Positions 1-64,000 of a stretch of DNA of 64,000 nucleotides are shown here, in pieces; the stretch's first letter is position 1; every line of letters starts with the position of its first letter. A program made the position numbers and the translations under genes. The stretch spans positions 8,990,001 through 9,054,000 of the forward strand of contig NC_086097.1 in NCBI RefSeq assembly GCF_963921235.1, given 5' to 3'. A model generated the notes under the pieces. It had not been told where the DNA came from. It did no database searches and saw nothing but the letters and a program-made list of their open reading frames with translations. This stretch comes from Mobula hypostoma. Its lineage: Eukaryota.

Positions 1-420
1 GGAATCAATCTGGTGAACCTTCTTTGTACTCCCTCTATGGCAAAGATGTCTTTCCTCAGATTAGGGGACCAAAACTGCACACAATACTCCAGGTGTGGTC
101 TCACCAAGGCCTTGTACAACTGCAGTAGTACCTCCCTGCTCCTGTACTCGAATCCTCTCGCTATAAATGCCAGCATACCATTCGCCTTTTTCACCGCCTG
201 CTGTACCTGCATGCCCACTTTCAATGACTGGTGTATAATGACACCCAGGTCTCGTTGCATCTCCCCTTTTCCTAATCGGCCACCATTCAGATAATAATCT
301 GTTTTCCTATTTTTGCCACCAAAGTGGATAACTTCACATTTATCCACATTAAATTGCATCTGCCATGAGTTTGCCCACTCACCCAACCTATCCAAGTCAC
401 CCTGCATCCTCTTAGCATCC
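1..420 (-). mobile_element. CR1 LINE ORF2 (RT C-terminal region) fragment
   Basis: Minus strand reads [43 protein letters not shown], the characteristic CR1 ORF2 C-terminal motif; runs off the window start. Confidence 0.9.
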
Positions 421-611
421 TCTAAGCTCTATTACATCTCATTAGAGAGGAGAAATGTGACAAGCAGTGCTAAACTAAACTAGAGATCTTTTTTCAGGGA
501 GGCCATGGGTCACACAAATGGATCTTATGAGACTCAAGTTCAAATTCAAGTTTAACCATACATATATATATACCACCAAAAAGAAACAGTTTTCCTCCGC
601 ACCAAGATGCA

Positions 612-811
612 CTGCACAGGACATGATCTTTCCTAGTGTCTGCTCTCGTGCCAACCCTGCCCGTAGCATTCCTTCTCTGCCTCCTGTCCCACACACCTCC
701 CATAGTGCTCCACCCTCGCAGTTCCCAATATCCTGTACTCCCACCAGATTTTCAAACCCTGTCCCCTGCACCGCAGTACTGTGCAAAGGTCTTAGGCACC
801 CTAGCTATATA
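612..811 (-). mobile_element. Fragment of a Tc1-type MITE with a hairpin terminus (same family as 50320-51488)
   Basis: CAGTACTGTGCAAAGGTCTTAGGCAC terminal motif at 775-799; the reverse complement of 660-770 aligns by eye with 50713-50830. Confidence 0.6.
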
Positions 812-1687
812 CAGCTCATTGCAGCCCAAAAGTTCTGTTTTTACTTCATCAGTCCACAGGACTTGTTTCCAAAATACATCAGGCTTGTTTAGATGTTCCT
901 TTGAACCTTTTTAATAGAACTTTTTGGCCGCAATGAGCAAAGGTATGTTTGGAGAAAAAAGGGTGAAGAATTTCAGGAAAAGAACCCCTCTCTAAATGTT
1001 AAGCACGGGGGTGGATCGATCATACTTTGGGCTTGTGTTGCAGCCAGTAGCACGGGGAACATTTACCGGTAGAGGGAAGAATGAATTCAATTAAATACCA
1101 GCAAATTCTGGAAGCAAACATCACACTGTCTTTAAAAAAGCTGAAGATGAAAAGAGGATGGCTTCTACAACAGGATAATGAACCTAAACACATCTCAAAA
1201 TCCACAATGGACTACCTCAAGAGGCGCAAGCTGAAGGTTTTGCCATGGTCTTCACAGTCCCCTGACCTGAACATCATCGAAAATCTGTGGATAGACCTCA
1301 AAAGAGCAGTGCATGCATGACCACCCAAGAATTTCACAGAACTGGAAGCCTTTTGTAAGGGAGAATGGGCGAAAATCCTTTGAACAAGAACAGAAAGACT
1401 CTTAGCTGGCTACAAAAAGCATTTACAAGCTGTGATACTTGCCAAAGGGGGTGTTACTAAGTACTGACCATGCAGGGTGCCCAAACTTTTGCTTCAGGCC
1501 TTTTTCCTTTTTTGTTATTTTGAAACTGTAAAAGATGGAAATAAAAAAGTTTTCTTGCTTAAAATATTAAAGAAATATGTAATCTTTAACTTTATGCCTT
1601 TTGGAAATCAGTTCATCTTTTACTCGCATAGCTATTCACAGTAACAGAAATTTTGAGCAGGGGTGCCCAAACTTTTGCATGCCACTG
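812..1687 (+). mobile_element. Tc1 (DD34E) transposon derivative: 3' half of transposase plus right TIR, with fold-back junction
   Basis: Translation has QQDN...SPDLNIIEN with 34 residues between D and E and ends AKGGVTKY* at 1467. Inner DR GGGTGCCCAAACTTTTGC near 1475-1492 repeats at the terminus ...GCATGCCACTG|TA (1687). Several stops. Confidence 0.92.
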
Positions 1688-1729
1688 TATATATATAGAG
1701 CAAAAAAAAGGGCAAATTAGAAAAAAAAA

Positions 1730-1940
1730 TAGTGAGGTAGTGTCCATGGGTTCATTTTCCATTCCAAAATCTAATGGCAGAAGGAAAAAACTGTTACTGA
1801 AACACTCAGTGTGTGTCTTCAGTCTCCTGTACCTCCTCTTCCTTGGTAGCAATGAGAAGAGGGAATATCTGGGGTGATGTTGCCTTTTTGGGACATGGCC
1901 TTTTGAAGATGTCCTAGATGCAGTGGAGATTAGTACCCAT
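1730..1940 (-). mobile_element. Rex1/Babar-like LINE 3' end fragment
   Basis: Minus ORF LPRKRRYRRLKTHTECFSNSFF matches the LPSGRRYRS...RFRNSFFP C-terminal motif that recurs throughout the window. Confidence 0.75.
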
Positions 1941-2694
1941 GCTTTAAGCTACCTGTACTTTAAGATGGGGCAAACATACACATTACGATTCCAGTTGTGG
2001 AGTAAATCTGAAGGGTATTATCATTATTCAATATAATACTGGAAATCTCTATATCCAGTGAGTCATTAGAATGTGGAATTCAAGTGAATAACATTGAAAC
2101 TTTTATGTTTTGAAGATTATGCTGTTTGATGAATAAGATGAAATAATACAAAAAGTTGCTTACAATATATGAAGAATAAATACCAGTATGGAATTGTCTG
2201 CAACTAGCCTGGTTGTGCTGAATACTGTACATATTCCAGGGTTTTTTTTGATTTCACAATATTACATGGCTGTGGATGGTTGTGCAGCAACAATTTATTT
2301 CAATTTTAAATTACCGTTTCTCACTTTATTTCTGGCAATCAATCCTGGGAGAAATCATATATCAATCAGCAAGCACAAACAGAAGTGCATTGCCTATTAA
2401 CGTCAGCATTGATGTTCACTGGAGGTAATCCCATTGGACTGCGTCCTTAACACCAGCAAGAGTCTGACAGCTTGAAAGCACAATTACATTGTACTCCACC
2501 TTGAGATTTATTCTGTATGTGGAAAGTTTCTCTCAGTCGCAATGAGAATTTGACTTGTAAATGCAAGATGAACATTCATTTCCATAAATACTGCCTGACC
2601 TGCTGAGTTCCTCCTGCATTTTGTGTATGTTGCCGTGTAAATGCAAGAGGTCCCTCTTTCCCATGAACGAGCACATGAACAAAATCAATGTTTC

Positions 2695-3120
2695 AAAGGC
2701 ATAAGCTGCAGGAAGTTATAAACTCAGTCAGCTCCATCCTGAGCACTAGACTCTGCAGCATCCAAGGAAAGCATCTTCAAGGAGAGATGCCTCAGAAAGA
2801 CAGCATCCATCATTAAGGACCTTCATCACCCAGGATATGCCCACTTCTCATTGCTGCCATCAGGAAGGAGGTACAGGAGCCTGATGGCACACACTCAATG
2901 TTTCAGGAACAGCTTCTTCCTCTCTGCCATCCGATTTCTGAATGGATATTGAACCTATGAACACTACCTCATTACTTTTTTGCGCTACTTATTTAATTCA
3001 ACTATTATATGTATATTCTGTAATTCACAGTTTTTATTATTAGATACTGCAGTAGTGCTGCCACATGACAACAATTTTCATGATGTATCACACCAGTGAT
3101 ATTAAACCTGATTCTGATTT
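2695..3120 (+). mobile_element. Rex1/Babar-like LINE 3' end with 3' UTR
   Basis: Encodes FSLLPSGRRYRSL...FRNSFFLSAIRFLN, followed by the 3' tail ATTAAACCTGATTCTGATT. Confidence 0.8.
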
Positions 3121-3138
3121 ATATCAAGTTCAAATTTA

Positions 3139-4575
3139 GACCATTGGATCATAAGACATAGGAGCAGAATTAGGTCATTTAACCCATGGAAGACATTTTG
3201 ACATTCAACTTGACTGATCCCAGATCCCATTCAACCCCATACACCTGCCTCTCACCATATCCCTAGGTGCCTCAACCAATCAAGAATCTATCATCTTCCG
3301 CCCTAAATATACCCACAGACTTAGCCTCTACTGCAGTCTGTGGCAGAGCATTCCATAGATTCACCACTCATTGGCTGAAGAAAATCCTCCTTAAATCTGT
3401 TCTAAAAGATCGTCCCTCAATTTTGAATCTGTGCCGTCTAGTTCTGGAAACCCCCTCCAGAGGAAACATCCTTTCCACATCCACCATATCTAGTCCTTTC
3501 AACATTCAGTAGGTTTCAATAAGATCTCTAAGCATTCATACAAATTCCAGTCAGTACAGGCCCAATGTTGCCAGATGCTCCTCATATGATAACCCTTCAT
3601 TCCCGGAATCGTCCTTGTGAACCTCCTCTGGATTCTCTCCAATGACAACGCATCATTTCTGAGATATGGAGCCCAAAATTGTTGACAACACTCCAAGCAT
3701 GGCCTGACTAGTATCTTATTAAGCTTCAGCATTATCTCCTTGTTTTTATATTCTATTCGCCTTGAAATAAATGACAGCATTGCATTTACCTTCTTTACCT
3801 CAGACTCACCCTGTGAATTAACCTTCTTGGAGTCTTGCACGAAGACTCCTAAGACCCTTTGCACCTCTAATGTTTGAATTTTCTCCCCATTTAGATAATA
3901 CTCTGCACTATTGTTCCTTTTACCAAAATACATTGTCATACATTTCTCAACACTATATTCCATCTGCCACTTTTTTGTCCATTCATCTAATTTGTCTCGA
4001 TCCTGTTTTAACCACATTGCATCCTCAACACTACCTAACCTACCATCTATCATCTATCTTCGTATCATCCGCAAACCTAACCACAAAGCCATCAATTCCA
4101 TTATCTTATTCACTGACAAACAATGTGAAAAGTAGTGGTCTCAATATTGACCCCTGAGGAACACCACTAGTCACTGGCAGCCAACCAGAAAAGCTTCCTT
4201 TATTCCCGCATACTGCCTCCTGCCTGTCAGTCATTCCTCTATCCGTGCCAGTATCTTTCTCGTAACACTAGGATTTTATCTTGCTAAGCAGCCTCATGTG
4301 TGGCACCTTATTAAACACCTTCTGAACTTCTTAGTAAAAAGCGCCCACTGCCTTTCCTTTGTCCGCTCTGCTTGTTACTTACTCAAAGAATTCTAGCAGT
4401 TTTCTCAAGCAAGATTTCCCTTTACAGAAACCATGCTGACTTTAACTTATTTTATCATTAACCTCCAAGTTCCCCGAAATTTCATCCTTAATAATGTACT
4501 TCAACACTTTCCCAATCACTGAGGTTAGGCTAACTATTGTATAATTTCCTCTTTTTTGTCTTCTTCCCTTCCTTC
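3139..4575 (-). mobile_element. CR1 LINE 3' portion (RT and 3' UTR), degenerate
   Basis: ORF 3499-4053 has LVRPCLECCQQFWAPYLRND...ERIQRRFTR; the reverse complement of the CR1 3' terminus (ATAAGACATAGGAGCAGAATTAGG) lies near 3151. Confidence 0.9.
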
Positions 4576-5189
4576 CTCCAAGGTTAATTGTCATTCAACC
4601 ATGCACATGTACATAGGTAAATGAAACAGTGTTCCTCTGGGGTAAAAGTGCAAAACACAGTACCAACAGTTGCACACCACACAAGGCACATATAGTACAT
4701 ATAATCACGACAACTGGAATACATAGTCACAAAAAAAGAATATTATTAGCCCAAGTCCCTGAGTGTCTTGGCCTATAGATTGATGATGCATGGGATGTTG
4801 TCCTGGAGCCATGTTTCTGCAAGAACAAGCACACAGCAGTTCCTCATCACACACTGGATGTTCCACAGACGAAAGCAATTCAGCCTGCGTTGCTGGTCTG
4901 ATCTCTTTTGACATTATTGTTTACAAACATTGAACTGTGTACAAGTGACTTTTATACAAGTTGAATGCTCTGTCATAATTCCATGGGCATCTTTCTTTCT
5001 TCATTAGCTTACTCAAAGTACACAGCAACATTGTCGAATTGGGTACAATTTATCACAGTAATTCACTGTGATAAATTAATTTGAATTCTGAGATATTCTT
5101 GGGAATAGGTGCATTTGCTGCATCTAATATTGAAGATATCTGTTCTTATGTCAACAGCATTTACAATCTGCCATATCTAATAGTATAAA

Positions 5190-5645
5190 GTCGCAGAGAC
5201 ATAGGAAAGTATAGCACAGATACAGGCCCTTTGGCCTAGCCCATCTAGTCCACGCTGAAACCATTGAAACTGCTACTCCCATTAACCTGCACCGAGACCA
5301 GAGCCTTGGTGCCCCAACCATCCATGTACATATGCAAACTTCTCCTAAGCTCTGAAATCGTGCTTGCATGCACCACTTGCGCTGGCAACTTGTTCCAGAC
5401 TGTCATGACTGTCCAAGTGAAGAAGTTTCCCCTTATGTTCCCCTTAACGTTTTCATGTTTCACCCTTAACCCATGACCTCTAGTTGTACCCAACCTTTAG
5501 TTTCACCCAACCTTAGTGGAAAAAGCCTGCTTGTATTTACCCTACCTATACCCCTCATGATTTTGGATACCTCTATCAAATCTCCTCTCAATATTCTATA
5601 TTTCAAGGAATAAAGCCCTATTCTATTCAGTCTTTCCTTATAATG
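5190..5645 (-). mobile_element. CR1 LINE 3' end
   Basis: TRGHGLRV...RGNFFT.TV..VWNKLP C-terminal motif in ORF 5245-5493. Confidence 0.85.
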
Positions 5646-5908
5646 TAGCAGTCAAACAGAATGAAGTACTCCACTCAACCACTCTGTCAGTACCTACTGC
5701 TCTTCAGTTAGCCTGGCTTCTCCCTTGTTGCTGCCAGTCCAGCAGCCCTGTTGTTTCCTCTGACATGCTTTTCCTGCCCTATGCCACATTTTACAATGAT
5801 AGAAAACAAAGATTTTATCATAGTCTTCCCACAGATAGTTTAATGGTAATTTATTAAAAAATGGCTTTTTGTAGAGATGAGCAAGTAAGAAAATACCAGA
5901 GCTTAATA

Positions 5909-6743
5909 CAGTGGATTCCAGTTATTTAGGACATTTTGGTACATTTTGGCCTAATTAAGCCACTGTCCTAATTAGCTTGTTTCATGGAAATAATTAAAAA
6001 GGTATAAGAATGACCAACTGTTGAGTTTTCATTGAGTAACAAATTACATATTTAAATAAAATATAGAACAAATCTGAACACTATCAATACTACTATGTTA
6101 CTATAAAACTGTATATTAGTTCCTAATAGCTATTAATGGAGAATCCATCCAATTGTACTCAGCTGTGTGCTTCTGATTTATTGTAAATGAATGAAGTCAG
6201 CTCAGTCACCTTGTGCAAATAATGGACTGCATTCATCCAATGCTTTTAACGATTGTATCCTCCACATTTTCTTTTTCAGTGTAACATTCAAGAATATTGT
6301 CAATGCTTTCGAATTTTTTGTCATTCCTAACTCGTTGAAGTAGTGAAATCATTTCATTTTCACTCTGGGCCATTTCTGGCATCTCCAAGCCTGAATGCTT
6401 GAAACTGCAGTGAACAAAACAGTTCTGAATTGTCTTGCTGCTTTTTTCTCACTAACTGGTAGTGAGAAATATCACTGCTTTATGAACACCAGCACGTGCA
6501 ATTGAAACTATTTACAAACTGTTTGCTCTAAGCACAGGGTAGTGTTTAACAACCATACAATTACAATCAACTGTCGCTAGTTAGAAATTATTTGCAATAG
6601 TGCCCTGTACCACTTAAGTGGCATAGTGTCCCAGATAAACAAACAGAATCCTGACTTGTCTCGATTAGTCTTTGCTCTTTGAGAGTTGTCACAAATAGTG
6701 ACTGCCCCGATTAACCGATTCCACAATAAACCAGAATTCGCTG
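5909..6743. mobile_element. Tigger/pogo-like non-autonomous DNA transposon (about 835 bp)
   Basis: TA|CAGTGGATTCCAGTTA ... TAAACCAGAATTCGCTG|TA: imperfect TIRs with TA on both flanks. The internal minus strand reads CFKHSGLEMPE..., resembling a Tigger transposase C-terminus. Confidence 0.7.
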
Positions 6744-7382
6744 TACATTAAATTACATTAGTGCAGTTTAGACTGATCAATGTTCACACTGTGGTCAGGC
6801 TAAAACAGCAGAAGTTTGGGGAGACCAGAAAAAGAAATGCATATCTTATGCAGCCAGAAAGGAATACAATTTAGATTCCGACTATTATTTTAAAAGCTGA
6901 CTTTTTAAAGTTGAATGTTGGATAATTACATTTTGCCTGGGCTAAAATATGATATTATTGATTCAGAAATCCATCTGCCACTTATTATTATGTCATCTCT
7001 TTTAAAGGGTAATTGGGGCTAATTAGAAAGATAGACGCACCTATTTTAAATCAATCATGCAAAGAAAAATAGGGTATATTTTCACTGACAGGCACTTTCA
7101 GCTTAGGCCTCTGAGAAGTCACTGAAGATGCAGTTAAATTGAGATACAGCCAGAATATTAAAGCAGAATTTGAACTCCAGAATAAATAAATCTGTCTTTT
7201 TTCTGTGAGAAAATCATGTATGGTGCTTCAAGTTAAAGCAAAATTCTCCCTTATGAAATGCAAAACAATGGAAATGCTTATTGATGATAGATGTATCAAC
7301 ATGAATTTTAATTCGAGAAAGACAACTTAATAGAGAAATATACTATGAGAGCAGGACCTATAGCCAGCTAAATCCGCTCTAA

Positions 7383-7953
7383 CCATAGAGTCATAGTCAT
7401 GGAAAAGTACAGCACACGAACTGGCCTTTTGGCCCATCTAGTCCATGCCAAGACATTTAAACTGCCAACTCCCATCGACCCACACTGGAACCATACCCCT
7501 ACCATCCATGTACATATCCAAACTTCTCTTAAACATTGAAATTGAGCTTGCATGCACCACTTGATCTGGCAGCTCATTCCACACTCTCACGACCCTCTGA
7601 GTGAAGAAATTTCCCTTTATGTTCCTCTTAAACTTTTCACCTTTCACCCTTAACCCATGGCTTCTAGTTGTAGTCCCACCCAATGGAAAAAGGCCTGCTT
7701 TCATTTACCCTATCTGTACCCTCATAATTTTGTATGCCTCCATCAAATCTCCTCTCAATCTTCTATATTCCAAGAAATAAAGTCCAATCCTATTCAATCT
7801 TTCAAGAAAACTCAGGTCCTTCAGACTCGGGCACATACTTGTAAATTTTCTCTGCTCTCTTTCAAACTTACTTACATCTTTCCTGTAGGTAGGTGACCAA
7901 AACTGCACACAATACTCCAAATTACACCAATGACTTACACAGCTTCGACATAA
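7383..7953 (-). mobile_element. CR1 LINE 3' end, interrupted by a Gypsy insertion (resumes at 10314-10450)
   Basis: [15 protein letters not shown] and TRSHGLRVKGEKF...NFFTQRVVRVWNELP motifs; CR1 sequence resumes after the ATAA TSD. Confidence 0.9.
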
Positions 7954-10313
7954 TGTGGTGAGCATTTGGTCCATGATGGCAGATGAGGAAGCTCGTTAAA
8001 CTCAACAACCGTTTTTATTGTAATAAACACAAAACCAGTCAGGGCACTATGACCCAGGGAGAGAACCCACTCGGTCACATTACAGACAGGGGAGGTGATT
8101 ATTACACACCCCAGTTTACAACACACATGCGTATAACTATATAACCCAAGCTAAAATGTAACAATAAATAAACTTGAACATCCAACCATAATCCCACAAA
8201 AGCATTTTAAAACAAGAATAATAAATAGCGCTGGCCACTAGGAATGCTCAGGCATTCTGTTGATCACGCATCCCCCCCACCAGCACCCGAGCGCCTCTCT
8301 GCCTCCACCTGAGGAGTCAGCCATCCCCAGTAACCCCAGAGTTCAAACAAAGCCATAATGTCCCGGTGATGGTCAACACTACCACCCAGGGAGCTGGTGG
8401 GCTACAGGAGCCCCTCCACCCCCGGGGGGGGCACTGCTCCATGAGACATGAGGCAGGGCACCCAGAGTGTCACTTCTTTCCTTTAGACTCGCTGGGTCGG
8501 TGGTGGCCAAGAGCCAATATGGTGCTGACTGGTCCTGGTGCAACACAACAGCCTTCCACAGCTCAGGCAACAACACCTGATGTACCGCATTAGAGATGCA
8601 GTCGAACACCTGTCCTGGCTCCTTTCAGTGGCTTCCCAGCTTGGGGGATAGTCCCTTCTTTTGTGAGGGGGGCAGTAGATCCATTCTGGGGCCCCCACAA
8701 GGTACTGCTCCATTGGCACCCTAGACTGACGGCCCAGCCCCTTCTGGGACGTGCAAGTATTGCTGAATTGCACAAACACCTCCACCTGTACTCAGGCCAG
8801 TAGAAGCCTGCCCACCATCTTTCCAACTCCAAAATGGCCGGCCCCGACTAGTCCATGCAGCAACCACAGCACCATGTCTCGGAGCATCCAGGGCACCAGC
8901 AGCTGCAGGAGCTGTCTGACGCCACCAGAAAATGACCACCGTCAGATCAGCAACTGGTCGCGCACCTCCAGCATTCCCCACCGAGATTATAGGGCTTTGG
9001 TCTCTGGATCACCCTGCACCCCGGTCACTGTTCCATGCTCAGCCATTCCCTCACCGGTGCCAGCATGGGATCGCTCATCTGCTGGTCAACGGTGGGGAGG
9101 TTTACCTGGCTGCCAGGTGCCATCTGAAACGCCGCCACCACTGCTTGCCCCTGTTTCCGCTGTGTTGTGCTGGGCCGCTCCAGAGTGTGCTGCACTGCGG
9201 CGGGCTGCTGTGAGATGGGTGCTGGTTGTTGCTGCCCTCGCTGGGTCTGCTTCCTGGAGCTGCCCTGCCGGAGATCCATGCCTTTGGTGCCAAAGTAGAG
9301 TGTTGCCCCCCCACCCCCCCGCCACACGTCCACATTGGCCCCCCAGGTGGGCAGCAGGTCCAGGCCAATGATGCAGGACTCCCGGATGTTGGCTGGCCAC
9401 ACCTCGTGCCCCACTGTAATGCGCAGCCACCTCTTCCCTCGCATCGTCACACAGTCGCCAGTGACCGTAGCCAGCTGAACCTCAGTCGTTGCCCACCCAG
9501 GCAGGGATGGTGGTCCATGTTGGGGAGGACACCCGGATTGACGATGCTAATGATAGACCCCGTGTCCACCAATGCACGGCACCTGATATCCTCCACCCCA
9601 CGCAGCCCACGTGTAAGCCTTGCTCTTCACCCAAACAGACCACTGTGTCCTCCAGGTTGCCTGGGAAGGCACGATGCTCGGTTCCCAGTTCCTCCATCTG
9701 GGTCCTGCCTTCATGAGCCCGGGCCGGTGGGGGACGGGAGGTGGGGGATGTGTGCAGGGAGGCATTCTGCTTGTTTCCTTGACTTATTCACCAGCTTTTA
9801 AGTGGCTCTATCTGATGTCGTGGCTCCTCAATCTCATCGACATTTTCAAATCCTACTCCTGATACCAATGTGGTGAGCATTCAGTCCATAATGGCAGACG
9901 AGGAAGCTCATTAAACTCAACATCTGTTTTTATTGTGATAAACGCAAAACCAAACCGGGTGCTATGATGCAGGGAGAGAACAGTTCAATCTCATACAGAT
10001 GGGGGAGGTGATTGTCACACATCCCGGTTACATTCAGGGTGACCCACAAACACACGTGTGAATAACTATATAACCCAAGCTAAAACGTAACAATAAATGA
10101 ACTTGTATATCCCACCATAATCCCACAAAAGCATTAAGAAAAGGACAATAAGAAAAAAAGAAGAGGAAGAAACTGAGCCAGAAGCTGTGGAACTAAGACA
10201 AGAAATTAGACAAGAGGTTAAATGATAGCGTTGGTCATTAGAAATGCTGGGGTGGGTTGTTGACCATACCAACCATGCCACTCCCCCCACCACACCCCTG
10301 GAGGAGTGCAACA
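7954..10313 (-). mobile_element. Internally deleted (non-autonomous) Gypsy LTR retrotransposon
   Basis: TGT...ACA ends; ATAA TSD at 7950-7953 and 10314-10317; LTRs at about 7954-8270 and 9869-10313, both starting TGTGGTGAGCATT. Protease CRALVDTGS near 9560-9580 and IIGLDLL; integrase zinc-finger remnant (LLHGLVGAGHFG...FYWP). No RT seen. Confidence 0.9.
9850..9867 (-). promoter_or_regulatory. Primer-binding site (tRNA-Leu type) of the Gypsy element
   Basis: Minus strand TGGTATCAGGAGTAGGAT lies 1 nt from the 5' LTR and is two transitions from TGGTGTCAGGAGTGGGAT (tRNA-Leu CAG complement). Confidence 0.8.
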
Positions 10314-10554
10314 ATAACATCCCATCTTCTGTACTCAATATTTTGTTACGATGGCCAATGTGCCAAAAGCGATCTTCACAACCCTATCAAGCTGTGAAGC
10401 CACTTTCAATTAGTTAAGGACTTGTATTCCCAAACCCCTTTGTTCTATATACCTCAGTGTCCTTAGTGCCTTTCAATCACTCATTTACACAAATGCGTCA
10501 TACATAATATTTTTTATTACCCTCACATTCGTATCCACTTCCCCCAGATTCAGG

Positions 10555-10755
10555 AACACTTGGGACAATCTAAGGGACCAAATTGATAGCCAACATGCAC
10601 ATCTTTGACGTGTGGGAGAAAGCTGGAGCACCCAGAGGAAACGTGCTCGGTCACAGGGAGAACATGCATGTTCCACATAGATAACATCTAAGGTCGGGGC
10701 TGAGCTGAGGTCTCTGGTGCTGTAAAACAGTGGCTCTACCTGCTGCAGAGCAGCA
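10555..10755 (-). mobile_element. tRNA-derived V-SINE/HE1-like SINE
   Basis: Reverse complement of the V-domain core (...GGGTTTCCTCTGGGTGCTCCAGTTTCCTCCCAC...), seen here as GCTGGAGCACCCAGAGGAAAC. Confidence 0.75.
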
Positions 10756-11194
10756 CTGACCATATTTTTTTTCTACAACAGCCATTTTATTCAGCCAACA
10801 ATTTAATTAGAATTATGGTCAAGAATTCCTAATGCTTCTAGACAAGCTCATTGAAGGCTCACTTAGTTCAAAAGCTATTAAATTAGAGATGCAACATCTG
10901 ACTGGACTAATGACTGATCCTAAAATCATCTGTCCATAATTATTGAATTGTGAATCTGAGATTTATCACATTATAGTTATTATATCACAAAGAATTACAT
11001 TTTCTGTGAGCTGAATGGGAAAGTAAAGGTGTACACATTGAACTGTTTGCACCTTTAGAATATCCCAAGATTCGAGACTCAAAACTGTTTAATGTCATTT
11101 CCAGTACACAAGAGTAAAGTAGAGTGAAATAATTGTTACTCTGGATCAAATGCAGCACTAAAAACACATTAAGATAAACACCTTATATTCTGTC

Positions 11195-11605
11195 AGGGTA
11201 GCCTCCAACCTGATGGCATGAACATCGGTTTCTCTATCTGGCAAAAAAAGAAATCCCTTCCCCTTTCCTTTTCTTCTATTCTCCATTCTGGCCTCTTACT
11301 TCTCTTCACCTGCCTGTCACCTCCTCCTTCCCTTTCTCCTATGGTCCACACTCCTCTCCTATCAGATTCCTTCTTCTCCAGACCTTCACCTTTCCCATCA
11401 CCTGGCTTCACCTATCACCTTCCAGGTATCCTCTTTCCCTTCCCCCACCTTTTTTATTCTGATGTCTTTCCCCTTCCTTTCCAGTCCTGATGAAAGTTCT
11501 TGGCCCAAAATGTCAATTGTTTATTTATTTCCATAGATGCGGCCTGATCTGCTGATTTCCTCCAGTGTTTTGAGTGTTTTGCAGCATCTGCAGACTTTCT
11601 TGTGC
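11195..11605 (+). mobile_element. Penelope-like element 3' end (GSLQPDGMN motif and pyrimidine-rich terminal region)
   Basis: GGTAGCCTCCAACCTGATGGCATGAAC encodes GSLQPDGMN, the PLE ORF C-terminus; followed by a degenerate hammerhead-like motif and the GATGCGGCCTGATCTGCTGA terminus. Confidence 0.8.
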
Positions 11606-12979
11606 TAAAGAACAAAATAATAAAAAAAACAGAAGAAATATATCAGTAAATATGTAAGATAGATCCCAAAGCAGTTGTTGTGAGCATAAACACAACAGGA
11701 AAAGAGCAGCTAGTTCATCAAACCATATACCCCACTGACCCTGTGGGGTGTCTCTTGATGGCTTACGACTTGCGCTGCCTGGGAAAGTGCACCAGCCAGT
11801 CTGCTTGCAGTAAGTTTCACAACGGCAAGAGAATCACATAGCAAGTTTTTTCTGTCAGTGTTACTAGAGCTCCCTCATATCAGTAACACCAACCCACACC
11901 AGTTCAAAATGTATCCCAGGTGTTAGAGTTCAAAGTTCTTCTCAGAGTCAGTCATTCATGACAATTCAGACTGCTCGTCAAATTTACCCCAGCTGTGTTT
12001 GCTTCAACAACTTCCTCTGCTTATCCGTCCTTACCAGTTTGGAATGTTTCTCAGACTTATCCTTTCTCAACTAATTCACAAGATTTTTCAGATTAATGCA
12101 TTTGGATTCCATGGAGCAGTTCACAGATATTCTACCTCCATTGCTCCCTGGAAGAGTCAAACCCAAAGTCTAATTCAAAAGTAAATTTGTTATCAAAGTA
12201 TATGTATGTCAACTGAGATTCATTTTTGTGTGGGGATTCACAGTAAGTACAAAGAAGCACTATAGCATCAATGAAAAAATGCACACACACTACAAAATGG
12301 ACAAACAGTCAATGTGCAAAAGACTGTGTAAATAAAAAAAAGAAAAAAAAATAAGCAATCAATATCGAGAACTTGAAATGAACATTCCTTGAATGGGACT
12401 CCATAGGCTGTGGGTGCAGTTCAGTTTTGGGGTGAGTTATGTTGATTGAAGTTACCCCTTTTAGGTCAAAAGCCTGATGGTTGAGGGTTAATAGCTGTTC
12501 CTGAATCTGTTGGTGGATCCTCAGGCGCCTGTATCTCTTTCCTGATGCCAACGGAGGGAAGAGAGCATGGCATGGATGTTGGCCATTGAGAACTTCTCAT
12601 GATGATTCTAAGCAAGAATAATTGGGATTCTGAGAATTTTAAAGTGGAAGCTTCTTTTTCAATTGCCTATTTTGGCAAAATGGCTAAGGCACTTTTCAAT
12701 GATGCCAGTTCTATTTTGAAGTTCCGAGTCAAGGCCTGAAACATATTCAAAGCAACATTCGATGTTGTTTGAACCTCTAATGCCTTCATCACTTTAGTAG
12801 AAATTAAATACTAATTTGTTTTGTATAATTTGTGGGTTTCTTGTTTGGTTTTCAAATTCCACTGCTTATTTAAACTGAAATGTGATATCTGTCAAGGCCC
12901 AAATCTGCCTGGTGCAAGAGAAAATTGGTCAGGTTGTAATAATCACCAACCAGAGAAAATCGGTGGATGCCAGAAGTTC

Positions 12980-13715
12980 AAGCAGCACACACAAAGTGCT
13001 GGAGGAACTCAGCAGGCCAGGCAGCATCCATGGAAAAGAGTAAACAGTCGATGGGGGAAGGGGGAATCCGACAGAAGGCCATGGAAGAAGGAAAAGGGGG
13101 AGGATGATATGCTGGAATGGGAAATGGAATTAAAATGGAGGGCCACTGGGAGATCCCACTTTTTCTGGTGGACGGAGCGCAGGTGCTCGGCGAAGTGGTC
13201 TCCCAATCTACATCGGGGCTCACTGATATACAGGAAGCCATGCTGGGAGCACCAGTAGACCACACCAACAGACTCACAGGCGAGTTGTGCAGGGAGCGAT
13301 CAAAGCGGAAAGCAGAAAGTGGGGGGTGGGGAGGAAAAGGTGTGCTTGGTTGTGGGATCTCATTGGAGATGGCCGAAGTTATGGAGAATTATGTGCTGGA
13401 CGGGGAGGCTAGTGGAGTGCTAGGTGAGGACAAGAAGAACGCTATCCCTGATGGGGTGGAAGGGAACAACCCCTATGCGACTTCCTCGTCCATTCGTCCC
13501 TCCCCCCGATCTCCCTCCTGGCACTTTGCAAGCAGAACAAGTGCTACACCTTCCCCCACAATTTCTCCCTCACTACCATTCAGGACCCCAAACAGTCCTT
13601 CTAGGTGAGGCAACACTTCACCTGTGAGTCTGTTGGGGTCATCTACTGTATCTGGTGCTCCCACTGTGGCCGCCTGTATATATCAGTGAAACCCAACATA
13701 GATTGGAAGACCACT
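12980..13715. mobile_element. Rearranged Penelope-like element (GIY-YIG pieces in both orientations)
   Basis: Minus: VYWCSQHGFLYISEPRCRLGDHFAEH...VALHFN. Plus (13605 onward): FTCESVGVIYCIWCSHCGRLYI. Confidence 0.8.
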
Positions 13716-13729
13716 ACTCTCTATCCATC

Positions 13730-14180
13730 AGAAAGAATTAGGCCATTCAGCCCATTGAATCTGCTCTGGCATTCCATTGTCGCTTATTTATTATCCCTTT
13801 CAACCCCATTTACCTGCCTTCTCTCCTTAACCTTTGAAGTCCTTACCAATTAGATTCAAACTCTGCCTTAAATATACTCAATATCTCGGTCTCCAAAGCC
13901 CTCTGTGGAAATGAATTCCACAGATTCACAACCCTGTGGCTGAAGAAATTCCACTTCATCTGCATTCAAAATGGACATCTCTCTATTCTGAGGTTGTGCC
14001 CTCTGGTCCTAGACTCACCCACTAGAGGAAAGTCCTCTCCACATCCACTCTATCTAGATTTTTCAATATTCTATAGATATCAATGAGATCCTCCCTCATT
14101 CTTCTAAACTCCAGAGCGTACAGGCACAGAGCCATCAAAAATCCTCATACATTAACTCTTTCATTCCTGGGATTGTTCCT
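13730..14180 (-). mobile_element. CR1 LINE 3' end
   Basis: AGAATTAGGCCATTCAGCCC terminus; minus strand encodes ESRTRGHNLRI and FFSHRVVNLWNSFP. Confidence 0.85.
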
Positions 14181-14706
14181 GCACTTCTTATTTAATTTAA
14201 CTATTTTATACATGTATACATACTGTAATTCACAGTTTCACAGTTGTTTACCTATTACTATGTATGCTGCTGCAAAATACCAAATTTCACGACATATGCT
14301 GGTGATATTAAGCTTGATTCGGATTCTCAGTCAGGTTTAATATCATTGGCAAATGTCGTGAAATTTGATATTTTGTAGAAATTTGCGAACGTCTTTGGTA
14401 TCAAACCAAAGCTGAAACTCTGAATTAAATATAGCCACTATTGAGCCCTCTTTGGAGCTGCATCGTATGTTGGGTCTATGTTAGATCCTCAGAGATAATG
14501 ACACTCAGGACTTGAAATTAACAACAAACAACATACATCAAAGTTGCTGGTGAACACAGCAGGCCAAGCAGCATCTATAGGAAGAGGCGCAGTCGACGTT
14601 TCAGGCCGAGACCCTTCGTCGTCGTTCACTCTTTGCACTTTTGATCTCTCTATGAGGATTGGTTTGTGTCCCCTTGTCTTACCCTTCTTGCAGTCCACAA
14701 TCAGTT

Positions 14707-15137
14707 CTGATATAACAGACCCCCGTACACCCTCTCATCACCATCTGAAATTTACTGATATAACAGACCCCCGTACACCCTCTCATCACCATCTGAAATT
14801 TACTGATATAACAGACCCCCGTACACCCCCTCATCACCATCTGAAATTTACTGATATAACAGACCCCCGTACACCCTCTCATCACCATCTGAAATTTACT
14901 GATATAACAGACCCCCGTACACCCTCTCATCACCATCTGAAATTTATTGATATAGCAGACCCCTGTACACCCTCTCATCACCATCTGAAATTTACTGATA
15001 TAACAGACCCCCGTACACCCTCTCATCACTATCTGAAACTTACAGATATAACAGACCCCCGTACACCCGCTCATCACCATCTGAAACTTACTGATATAAC
15101 AGACCCCCGTACACCCTCTCATCACCATCTGAAATTC
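14707..15137. repeat. Minisatellite, 9 copies of 48 bp (CTGATATAACAGACCCCCGTACACCCTCTCATCACCATCTGAAATTTA)
   Basis: Directly visible tandem array; translates as nine TDITDPRTPSHHHLKF units in ORF 14544-15146. Confidence 0.97.
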
Positions 15138-16744
15138 TGCCAATAATTCACAGCATTAATGTTGAAGTGCTATTTTATTCCCATATTCAGGGGAGAATTT
15201 CAGAGTTAATATATGTTATACAGCTTGTGATAGATGAGATGTTTTTTCAGGTTTAATATCATCGGCATATGTTGTGAAATTTGTTAACTTTGCAGCAGCA
15301 TTACAATGCAGTATATGATAATAGAGAAAAATTGTGAATTAGATTAAGTATATACGTATAAATAGTTAAATTAAGTAAATAGTGCAAAAATAGAAATAAA
15401 AAAATAGTGAGGTTGTGTTCATGGGTTCAATGTCCATTCAGAAATCAGAGGGGGAGCTTTTCCTGAATCACTGAGTATGTGCCTTCAGGCTCCTGTACCT
15501 CCTTTCTGATGGTAGTAATGAGAACAATGCACGATCTGCGTGATGGTAGTCCTTAGCGATGACACTACCTATTTTATTAGAGTTCGATACCAAATGGACT
15601 TTTCACTGATTTCCATAACCTTTAAGCTCACCTTTAAGGATTCTTCATTTCATATTCCCAATACTTTTTGCTTATTTATTTATTATTATTATTATTTCTT
15701 TTGTATTTGCAGTTTATCGTCTTTTGCATATTGTTTGTTTGTCCGTCATGTTGGATGCAGTCTTTCATTGATTCTATTGTGTTTCTTGAATTTACCGTGC
15801 ATGTCCACAAGAAAACAAATCTCAGGGCTGTATATAGTGACATATACATATGTACTTTGATAATACATTTACTTTGAACTTTAATTTTCTGTGGCAGAGT
15901 GAGGAGAGTGATGGACCATTTGGAATCATAGGATACATCTGGCATCATTTCCAAGCACAGCAAGCAGTGTGACAATTAACATACTGGAAAACAGAATTAA
16001 TATCCAATGGTTCTATCCTAATTTTAATATTCATGTGCTTGCATCAGCTCTCTTTATTGATTAGATTAGATTTTTGACTTGTTCCTCTGTTCATTAATGG
16101 TTTAATAATTGCTGAAAGAACATCTGTTTCGAGTAAAAGTGGATCACCATTAATGCATGGAAATGTAGACATGATAGTGCGTCTAAGAAGAACCTATATG
16201 TTTTAGCTTCAATTAAAAAAAAATGTGCCAAGAGCAATGAGCATTTAAGAATGAAACATTTATGCTTTATTCCAGAAGAATTATTCCTCCAGATAATTAA
16301 ATCTTTCAAAGGCCATTTAACAGAGGTAAATCAAAGGAAAAAAAGTTAATTTATTTAATTGTTCTGCAATGTGCATCCTGCATCTATTTTTCAATTTGTT
16401 AATGCAGGATATAAGAGCAATCACTGTGTGTTGTACCTCTTTATCTGCATACTGAGAAGCTAATTTCTCTAAGGGGGAATCAAGAACAAAGCAATATTTT
16501 CTTATATATAAAACAAACCATTGCAGGATTTTTGTTGAAACATCTGCTATCCCTTTGCCTCAAAAGGGCAGTATCCCTCAGTAATGACCCCTTCACCCAG
16601 TACATGCCCTCTTCTCATTGTTACCTGGAGCGTGAAGACACACACTGAGAGTTTTAGGAACAGCTTCTTACCCTCTGCCATCAGATCAGATTTCTAAGTG
16701 GTCAAAATGAAGCCATGAACACTACATTAGTGTTCCACTTGCAA

Positions 16745-17870
16745 CAGCCCATCAGTACCACTCTCCTCCGCCAAGCAGAACTTGTCCTCACACTCAGTAA
16801 TTTCTCCTTTGGCTCCTCCTACTTCCTTCAAACAAAAGGGGTAGCCATGGGCACTCACATGGGTCCCAGCTATGCCTGCCTGTTTCATAGCTACCTGGAA
16901 CAGTCTATGTTCCAAGCCTCCACTGGTGACCGACCTGAACTTTTCCTGTGCTACATCGACGACTGCATTGGTGCTGCTTCCTGCATCCGTGCTGAACTCA
17001 TCGACTTCACACTCTTTGCCTCCAATTTCCGCCTTGCACTCAAATTGACCTGGTCCATTTCCGACACCTCCCTTCCCTTTCTCGATCTCATTGTCTCTAT
17101 CTCCAGAGACTCCTCATCTACTGATGTCTATTACAAACTCACGGACTCTCACAGCTACCTAGACTACACCTCATCCCACCTTACTGCTTGTAAAAATGCC
17201 ATCTCCTTTTCTCAATTCCTCTGTCTCCATTGCATCTGCTCTCAGGATGAGGCCTTTCATTCTAGAACAAAGGTGATGGCCTCCTTTTTCAAAGAAAGGG
17301 GCTTCCCTTCCTCCACTATCAATGCTGTCCTCAACCACATCTCTTCCATTTCATGCATGTCTAATCTTACCCCATCCTCCCACCACCTGACCAGGGATAG
17401 AGGGATAGGGTTCCTCTTGTCCTTCCCTACCATTCCACAAGTCTATGCGTCCAGCACATAATTCTACGAAACCTCTGCTACCTCCAACGGAATCCCACCA
17501 CCAAGCACATCTTTCCCTCCACCATCCCCCAACCCCATTTCTGCTTTCAACAGGGATTGCTCCCTTCGTGATTCTATTGTCTATTTGTCCTTCCCCACTG
17601 ATCTCTGTCCTGGCACTTATCCTTGCAAGCAGAGCAAGTGCTACAAACGACCCTATACCTTCTCCCTCACTACCATACAGGGCCCTAAACCGTGCTTCCA
17701 GGTGAGGCGACACATCACCTGTGAGTCTTTTGGGGTCCTATACTGTGTTCGGTGCTCTCAGTGTGGCCTCCTGTACATTGCTGAGACCCGACGTAGATTG
17801 AGAGACTGCTTCACTGAGCATCTACACTCTGTCCACCAGAACAAGAGGGATCTCCCAGTGGCCACCCAGT
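16745..17870 (+). mobile_element. Penelope-like element: reverse transcriptase and GIY-YIG endonuclease, degenerate
   Basis: GVAMGTHMGPSYACLF, YIDD, LPFLD and VYYKLTDSHSYLDYTSSH in ORF 16715-17461; TCESFGVLYCVRCSQCGLLYIAETRRRLRDCFTEH in ORF 17585-17878. Confidence 0.93.
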
Positions 17871-18272
17871 TATATTAAAATTGATTCTGATTCTGCACAA
17901 ATACTGATTGGCTGTTGAGTTTCTCCATCAGTCTGTGCTCTAAATTCTAGTTGTCTCTTCTATCTCCAATATTTGATAGGTTGGGTCCTAGAAGAGCACT
18001 ATGTTTGAAAATATTGAAAGAATATTACCATGCAGAGTCTTTTCTCCTGTTGAGCTCCATTTGTCTTGACTAGTTGTAGGGGAAGTAGACAAGACTTGTA
18101 TCTGGTTCGCAGGTCATAGAGATGCACAATCTACCTAGTGAATCTTCTCAGCACACTGTCCAGTACAACTATAATCTTCATTACAAAGATGCACTTCTTC
18201 AGCCAAGTTCTCATCAGCACCATGTAAAGCTGCTTCATAATTTCCTCACTTTCATAATTTATACCTCTTTCA

Positions 18273-18665
18273 GTAACACGGTCATGATGTGGTTAGCACA
18301 ATGCTATGACACCTCAGAGTTCAGATTTCAGTCCCACCACCATTCACAAAGAGTTTGTTTGCTCCACCCATGTGGGTTTTCTCCGGGTTCTCCAGTTTCT
18401 TCCCACACTCCAAAGACGTACTGGTTGGTAGATTAATTTGTCACTGTAAATTACCCTGTGATTAGGCTTTGGTTAAACAGGTGGACCGCTGGGTGGTGCA
18501 ACTTGTTGGGCCGAAAGGGATTATTCTGTGCTGTATCCCTAAATAAATAAATAAACAAAAACATCCATGCATACGGATGAATGGATGAATAAATGAATAG
18601 ATAGATAAATGAATGATACATAGATAAAAATGCATAGATACATAGATAAATAAATGAAGAAATGA
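18273..18665 (+). mobile_element. V-SINE/HE1-like SINE with AAAT/GAAT/GATA simple-repeat tail
   Basis: GTGGTTAGCACAATGCT head, GGGTTTTCTCCGGGTTCTCCAGTTTCTTCCCACACTCCAAAGACGT core, tetranucleotide tail at 18540-18665. Confidence 0.75.
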
Positions 18666-19254
18666 ATAACCTGGAGGCTGGTAAGTCAATCATGGAGCAA
18701 AATGCACGTTCAGGTCATGGTACAGTAGAAGGTCAACATCAAGGTAAAATTAATTTTGAGGTCATTGGTCAGTCTCACAACATGGTTGTGAGGTGCAGAA
18801 GTTGCAATTGGAGAGGAGGTTTGAGTGTCCTTGGAGGTGGGTTTTTGAAAGATATATATTTAACTTCAATCTGACCTCACTGAAACAGAATCTGAGTGTC
18901 AACTCCAGATTGGGTCCTGCATGGGTAAGACCCATTTTAACTAATAATGTAACCTGTTGTTTCTATGTTGTGAAGACCTTTCTGTATGATATATGTGCAG
19001 TCCAAGCATGAATAGACACATAACATAGATGTAAAACATCGCATACCACTCAATGCCACTCCAAAGATTCAGATTTAGATTAAATGTAATTCTGTTATCT
19101 GTACAATGCCTTCACATCACAGCTAAATACTCAGGTACAATGTAACAATTGCCATATTTACCGTGTGTGAACAAGGCCATCATGAAAACTTCCTTGTTTT
19201 ATTTGAATCAAGCCCTTTAACATCTATCTGATCAATCCATTATTTCATGTTTTC

Positions 19255-19665
19255 TCAGGAGCAGTGTGGAGGATGAGAAGAGATCTGATAGTGGTCGATA
19301 AGATTATAGGAATCATAGATAGAGTAGAAAGACAGTATATTTTTTCCAAGGTTGAAATGTCTAATGCCAGAGGGCATGCATTTAAGGCAAGAAGGGGTAA
19401 TTTTAAAGGAGATGTGAGGAGCAAGTGTTTTTTTTTAAACACAGTGAGTGGTGGGTGCCTGAGATTTGCTGCTGGATGGTGGTAGAGGCAGATACTATAC
19501 ATTAGGGACCTTTAAGAGACATTTAAAGAGACATATGAATGAGAGAAAAATAGAAGGATATGGACATTGTGCAGGCAGAAGGGATTATTTTAGTTAGCTA
19601 TTTGATTGCTAATTTAGTTGGTTTGACACAATATTATGGGCTGAAGGCATGTCATTGTGCTGTAC
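19255..19665 (+). mobile_element. CR1 LINE 3' end, degenerate
   Basis: WRMRRDLIVVDKII...ARGHAFKAR in ORF 19264-19485. Confidence 0.75.
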
Positions 19666-20914
19666 TGTTTGTTGTTTGATGTTCTATGCATGTTTGATAC
19701 AATGCAGAGAAGCTTTGCTCAGATTACATTCTGGAGAAATGTGTAAACATGAAATGTGGAACTCCAAGGCCAAGTTGACCATGAGCCTCAAAGTCAGCTT
19801 ATTTTTTCTGAAATACGATGAGGGAGATCAGCCAGAGAGGATCACATGACCATGTAAAGGGCTGTATGGAAACCAGGTTGTAAGGTTCAAGAGATGGCAG
19901 CTACTGGAAATCTGAAGCAACAAACACACAAAATGCTGGAGGAACTCAGCAGGTCAGGCAGCATCGATGGATGAAATTGGATGCAGTGTCTTGGCCTAAA
20001 ACATCAACTGTTCTTCACTTCCCTCCATTGATATGGCTTGACATGTTGAATTTTGTGTGTGTCGTTAAAGCAGGTGAGACTTCTTCGCCGGTGCTGCCTA
20101 ATTTTTATTTTTGTGCCTCACACTCCTCCCACTGCTGCCATCTGATGAGCAGATGAGAAAGACTAAAATCCACCCTGCTATTTCCCCACTTTCTTCTTTC
20201 AATATTGTTTTGTCTTTAATATATATTTTGACACTTCCTGTAAGAAGTAAGATGGATTGAAATTAATCAGATTTGACAGTGTACATCTGCAGTGTGATAC
20301 ATGCAGTGTATTAACACTGAACATGTGAAGTTGTGCAAAAATGAAATGATACTCCAACAACATTGGCGGCCTCTCGTTACCATGCTGATTCAATCAAAGT
20401 TGCATGTTTCACCACAAAATATTACACGGCTCATGCTTCATTAGAGCAAAATTACATAAATCAGATTTTCATTTCCTGGTCAAAGAAAGTGTCTCTTTTA
20501 TGTCTGCTAACATTTAGACTGCATTTCAGCAACATCAAAAAATCAAATTCACACACATGAGTACAGATAAAACATCCAATCAGTCTGAAAAGTACAAAAT
20601 ATTCTGCAGTGACCTTCATATAGGGTGGTGATTCCAATCTGTCATTTATAACTCTTAAATATCCTGTGTATAACAGATGGTTAACAAAAATGTTTTGTTA
20701 AATGTTGCTTTGAATTTCAACAGATTTCTTCCTACTTCAATAGGGACCATTAACATAGTAGGCAAGCAGATTCAAACACAGGGTTTCAACCTGAAATTTA
20801 GGCAATTTCTTTCAGATGCTGCTCAATCCATTCAGATCCTCCAGCAGATTGTTGGTCCAAATTCCAATGTCTGTCATCTCTTGGTCTCTCTGTGTTCCAT
20901 AAAAATATTGTGGG

Positions 20915-21073
20915 ACCCACATCAGTCCTCATGGGGGGATCAGAAGTGGAAAGAGTGAACAATTTCACATTCATGGGTGTCCATATAAGTAGGATCTAAC
21001 TTGGACCCAACATATTGATTCAGCTACAGATAAGGCATGCCAGTAGCTATATTTTATTAGGAGTTTGAGAAGA
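20915..21073 (+). mobile_element. Rex1/Babar-like LINE fragment (host of a CR1 insertion; continues at 24711-25100)
   Basis: EVERVNNFTFMGV...LTWTQHI...YFIRSLRR continues as RRFGMSPKTLENFYRCAVESI after the CR1. Confidence 0.8.
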
Positions 21074-24000
21074 CCATAGATCATAAGACGTAAGAGCAGA
21101 AATAAACCATTTGGCCCATAGAGTCTGCTCCGCTATTCAATCATGGCTGATACATTTTTCCCCTCCTCAGCTCCACTCCCCGGCCTTCTGCCTGTGACTT
21201 TTGTTGCCATGTCCAATCAAGTACCTATCGAGCTCTGCCTTAACTGTATCCAATGACCTAGCCTCCACAGCTGCCTTTGGTAACAAATTCCACAAATTCA
21301 CCACCTTCTGGCTAAAGAAATTTCTTCACATTTCTGTTTTAAATGGACGCCTATCTATCCTGAGATTGTGCCCTCTTGTCCTAGACTCTTTACCATGGGA
21401 CACATCCTTTCCAAATCTACTCTGTCCAGGCCTTTCAACATTCAAAAGGTTTCAATGAGATACCCCATCATCCTTCTAAATTCCAGCAAGTACAGGCACA
21501 GAGCTATAAGATGTTTCTCATATAATAACCCTTTTATTCCTGGAATCATCCTTGTGAACCTCCTCTGGAACCTCTCTAATGGTTGCACATTTCTTCTTAG
21601 ATGAGGAGCCCAAAACTGTCCACGATACTCAGGGTGAGACCTCACCAGTGCCTTATAAAGCCTCAAATTTACACCCCTGCTCTTATATTCTGGATCTCTT
21701 GAAATAAATGCTAAGATTGCATTTGCCTTTCTCACCACCAACTCAGCTTGCAAGTTAACCTTCAGGGTGTTCTGTACAAGGACTCCCAAGTCCCTTTGAA
21801 TCTCAGATTTTTTGAGTTTCTCCCCATTTAGAAAATAGTCCGCACATTTATTTCTACCACCAAAGTTCACAACCGTGCATTCTCCAACAGTGTACCTGTT
21901 TCCTCAACTCTACTTGCCTCTCCACCAATTTTGTATCATTTGCAATCTTGGCAACAAAGCCATCTATTTCATCATCTAAATCATTTATATACAACATAAA
22001 AAGAATTTCAACAGGTTCATCAGGGAAGAATTTCCCTTAAAGATACCACGTGGACTTATGTTGTGTCACCAGGAACTCCATAACCTCATCATTAACAATT
22101 GACTCCAACACCTTCCCAACCACTGAGGTCAGTCTAACTGGTCTATAATTTCCTTTCTGCTGCCTTCCTCCTTTCTTAAACAGTGGGGTGACATTTGCAA
22201 TTCTTCAGTCTTCTGGCACCATGCCAGAGTCCAGTGAAATTTTGAAAGATCATTGCTAATGCCTCCACAATCTCTAATCCTACCTCTTTCAGAACCGTAG
22301 AGTGCAATTCATCTTGTCCAAGTGACTTATGTATCTTTAGCTCACACCCTTCAACATCTGGCACACTGCTGGTGTCTTTCGCAGTGAAGACTGATGCAAA
22401 ATACTCATTTAATTCATCTGCCATCTCCTTATTCCCCATTATTATTTCTCCGGGCTCATTTTCTAGTAATCCAGCATTCACTGTCATCTTTCTTTTAATT
22501 TTTTACATATTTGGAAAAACTTTTACTATCCACATTGATATTGTTTGCTAGCTTGCTTTCATATTTCATCTTTTCCCTCTCTTGTACTTTTACATTAGCT
22601 TTGGCTTCCCTTGTCACCCAATGACTGTACAATTTTGCCATTTGAGTATTTCTTTGTTTTTGGAATACATCTGCACCTTGCCCATTTTTCCCAGAAACTT
22701 TAGCCATCGCTGCTCTGCTGTTATCTCTGCCAGTAATTTCTTTACTTTACTGAAATACTGCTACGTCAGACTTTACTTTCTCCCTATCAAATTTCAAATT
22801 AATCTCAATCATATTGTGCTTTTTTTTACCTTAAGCTCCCTAATCATCTCCAGTTGATTACATAACACCCAATCCAGTATAGCTGATCCCTTCGTAGGCT
22901 CAATGACAAACTACTCTAAAAAGCCACCTCATGGACATTCAGCAAACTTGTTCTCTTAAGATCCATTACAAACCTGATTTTCCCAATCAGCCTGCATGTT
23001 GAAATCTCCCAGGACTACCATAACATAGCTCTTTTGACATGTGGTCCACATCCCAGCTACTGTTGGAAGGCCCGCATATAACTGCCTTCAGGGGCCTTTT
23101 ACACTTCTAGTGTCTTAACTCAACCCATAAGGATTCAATATCTTCCAGTTCTATGTCACATCTTTCTACTGATTTGATGCCATTCCTAATCAGCAGAGCC
23201 ATACCACCCCCTCTGCCTACCTTCCTATCCCTCCAACAGAACGTGTAATCTTGGACATTCAGGATCCAACTACAACCATCCTTTGGGCATGCTTCAGTGA
23301 TGGCCACAGCATATCTGATAACCTGTAATAGATCATCCACCTTATTTCTTATACCTTGTGCACTGAGATATAACACTTTGCATTCTATATTTGCTACCTT
23401 TTTATACGCTGCATCCCTAATGCACTGATACTCACCCTGTTGGCTGAAAGTTTGTCCTATCATCTGCCTGCCCTTCCTGACAGTGTGACTGCATATTATC
23501 TTTGATTTTTTTTACCCTCCGTCCTATCCTGAGTCCCTTCACTCCAGTTCTCACTCCCCTGCCAAATTAGTTTAAACCCTCCCCAACAGCTCTAGCAAAC
23601 TTACTCGTAGAAATATTGGTCTCCCTTGGGTTCAGGTGCAACCTGTCACTTCTGTACAGGTCGTAATACCCCCAGAAGAGATCCCAATGATCCAAGAACC
23701 TGAAACCCTGCCCCTTGCACGGCTTCTCAGCCACACAGTTATCTGGCAGATCATCCTGATTCTACCCTCACTGGCTCATGGCAGAGGCAGCAATCCAGGA
23801 ATTACTACCCTGGAGGTCCTGTTTCTCAGCTTTCTACCTAGCTCTCTAAATTCTCTTTTCAGGACCTCTTTGCTTTTCCTTCCTATGCCATTGGTACCAA
23901 TATCTACTAAGACATCTGTCTGATCTCCCTCCCCTCCAAAATGCTGTGGACGTGATCCAAGTCATCCCTGACCCTGGCACCTGGGAAGCAACATACCATT

Positions 24001-24710
24001 TGGGTGTCCTATTCACATGCGCAGAATTTCCTGTCTGTTCCCTATCACTACCGCTCCCTTCTTCTCCCTCTTTACCTTTCGCATCACGGACCCATGTTCA
24101 GTGGCAATAACCTGGTCATCGTGGCATTCCACTGGGAGGTCATCCCCCACAACAGTATCCAAAACTTTATCCTTAATATTGAGTGAAAAGGCCACAGGGG
24201 TATTCTGCATGAACTGCCTATTCACATTTCTGTTTCTCTTGACAGCCACTTAGCTACCCGCCTAATGCAAGCAGGGTGACTACTTCCCTGTAACTCTGAT
24301 TGATTATCACCTCACTGTACCGTATAAACTGAAGGTCATCAAACTGCTCCAGATCGCTCACACGATCTGCAAAGAGCTATAACTGGATTCATTTCATGCA
24401 GATATAGTTCATACATACGGCATAAAGAGCACACAGTGACTATTTACTACACTAGAATAGTAAAAGAAAAGGGAACCTCAGCAGAAACTTACTCAGGGCC
24501 AATGCCTCATTCAAGCCATAGCCTCCTTTAAGTCAACGCCTGACACTCCTACTCTCACTACTGCTCCACCCCCAACAATGGGCACCAGGCTTGTCCCTTC
24601 TGTACTTTTAAACAAGTGTCACCGATCTGTGAGGAACCTTATCGCTGTGGTGTGTTCTTGCCGCTGAATGGCCCACCTGAATGCCCGTGAAGCTCTCCTT
24701 TCAAACATTA
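21074..24710 (-). mobile_element. Near end-to-end CR1 LINE (5' UTR, ORF1 esterase, endonuclease, RT with deletions, 3' tail)
   Basis: GAGAAGA duplicated at 21067-21073 and 24711-24717. ORF1 SGNH motif DIGTNGI...FRELGRKL; endonuclease VLYLSAQGIRNKVDDL...AITE; RT C-terminus LYKALVRSHPEY...FWAPHLR. Confidence 0.9.
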
Positions 24711-25129
24711 GAGAAGATTTGGTATGTCACCAAAAACACTTGAAAATTTCTACAGATGTGCCGTGGAGAGCATTCGAACTGGCTGCATCATTGTCTGGTA
24801 TGGGGGAGCTGGGGTGGGGCGGCAAATGCTCAGGATCAAAGTAAGCTGCAGAGAGTTGTAAAATTACTCAGCTCCATCATGGGCACTGGCCTCCATAGTA
24901 TCCATGACATCTTCAAGGATCAATGCCTCAAAAAGACAGTGTCCAACACAAACACCCAGGCATGCCTTGTCTCAATGCTACCATGAGGAAGGAGGTACAG
25001 AAGCCTGAAGGCAGACAACCAACAATTCAGGAACAACCTCTTCCCCTCTGCCATCTGATTTCTGAATGGACATTGAACCCATGAACACTACCTCACTACT
25101 TTTACTTGGGGTCAAAAATACCTTTTATA

Positions 25130-25826
25130 GGCACTGTAAAAAAAAATCTCGTAGGTATTCTAGAAATTCCCTATCTTGGGATCCAGCACCAGACAAAATT
25201 TTCCAATCAACCTGCAAATTGAAATTCCCCATGATTATCGTAACATTGACCTTTTGACATGCATTTGATATCTCCCACTGTAATTTGTAGACCACATATT
25301 TATTACTGTTTGGGGTCTGTATATAACTGACATCAGGGTATTTTTATCCTTGTAGTTCTTTAGTTCTATTCATAATGATTCAACACCTTCTGATCCTATG
25401 ATACCTCCTTCTAATAATTTGATTTCATTTTTTACCAACAGAGCATCCCTACCCCTTCGGCCTACTTAGGGGTGTCCTGTCAATATGATGTGTATCCTTG
25501 GACATTAAGTTCCCAGCTATAATCTTCTTTCAGCCATGATTCAGTGATGCCTACAGCATCATACCAGCCAATCTCTAACTGTGCTACAAGTCCATCTACC
25601 TTTTTCCGTGTACTGCATGCATTCAAGTATAGCACCTTCAGTCCCTGTAAAGGTCCTTTTTGATTTTGACCTCCTTTTACATTGCAACTCATCCAATTCT
25701 GCCCTGTCATCAACCTCTCCTTGCTATCATTCTCACTACACATTGCATCTGTTTGTAAACCACCTACCTCATCTTCAGCAGTATCCCTCCGGTTTTCATC
25801 GCCTTGCCAAATTAGTTTAAACCCAC
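25130..25826 (-). mobile_element. CR1 ORF2 endonuclease-domain fragment
   Basis: LKVLYLNACSTRKKVDGLVAQLEIGWYDAVGITESWL in ORF 25480-25743. Confidence 0.88.
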
Positions 25827-25829
25827 TGG

Positions 25830-28095
25830 AACATCATCGTCACAGGGGATTCCATAGTGAGGGGAACAGACAGGAGGTTCTGTCAACCTGTTAGAGATAC
25901 CCACATGGTGTGTTGCCTCCCAGCTGTCAGTGTACGGGATGTCTCGGATCAGGTGCAGAGTATTCTGAAGGGAGTCTTGGTATATGTTGGTACCAATGAC
26001 ATAGGTAGAAAGAAGGAGGAGGTCCTGAAGAGAGAATTCAGGGAGTTGGGTAGGAAGCTGAAAAGCAGGACCTCTAGGGTACGAATCTCAAGATTGCTCC
26101 CTGTGCCACATGCTAACAAGTGCAACATCAGCATGATCAGGCAAATTAATGTGTGGCTGAGAGAGGGCAGGGTTCCAGGTTCCTGGATGATTGGGGCCTC
26201 TTCTGGAGGAGGTATGACCTGTACAAACTTCACTTCCCTGACACTCTTGAATATCTGGTATACTGCAGATGTCTTCCACTGTGAAGACTGATGCAAAATA
26301 CGCATTCGGTTCCTCTGCCACCTCTGGCAGAAGAATGGTCAGGGGGATGGGAACCAGAGTGATAGGGCTGAGAAAGGAAAAAAACAGAAATATATCAAAG
26401 ATAGTGTGCAACAGAGATGATAGAAAGGACAGACAGGAGTTAAATCTTCATCACAGCCAGTGGGATGAGTTACAGGGCAATAGAGGTGCAGCTAAAACCG
26501 AAAGCAACAAATACTGAACTGAAAGTGTTGTACTTGAATGCACGCAGCATAAGAAATGAAATGGATGATCTTGAAATTCGGCTACAGGTTGGCAAGTATG
26601 ACGTTGTGGCCATCTCTGAAACTTGGCTTGCGGAGGCATTAACAATGATCTTTCAAAAAATGATCGATTCTGGCATTGTACCAGATGACTGGAAAATTGC
26701 AAATGTTACTCTGCGATTTAAGAAGGGTGGGAGGCAGCAGAAAGGAAACTATAGACCCGACATCAGTGGTTGGGAAGTTGTTGGAATCGATTATTAGGGA
26801 TGAGATTAGAGGCACATGACAGGATAGGCCAAACCCAGCATGGTTTCCTGAAAGGAAAATCCTGCCTGACAAACCTACTGCAACTTTTTGAGGAAATAAC
26901 AAGCAGGGTAGACAAAGGAGATGCAGTGGATGTGGTGTACTTGGATTTTCAGAAGGCCTTTGACAAGGTGCTGCACATGAGGCTGCTTAGCAAAATAAGA
27001 TCCCATGGAATTACAGGGAAGTTATTAGCATGGGTGGAGCATCGGCAGAAAACAGAGTGGGAATAAAGGGATCCTATTCTGGCTGGCTGCTGGTTACTGG
27101 TGGAGTTCCATATGGGTTGGTGTTGGGACTGTTGCTTTTTACAATATATGTCAATGATTTGGACTACGGTATTAATGGATTGGTGGAAATTTGCCGATGA
27201 TACAAAGAGGAGCAGGTAGTGTTGAGGAAACAGAAAGCCTGCAGAGAGACTTAGATAGTTTAGGGGAATGCGCAAAGAAGGGACAAATGAAATACAGTGT
27301 TGGAAAGTGTATGGTCATGCATTTTGGTGGAAGAAATAAATGGGCAGACTATTACTTAGGTGGGGAGGGAATTCAAAATACAGAGGTGGGAGTCCTTGTG
27401 CAAGACACACCAAAGATTAACCTTGAGGTTGATTCGGTTGTGAAGAAGGTGAATGCAATGTTGACATTCATTTCTAGAGGTATAGAATATAAGAGCAGGG
27501 ATGTGATGTTGACGTTCTATACAGTAATTGTGAGACCACACTTGCAGTATTGTGTGAAGTTTGGGTTTCCTTATTTTAGAAAGGATATACTGACATTGGA
27601 GAGGTTCAGAAAAGATTCACTAGAATGATTCCAGGAATGATAGGGTTACTGTATGAGGAACATTTGGCAGTTCTTTGACTGTATTCCCTGGAGTTCAGGA
27701 GAATGAGGGGGGATCTCATAGAAACATTCCAAATGTTAAAAGGCCTGAACAGATTGGGTATGGCAAAATTATTTCTCATGGTAGGGGAGTCTAGGACAAG
27801 AGGGCACAACATCAAAATTGAAGGACGTCCATTTAGAACAGAGTTGGGAGAAATTACTTTAGTCAGAGGGGGTGGTAAATCTGTGGAATTTGTTGCCACG
27901 CGTGGCTTGTGGAGGCCAAGTCATTGGTTGCATTTAAGGCAGCGATAGATAGGTTCTTGATTAGCCAGGGCATCAAAGGGTGTGGGGAGAAGGCATGGAG
28001 TGGGGATGACTGGAAGAATTGGATCAGTCCATGATTAAATGGTGGAACAGTCTCGATGGGCTGAATGGCCTACTTCTGCTCCTATACCTTACGGT
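25830..28095 (+). mobile_element. CR1 LINE (ORF1 esterase, endonuclease start, RT, 3' end) with internal deletion and inverted segment
   Basis: GDSIVRGTDRRFC / VGTNDIGRK esterase; LKVLYLNARSIRN endonuclease; QHGFLKGKSCLTNLL, VDVVYLDFQKAFDKV and FADD RT motifs; 3' terminus GAATGGCCTACTTCTGCTCCTAT. Confidence 0.92.
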
Positions 28096-28109
28096 CATAT
28101 GGAACAAAT

Positions 28110-29030
28110 CTTACAAACCTGCTCACAAGGATATTGGTCTCCCTTGGCTTCATGTGTAACCCGTCCCTTTGTACAGCTCGTATCTTCCCCCAGAAGAGAT
28201 CCCAATGATCCATAAATCTGAACCCTGCCCCCTTGCACCGGTTCTTCAGCCACACATCCATCTGCCAAATGATCCTCTTCTTACCATCAGAAGCACGCAC
28301 AGCAATCTGGAGATTACTATCCTGGAAGTCCTATTTTTCAGCTTTCTACCTAGTTCCCTAAAATCTCTCTACTGGACCACCTCACCTTTCCCACCTATGT
28401 CGTTGGTGCCAATATGTATCAAGACTTCTGACTGCTCATCCTCACCCTTGAGACCTGGGAGGCAACATACCATCTGGGTGTCTCTATCATGCCCACAGAA
28501 TTTCATCTCTGTTCCTCTGACTGTGGAATCTCCTGTCATCACTGTAATTCTCCCCACCTCCGTTTTCTTCTGAGTCACAGCTCCAAACGCAGTTCCAGAG
28601 ACCCGATCGCTGCGGCTCCCCTCGTTAGGTCATTCCTCCTCAACAGTATCCAAAATGGTAACCTTACTATTGTAGCATCAATTATTTATACTTGGATGAA
28701 AATAGCGGCATTTATCTCAGAGTCTTGATCGACTGAGCTCACTCAGGGTGGTATAATAATTATTGAGGGAAATGGCCACAAGGGTATGTTGAACTGATTG
28801 CCTATCTGTCTCCTGCCAGTCACCCAGTTACCTGCCTTCTGTAACCTATGGGTGACTACCTCTCTGTAGCTCCTACCTGTCACTTCCTCAGTCTTCTGTA
28901 TGAGTTGAAGGTCATTGAGCAGCAGCTCCAAATACTTAACATGTTCTCTGAGGAGCTGCAGTTCCATGCATCTGGTGCAGATGTGTTTATCTAGGAGACA
29001 AGCAGTCTCCTGGAATGCCCGAATTTCACA
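28110..29030 (-). mobile_element. CR1 ORF1 fragment (zinc finger and SGNH esterase)
   Basis: CEIRAF...HICTRCMELQLL and GDSTVRGTEMKFC...IHIGTNDIG. Confidence 0.85.
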
Positions 29031-29078
29031 AACAGAAAAAAACACCGTTTCATGAACACCATATGATTAAGCAGAACT

Positions 29079-29868
29079 TGTTCCCGCCGATGTGAGGTCA
29101 CGTGATGACACGTTCACCACGGGTATAAAAGGGAAGACCCCTGGTGACACAGTTAGTTTTCCAGCTAGAGCATTAGTCAGAGTCTCTGTTTCATTGCGTA
29201 TTTGCTTTATGACACAGTTTCATTTTTAAAACGGAGTTTTACGTTCTATTGTAAGGTACAATAGTGCTGGCTGGTAGTTTACCCATTTCTGCCAGATTTG
29301 TTGATGTACCTTTTTAGTAGTATTGGAGAGTGAAGACTTTATCGAAGTACTGGACCTGAAGGATTAAAAGAAGTTGGTATCACTCAGCAGTTTAACAAAG
29401 GACCAACCTTACTGAGTCTTTGTTGAAGAAGTAGCGACCTGCATCAAGATAACTCCTGCCAAAAGAGAAGGTAGTTCACGCAGGATTTGCTCGGCAGAAG
29501 AATGGTTAGTTGTTTTAAGACATTTATTTCCTTCATTGCAAACCCTTTGGACAGAACCAGCAGGAAAGCTGCGTCTATGAAGAAATCCTTCTCCAGAGAA
29601 GTCTCTCCCAATTGAATGTATAAATCTGTTGGACTTTCGAATTTACCATTTTAAGAACTGTATTTGACTTTACCGCTTTAAGAACTGTTTTCGCATTTAT
29701 CGCTTTAAGAACTAGTACCGAGTGGCGATATGTTGAACGGCCGCATAGCGGTTAACTTCTGGTTAAGGTTTTCGTTTGTCTTTTATTGTTTATCTGTGTT
29801 TAATAAATGTTTGGTTGTTTTTATATAACCTGACTCGATTGATATTCATTGTTCCCGGTTACGTAACA
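29079..29868 (+). mobile_element. Probable solo LTR (5' boundary uncertain)
   Basis: Ends ...TTACGTAACA; TATAAAA near 29124; AATAAA near 29802; internal ~27-bp triple repeat (TTTACCGCTTTAAGAACTG) at 29642-29715; CpG-richer than its flanks. No TSD found. Confidence 0.6.
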
Positions 29869-30454
29869 GAGGTAAGATTCAAAGAGCTCAATAATAGAAC
29901 AGATCAATAAACGTCTTGGGCCCTATTATGGCTGAAAATTGTAGTAGTTTTGTTGTATGTCATTAGACCTCGATTTGCATGGATTAATAAGATTTTTATC
30001 TGCCTCAGCCAGCCTTGACTGCAAACAGAAATGTGTGCAGGAATCAAAGGAGGAGGCTTCATTTATATATGACACAGGTGAGACAACATCCAACGTATTG
30101 TGTACATTATTGTTATTTTAGGAAAGGTGTATTGAAAATACTAGGCACTAATGTTTGGAAGAAGCTTACTGTCTCATGAGGAAATTTGGAGAGTCTGGAT
30201 GTGTGTCCGTGGGAGCTTAGAAGAGTAAGGGAGGACTTGACTGAAATATATCTGATCTTGAGGGCAGATCTGGGGAGGGTATTTCGTATATGAGACAATC
30301 TAGAACTCCAGGGCAGTGATTGAAAGACAAAGGTAAACTACTTAAGACAAATGAGGTGATTTCTTTTTCTCTCAGATATCTGAGAGTTGTTGGAACTCAG
30401 CTCCTCGAGCAGTGGAAGCAGATCCTTTGAACATTGTTATATTCAAAATATAAA

Positions 30455-30735
30455 AATAGCACATAACAGGCTTTTCTAGCTCAATGAGCCGCAAGAACCA
30501 GCAACCGACCTAATCAACCCGAGCCTAATCACAGGAAAATTTACAATGATCAATTAACCTACTAATCGGGACATCGTTGGAAAGTGGGAGGAATCAGGAG
30601 CTCCTGAAGAAAACCCACATGATTTATGGAGAGACCATACAGACCCCTTTCAGGCGGTGCCAGAATTGATCTCCAAACTCCGGAACACCCAGAACTGTAA
30701 TAGCATCATGCTGACCAATACATACCCTGGTGTCC
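30455..30735 (-). mobile_element. V-SINE/HE1-like SINE, degenerate
   Basis: GTGGGAGGAATCAGGAGCTCCTGAAGAAAACCCAC is the reverse complement of the V-domain core. Confidence 0.65.
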
Positions 30736-32199
30736 ACTGGGGCTTGTGGAGGTGGAATATGAATTGAAGTTACAGTCCAATGAATTGTGATATTTTTAAA
30801 GGACAGAGCAAATGCCTAGGACTGAGAGGCCTACCTCTGCTTCTAATTCATATATTTGCACATTGGTATATGCAGAATGCACAACCTCTAAGCAATTATC
30901 CCTCGTGTTTGTACAGCCAGCCCTATACTTCGGACAGTTCCTGAATGCAATTCATACCATAAAATTCATTTAGGTTTTGCAAAATTGAGAGATCTATAGC
31001 TTCGTGATTTAATTTACTGACTCTAATTGTCTCTCAAATGATGTAGCAATACATTCAGCTGGACCATTCTCTGATCACAAACTTCATGGGATTGGCTGTG
31101 GAGGATACTGATCAGCATAAACAGCCCAGGACATACACCAAATGTTGAATTAGATGCTAGCGGCTAAATCCTACAGGAGATTAAAAATATGGTGTCAAGA
31201 TTAATCCACAGTTGTAACTATATGTGCTTTGTGGTCAACATCCAAATTCCAACATTGGAACCAAATTTCAGAAAGAGAATCCAAGGCAACATCAGAAATT
31301 CAAAATTAGTTTACTATCACTGACTTATATCATGAAATTTATTGTTTTGTGACCGCTGAAGAGTGCAAAACATAAGAAAGGTGAGTTGCAACAAGAAATA
31401 TTAAAAAAAATTGGAGAAAGTGAGCAAAATAATGAGGTAGTGTTGATGACAGCTTTTTTTTACACCAGGATTGAAGTGAACATTTGATTATCCAATAAGA
31501 ACATAAACGATGGAATTTGGAATTACAACAATTTATTCCCCCGTATATAAAAAGTTAGCCACAAGATATTTATATACTGCAATCTCTGCAATGGTTTGTG
31601 CAAATATTTCTATCAAAACTGTGCAGAAAATAGCCAAGAGGAATTAAAATGAAATTAAGTTAAGTGTGTTGTTTTTCTCCTCATTGGCGGTCAGGTCCAA
31701 ACTAATGGGTTTTAATGGATAGCCAGAGCCCACAATTTACAAGAGTTGTCCAATTATTTGAATTTGAATGATATGAAACAGAAAATTAGAGGATAAAGAG
31801 AATTAAATTGGATTGCTGCAGAGAACAGGCATAGTGATCACACTGCATGAGTAATCCACTCCCATTTCAAATGGTGTGGGCAACAAGCTAGGTGTACACT
31901 CACCTTCAGACAATTTGATTCAGTTGGGACTAGTCATTTGCATTAATCCTCAAGTAATTAACCTAATGTCCTACTTCCACAGCTCACACACACTGCCTGC
32001 TATCCAACCATGATGGGTACAAGATGGCATCAGCTGAGGCAACAGGAACTAATGGTGAGAGACAGGCCCTCTCGTTGTATAAAGGAGACTGTGAGCAACA
32101 TTGTCCAAGCAGCCATTACTGAATCCGCAGCAGAAGGCAAGGCTAAAACTGCTGAGAATAATGGTATTTCCCATCCTGCTCCTCAGCATATCATAGGGG

Positions 32200-32480
32200 T
32201 TCCACAATTGCGTAGCGGTTAGCACAACACTATTACAGCCTGGAGCATTTGGAGTTCAGACTTCAATTTCATTGCCACCTTTAAGAAGTTTGTACAAACT
32301 TCCTCTGCGTGCGTGGGTCTCCTCTGGGTGCTCCAGTTTCCTTCCACAGTCCAAAGCAGGACCAATCAGTAGGTTAATTGGTGATTGTAAATTATCCTGT
32401 GATTAAATCGGTGGGTTGTCTGGTGGCTTGACTGATTGAGTTGGAAAAGACTGTTCTGCGCTGTATCTCCAAGTAAATAA
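32200..32480 (+). mobile_element. V-SINE/HE1-like SINE
   Basis: GTAGCGGTTAGCACAACAC head; GCGTGGGTCTCCTCTGGGTGCTCCAGTTTCCTTCCACAGTCCAAAG core. Confidence 0.75.
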
Positions 32481-32900
32481 AAACAAATATCTGACTTGTT
32501 TGATTTTATAAAATCTCCTCTGATTTGCACATTACAGATAGCATAATATTAGCATGTTATTAACTTCAGTCTTTTTAGAACTACGTAATACAGGAGCAGG
32601 TCCTTTGTCTCACCATGTCCATTCCAACAATGATGCCTGTCTAACTAATGGTCCATATTCCTCTGTTTTCTGAGCTACCATGTGACGCCTAAATGCCTCC
32701 AAGATGTTGTTATCGTATCTACTTCTACCACCTCCTCTGGCAGCATGTCCTCAGCATCTACCACCTGGGGGCTGAGAGGGATAATAAATGCTCCATGATG
32801 GAATGATGGAGCAGACTCGATGGGCCGAATGACCTAATTCTTCTCTTATGTCTTATGGTCTTTATGGTCTTACCACACTCAGTAAAATCTTCCCTTGCAA

Positions 32901-33441
32901 TGTAAGATTTCACGACTAATGTAATGGCATCTCTGTAATGTTTCACTGTTAAGGTAATGGTTTCTCTGTAGCAGCAATGTTTGGGTTGTGACTAGAGATA
33001 ACGGAGGCTTTGGAATGTGTGCTATCCAATGAGAGATTGTTGTTCTTTCTTGTGGGGCTGGGAGCAGGGATTTTGCGGTGTTTTGTTGGAGAGAGATAAA
33101 GAGAGGAGATGTGAATGGAAAGAGTTGGTAGACTGCTGGATGGAGGGACTCGGAGCGAGGGTCAGACGGTCAGCGACGCTCGGGGGAGGTCGATGGAGGA
33201 TGAATGGACGAATCCGTGAGCTCCAACATGCACATTAGACTTTCATTAAATTTGGCCCTTTTTCTTTTTATTTTCTTTACTAATCCTACACTCAGATTGA
33301 GATTTATATAGTTCAATCGTTTAATTGCATATGGTGTACTGTGTGATATTTTACAGTTCGTATTTGTAACCGGGCAACACAGCACGCAGCATCCACACAA
33401 ACAAGATTTCTCAGTTTGGCTGGGCGAAAGTGAGGGTTACA
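32901..33441 (+). repeat. 5' LTR of the Gypsy element
   Basis: Direct repeat of 38194-38791; shared blocks include GCTATCCAATGAGAGATTGTTG, GGACGAATCCGTGAGCTCCAAC and ACGCAGCATCCACACAAAC. Confidence 0.93.
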
Positions 33442-33444
33442 ATT

Positions 33445-33463
33445 GTGGGGGTATCGTTCAGGA
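33445..33463 (+). promoter_or_regulatory. Primer-binding site (tRNA-Pro-like)
   Basis: TGGGGGTATCGTTCAGGAT, 3 nt after the LTR, versus canonical TGGGGGCTCGTCCGGGAT. Confidence 0.7.
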
Positions 33464-33569
33464 TTGATTTCATTGGATGCTGTGTGATTGCCTTGAGCTC
33501 TGAACCAGCAGGTTGTGTGTTTAAGTCTGTACTGGTACGAAAGCTGGTGGGGTGCATCGGTGGTGTGCC

Positions 33570-34800
33570 TCTGGAGGTTAGCGGTAACTAATGCGTGCGT
33601 GTAGAGTGGGGTGGATATTTGTACCCTGGATGAATTGTTAATTTGATTTTTGAGTACGCTTAAAACTGTTGGCAAAGTTGCAGTTGTAGGGAGGAGATTT
33701 GATAAAATGGCGGGTTCAGACCTTGTTTTAGTTCAGACTAGCGCTGACGTAATGGCGGCGGAACTTCCAGCTTCTATCGGTGCCCCAGCTGAGGCGGGGC
33801 ATGACCTGTCCATACTGTCAGGGAGGAGGAGAATGTAGCGGAATGGGCTGAGTCACGGGTCGAGCTTTCTGTAGCTGGGGGTGGAGACTTCAAGGACAGG
33901 GTTCTATCGTTTCTGAGGAGTGAGGGGAAGGAGTGGTCATATTTGGAATGTCTAATTAGTCCACGTCCCCTAGTGAAGAGTGAGAATTCTGAGTTAGTAA
34001 CCATCCTTACCTCTCTGGCAAATAAATGGAAAAATGCCCAGGTTCAAAGTCCCTGCTATGGCAGGCTCTGCCTATTCTCTGGAATAACACCCACCCCTAA
34101 AGGGGAAGAGGAGTATGAGATTTGGGCGGAGCAGACCTCTCAGTTGTTAGATGAGCGTCAGTGCTCTGATGACGTAAGGCGACAGAGACTGGTTGAGAGT
34201 TTGAGTGGGTAGGCCGCTGATATGGTGACAGCTGTGAAAACAGGCCAACCGTTAGCTAGCATTGCCGATTATCTGGGCGCATTGGAGGGCGCCTTTGGTA
34301 CAACAGGGAGCCCACTGGAGCTCATGGTGAGGTTTCAGAACATGCGTCAGGAGAAGGGGGAGAAGCTTTCTGCTTACATTTGTCGACCAGAGAGGCAGCT
34401 AAATTGCTTGCAGCACATAGGGGTCATTCAGGTGGCTAAAGCAGATCAGTTAAGAATGGACCAGACAGCCAGGGGTGCCCAGTCCCAGGACTTGATTGCT
34501 TGGGTGTCTCCGACAGTCTCATAAGACGCACCCCCTCCCTCTTTTGTTGAGCTGATCAGAGAGGTACGGGAGGAGGAGAATGCGTCGGAGGCGTGGGAGG
34601 ACTCCGTCAGCAGGGTACACTCCTCGGTAGTAGCCCCTTGTGGTGAAGTGACCACAGGTAGCCTACCCCAGGGAGCGGTAGAGGATATTGTGGCAGAGTT
34701 GAGAACGGAGATATGTCGGCTGTTATCAGTGGGTGTGACCCCCTCCCATATGATGGATCTGATGGGGGGGGGGGATTCCCCAAGGGGACGAACAATGCGG
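33570..34800 (+). pseudogene. Disrupted gag, PNMA/MOAP1-like (N-terminal domain and capsid)
   Basis: VGKVAVVGRRFDK...LVLVQTSADV...LPASIG; LCLFSGITPTPKGEEEYEIWAEQ...RRQRLVESLSG*; YLGALEGAFG...FQNMRQEKGEKLSAYI. Stops and frameshifts present. Confidence 0.88.
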
Positions 34801-34984
34801 AGGGCTGCTGGCAGCAGGTGTCACGCGAGAAGGAGAGTGAACCCCTGGGTACCTCAGCAGGGAGAGCCGTTGGGAAAACCTAGAGGAGAAACAGTGAGGG
34901 GAAAGGCCTCAGGTCTCTGGGGGAACACGTTCCCAGCAATGTACCAGGGAACTCTGGAAATCGAAAGGCCCAGTTCCTGAAGTA

Positions 34985-37933
34985 GTGGGACCACGCTCCA
35001 GTGTGTCGCTACGAATAGAGGGTATTTATGCTAAAGTCATACTCGACACAGCGTCACAGGTCACGTTGTTGTACCGTTCGTTTTACAACTGGTATCCGAA
35101 GCATCTACCATTGACACCATTCAGAGCACTAGAGATCTGGGGGCTTAGTGATACTGATTATCCAAACGACAATTATTTCTCAGTGAAGTTGGAGTTCTCG
35201 GAGGCCGATGTGGGAATGTCTGAGGTCCTTGATACAGTGGTGCTGGTTTGTCCGGACCCTGTTGAGACGGGCGGCGTCTCAATTCTGGTGGGGACCAACA
35301 CCCCTCTTGTGAAGAGGCTCATGGGGGCCTGCAAGGAGAAGGCTAGCGAGAGCTTTCTGGGAACATTGTCCATATACCCGGGGTTTTGAACTGCTTTTGA
35401 AGAAGTACGTGGCAACCTTGGGCCAGATACCAAATTTAAACAAGGGACTGTGTGGTTCACCAGTCGAAGCCAATGGTGGTTCAGCCCGGGGGAGTAGTGA
35501 GAGTGATGGGGACCCCCAAATTTCCCGGAGTGCCTGAGGGCGAACCCCTCTTAGTGGACACTCCGGAAGACCATGAGGGGGAGTCGGGATTTCCTGCTGG
35601 GGTACTGGTGAGGCCTAAATTGCAGAAGCCCTCGGTTGTACAGGAATGCAGGATGGCAGTGATTGTCAGGAACACTACGAAGAGGGAGGTCACCTTCAAG
35701 TGGGGGATGCCCCTGGCGCACTTGTTCCCAGTGATGGTAATTTCCCTGTGAGACACGCCAGGGAGAAACTATTGGAAAAGGGGGGAAAGTTGACTTCCGA
35801 GTCATTCAACTTTGGGGACTCCCCGGTTCCTGTAGGTTGGAAGAGGAGGCTGGTAGAGAAGATGTTGAAGCTGGAAGGTGTCTTTTCCACTGACGAGTTT
35901 GATGTGGGTTGTTCCAAGAGCACTCATCACAATATCCAGGTGACTGAGGATGCCCCGTTCAGAGAAAGGTCATGGCAACTGGCCTCTGCAGAGGTGGAGG
36001 ACGTTCAGCAGCATTTATGTATGTTGAAGGAAGCTGGGGTCATAACCGAGTCCCGAAGTCCCCATGCGTCCCCAGTAGTAGTGGCCCGAAAGAAGAATAG
36101 GAAAGTACAGATGTGTGTGGACCACATCCCTGACCGGCATACTGTCCCAAGGATTGAAGACGCGCTGGCCTGCCTAAGTGTTGTGAAGTGGTTCAGTGTG
36201 TTGGACTTGAGGAGTGGATATTACCAGGTCCCCAGGAGTGGGGCCGACAAAGAGAAAATGGCATTTATATGTCCCTTGGGAATTTTCCAGTTCAAAAGCA
36301 TACCCCAGGACATCTCGGAAGCTCCTGTAACCTTCCAGCGGGTCATGGAGAAGACGGTGGGGGATATGAACTTGCTTGAGGTATTGGTATATCTGGATGA
36401 TCTCATAGTATTTGGGTCCACCTTGGAAGAACATGAAGCGAGGCTGCTGAAGGTGCTCGGTCACCTGAAAGCTGAAGGGTTAAAACTTTTCCTGGACAAG
36501 TGATAGTTCTGCAAAACATCTGTTAGCTAAGTTGGGCACATAGTCTCACGTTTGGAGTATTTACAGATCCAGACTAAGATAGAGATGGTCACCACTTGGC
36601 CAAGACCCCAGACTGTGAGCGCTCTGCACTCGTTCCTCAGGTTCTGTGGTTACTATCAGAGGTTTGTGAAAGACTACGCAAAAGTGAGTCACCGGTTGAA
36701 TCAGCTTCTGTGCGGTTACCCTCCCTTGGGGAAGAAAGGGAGAAAGAGAAAAGGACAGGAGGAGGGAGAGTATCTTAGTCCGTCGGAGCCCTTTGGACCG
36801 AGGTGGGATGCGGACTGTGAAGAGGCCCTTCAGTCATTGAAGGAACTGCTGACACAGGCACCAATACACCAGATATACGCAGGCTTTTCCTTCCAAGGAC
36901 CAGAGGGTATCTATGGTGGCCAAAGCGTTATGGAAGAAGTATTTCATTTATTATAGCCTTCCCAGGTGGATACATAGTGATCAGGGACAGGATTTTGAGA
37001 GCAGACTCGTCCATAAGTTGCTGGGCATGATTGGAGTTGATAGGTCGAGGACCACACCCTATCACGCACAGGGTGATCCCCAGCCCAAGAGGTTGAATTG
37101 GACTTTGCTATATATACATGCTCGGGACCCTGGAAATCAACAAAAAGAAGGTGGCGTCAACATAATGGACATCTGGTTCACAGTTACAACTGTAGTCAAA
37201 ATGAGGCTACTGGGTACTCACCGTATTATCTGATGTTTGGGCACGAGGCAAGGTTGCCCATTGACCTTTGTTTTGGGACTGATGAGAGTGACTTACCCCT
37301 GAAGACTTATCTGAAGTGTGTATCTGACAGGAGAAGAGAGCAGAAGAGGGCTTATGAATTAGATGGATCATGGCTTCCAAGCAAAATCAAGGAAATAAGA
37401 GGAGGTATGATCAAAAGGTGAGGTTCTCCCTACTCCTACCGGGAGACTGGATCCTCAGAAGGAATTTGGGGATACCTGGGAAACATAAGTTGGTGGACCG
37501 CTGGGCAGCTAAGCTCTATGTGGTAGAGAGTCAAATGCCAAACCTACCAGTTTTCCGGGTGAAACCAAAGGATGGGAATGGGCCTGTCAAGATTCACCAT
37601 CGGAACCACCTGCAAGAAGTGCAGGTAGACCCAGAGCTCGACTTGGAGCCTACACTTAGTAAAAGGACTCTGCGGAAGTGCGGGGTGGCTGCAGGGCCCA
37701 CAGCAGGAGAGATTAGGGTGGGCCTCACCCCTGAGAGGGATACTGATTTGGAGGATGAGGACCTAGATGTGTGGTATATGCTGCCTTTTGTTAACTCCCC
37801 AATGATTGAGGAAGAGACTTCCTGCCCTTTTCCCGCTGAGTCAGGTGAAGTGGGGGGACAGCTTGCCTCGCAGCAGGACCCTGGAAGGGATGAAACGGGG
37901 TTTGGCCATGGGACAGAAGGGTCCGAGTTGTAG
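34985..37933 (+). pseudogene. Disrupted pol (protease, RT, partial integrase)
   Basis: ORF pieces 34985-35389 (DTAS), 35646-36503 (YLDD), 36552-36956 and 36913-37421 (HSDQG, ATGYSPYYLMFG), 37370-37933; many frameshifts. Confidence 0.92.
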
Positions 37934-38193
37934 GTGGACATGAATGATAGGTCAGGGGAGGCATCGCCAGGTAGTCTGGAAGTATCCCCAGTAGTGTCTG
38001 AACCTGAAGAGTTAGGTGAGGGGGTACGGAGGTCTCAGAGAATTAGGAGACCATGGTACACAGTGTGACCTCTACCGTTTTGGGGAGCTATGTCACTGCC
38101 TTTCATACCTGGCTTAGACTTTGTGTTTTACAAGAAGGGTTGGTGAATTATCTCAACGTCACGAGGACATGACTAAATTTGATGGGGGGAGAG

Positions 38194-38791
38194 TGTAACG
38201 CTCTGTAAGGCTTTATTGCTAATGCAATAGTCTCTCTGTAATGTTCCACTGCTAAAGTAATGGTTTTTCTGTAATAGCCATGTTTGGGTTATGATTAGAG
38301 ATAACAGAGGCTTGAGAATGTATGCTATCCAATGAGAGATTGTTGCTCTTTGTTGGGGGTCTAGCAGCAGGGATTTTGCGGTGTTTTGTCGGCGAGAGAT
38401 AAAGAGAGAAGACGCGAATGGAAAGAGTTGATAGCCCGGTGGACGGAGTGGACTTGGAGCGAGGGTCCGACGGTCAGCGACGCTTGGAGGAAGTCAATGT
38501 GGGGGGGGGTGGCAAGTGGACGAATCCGTGAGCTCCAACGTGCACGTAAGACTGTTTAATAGAAATGGGTCCTTTTCCTTTTCATTTTCTTTACAATCCC
38601 TAAAGTCAGATTAAGACTTATAAAGTTCAATTGTTTAATTGCGAATGGTGTAGTGTCTGATATTTTGCAGTACGGATTTGTAACCAGGCGACACATTACG
38701 CAGCATCCACACAAACGAGATTTCTCAGTTTGACTGTGCCAGAGGTTATCTTCCCCAGACAGACGTGTGCTGGTCGAACCTGAGGGTTATA
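38194..38791 (+). repeat. 3' LTR of the Gypsy element
   Basis: Starts TGTAACG immediately after the PPT and ends GAGGGTTATA. Confidence 0.93.
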
Positions 38792-39459
38792 CAAATCTGA
38801 CTGTAAACCTTTAGCCTTTAACATTTCCACAGAACTGAATTTCTAAAGCAGAGCACCAAATACTGGCATCAGCTTGTAGTATGATTAAGGTGACTGATTG
38901 AGGTGAATTTCTAGACTTAATAGTTTCAATATTTATGCTTTATTGCGTACCTCATCATGAGAGGAATTTAATACATACTTTATAGTCCAGTTAATAGATT
39001 CCTTAGAATGATGTTCATAATTGACAAAATTAGACAAAACACAGAAATGAAGGAAATATTGGGTGAAATGACTTGATCAGATTCTGTATCTGAAGAAAAT
39101 CCAGGTATCAGAAGGAGATCATAGGAATTCAGTTTAGATGATGGGACAGAGAGGTACAATTTGCTTCTCCTGGCCTATTAAGTGAGTTGTCAAATCACAG
39201 CTGCTGAACTGGTTTGTTCCTGCTTCTTTTTAACTGTCTGAATAAAAGATCTCGGCACAAAGCATTGACTAATTGTTCATTTCCATAGATGCTCTCTGAC
39301 CTGTTGAGTTCCTCCTGCATATTTGTGTTGCTCTGCATCTGCAGAATCTCTTGAGTTATTGTATCTCCAGTTCCCTGTCCATAGATGCTGTGTGAAATAT
39401 GTTTCTCGCCTTTTCTGATTTTATTATATGTCTCCAACCTGTGTTTCTGTTTTGTGATA

Positions 39460-39925
39460 TGAATCTGAACCAGAATCAGGTTTATTATCACCGGCATGTG
39501 TCATGAAATCTATTAACTTAAGTGCAGCAATTTAATGCAAAACATAATATAGAAGAAAAAAAACACAAAATAAAATAATAATAATAAATAAATTACAGTA
39601 TTTGTATATTGAATAGATTTTAAAATTGCGCAAAACAGAAATAATTTCTATTTAAAAAATGATGTTGTGCTCATGGGTCCAATGCCCATTTAGAAATCGG
39701 ATGGCAGAGGGGAAGAAGTCGTTCTTGAATCATTTTGGGTGTTTGTCGGTTAGTACGCAAGATGGAGCTGACTAAATTTACGACCTTCTGCAGCTTCTTT
39801 CTGTCCAATGCAGTAGCGCCCCCCCCCCCATACCAGACAGTGCTGCAGCCTGTCAGAATGCTCTCTACAGTACATCTATAGAAGTCTTTGGGTGTTTTTG
39901 TTGACATACCATATCTCTACAAACT
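39460..39925 (-). mobile_element. Rex1/Babar-like LINE 3' fragment
   Basis: MSTKTPKDFYRCTVESILTGCSTVWYG...LQKVV; reverse complement of the 3' tail (AGAATCAGGTTTATTATCAC). Confidence 0.8.
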
Positions 39926-40119
39926 ATTTCATATTTCACTGATCATAATGCTATATCATATTTCACTGATAGAGCATACTGATGCTTTGGCATATGATAA
40001 GCTTTATCTCATCCACTGAAGCAGTTTACAGAAAACAGATGGGGTCTCAAATGTTGGTGCTTCTTCATTTATGACAAAAATACACTGGAACATAGTTTTC
40101 AACGTAGCAAATACAAAGA

Positions 40120-40860
40120 AACTCAAGTTCCAGTTTATTGTCATCTGACTATACATATATACAACCAAACAAACCAATGATCTTCTGGATTATAGTACAC
40201 ACACAAAACATATATTACACACAGCACATAAACCAATTAAGCAGTAAACTGTAAACAGCTTGTTGTCCCAGTGACAAGACCTCGGTGAGGGCAGAGTATT
40301 CATTAGTCTCACAGCCTGAGAGAAGAAGCTGTTACCCAGTCTGGCAGTCCTCTTCCTGATGTTCCTGGCAACACACACAAAATACTGGAGGGATTCAGCA
40401 GGCCAGGCAGCATCCATGGAAAAACGTACAGTCGACTTTTCAGACTGAGACCTTTTGGCAGGAATTCCAGTGAAACCCTGATGTTCCTGTATCTCCTTCC
40501 CGACAGTATTGGGTCAGAAAGATTCTGGAATGGGTGGCAGGGATCCTTAACAATGCTTTGGGCCTTTTGTCTGCAATGCTCCTGGTAAATGTCACAAATA
40601 GGGGGGAAGGGAGACACTGATGAACCTCGAGGGGATTTTTACTGTCCTTCGTAGGGTCTGGTGGTCCAATAGCTTGCAGCTTCCGCTTCACACAATGATG
40701 CAGCCAGCCAGGACACTCTTGATCATGCTCCTGCAGAAAGCTGTTAGAATGGGGGAGGGCAGCCTTGCATACCTCAATCTCCTCAGAAGTATAGATGTTT
40801 CTATGCCTTCTTAACTAGCTAGGAGTTGTTGTGGGTCCACATTAGATCATCTATTATGTG
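40120..40860 (-). mobile_element. Rex1/Babar-like LINE 3' part carrying a Penelope-derived insert at 40368-40476
   Basis: LSGRRYRNIR | RTARLGNSFFSQAVRLMN is split by an insert flanked by the 13-bp TSD CCTGATGTTCCTG. Confidence 0.82.
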
Positions 40861-41329
40861 TTTAATAAAAGATACTAGAAACACTTAGCTTTTCAAGATG
40901 TTTCATTAGAGAACAGTGTGAATATTTCAAGTTAATGAACTTCCACCAGTTTAAAAGTCATTAAGCTGAAACATTCTCACTCTGTAGATGTTATGTGGCA
41001 TGTTGAAAATTCCTTTCATTTGAAATTTGTTTTAGATTTCCAGCATCTGCAACATTTTGGTTTTGGTGAACGCAACATTCACTCTCTCAGCCAAGCAGTG
41101 CAACATCAATTACTGCAACACCACACTGCATCTGGTATATTTTGTATAAGGTGGTTCTTCCATATATTCACTTTGAATTATCCTTGTATCATTTTCAGGC
41201 AATGGCCCTTTATTCTAATAAGCTGACTTTCCCTGAGTGTGCAAAGCAAAATCATCTAACCACTGCTCTCAGTAAACTGTCAAAAAACACAGCAATACAT
41301 TAAAAGCTGCAGTAAACAGAAACAGGATC

Positions 41330-42045
41330 ATAATGAGAATTAGGTTTAATATCATTGGCATATGTCGTGAAATTCGTAGTTCAGCAACAGCAGTACATTG
41401 CAATACATAATAAAAAACTATAAATTACAGTAAGAAATATATATATAGATAGATAGGTAGATAGATAGGTATAGATATAGTATAGATATGGATGCATTTT
41501 CCTGATTAGTCAGGGCATCAAAGGATATGGTAGTAAAGCAGGTGTATGGGGTTGAGTGGGATTCGGGATAAGCCAGGATGGAATGACAGAGCAGACTCAA
41601 TGAGCCAAATGGCTTAATTCTGCTCCTATCTCTTATTGTCTCATGGTCTTATACGTAAAATTAAATATTTAGTGTAAAAAGAGTGAGAGAGAGAAAAGGA
41701 AAACATTGTGAGGCAGTGTTTATGGATGGGTTCATTGTCCATTCAGAAATCTAATGGTGATGATGAAGAAACTGTTCCTAAAATGTTGACTGTGTGTCTT
41801 GCAGCTCATGTAACCCCTTCCTTGATGGTAGCAATGAGAAGAGGGTACATCTTAGGTGATGGGGGTCCTTAATGATGGATGCCAACTTTTTGAGGCTTTG
41901 CCCTTTGAAGGTGTCCTTGATGTTGGGCAGTCTAGTGCCCCTGATAGAGAGTTTACAACTTTCTGCAGTTTTTTTTCCAATACTGTGCAGTGGCCCCTCC
42001 ATACCAGTACAGTTAGAATGTTCTCCATGGTACATCTGTAAACGG
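41330..42045 (-). mobile_element. Rex1-like 3' end with nested (GATA)n tract and a short plus-strand CR1 3' tail (41490-41650)
   Basis: IIKDPHHLRCTLFSLLPSRKG motif; CR1 terminus AATGGCTTAATTCTGCTCCTATCTCTTA. Confidence 0.7.
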
Positions 42046-42720
42046 TAAAGCTAGTGCATTCTATTGAATAGTTCCATTTCATCATAACCAGAATTGCTGC
42101 AAAAGTTTATTGATTTTTTTGAGCTTTCATTTTTTTTCCTTTAATAAATGGACTCTTGTGGTACAGATGAGTTACCTGGTATTATTAGTGTCACTTGTGC
42201 TTTTTACATAGGGATTCTAGATAGCGCCATTAAGCCAGCTTTACGGAATTATGCAGGTTGGTATCTAGGATACACAAATGGAAAAAGATGCAATGACTGA
42301 TTGCTGAAGGAGGTTGATTTGCAGCTAATGACACTGTTTTGCACTATCTCATTTTTCTTTGTTTCCTGCAAATTCTAAGTGAAAATTTTGTGTTATCAGG
42401 ATGTACACAAGCAACTGGATGGAGGCTGGTCGATGTCACCATGGTTCAGGTCATTAACTGCTATCAAAGAGGACACTTAACCTTTCTCCATTCAAGCACA
42501 CGTTTTTGATGGAAGGCCAATGATCCGAGTGAGACTGAAAAAGATTCTTCTGTACAAATGGTCTGTGCCATGTTTGATGCTCCAGGTGAGGATCCTGCCA
42601 ATGTTAATTTTACTTTTCCAAAGGTGCAATGGTTGCTGGCATGAGAATCATTTCTTAGTCTGATTAGTTCTGATGGAATGATGCTGGGTTGTTGAAAAGA
42701 TACAGTTTATACCCTTAAAG

Positions 42721-42790
42721 CAGCCTTTTATATGCCATGGACCAATACCATAGTGCAAGGTGTCAGTGGACCACAGGTTGGGAACCATTG
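42721..42790 (-). mobile_element. Tiny hAT-type MITE (about 70 bp)
   Basis: 8-bp TSD CCTTAAAG/CCTTATAG; end GGTTGGGAACCATTG; related copy at 57174-57254. Confidence 0.65.
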
Positions 42791-42813
42791 CCTTATAGGA
42801 ACTCCCACAGTTA

Positions 42814-43010
42814 GTAACACACACAAAATGCTGGAGGAACTCAGCAGGCCAGGCAGCATCTATGGAAAAAATACAGTTGATGTTTCCAGCCGAGGCCCTT
42901 TGGCAGGACTTTTTTCCATAGATGCTGCCTGGCCTGCTGAGTTCCTCCAGCATTTTATATGTGTTACTTGGATTTCTAGCATCTGAAAATTCTGTCTTGT
43001 TTGTGATTTG
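42814..43010. mobile_element. Palindromic Penelope-derived mini-element with 13-bp TSD
   Basis: ACTCCCACAGTTA at 42801-42813 and 43011-43023; near-perfect inverted arms of about 55 bp (AAAATGCTGGAGGAACTCAGCAGGCCAGGCAGCATCTATGGAAAAAA and its reverse complement). Confidence 0.88.
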
Positions 43011-43253
43011 ACTCCCACAGTTAATTGGAAGATTCCAGGAATTGGAGAGGGGTGAGGGGGAGGTCGATGCTTTTGTTGCAGCTTGTATAAAGGATGGAGC
43101 ATTTGGGGGCTTCAATGTTTATATCATTCATTCAATGGAGTTCTTGTTTTGTGGATGTCTGTGAAGAGTACAAATTTCAGGGTATTCTGTGTACATTCTC
43201 TGTTATTAAATGAACCTTTGAAACTTTGAGCAATGAAGAGCAATATTCATTCA

Positions 43254-43600
43254 GAGGTGACTTTATCAGGTGCACCTGTACAATGCAGTATTAATGCAAA
43301 TATCTAATCAACCAATCATGTGTCAGCAACTCAATGCGTTAATAAATGCAGACACGGGCAAGAGGTTCATTTGTTGCTCAGGTCAAATATCGGAATGGGG
43401 AAGAAATGTGATCTAAGTAATTTTGATTGCGGGATGATTGTTGATGTTGGACGGCTGGTTTGAGAATCTCAGATCTTCCAGGATTTACACGCGCAGCATT
43501 CTGTACAGTTTACAGAGAATGGGGCAAAACATCCAGTGAGTGGCTATGCAACACATCAAACCAGGAAGTGGATGGGCTACAGCAGCGCTAGACCAGAAAC
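43254..43600 (+). mobile_element. Tc1/mariner-like fragment (5' end and transposase N-terminus)
   Basis: ATGGGGAAGAAATGTGATCTAAGTAATTTTGATTGCGGGATGATTGTT encodes MGKKCDLSNFDCGMIV, resembling Tc1 MGKKxDLSDFERGMIVG; degenerate TIR ACTTTATCAGGTGCACCT. Confidence 0.65.
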
Positions 43601-43669
43601 ATACACTCTGCGCCCTATTCAATAGGGACATTTAATGTCAGAAAAAAGTATACAATATAATCCTGAAAT

Positions 43670-44200
<531 letters not shown>

Positions 44201-44382
44201 AATAGCACTCCCAGATCTTGATAGAATTTTACTTAGAAGACAACTTGGATATATTGACGTTACTGAGCATTGTTGTTCAGCACAGAAAAGTTTTCAAGTT
44301 CTGGAGATACTGTTGTAACACTGATAAGCAACTACATGCATTTTGCCGATTCCATTTGTTACAGCTGTCCTGTTCTTATGGA

Positions 44383-45665
44383 TTAGATAGATAGATACCT
44401 TATTGATCCCAAAGGAAATTACAATGTCACAGTAGCATTACACGATCACAGATATCCAAATACTAGAAGAGAAGTAAGAAAAAATAAAAAAGTTAATTAC
44501 CTCAAACAGTCTAACAGAAGGAGGTCATCACTTCCCCAGCTGTAGGTTGACTCATTATAGAGTCTAATGTCCAAGTGTAAGAATGACTTCACATAGCGCT
44601 CTTTGGAGCACTGCAGTTGGCTTAAGCTATCACAGAAAGTGCTTCTCTGTCTAAATGGGCTGACATGCAGAGGGTGAGAAATATTGTCCAGAATTTCCAG
44701 GATTTTCCGTAGCATCTTTTGTTCTGCCACAGCCTCCAGTGTGTTCAGTTTGACCCTATAACAGAGTCAGCCTTTCTAATCAGTTTATTGAGCCTGTTGG
44801 CATCACCCATGTTGATGCCATTGCCCCAGCACATTACCACATAGAAGACTGAACTGGTGACAACAGACTGGTAGAACATGTGAAAGAGAAGTCTACATAA
44901 TCCACAGGACATCAGTATGTCCAGGAAGCAGAGGCAACTCTGGCCCTTCTTGTACACATCTTCTGTGTTGATGCTCCACTCGAGTCTGTCATCCGGGTGC
45001 ACCCCCAGGTACTTGTAGGTCCTCACCATTAGTAGTAACAGGGAGCTCCAAAGAGCGTTATGAGAGGTCATTCTTACTGACTTTGAGCTGCTGTTGATTT
45101 GGCTGGCACCATTTTACAAAGTCCTCCACCAGAGCCCTGTATTCATCCTCCTGTCCTCCCTTTATACACACAACTGTGAGTCATCAGAGAATTTCTGCAG
45201 ATGACATGACTAAATCTGAGTATCTAAAGTCCGAGGTATACAGGGCAAACAGGAGGCGAGCCAATACAGTCCCCTGTGGGGCCCCAGTGTTGCTTATAGC
45301 CATGTCTGACGCACAGCTCTAAAGCTGCACAAACTGTGGTCTACCAGTCAAGTAGTCCATTATCCAAGATACAATGGAAGTGCCAATCTGCATTGAATGG
45401 AGCTTTTCCCCCAGCAATGAGGGCTGTAGGATATTGAAGGCACTTGAGAAATCAAAAAACATGATCTTCACAGTGCTGCCCTGCTTATCCAAATGGAAAT
45501 AGACTCTGTTCAGCGGGTACATGACCCCATCGTCGACTCCAATGTTCTCCTGGTAGGCAAACTACAGAGGATCAAGGACTGATCTGACCAGGGGTTGGAG
45601 GTGAGCCAGGACCAGCCTTTCTAGGGTCTTCATGATGTGTGAGGTGAGGGCCACTGGAGAGTTAT
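44383..45665 (-). mobile_element. Rex1/Babar-like LINE RT and 3' end
   Basis: HLDKQGSTVKIMFFDFSSAFNILQP, GAPQGTVL, QKFSDD and YKYLGVH.DDRLEWSINT; 3' tail seen as (TAGA)n. Confidence 0.88.
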
Positions 45666-45820
45666 CATTCAAGACTTTCACTTGACTCTTCTTGGGTACT
45701 GAGACCAGACTCACTGTTTTCCATACTGTCGTGACCCTTTTCCAGACTGAGACTTAGTTTGAAAGTGCACTGGAGACTTTGCACAGCTGCTGAGCACATT
45801 CCTTCAAGTGCCAATGCTTT

Positions 45821-45880
45821 GCCAATGGTGGATATGGTGTCCCAATGGTGGATATGGTGTCCCAGTGGTGGATATGGTGC
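45821..45880. repeat. Tandem repeat, 3 copies of 20 bp (CCAATGGTGGATATGGTGTC)
   Basis: Directly visible. Confidence 0.9.
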
Positions 45881-45919
45881 AGTTAGCATCATGTCGACCA
45901 CATATCTGTACATATCAGT

Positions 45920-46335
45920 GACTATATTTCATTCAGAGTTTGAGGAGGTTTGGTATGTAACAAAAAAAAGCCTTTAAAATTTTCTACAGATGTACCATGG
46001 AGTGCATTCTAATTGGTTGTATCACCATTGGTATGTAGGGGCCACTGCACAGGATTGTAAAAAACAGCAGAGAGTTGTAAATTCAGCCAGCTCCTTCATG
46101 AATACTAGCCTCCCCAGCACTGAGGACATTTTCAAAAGGTGATGCCTCAAAAAAGGTGACATCCATTATTAAGGACCCCCATCACCCAGGACATGCTCTC
46201 TTCTTATTGTTACCATCATAGAGGAGGTACAGGAGCCTGAAGACACATGCTCAATGTTTAGGAACAATTTCTTCCCCTCCACCGTCAGATTTCTGAAAGG
46301 ACAATGAACCTATCCATGAACACCACCTCATTACC
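45920..46335 (+). mobile_element. Rex1/Babar-like LINE 3' end
   Basis: FYRCTMECILIGCIT...IIKDPHHPGHALFLLLPS*RRYRSLKTH...FRNNFFPS. Confidence 0.82.
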
Positions 46336-47809
46336 TTTGCTCTCTTTCTCCAATAATCAATTATGGTTCTGAGTTTGTTCTGCCCTGATTGTTTCTAGCT
46401 TCTTGACTTTGAGGGTGCAGTGGAGTTTTTACCCAGATATTGCCCAGAATGGTTCATTTCAGTTAGAAGGAGAGATTCAGGAAAGTATTCTCTTGGATCT
46501 GGAGAGTAGGTCTCTTGATCATGAGCGTGTGAACAAAGGCTGAAAAAGACTAGGTGGACAGGTGAGTGTGTGTAGGAGGAGAATACTGAGTAGGAAACTA
46601 CCCAGGCAGAATATGAAATGGAGTTCTTCCTGTTTGTGTGGCCTCACTGCAGTAATAGGGAAGGTCAAAGGCAGATCGGCCTCTTTGGCAGTGGGTACCA
46701 ATCTTCCATCTTCAGTTAGAGACAGATACATAATTGAAAGAGGACCTTCACCCCTTTGAGTTTGTGCCTGGATTGGAATCAGGTATAATTGCACTGGCAT
46801 ATGTCAAAAATTTGTTGCTCTGTGGCGGTGATACATTGCAATACAAAATAATAAAAAAAACTATACAAGTTATACTATATCTTATAATAACAGATAATTA
46901 TTATAAAATTATTATAATTAACAAAATGAACATACAATATGTTCAAGATTCAAGATTGTTTAATGTTATTTCCAGTACACAAGTGTAAAGGAAAAAGAAA
47001 TAATTGTTACTCTGGATTCGGTGTAGCACAAAATATCAAAGTAAGATAAAGAACACAGTAATATTTTCTTATTAATTTATATTTGACTTTATTGTTATAC
47101 ATTAGACAGTACCACTGCCGTAAAGCAATAGATTTCAGGACATATGCAAATGATATTAAACCTGGTTCTGTTTCTGGAACCCAATGCTCCAGGGTCATCT
47201 CATATATCACTAAATGTTATCCTGTATAGAAGAAGTTGACAATCTGGCAAACTGTACCAGAGGTGAGGATTGAATTGAGATCTCGGGAACTATAAGGTAG
47301 CTGCACTACTGTCTTTGCCACTCTTCTGTCTTGCTGAAAAACCAAGAATATACTTCAGAAACTTTTATTGCCAATTTTGAAAATGTGCTCTTCATTTTCA
47401 CAACTATTAACATCTTCAAGGAGTTTGCTAAATCTGTGCCAACCTTAAATAGGAAACCTCTGTGAATGAGACATCTACTCAAACAAAGAGAATGAGGGAG
47501 ACACAGGAGTTCATTTACTGTTCACAAATATTACAAATTATGATATTAAACAATGCTAACATTCAGAGTAAGTAGCTCTGATTTTGTGTATAATTCATTC
47601 CAATATGAAGGTTTCATAATTCCCAAGGTATCAATGACAAATTTCTCTTTGTCAGGCTGTCAAGTACTTCCACACAGGATAACAGTTAGTCATACAGTAT
47701 GCTTGATGATTCTGGAGCATTGAGCAAATCACATTCTTATGTCACTGGTGTATGAGAAAGTGCAGAACATCAGATGACTGAAAAAAAAACGTAATTAATA
47801 ACCCTAAAA

Positions 47810-48015
47810 GATTTTTCAGATACTGCAAATCCAGAGTAACAAACACAAAATGTGGGAGCAACTCAGCAGGTCAGGCAGCATCTGTGGATATCAATAAACA
47901 GTCAATTTTTCAGGATGGGACCCTTCATCAAAACTGGAAAGGAAAAGAGAAGGTTCTGGCTTCTTCCTCCTCCTTTTCTAGTCCTGCTGAAGGTTCTCAG
48001 CCAGAAACATCAAAA
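47810..48015. mobile_element. Penelope-derived terminal sequences in inverted arrangement
   Basis: ACTCAGCAGGTCAGGCAGCATC block plus two opposite-strand hammerhead-like remnants at about 47899-47936 (-) and 47979-48015 (+). Confidence 0.65.
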
Positions 48016-48044
48016 CTCTCATGCTCTGTCTGTCTGTTTGTGAT

Positions 48045-49229
48045 CTCCAATTAGTGCAAATGGTGCATTACAGTGGCACTTTTTTTGGCTAAATCGAATT
48101 AAAATGCACTAACTTACAGAATGCAGGCAAAGTTCAGGGTTATATATTCGTATAAAATTGCTCATTCAGCAAGATCAACAGGCTCGCTTTCACCCGAGAG
48201 CCGATCCGCCATCATGGAAATTGGGACATGACAGGCCAACTCATGCAGACGGCCAGCCTCAGCAGCGACACCTACTGGAGTAAAAGGGCAGGGCAGCTCT
48301 ACTTCGAGGGGTCACATTCTGCTAATCACCATCAGCATGTGTAGGATTGGGACAGATCTAACTTCCACCCAACAATAAGAGATAATTAAATCTTATTGTA
48401 ATGACGTACTTCAAGACACCCATAAAACCCTTTGCTGCAGTCAAAGGACAGCGGTGACTATATCACATACATTTAGGAGAGCGCCAACCACATCATCAAG
48501 AATAATCAGCATCCTTTGGTGTTACTGCTTCATATCTTCTATCCAGCATCAGGGTAAAAAAAATGGTCAGCCTAATTATGCTGCGTGGAAAGGGAAGGAG
48601 GACATTATGGTCAAGGGATGATGCCGAACGTCGTTGAGAAGTAGCAAGGAGAGGGAGAGAACAAGAATCAGATGAGGCCAGGGCCGCACGACTCCAAGAT
48701 CAAATAATCAGGACAAAAAAAGATGAGAGAAGAAGAGACAGTGGAGGAGAGGCATGCACGTCTCCAGGATCAGAGACAAACAACAAACTGCAGAAGAGAT
48801 GAAGAGACGGGGGATGAAAGGGCTGCACATCTCCAGAATGACAAAAACAGGCACAGAAGGAGGAGAGAGGAAGAGATAAAGGAGCTGAGAAATGCACGTC
48901 TCCAGGATCAGAGACAAAGAACAAACAGCAGAAGAGATGAAGAGACGGGGGATGAAAGGACTGCACATCTCCAGAATGACAATGAGAGGCACAAGGGTGG
49001 CAGGTAAACCAGAAATGATGCCATCAAAAGTGTCCTTCGCTAAACGAGGAGGAGCTATATTTGCTTTGCTACGCGTCGTTCTTCTTTAATAAACTGAGGT
49101 TTTCTACTTCAGTTTCCAAAGCAAAGCGATACCAATAGCATTCAGGAAAATTTAATGTTCATTCTGGTCACATCAGACGGCACTACCCTTCTCTCAAAGG
49201 GTGCCCCAACGGGTCACCTCATTGTGTAG
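48045..49229 (+). mobile_element. Non-autonomous Helitron-like element with an N-terminal acidic/basic repeat ORF remnant
   Basis: Repeats EETVEERHARLQDQR / EETGDERAAHLQND resemble N-terminal repeats of animal Helitron Rep/Hel proteins. 3' hairpin GGTGCCCC-AAC-GGGTCACC, then GTAG|T (a variant of CTRR). No TSD; 5' end uncertain. Confidence 0.72.
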
Positions 49230-49389
49230 TTCATTACTATAATTGCCGTTTTCCCTTCTGTTCGCTGCCAACTTGTTGAAATTAGTTGGCTCATGGTGTT
49301 TTCATACAGAAGAATGTTTTGTTTATTCATCTCCCATTACAAAGTATTTCTGAGGAGGATGAAGAGAGCTGGATATTACAGATATTACA

Positions 49390-49950
49390 GAGAGAGCATC
49401 CTAACAAGTTGCATCACTGATGGTGCAGAAAATGCACTGTAGCGGACAGGAAGGCATTACAATGGATAGTCAAAAATACCTAACACCCCACAGGTAGCAG
49501 CCTAACCACCATGATGGACATACATACAGAAGGGTACCAGAAAATGGCCAGTAACCGTATGAAAGACCCCACACACCCTGCTCATGGACTATTTGTCACA
49601 CTCGCACAGGGAGGAGGCTGCACAACATCCACACCAGGACCACCAGACTCAAAAACAGTTACTATCCCCAAGCAGTAAGGCTGATCAACACCTCCACCCA
49701 CTAACTCTACCACTGCCTTATTATTTCCCATCAGTCACCTTGTGTAGAGCCTAGCATTATTTCATGGACGTAAAATCAACCTATGTACATAAGTTATCTT
49801 ATGTATTTATATTTATTGTATATTTTTGTAAATATTGTTGTGCTCCTGATCTTATTGTCTTTTTCTCGTGCTGCATCGATGCAGAATAACAATAATTTTG
49901 TTCTTCGTACACTTGTGTACAGGGGATGATATTAACCAATTTTGAATCTT
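49390..49950 (+). mobile_element. Rex1/Babar-like LINE 3' end
   Basis: KDPTHPAHGLFVTL...GRRLHNIHTRTTRLKNSYYPQAVRLIN. Confidence 0.78.
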
Positions 49951-50319
49951 TAATTTTGTATTGCTGCTTCAGTCTCATTGATATTATCCATCATTCTATC
50001 TGACTGACTGCACCACAGTACTTCAGTGTAACCATGTCCGTCTGTGAGACTTTAGGCTCTAAACAGTGCGAACAATGTTTACTAATCACTGAATACAGAG
50101 TCAGAATAAAGTCGGTGGAATCTCCTTCAAGAGCTCTATAACTCATATCGTCAGATTTATTTACTTACTTATTTATTATTGTTACTATTTGTTTTTTTTT
50201 TGTATTTATGCAGTTTGTGAAGTCTTTGTTTATGTGTAGTTTTTCATCGATTCTATTGTATTTCTCTGTTTTATTGTTGATGCCAGAATCTCAGGGTAGA
50301 ATTTGGTGACATATCTAAA

Positions 50320-51488
50320 ACTACACAAAAGTCTTGGGCACGACCCGCCCAGCCAACACACTTTTCATCCCTCTTCCCTCCGGGAGAAGGCTCAGGAGCT
50401 TGAAGACTCGTACGGCCAGATTTGGGAACAGCTTCTTTCCAACTGTGATAAGACTGCTGAACGGATCCTGACCCGGATCTGGGCCGTACCCTCCACATAT
50501 CCGGACCTGCCTCTCGGTTTTTTTTTTTGCACTATCTTACTTTCCAATTTCTATTTTCTAGTTATGATTTATAATTTAAATTTTTAATATTTACTATCGG
50601 TTTGTACTCCAGGGAGGGGGAAGCGCTGAATCAAATATCGCTGTGATGATTGTACGTTCTAGTATCAATTGTTTGACGACAATAAAGTATAAAGTATAAG
50701 CATATACATATTGGAGTGGAGAGGGAGTTTATAGATCTGGCAGGAAGAAAGGATGTTGGTGGTCATGAGGGTGAAGCACCACCGGAAAGGTGTGGGATAG
50801 GTGGCAGAGAAAAAATGCTGGGGTGGGGGAGTGGTGTAGGTGCAGCCTCTCCCAGCCCTGTGACACCAGGCATATGAATCCAAACTATCGGTTTACTGAT
50901 CATTACAGGATGTCTTTCTGGTGCCTCTTGCTCCCTTCCCTCTTCCTTCCCCTTTTCCCAACCATGATTCCCCTCTCCAGAACGAGGGGTCACAGTTTGA
51001 GGATAAAGGGGAAGCCTTTTAGGACCGAAATGAGGAAAAACTTCTTCACACAGAGAATGGTGAATCTGTGGAATTCTCTGCCACAGGAAACAGTTGAGGC
51101 CAGTTCATTGGCTATATTTAAGAGGGAGTTAGATATGGCCCTTGTGGCTAAAGGGATCAGAGGGTATGGAGGGAAGGCTGGTACAGGGTTCTGATTTGGA
51201 TGATCAGACATGGTCATACTGAATGGTGGTGCAGGCTCGAAGGGCCGAATAGCCTACTCCTGCATCTATTTTCTATGTTTCTATGTTTCTCCCTGCCCCC
51301 TTCCCACTCTCAGTCCACAACAGAGACACACATCAGAACCTGGTTTATCTTCATACACGTATGTCATGAAATTTGTTTTTTTTTACAGCAGCAGAGCACA
51401 GTGCAATAAATAAAATTACAACAGTACCGTGCAAATGTTTTAGACACTCTCGCTATATATATGTGCTTAAGACTTTTACACAGTTCTG
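50320..51488 (+). mobile_element. Tc1-type MITE with hairpin terminus, carrying nested Rex1 (50342-50699) and CR1 (50979-51290) 3' ends
   Basis: Left CAAAAGTCTTGGGCAC; right GTGCTTAAGACTTTTACACAGTTCTG|TA, with an inverted inner copy at 51422-51447. Nested LPSGRRLRSLKTRTARFGNSFFP with (AAGTATA)n tail, and RTRGHSLRIKGKPF with (TTCTATGT)n tail. Confidence 0.7.
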
Positions 51489-51959
51489 TAAGCCAAATCC
51501 GACAGGAAATGATATGGAGGCTGGGGGTGTAGAGGGGTGGGTTAGTGGGTGGAGGTATTGATCAGCTTTAGTGCTTGGGGAAAGTAACTGTTTTTGAGTC
51601 TGGTGATCCTGGCGAGAATGCTACGTAGCCTCCACCCTGATGGGAGTGGGACAAACCATTCATGAGCAGGGTGGGTGGGATCCTTCATAATATTGGGATG
51701 TATCCAAGATTACAGACAATATTGGACACATTTGGAAGTTACCTTTCAAGTTTCCATACGAACAGCATATGACCAAATATACAATGTCTGCCACTGATAG
51801 GTACTCTATCAGTTGCATACCTGTTAGAAATTTGCAATCATTACCTCCTGAGAACATTTCAGTGCCTACTTATACATAATTAACTAATAGTGTTTCCAGC
51901 TGATGGACAAAAATAAACATTTAAATATGAACTGGACAATTCCAGGTTCCTTCAGATTG

Positions 51960-52450
51960 TTATAACTGGGCATGGTAATGGGGCCAAACTCCAACTACCT
52001 ATTAAATGCTCCCAATGGCATGCATCTCAAATAGACTCTGACAAACAAGTCCAGCTCCTGACTTTCCTGTATGGCTTAGCCACAAAGCCTGGCAGAATCA
52101 TTTCTACTGACAGGAGAAGGGGCAAAGGCAGGTTTCTGGCATCTTAAAATCAGGTGCTCTGGGCAGTTGGGGCTCATCAGCCGTGGTTGGCAGATCATCC
52201 AGGAGAAGGAAAACTCTGATCTCAAAACTCCGCTGTCTTGAGGCTCCACTCACACAACAGGGAAGACTTTGGGCGTAAACCCTGTGATTTTAAAATTCAG
52301 AGCTGGAGTCCTTAAGGCAGTCCTACACCGAATTCAATGTTGACTGGTAACTCCTACGATGCAGCTGGTGCCAGACTGTTTCAGTCTCTCCTATTCCTTT
52401 GGATTCATCAGGTGTGTGGAGATGGGGAGCTTGCTGCATGGGTAACAGTT
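51960..52450 (+). mobile_element. Probable RTE-clade LINE 5' region or derived SINE
   Basis: CCAGGAGAAGGAAAACTCTGATCTCAAAAC resembles RTE/Expander 5' UTR motifs; recalled similarity only. Confidence 0.4.
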
Positions 52451-53358
52451 AGGTTATCAGCTTCAACAATGAGGACACAACCATCATGTTCGACCCTAAC
52501 CAATGCACACTCATGAATGGACAATTCCAGCATTCGGAAAAAGATAGTGAGAAAATCATCCCACTGAATAGTCCAAATAATGGGCTCATGGTTAATGTTG
52601 CAATCTGAATATGAATTTGCAAGCAATAATCACCACTGTCAGTGGGAATGTAACACTGCATTTACAATAGTATTATTGTTTGCATCCCTTTCCATTTGAT
52701 GTTACTTTTCTTTGTTTCTGTTATCTCACTCTGTCCATCTATCCATCCTATCCACCCACCTGCTGTATCTGCACCTGTCCAACCTGCTTTGAACCTATTC
52801 TCCTTGTCTCCACTACAATGAATCCTTCCTTTCACTGCCACACTAACAAATTCAAGTTCAAGTGTATTGTCATCTGACTGTACATGTATCCGAACAAATA
52901 AAACAAAGTTCTTCCACGCCACAGTGCACTCACAAAACCTATATCACACACAGCACTAAAATAAAATATTACCACAAATAAGCTAATAAAATACAATTCA
53001 AAATGCACGTAGTGTGCGGCACAGGCAAACAGTAAACAGCTCTCTGCCTGAGTGACAAAGACCTCGGTGGTGGCTGGGTATTCATTAGTCTCAGAACCTA
53101 AAGGAAGAAGCTGTTACTCAGTCTTTCAGTCCTAGTCCTGAAGCTCCTGAAGCTCCTGTACCACCTTTCTGATGTTAGTGGGTCAAAATGACTGTGTGAT
53201 GGGGATAGGAATCCTTGACAATGCTTTGGGCGCTTTGTCGGCAATGCTTACGGAAAGTATCACAATCAGTGGGGAGGAAGAAACTGATAATCCTCTTGGG
53301 GATTCTCACTTTACTCTGGAGGGTTTTGCAGTCCAATGCTTTGCAGCTTCCCTACCAC

Positions 53359-53827
53359 TGTTGCAACGAACGAGACGAACCCAAACGCAGGACACAGGCA
53401 GGGAGATTGAGTTAGGATGCAGACGCGGGCGTGAGCGTTGAACGGCACACAGGAGAGAGTGCAGGAAAGCAAGAGGCAGGCAGAACTTGACACGGAGTGT
53501 AGAAAGGAAAACAGCAGACAAAACTTTTCTTAGCGCGGAGAGATGGACTTACACAGGTAAACGTCGGTGCTGAGGTAAAACTTAGAACATTTATCTTGAC
53601 ATGGAGAGACTGAGTTTTACAGGTAAATCTCGGTACTGAAGCAAAGCTTAGAACACACAATCCTAAGCGGCCAGGAAACGTTAATACCACATTGGCAAAA
53701 CCAACGATCTGGCAACTAGTGGATGCAAAGCTGGGGTTCTTATGCTGCAGGTCTTGATGACAATCAGGTGTGCCACCATCAAAGGAAATTAGGAGAAAAT
53801 GGGGAATTAACAGCCGGGACCGTGACA
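53359..53827. mobile_element. Solo LTR (469 bp) inserted in a Rex1-like fragment
   Basis: TGTTGC...GTGACA ends; 5-bp TSD ACCAC/ACCAT; the host LINE (about 52850-53358) resumes at 53828. Confidence 0.85.
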
Positions 53828-54594
53828 ACCATACAGTAATACAGCCAAACGGACACTCTCAATGGAGCTCCTGTAGAAAGATGTTGCACCTCAGCCGTAA
53901 CATTATTATTTCTCCTCTCCTCTGTGCCTGTCCCCTTTTTTGTCCAGTCTATTCCTATCCTACTTCCATAAAAACATTGAAATCTCTGTTATACTTCACT
54001 CTCATCATTCATAAAGCTATCTGACAAGATTTAATGTTTAATGCTTTAGATTACACATGAGAAAGGACGACTTGGAAATACCACTCCTTTGCTTTGCTTG
54101 CTGCTTCTTATTCCCCCTTCAACCCACATACATTAAAGTGAAAATGGCAATGGACTATGATCTTGGGAATATTATTAACGTAATACTTAATGAAATAATG
54201 GAATAGTCATTTACAAAGTGGTTTACTTCTTATGTTTAATATCTGCAGATGGTTATTTAATATTCTCAGAATTATGCTTTCAAAAAAATTTATCAACGTG
54301 CTTGATCTCTCTCTTATTTAATATCCACAGTTCTACACTGCCTGAGAGCTTTCATTTCTCTGATCTGTTGCTCCAGTTGTTCATCAAATACCCAATTATA
54401 TATTTTTAAAAAACTATCCTAAGTGTTTGATACTTTGTGGTTCAAAATGTCATCTGTCCAAGAATTTTATTTAAAAATATAAAATGTGATCTTTGAATAA
54501 AATATGTTGTTCTCAGGGTAGGAAGAATGGAGGAAACAAATTGTTTACGTTCACCGGCTTTCTGTGTCTGCTGTTCATATTCATGAACGCTTGG

Positions 54595-55125
54595 GAACCA
54601 TAAGACCATCAGATATAGGAGCAGAAGTAGGCCATTTGGCCCATCTAGTCTTATCTGCCATTCAATCATGCCCGATCCAATTCTTCCAGTTATCCCAACT
54701 CCCCTGCCTTCTCCCCAAACCTTTTGATGCCCTGGCTAATCAAGAACCTATCTATCTCTGCCTTAAATGCACCCTATGCCTTGGCCTCCACAGCTGCTTG
54801 TGGCAACAAATTCCACAGATTTACTACCCTCTGACTGAAGTAATTTCTCCACACCTCTGTTCTAATTGGACATCCTTCAATCCTGAAGTCATGCCCTCTT
54901 ATCCTAGACTCCACTACGATGGGAAATAACTTTGCTATATCTAATCTTTTCAGGCCTTTTAACATTCGGAATGTTTCTATGAGATACCCCTCATTCTCCT
55001 GATCTCCAAGGAATACAGCCCAAGAGCTGCCAGACATTCTTCATATGGTATCCCTTTCATTCCTGGAATCATTCTCGTGAATCTTCTCTGAACTCTCTCC
55101 AATGTCAGTATATCCTTTCTAAAGT
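54595..55125 (-). mobile_element. CR1 LINE 3' end
   Basis: LIETFRMLKGL...ESRIRGHDFRI...FSQRVVNLWNLLP. Confidence 0.88.
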
Positions 55126-55128
55126 ATG

Positions 55129-55952
55129 AAAGTTCTATTCAAAAGGTTCAAAGGAATATCTAAACAAGCCTGAAGCATTTTGGAAACAAGTCCTGTGGGC
55201 TGCTGAAGTTAAAATAGAACCTTTTGCCGCAATGAGCAAAGGTACGTTTGGAGAAAAAAGTGTGCAGAATTTCATGAAAAAAAACCCTCTCCAACTGTTA
55301 AGCACGAAGGTGGATTGATCATGCTTTGGGTTTGTGTTGCAGCCAGTGGCATGGGGAACATTTACTGGTAGAGGGAAGAATGAATTCAATTAAATACCAG
55401 CAAATTCTGGAAGCAAACATCACACCATCTATAAAAAAGCTGAAGATGAAAAGAGGATGGCTTCTACAACAGGATAATGATCTTAAACACACCTCAGAAT
55501 CCACAATGGACTACTTCAAGAGGCGCAAGCTGAAGGTTTTGCCATGGCCCTCACAGTCCCCCGACCTAAACATCATCCAGAATCTGTGGATAGACTTCAA
55601 AAGAGCAGTGCATGCAAGACGGCCAAGAATCTCACAGAACTAGAAGCCTTTTGCAAGGAAGAATGGGTGAAAATCCCCCAAACAAGAATTGAAAGACTCT
55701 TAGCTGGCTACAGAAAGCATTTACAAGTTGTGATACTTGTCAAAGGGGGTGTTACCAAGTACTGCCATGCAGGGTGCCCAAACATTTGCTTCGGGCCTTT
55801 TTCCTTTTTTTGTTATTTTGAAACAGTAAAAGATGGAAATAAAAAAGTTTTCTTGCTTAAAATATTAAAGAAATATGTCATCTTTTACTTGCTTAGCTAT
55901 TCACAGTAACAGAAATTTTGACCAGGGGTGCCAAAACTTTTGCATGCCACTG
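55129..55952 (+). mobile_element. Tc1 (DD34E) derivative, second copy: fold-back junction, 3' transposase half and right TIR
   Basis: FWKQVLWAAE, QQDN and SPDLNIIQN; ends GCATGCCACTG|TA; highly similar to 913-1687. Confidence 0.92.
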
Positions 55953-56184
55953 TATATACTTTGATAAAAAGTTTACTTTGAGTCTGTTTAATAGGGTAGC
56001 TGTTGATGGCATTGTGGTAAAGTTACTAGAGCTGCTGGCGCAGTGTGAGTGACTTCTGTACAGTCTTCATCTCTGGAGCTGTGTGTGTGAAATTTGTATA
56101 ATTTCTCCATGATTGGATGGGTTACCTCTGAGTATCATAACTTCAGAGTTCAGAGTTCAAAGTAAATTTGAAAATTAATACCAT

Positions 56185-56460
56185 GGCTGACCTGGTAGTG
56201 TAGTGGTTAGAATGACACCATTACAGCTCAGGAAGTGGAATTCAGAGTTCAATCCCAGCCTCCCCTGTAAGGAGTATCTATGTCTCCCTGTGGAATACAT
56301 GGGTTTCCTCCAGGTGTTCCAGTTTCCTACCACAATCCAAAATCATTTGTCTTAGGTTAATTGGTCATTATAAATGATCTCGCAAGGGTTAAATTGGGGG
56401 TTGCCAGACAGTGTGGCTTGAAGACCTAGAAGGGTCTATTCACACTGTATTGCTAAATAA
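56185..56460 (+). mobile_element. V-SINE/HE1-like SINE
   Basis: GGTAGTGTAGTGGTTAG A-box-like and GAGTTCAATCC B-box-like motifs; GGGTTTCCTCCAGGTGTTCCAGTTTCC core. Confidence 0.75.
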
Positions 56461-57100
56461 AATAACATAAATTTACTTTCAAAGTACATGATGTCATCAT
56501 TTTCTTGCAGGCATTCACAGTAAGTACAAAGAAACTGATGAAAAAGGAAAATAATAAAGTTAAATAAATAAGCAATAAGTATCAGGAACATGAGATATGG
56601 GAACAGTTGAATGTTGGGATGAGTGAAGTCGAATGAACTTATCCCCTTTGGTTCAAGAGCCTGATGGCTAGGGGGTAATAACTGCTTCTGAACCTGGCGT
56701 TGTGGGTCCTGAGGCTCCTGTAACTCTTTCTCAATGCCAGCAGTGAGAAGAGAGCATGGCCTGGATGATGGAGGTCCTTGATGATGGATGCTGCTTTCCT
56801 GCCGCAGCGCACCTTATAGATGTGTTCAATGGCGGAGAGGGCTTTACCTACGATGCGCTAGGCTGTACCTACTACTTTTTGTAGATTTTTCTGTCCAAGG
56901 GCATTGTGTTTCCATACCGGGCCATGATGCAACCAGTCAATATACTCTCCACCACATATCTATCGAAGTTTGTCAAAGTTTTAGATGACATGCCAAATCT
57001 TCTAAGAAAGTAGAGGCCCTGCCGTGCTCTCTTTGTAATGATACTTATGTGCTGGACACAGGATAGATCAACTAATATGATAATGCTAAGGAATTTAACA
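56460..57100 (-). mobile_element. Rex1/Babar-like LINE 3' fragment
   Basis: KRARQGLYFLRRFGMSSKTLTNFDRYVVESILTGCI. Confidence 0.8.
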
Positions 57101-57173
57101 CCATGAATTTCCACCCACGTCCCGAAGATGTGCAGTTGTGAGGTTAATTGGTTGCGGTAATTTGACTGTAGAT

Positions 57174-57254
57174 TAGGGCTTCCCAACTGGGGATCTACAC
57201 ACCCCAATGCTTAATGGTGTTGGTCCATAGCATAAAAAAGGTTAAGAACCCCTG
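57174..57254 (+). mobile_element. Tiny hAT-type MITE (about 80 bp)
   Basis: TAGGGCTTCCCAAC ... GGTTAAGAACCCCTG imperfect TIRs; interior shared with 42721-42790. Confidence 0.6.
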
Positions 57255-57966
57255 CTCTGGAATATTGGTAAGTGACAGAATCTGGGGCAAGGTTTAGGGA
57301 GCAAGGTTTAGGGAGCAAGGTTTCAGGTGAAAATACTACTGGAACAGGATTGTGCTCTGATGGGCCAAATAGCCTCTTTTTATGTCATAAGGAAATATGT
57401 TGCATACAGTATGTTTGAACATTCGCACTATTGAGATCAGAGAGCTTTCACCTTGACCTGAAATGTTAATTCTCTTTCTGTTTTGACAGATGTTGCCGAT
57501 AATATCAGCATTATCTGTTTATGTTTCAGATTTCCAACATCTGTGGATTTGTGGTTGTTATTTGCTTTTAGTGCGGCATTCTACATCTTTGACATTCAGT
57601 AAAGTGCAGCAATATTGCTTCAAAATTAGAAATCTAACTGTGTTTCACCTCTAACACAATATTATGGCAAAAAGGATTAAAAGTAGAAATAAAGATAAAC
57701 ATAATGAAGAGCAGAGCCTCTTACATTTCTTCTGCCACTGATGTTGGCCTATTTATTTCAATGGGATTGCTGACCAGTACCACGTTTAACCGAGTATGAA
57801 TTCAGTGAGCAGACGCCTGACCTGAGAATTAGTTAGCCACTGCTGGAAACTAATGATTCTGTAGGGAAATACAATATGGGAGACTCCAGTTTTGGGGCTA
57901 GCATAGGGAGACAAACTGTAAGTAATTATATTGGAAACCCTCACGCAGAGGTAAAAATGGTTAATA

Positions 57967-58500
57967 CAGTGCCTAAAAAAAGTATTCACCTCCCCTTGGA
58001 AGTTTTCATGTTTTATTGTTTTACAACATTGAATCAGTGTATTTAACTTGGCTATTTGACACTGATCAATTAAAAAGTACTCATTCGTGTCAAAGTGAAA
58101 ACAGATCTCGACAAAGTGATTTAATTACAAATATGAAACACAAAATACTTGATTGCATAAGTATTCACCACCCCCCACCTTTGAAATGACACACCAAATC
58201 TTCACTGGTGCAGCCAAATGGTTTTAGAAGTCGCATAATTAGTGAAATAGAGATCTGTTTTTGGAGACCTGTGTGCAGTCAAGGTATTTCAATTCACTGT
58301 AGTAAAAATCCACCTGGATCTGGAAGGTCCAGGTGCTGGTGAGTCAGTATTCTGGCAAAAGCTACACCATGAAGACAAAAGTATAGGCCAACCAACTCCA
58401 TGAAAAGCAAAAGTCAGGAGGTGGATTCAAGAAAATTTCCAAGCCACTGAATATCCATTGGAGTACAGTTAAGTCAATCACCAAGGAATAGAAAGAATAC
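57967..58500 (+). mobile_element. Tc1 transposon 5' end (left IR/DR TIR and degenerate transposase start), a different family
   Basis: TA|CAGTGCCTAAAAAAAGTATTCACC; inner DR TAAGTATTCACC near 58158; ATGAAGACAAAA then GFKKISKPLNIHWSTVKSI. Confidence 0.8.
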
Positions 58501-58956
58501 AGAGGCCAAGCTAATATGGCACTAAACGGCGACTCCTTCGCTTGCATCTTCGAAACAGCTCTAATTCTATCTTTAATATCTTTATTTTTCACTTTCAGGG
58601 TTCTTTTGAAGACCCTGACCTGGAGTTACATACTGGCTTTGGTTTTTTCTGGGTTTTGGGACCGCCTGTTGTTTGGCACGCCAAGGGGTTGGCCTGAGAG
58701 GCGGCCTAGTGTTTGGAAACCGAAGATCTCAGGGCTCTGGAGACGGGTGGACCAAGGGTTGCTGTCACAACAGAAGACTTGTGTGTCTTCGGGGAGGCCA
58801 GAAAATCTTTCGCTGTGGGCCCGAAAACCCGAGATCTTCGCGTTCTTTGGGCACAGAACTTGTAAAAAGCGATGAAACAGACTTTTTGACATCATAAACC
58901 AGCGGGTTGTTATTATGTCTCCTGTTCGCTGTGGAAGTGAGGGACACCTCCCTCTC
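58500..58956 (+). repeat. Unclassified CpG-rich interspersed repeat (related to 43900-44200)
   Basis: Shares blocks with the reverse complement of 43900-44200. Confidence 0.7.
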
Positions 58957-59099
58957 AAGAGACCTGTGGCAACCCTGGAGCAGTTACAAGCATCACTGGT
59001 TGAGGAGGATTTACTCTGCATACAACTGTTGCCCAGGTACTTCAACAGTCACAGCTTTATGGGGGAGTGGTAAACAGAAAGTCACTGTTGAAAAAAATC

Positions 59100-59750
59100 A
59101 CACTAAAGCTCAGCTTCTTTCCAACCTTCTGCAGCTTCTTTCGGTCCTGTGCAGTAGCCCCTCCATAGCAGGCAGTGATGCAGCCTGTCAGAATGCTCTC
59201 CACAGTACAGCTATAGAAGTTCTTGAGTGCATTTGTTGGCATGCCAAATCTCTTCAAACTCCTAATGAAGTATATCCACTGTCTTGCCCTCTTTATGACT
59301 ACATTAATATGTTGAGACCAGGTTGAATCCTCAGATATCTTGACACCCACCCAGGAACTTGAAGCTGCTCACTCTCCCCACTTCTAAATCTTCTGTGAGG
59401 AATGGTACGCGTTCCTTCGTCTTACCCTTCCTGAAGTCCACAATCAGCTCTTTCGTCTTACTGACGTTGAGTGCCAGGTTGTTGCTGTGGCACCATTCCA
59501 CTAGTTGGCATATCTCACTCCTGTACATCCTCTCGTCACCACCTGAGATTCGACCAACAACGGTTGTATCATCAGCAATTTTGTAGATGGTATTTTAGCT
59601 ATGCCTAGCCACACAGTCATGTGTATATAGAGTAGAGCAGTGGGCTAAGCACACAGCCCTGAGGTGCGACAGTGTTGATTGTCAGCGAGGAGGATATGTT
59701 ATCGCCAATCCGCACAGACTGTGGTCTTCTGGTTAGAAAGTCGGTTAAGA
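59100..59750 (-). mobile_element. Rex1/Babar-like LINE RT fragment
   Basis: [47 protein letters not shown] and RQWIYFIRSLKRFG. Confidence 0.9.
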
Positions 59751-60689
59751 AGTTGTGCACCCCTTGGATGTGCTGCTTGTTAATGCAAACAATGCAATTC
59801 ACTGTATGTTTCATTGTATACACAATAAATAGACTTAAATCTTGAATTTGAATCTTCAATAAACACTTTTTTTTCTAAAAATTTAAGACCATTTGGCCTT
59901 TTGTAAACTTGTCAGGCAAATAGATTTAGCCTTTGTCTAGTTAATCACATGTAAGGCAAAAAAAAAGACTTACAGTCAACCCCAATAATAATAAACTTGA
60001 GATATTAGGAAAGACCATATTTCAAAAATCATGGGTATATATTATTGAAGTAAGAGCTAATGAGTTAGACCATTTGGAATCAGATATAGGTTGTAACACA
60101 AAGTTCTATTGTGCTCCACAGTCCTGGAAACATCTGTTTTGTTCTTATTTTGGCAATCGAATAAACCCTTAAAATTTGCTTAAGCCTTGTATGACATCAT
60201 CTGATGTGGTCAATTAGATTATCATCCCTGTAATCAGTTCCAGGGGCGACAGGTATTCCATAATATGTCAATTTAGTGACGAACAGGATGCTTAGAAATT
60301 TAAGTTTTATTGCATTAATTAGTTTATTCACTGACTGGTTAGGATTTCACCAGTTCTATTAACAAAAGGGAGATGCATTATGAGCAGATGTCAGGTTAAT
60401 GCCATTTCAGTTTACTAGTTAGGTTGCCTTTTGCTGAAACTAATACGGTGTGTGAGTCAATGAGAAGGTTAGAATGAGAGCCTTTGTGCAAATTTGACCT
60501 TCTCTGCTAATTTAGTACATTATAATTTGTATTTTATGTCAGTCATCTTGTCAATTTAAGTTTTTGTATTTGACATTAACCTTTAATGAGCTTCCAATGA
60601 ATTAATTAACTGATCGTCAGCCCCATTGTAATTCAGGGTCAAAGGTCTGTGGTATGGTTGAGCACTATTTTATTTCAAAAATAACATTA

Positions 60690-61135
60690 CATAGAACATA
60701 GAACATAGAGTAGTACAGCACAGTATGGGCCCTTCGGCCCACAATGTTGTGCCGACCCTCAAACCCTGCCTCCCATATAAACCCTCACCTTAAATTCCTC
60801 CATATACCTGTCTAGTAGTCTCTTAAACTTCACTGGTGTATCTGCCTCCACCACTGACTCAGGCAGTGCATTCCACGCACCAACCACGCTCTGAGTAAAA
60901 AACCTTCCTCTAATATCCCCCTTGAACTTCCCATCCCTTACCTTAAAGCCATGTCCTCTTGTATTGAGCAGTGATGCCCTGGGGAAGAGGCACTGGCTAT
61001 CCACTCTATCTATTCCTCTTATTATCTTGTACACCTCTATCATGTCTCCTCTCATCCTCCTTCTCTCCAAAGAGTAAAGCCCTAGCTCCCTTAATCTCTG
61101 ATCATAATGCATACTCTCTAATCCAGGCAGCATCC
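60690..61135 (-). mobile_element. Young 5'-truncated CR1 3' end
   Basis: Open 124-aa ORF (LYSLERRRMRGDMIEVYKI...TRGHGFK...AWNALP) and (CATAGAA)n tail. Confidence 0.92.
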
Positions 61136-61579
61136 CATTACGGAAGATAAGACATCTAGATCAAATTAAAAATAAGGATATAATTACACTGAAGAAGATG
61201 AGCAGTGAGAGATCAACACTTAAATAGATGGAACTGCCTCACCAGTTTGGAAGATATTGGGAAAGTGTTCCTTTTCCATGGAATTTGCCTTGTTCCTCAT
61301 TATATGCTTCATCTATTGATTTCATTTAAATTTCAAAGTCAATTTATTATCAAGGTACATATATGTCACCATATACTTCATTTTCTTGCAGGCATTCACA
61401 ATAAGCACAAAGAAACAGAATAGAATGAAAAACTGTATACAAAGACGGACAAACAACCAATGTGCAAATGGCAACAAATTGTGAGGTATTTACTAATGAC
61501 AACAAGGCTATATTAATCTATCCTTCTATTGCTGTAGCTGATTGCTATGTTACTTGCTTATACAAAGACTCTGAGCTTT

Positions 61580-62450
61580 GAATATAGAACAGAGAACATA
61601 GAAGAGTACAGCACAGGAACAGGCCCTTCATTCCACAGTGTTGTGCCGAATCAGCTAAAATGCAAATCAAAAAACACATAAACACTAATCCTTCCTACCG
61701 ACACAATGCCCATATTCCTCCATGTTTGTTACAACCATGTACCTGTCCAAACATCTCTTAAAAGCCTTCAATGTATTTACCTCTACCACCATACCAGACA
61801 GCAGATTCCAGGCAACCATTTCTCTCTGAGTAAAATAAGTTACCCCCCACATCCCCTTTGAACCTTAAACACAAAATAATTTTCACTTGGAACCTTCCAG
61901 CCTTCTCCTTCCCACCTTCCCCCCACCTTCTTTATAGGGCCTCTGCCCCTTCCCTCTTCAGTCCTGATGAAGGGTTCCCGCCCGAAACGTCAACCGATCT
62001 TTTCCACGGATGCTGCCCGACCTGCTGAGTTCCTCCAGTGTGTTGTGAGTGTTGCTTTGAACCTAACTCCTCTCACCTTCAAAGCATGACTGCTGATATT
62101 AGAGATCTCAATCCTGGGAAATAGATACTCTGTCCGTTCTAAATATGCGTCCCATGATCTTGTAAACATTTATCAGATCTCTCCTCAGCCTAGTGCTTCA
62201 GAGAAAACAAACCCAGATTATCCTACCTGTCATGATAACACATGCTCTCTAAATCAGGGAGCATCCTGGTAAAGCCTCAACGTTCTTCCTTTCGTAGGGT
62301 GACCAATACTCCAGATGTGGCCTAGAGCTGCATAATGTTGCAACACAACCTCTTGACTTTTGAACTCAATGCGTTGACTAATAAAAGTAAGCAATCCATA
62401 AGCTTTCTTAACCAGTTTATCGACCTGTGTAGCCGCTTTCAAGCAGCTAT
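61580..62450 (-). mobile_element. CR1 3' part with a Penelope-derived insert (61866-62054, 10-bp TSD)
   Basis: CTTTGAACCT at 61856-61865 and 62055-62064; CR1 motif KKAYGLLTFISQRIEFKS. Confidence 0.82.
61959..61996 (+). ncRNA. Minimal type I hammerhead-ribozyme-like motif (Penelope-associated); stem I mutated
   Basis: CAGTC-CTGATGA-aGGGttcccgCCC-GAAA-C-GTC-AACCG: intact CUGANGA and GAAA cores, GGG/CCC stem II and GUC cleavage triplet. Confidence 0.65.
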
Positions 62451-63119
62451 GAACACAGAAGAATCGGAATAATTTTAATGGCTGTCAATGCAACAGAAAT
62501 TCATTTTTGAGCCTGTCCTCCTTCCCCTTAACCTTCCCCTCCCCACCCCGACAACCATCTGATTCTAGGTTCTACCCCACTTTCTTCCCAGTACTGGTGA
62601 AGGGTCTTGGCCTGAAAAGTCAACTGCTTATTAATTTTGATAGAAGCTGCCTGAGCTGCTGAGTTCCTCCAGCATTTTGTGTGCTGCTCTGGATTTCCAG
62701 CATCTGCAGGATTCTTATGTTTAGAAATTCACTGCATCTCTGTTTATCAAATAATGCAATCTTAACAATTATTAAATTGAGTTTCCAGAAAACTTTCACA
62801 TTCTCTGTTCCTCAAAGTCAAGCAGTCCCAACCAGGCTTCAGATAGTAAATGATAAACACTATTCCTGACAACAAGTAGTAGTTTGTGAACAACTCCAAC
62901 AAGGGAACTTAACATAATTTTACTAATTTTAACTATTTTTAATATTGTTAATATTTAATATTTGAAATCCAGGGAGTGTGAAGCGCAGAATCAAATATCG
63001 CTGTGATGATTGTATGTTTTAGTACCAATTGTTTGGTGACAATAAAGTATAAAGTATAATTATCTCCAAGTATGAAATCATCAGCATTCAGATGGTGATT
63101 ATTGATCAATTCAGGTTTT

Positions 63120-63502
63120 ATTGATCAGGTATATAAAATTATGATGGGTATTGATAGAGTGAATACAAGCAGGTTTTTTCCGCTGAGGCAAGGGGAGAAA
63201 AAAACCAGAGGATATGGGTTAAGGGTGAGGGGGGAAAAGTTTAAAGGGAACATTAGGGGGGGCTTCTTCACACAGAGAGTGGTGGGAGTATGGAATGAGC
63301 TGCCAGATGAGGTGGTAAATGCGGGTTCTTTTTTAACATTTAAGAATAAATTGGACAGATACATGGATGGAAGGTGTATGGAGGGATATGGTCCGTGTGC
63401 AGGTCAGTGAGACTAGGCAGAAAATGGTTCGGTACAGCCAAGAAGGGCCAAAAGGCCTGTTTCTGTGCTGTAGTTTCTCTGGTTCTATGGTTCTATGGTT
63501 CT
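63120..63502 (+). mobile_element. CR1 LINE 3' end
   Basis: VYKIMMGIDRV...TRGYGLRV...FFTQRVVGVWNELP; (TTCTATGG)n tail. Confidence 0.9.
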
Positions 63503-63544
63503 AATTCATTTTCAATTGGGCAATTCATATACATTTCACACGTG

Positions 63545-63930
63545 CACACCCCAATCAGATTGGATTGGTAACAACATCTCTACAATCTCCATCTGCACAA
63601 GTGCACCACAGGAATGTGAGCTTAACTGCCTGCTCGACTCACTTTACCCTTATGACTGTAAGGCTAAGCACAGCTCCAATGCTAGATTGAAGCTTGCTGA
63701 TAACACTACTGTCATTGGCAGAATCAAACATGGTGATGAATCAGTGTATGGGAGGGAAACTGAAATTCTGGCTCAGTTGTGCCAAACAACAAGCTCTCCC
63801 TCAATGTTAGCAAGACCAAGGAGAAGACTATTGACTTCAGCAGGAGGAAACCGGAGGTCTATGAGCCGTCCTCATCAGGGGATCAAAGACTGAGAGGGTC
63901 AGCAACTTTAAATTCTCGGTCTTATCATTT
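63545..63930 (+). mobile_element. Rex1/Babar-like RT fragment, followed by a minus-strand CR1 3' terminus at the window end
   Basis: IGNNISTISICTSAPQEC...KLADNTTVIGRI; CATAAGATATAGGAGCAGAAG near 63940. Confidence 0.78.
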
Positions 63931-64000
63931 CCGTAAGGCCATAAGATATAGGAGCAGAAGCTGGCCATTCAGTCCATCATGTCTGCTCCGCCATTCAATC

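Follow-up and report, generated by a model that had tools for sequence, protein, structure and literature searches.

Two Tc1 copies with one fold-back junction in mirror orientations point to a replicated fold-back derivative in Mobula hypostoma

Tc4 of C. elegans is a palindromic fold-back DNA transposon with an overall design similar to the one discussed here, and Tc6 is similar. Tc4, however, is a DDD element with a CTNAG target, whereas the copies described below are Tc1 DD34E elements (PMC11071193). For this and the other published systems, our comparisons draw on excerpts of the cited papers.

Several Tc1/mariner elements have had one end replaced by an inverted version of the other. Rpmar17 and Rpmar49 are rearranged mariner lineages of Rhodnius prolixus, in each of which the 3' part stands in place of the 5' part (PMC4678618). 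There are 13 independent copies of Rpmar49; Rpmar17 copies reach more than 1,700 bp, but most have since undergone deletions near the breakpoint (PMC4678618). Goblin is a MITE from Ozma in Aedes aegypti; both of its subterminal regions derive from the right end and are joined at an inverted 6-bp microhomology, for which template switching has been proposed (PMC3814204). The Drosophila long-TIR mariner MITEs comprise seven sublineages in which one end was replaced by the inverted other end and the product then amplified (PMC4161770). Outside this group, Mu killer of maize duplicates part of a transposase gene in inverted orientation and has the same terminal repeat twice (PMC3440606). A right-right rearrangement is already known in insects and is not new in kind.

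The window we analysed is a 64,000-nucleotide stretch of the Mobula hypostoma genome, and it contains two decayed Tc1 (DD34E) right halves: copy 1 (812-1687) and copy 2 (55129-55952). Like Rpmar17 and Rpmar49, they are non-autonomous, and inverted 3' sequence with homology to the transposase takes the place of the 5' part. Set against the Rpmar17/49-Goblin type, two features match: inverted 3' stubs (26 and 11 bp) stand at a shared junction with the 5' half absent in the window, and the same breakpoint occurs in at least two copies with different flanks, as in that type. For the third and decisive feature, copies with both arms ending in terminal repeats plus a TA duplication number zero in the window, and the contigs are too short to show one, the longest listed piece being 252 bases. 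On these two features, the copies would work like 3'-3' rearranged non-autonomous Tc1/mariner derivatives.

There are also differences. In Rpmar17/49 copies the centre is gone and both ends survive; ours retain the centre and appear to have lost one arm with its flank. The Rhodnius elements are insect mariners, and in the cited excerpt their authors propose deletion between neighbouring copies, not fold-back (PMC4678618). Goblin is a miniature with 54-bp repeats, whereas the arms proposed here would be 775 bp long and include half the gene. The Drosophila sublineages, as far as the excerpt describes them, are all 5'-5', in contrast to the 3'-3' type seen here.

Anatomy of the two copies and their junction

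Both copies are recognisable as Tc1. The DDE_3 transposase domain (PF13358) matches copy 1 at 1081-1317 (E 7e-7, above cut-off), and the closest intact relative protein, P0004 (340 aa; 94% over a 79-residue query), is 89% identical to copy 1 over residues 209-340 by tblastn. P0004 has catalytic residues D153, D244 and E279, with 34 residues between the second D and the E, and the alignment with copy 1 is gap-free across the D244-E279 stretch. Stops and frameshifts break the transposase frame in both copies, so neither is autonomous, and the first catalytic D of copy 2 is mutated (WAAE). Each right terminal repeat has two 18-bp direct repeats followed by TA (1688-1689 and 55953-55954, right ends only). 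Neither a left terminal repeat nor a 5' half of this family was found within the window. Table 1 gives the coordinates of the parts.

Table 1. Parts of the two copies and their immediate surroundings in the window
Feature	Position	Strand	Basis or remark
Left half of a different short palindromic Tc1-type mini-element, AT-rich centre	774-811	.	84% to 51422-51459
Copy 1: 2 bases at left breakpoint, unexplained; terminal-repeat remnant or repair filler	812-813	.	sequence
Copy 1: stub of second (inverted) arm, 26 bp	814-839	-	23/26 inverted match to 913-938
Copy 1: spacer, 73 bp, unpaired, reversed; transposase codons up to first catalytic D	840-912	-	tblastn with P0004
Copy 1: junction filler, part of spacer	903-912
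Copy 1: long arm, 775 bp; 3' half of transposase gene plus right terminal repeat	913-1687	+	gene end ~1467, frameshift and stops
Copy 1: 18-bp direct repeats in long arm	1475-1492, 1661-1678
Copy 1: TA at right end, then 3' part of host repeat	1688-1689	.	5' part of host repeat absent on left
LINE-like host repeat fragment, ends at copy 2 left breakpoint	54597-55128	+	86% to 27572-28102 and other window copies; LINE label from reading the sequence, not from a family search
Copy 2: inverted-arm stub, 11 bp	55129-55139	-
Copy 2: junction filler, 10 bp	55140-55149	-	9/10 reverse complement of arm tip
Copy 2: remaining spacer, forward	55150-55212	+
Copy 2: long arm to right terminal repeat	55213-55952	+	direct repeats 55772-55789, 55926-55943

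The sequence-only reading that started this work described copy 1 as an inverted repeat around a reversed piece of coding sequence, and this holds. Positions 814-839 and 913-938 pair at 23 of 26 bases. Of 200 dinucleotide shuffles of 812-1687, none reaches 23; their highest score for a 26-bp inverted match with non-overlapping arms is 20. By the same statistic the copy 1 long arm on its own scores 17, and copy 2 with the junction removed scores 18. On its minus strand, the copy 1 spacer (840-912, 73 bp) codes for P0004 residues 133-164 at 81%, including the first catalytic D.

The same reading held that the two copies share a junction in opposite orientations, and we find this too. The 28-bp junction at 896-923 (minus strand) is 27/28 identical to 55129-55156 (plus strand), and a scan of the window allowing up to three mismatches returns these two places only (0.00 expected). 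Copy 2 has the same spacer in the forward direction, preceded by its short stub. Compared with any coding of P0004 residues 129-137, the junction agrees at no more than 15 of 27 bases, with 3 of the first 12. Given that best coding match of 15/27, it cannot be intact transposase coding sequence.

We read the junction as at least 11 bases of inverted arm, then a 10-base filler, then the spacer. The filler may be a second templated copy of the arm tip, and it carries the same odd base in copies 1 and 2. From this arrangement we infer a two-step fold-back with a single origin. In copy 2, the filler (55140-55149) is a perfect 10-bp inverted repeat of 55217-55226 by way of a private base at 55221, where the family majority differs from copy 2; that base may have arisen by chance, or through a later template switch that corrected the arm tip against the filler.

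The filler also bears on whether any derivative moved at all. Ordinary Tc1 copies might have folded back independently at the same short inverted match, a recurrent repair hot spot with no transposed derivative: both loci look like break-repair patchworks with left flanks lost, and intact codons 132-134 could give a few bases of inverted match (judging from the protein). We regard this as unlikely, because independent events should not yield an identical two-step filler with the same odd base, and the copy 1 arrangement would additionally require 775 bp of copying or a flip.

The left edges of the copies are less tidy. Homologs of the LINE-like fragment continue differently beyond the copy 2 breakpoint, and up to 3 bases of the 11-bp stub also match that fragment. 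At copy 1, the reported letters TA|CAG stand at 810-814, but they are weak evidence for a left terminal repeat, since the TA is the centre of another palindromic mini-element and the inverted arm starts with the G, leaving 2 bases without explanation. A cleaved terminal repeat as their source is a weak proposal, as it would need a second deletion to give the mismatched flanks. We therefore do not count TA|CAG as sound support for a left terminal repeat, the TA coming from the unrelated mini-element at 774-811. An intact version of that mini-element lies at 51422-51488 (67 bp, palindromic, both halves present), of which 774-811 is a half copy; its ends resemble, yet differ from, the terminal repeat of copies 1 and 2.

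The window contains other features that we record for completeness. A tandem array at 14611-15186 has a 48-bp period, and its central units are 95-100% identical. GC-rich stretches (50-56%) at 8001-10000 and 34001-38000 hold several frames that run for 150-294 codons with no stop. At 58414-58485 and 59007-59093, in order on the plus strand, tblastn gives very weak matches (E 0.55-4.4) to N-terminal sequence of Tc1 transposases; they are possibly a remnant of another Tc1 family and were not recovered at E 0.01.

Separate insertions and copies beyond the window

The right ends of both copies are TA-flanked and sit in unrelated host repeats, and the two arms match at 682 of 739 positions (92% identity), with copy 2 showing a 33-bp deletion relative to copy 1 near 55879. 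Unrelated TA sites together with 92% identity make the junction older than transposition. There are 40 listed positions at which copy 2 departs from the family majority, and at the 28 of these that were tested copy 1 has the majority letter 25 times; of the other three, two are shared with copy 2 and one has a third letter in copy 1. This pattern of substitutions fits separate insertions from a common source during a family burst, not a recent duplication.

Part of the element is present in 20 sequencing runs from 11 studies. Joints were examined against copy 2 in four of the 24 listed runs: X1, X2 and X15 as contigs and X21 as raw reads. An opposite-strand joint, 55131/2-55222/6, is present in all three contig runs, which come from three differently coded organisms. 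X1 has two contigs with the fold-back joint (summed depth 107.9, shorter side 41 letters), X2 has one (depth 69.8, shorter side 33) and X15 has one (depth 6.94, shorter side 29). A further X1 contig (depth 38.9) joins 55261 to 55132 via 12 letters resembling a diverged inverted arm tip. These figures cover the joints listed, giving at least three junction-bearing contigs in X1. The raw-read run, X21, had four aligned reads, none of them at the junction.

The junction is thus not limited to the two loci in the window. The ortholog of copy 1 can account for no more than one locus in any run, so X1 suggests additional junction-bearing loci, though its two fold-back contigs could be alleles. Depth at 55115-55143 is 83,030, 52,082 and 35,495, against 1.13M, 0.82M and 1.00M at 55173-55201, which hints at many junction-bearing copies, depth being no measure of copy number. 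Alignments can reach the 55115-55143 bin, as one X15 contig (record 9) shows: it aligns from 55136, and its 466 upstream letters lie off the arm. High-depth internal-deletion joints also occur, at 55513-55571 in X1 (582.6) and 55549-55623 in X15 (804.7), and these suggest other amplified non-autonomous subfamilies of the same Tc1 in related organisms.

Fold-back chimeras occur in sequencing data, and an artefact of sequencing or assembly must be weighed for any junction of this kind. We consider that explanation, or an autointegration product, highly improbable. The arms within copy 1 differ at 3/26 bases, the two loci are ~8% apart and the joint recurs in three runs from separate studies; that recurrence in X1, X2 and X15 largely rules out an artefact. 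We reject autointegration, which would require a transposon end at the junction, where there is none. The claim that a fold-back Tc1 derivative replicated is therefore supported by the shared junction, the unrelated TA-flanked sites, the mostly private substitutions and the further contigs.

Wider searches returned little. The exact junction pattern had no matches in metagenome contigs, and spacer patterns had none in viral and genome contigs. Protein-based locus searches for the family gave distant relatives only (8 loci; 0; 13 loci at 29-65%), with a 124-bp DNA match in one of the first 8. Since neither the pattern searches nor the protein-based locus searches recovered DNA of an intact element, the exact breakpoint is not fixed. 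A literature search found no paper on the terminal-repeat motif, which leaves the family without a name. Bacterial genome records also contain Tc1-like transposase genes (L009-L021, up to 65% identical to P0004), for the most part on short contigs; these are likely to be eukaryotic contamination.

A probable two-armed palindrome and its proposed loss of arms

Our preferred explanation, to which we give a probability of about 0.6, is that both copies descend from a full two-armed palindrome with two right ends (775 + 73 + 775 = 1,623 bp). One Tc1 copy would have been rebuilt by fold-back synthesis during a family burst. Copying from the right end would have stopped ~73 nt beyond the catalytic-D codon, and the new strand would have folded back on itself. 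It would then have copied 10 nt of the arm tip, shifted back by a few bases to prime again, and been extended as far as the right terminal repeat. The product would be a non-autonomous palindrome of ~1,623 bp, which an intact transposase could have moved in trans to several TA sites. At each insertion one arm would later have been removed along with adjacent host DNA; breakage at a hairpin or cruciform followed by end-joining is the simplest route. What remained would be a single long arm and a short stub, with the spacer facing either way.

Two observations agree with this palindrome. Relative to the spacer, the long arm is on one side in copy 1 and on the other in copy 2, and a palindrome yields both orientations, so no extra event is needed. 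In both copies the left host DNA does not continue the right host DNA, so arm loss took the flank along. Mobilisation in trans is a reasonable proposal, because engineered transposons with two identical ends are mobile to a degree that depends on the end (PMC4505599, in the cited excerpt).

The sequence-only reading had proposed a hairpin of ~1.6 kb with two ~775-bp arms. Fold-back before transposition is the supported part of that claim; the two long arms were seen neither in the window copies nor in the contigs (a weak test, as the longest listed contig piece is 252 bases) and are plausible only. In the window, the second arm reaches 26 bp at most (26 in copy 1, 11 in copy 2). If a 775-bp arm broke uniformly, the chance of both stubs ending within 26 bp of the spacer would be ~0.001, and this calls for tip-directed arm loss or an arm that was short from the start. 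It also counts against the palindrome that any run may owe one of its joints to the ortholog of copy 1, that two X1 contigs may be alleles, and that the upstream letters of X15 record 9 lie off the arm.

An originally short arm is possible but clearly less probable. A fold-back of a few tens of bases would have been rejoined to a left end and transposed, and in the copy 1 lineage the 73-bp loop would later have flipped across the short repeats that flank it. The surviving second arms of just 11 and 26 bp suit such a derivative, and fold-back duplications of ~5-34 bp at breaks are documented in yeast (PMC11724301, in the cited excerpt). It requires an extra inversion, however, and both copies must also lose the left end right beside the junction. 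An X15 joint between opposite strands at 55142-55879 (depth 126.5) could be a left terminal repeat near the filler, as a short-arm derivative would have, but it may equally derive from an intact copy, and 55879 is the site of the private deletion of copy 2. At 126.5 against 4.6-34.8 in the eight listed X15 pieces, that joint may mark an amplified derivative in which ~70 bp of left terminal repeat is attached close to the junction.

For the two-armed palindrome, tip-directed loss has a candidate route. Cruciform cleavage gives hairpin-capped ends, and fold-back priming is known (PMC7999016, in the cited excerpt); by analogy, such ends, once opened and end-joined, would give the pattern seen here. 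The same source reports that longer spacers make palindromes more stable and that a 52-bp spacer often stalled forks only in E. coli. The stabilising effect of the spacer weakens the cruciform step.

RNA folding, silencing and meaning

It had also been proposed that transcripts of the Tc1 derivative form long double-stranded RNA and act as a built-in silencing trigger. This is unsupported. As RNA, copy 1 forms a 26-bp stem (z -6.24), and copy 2 folds no better than shuffles (z -0.81); a long double-stranded stem is absent from both loci, the only two examined in the window. Any long dsRNA would have to come from intact two-armed copies, none of which was found here. Mu killer is the model for the idea: a read-through hairpin RNA of 4 kb has been proposed for it, and its silencing has been measured (PMC3440606, in the cited excerpt). 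Unlike Mu killer, the extant copies are without a long stem.

Overall, we consider the feature real and the replicated derivative supported, while the full hairpin is probable though unseen, and silencing is unsupported. Our literature search, which covered few subscription journals, turned up no description of this kind of derivative in fishes. Should intact two-armed copies exist, the right-right Tc1/mariner derivatives described in insects would extend to a Tc1 of vertebrates. Silencing, if true, would be of greater consequence.

A broader history can be sketched, which we think doubtful. A two-right-arm Tc1 palindrome may have spread to tens or hundreds of sites before related species split, after which hairpin-directed breakage removed one arm and its flank at each locus, so that only short stubs, facing either way, remained; dsRNA from intact hairpins may have contributed to the end of the parent burst. 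If palindromes were lost in this way, stub lengths across loci would show how the germline removes long palindromes, and the loci would preserve, in natural and datable form, how a vertebrate germline processes palindromes.
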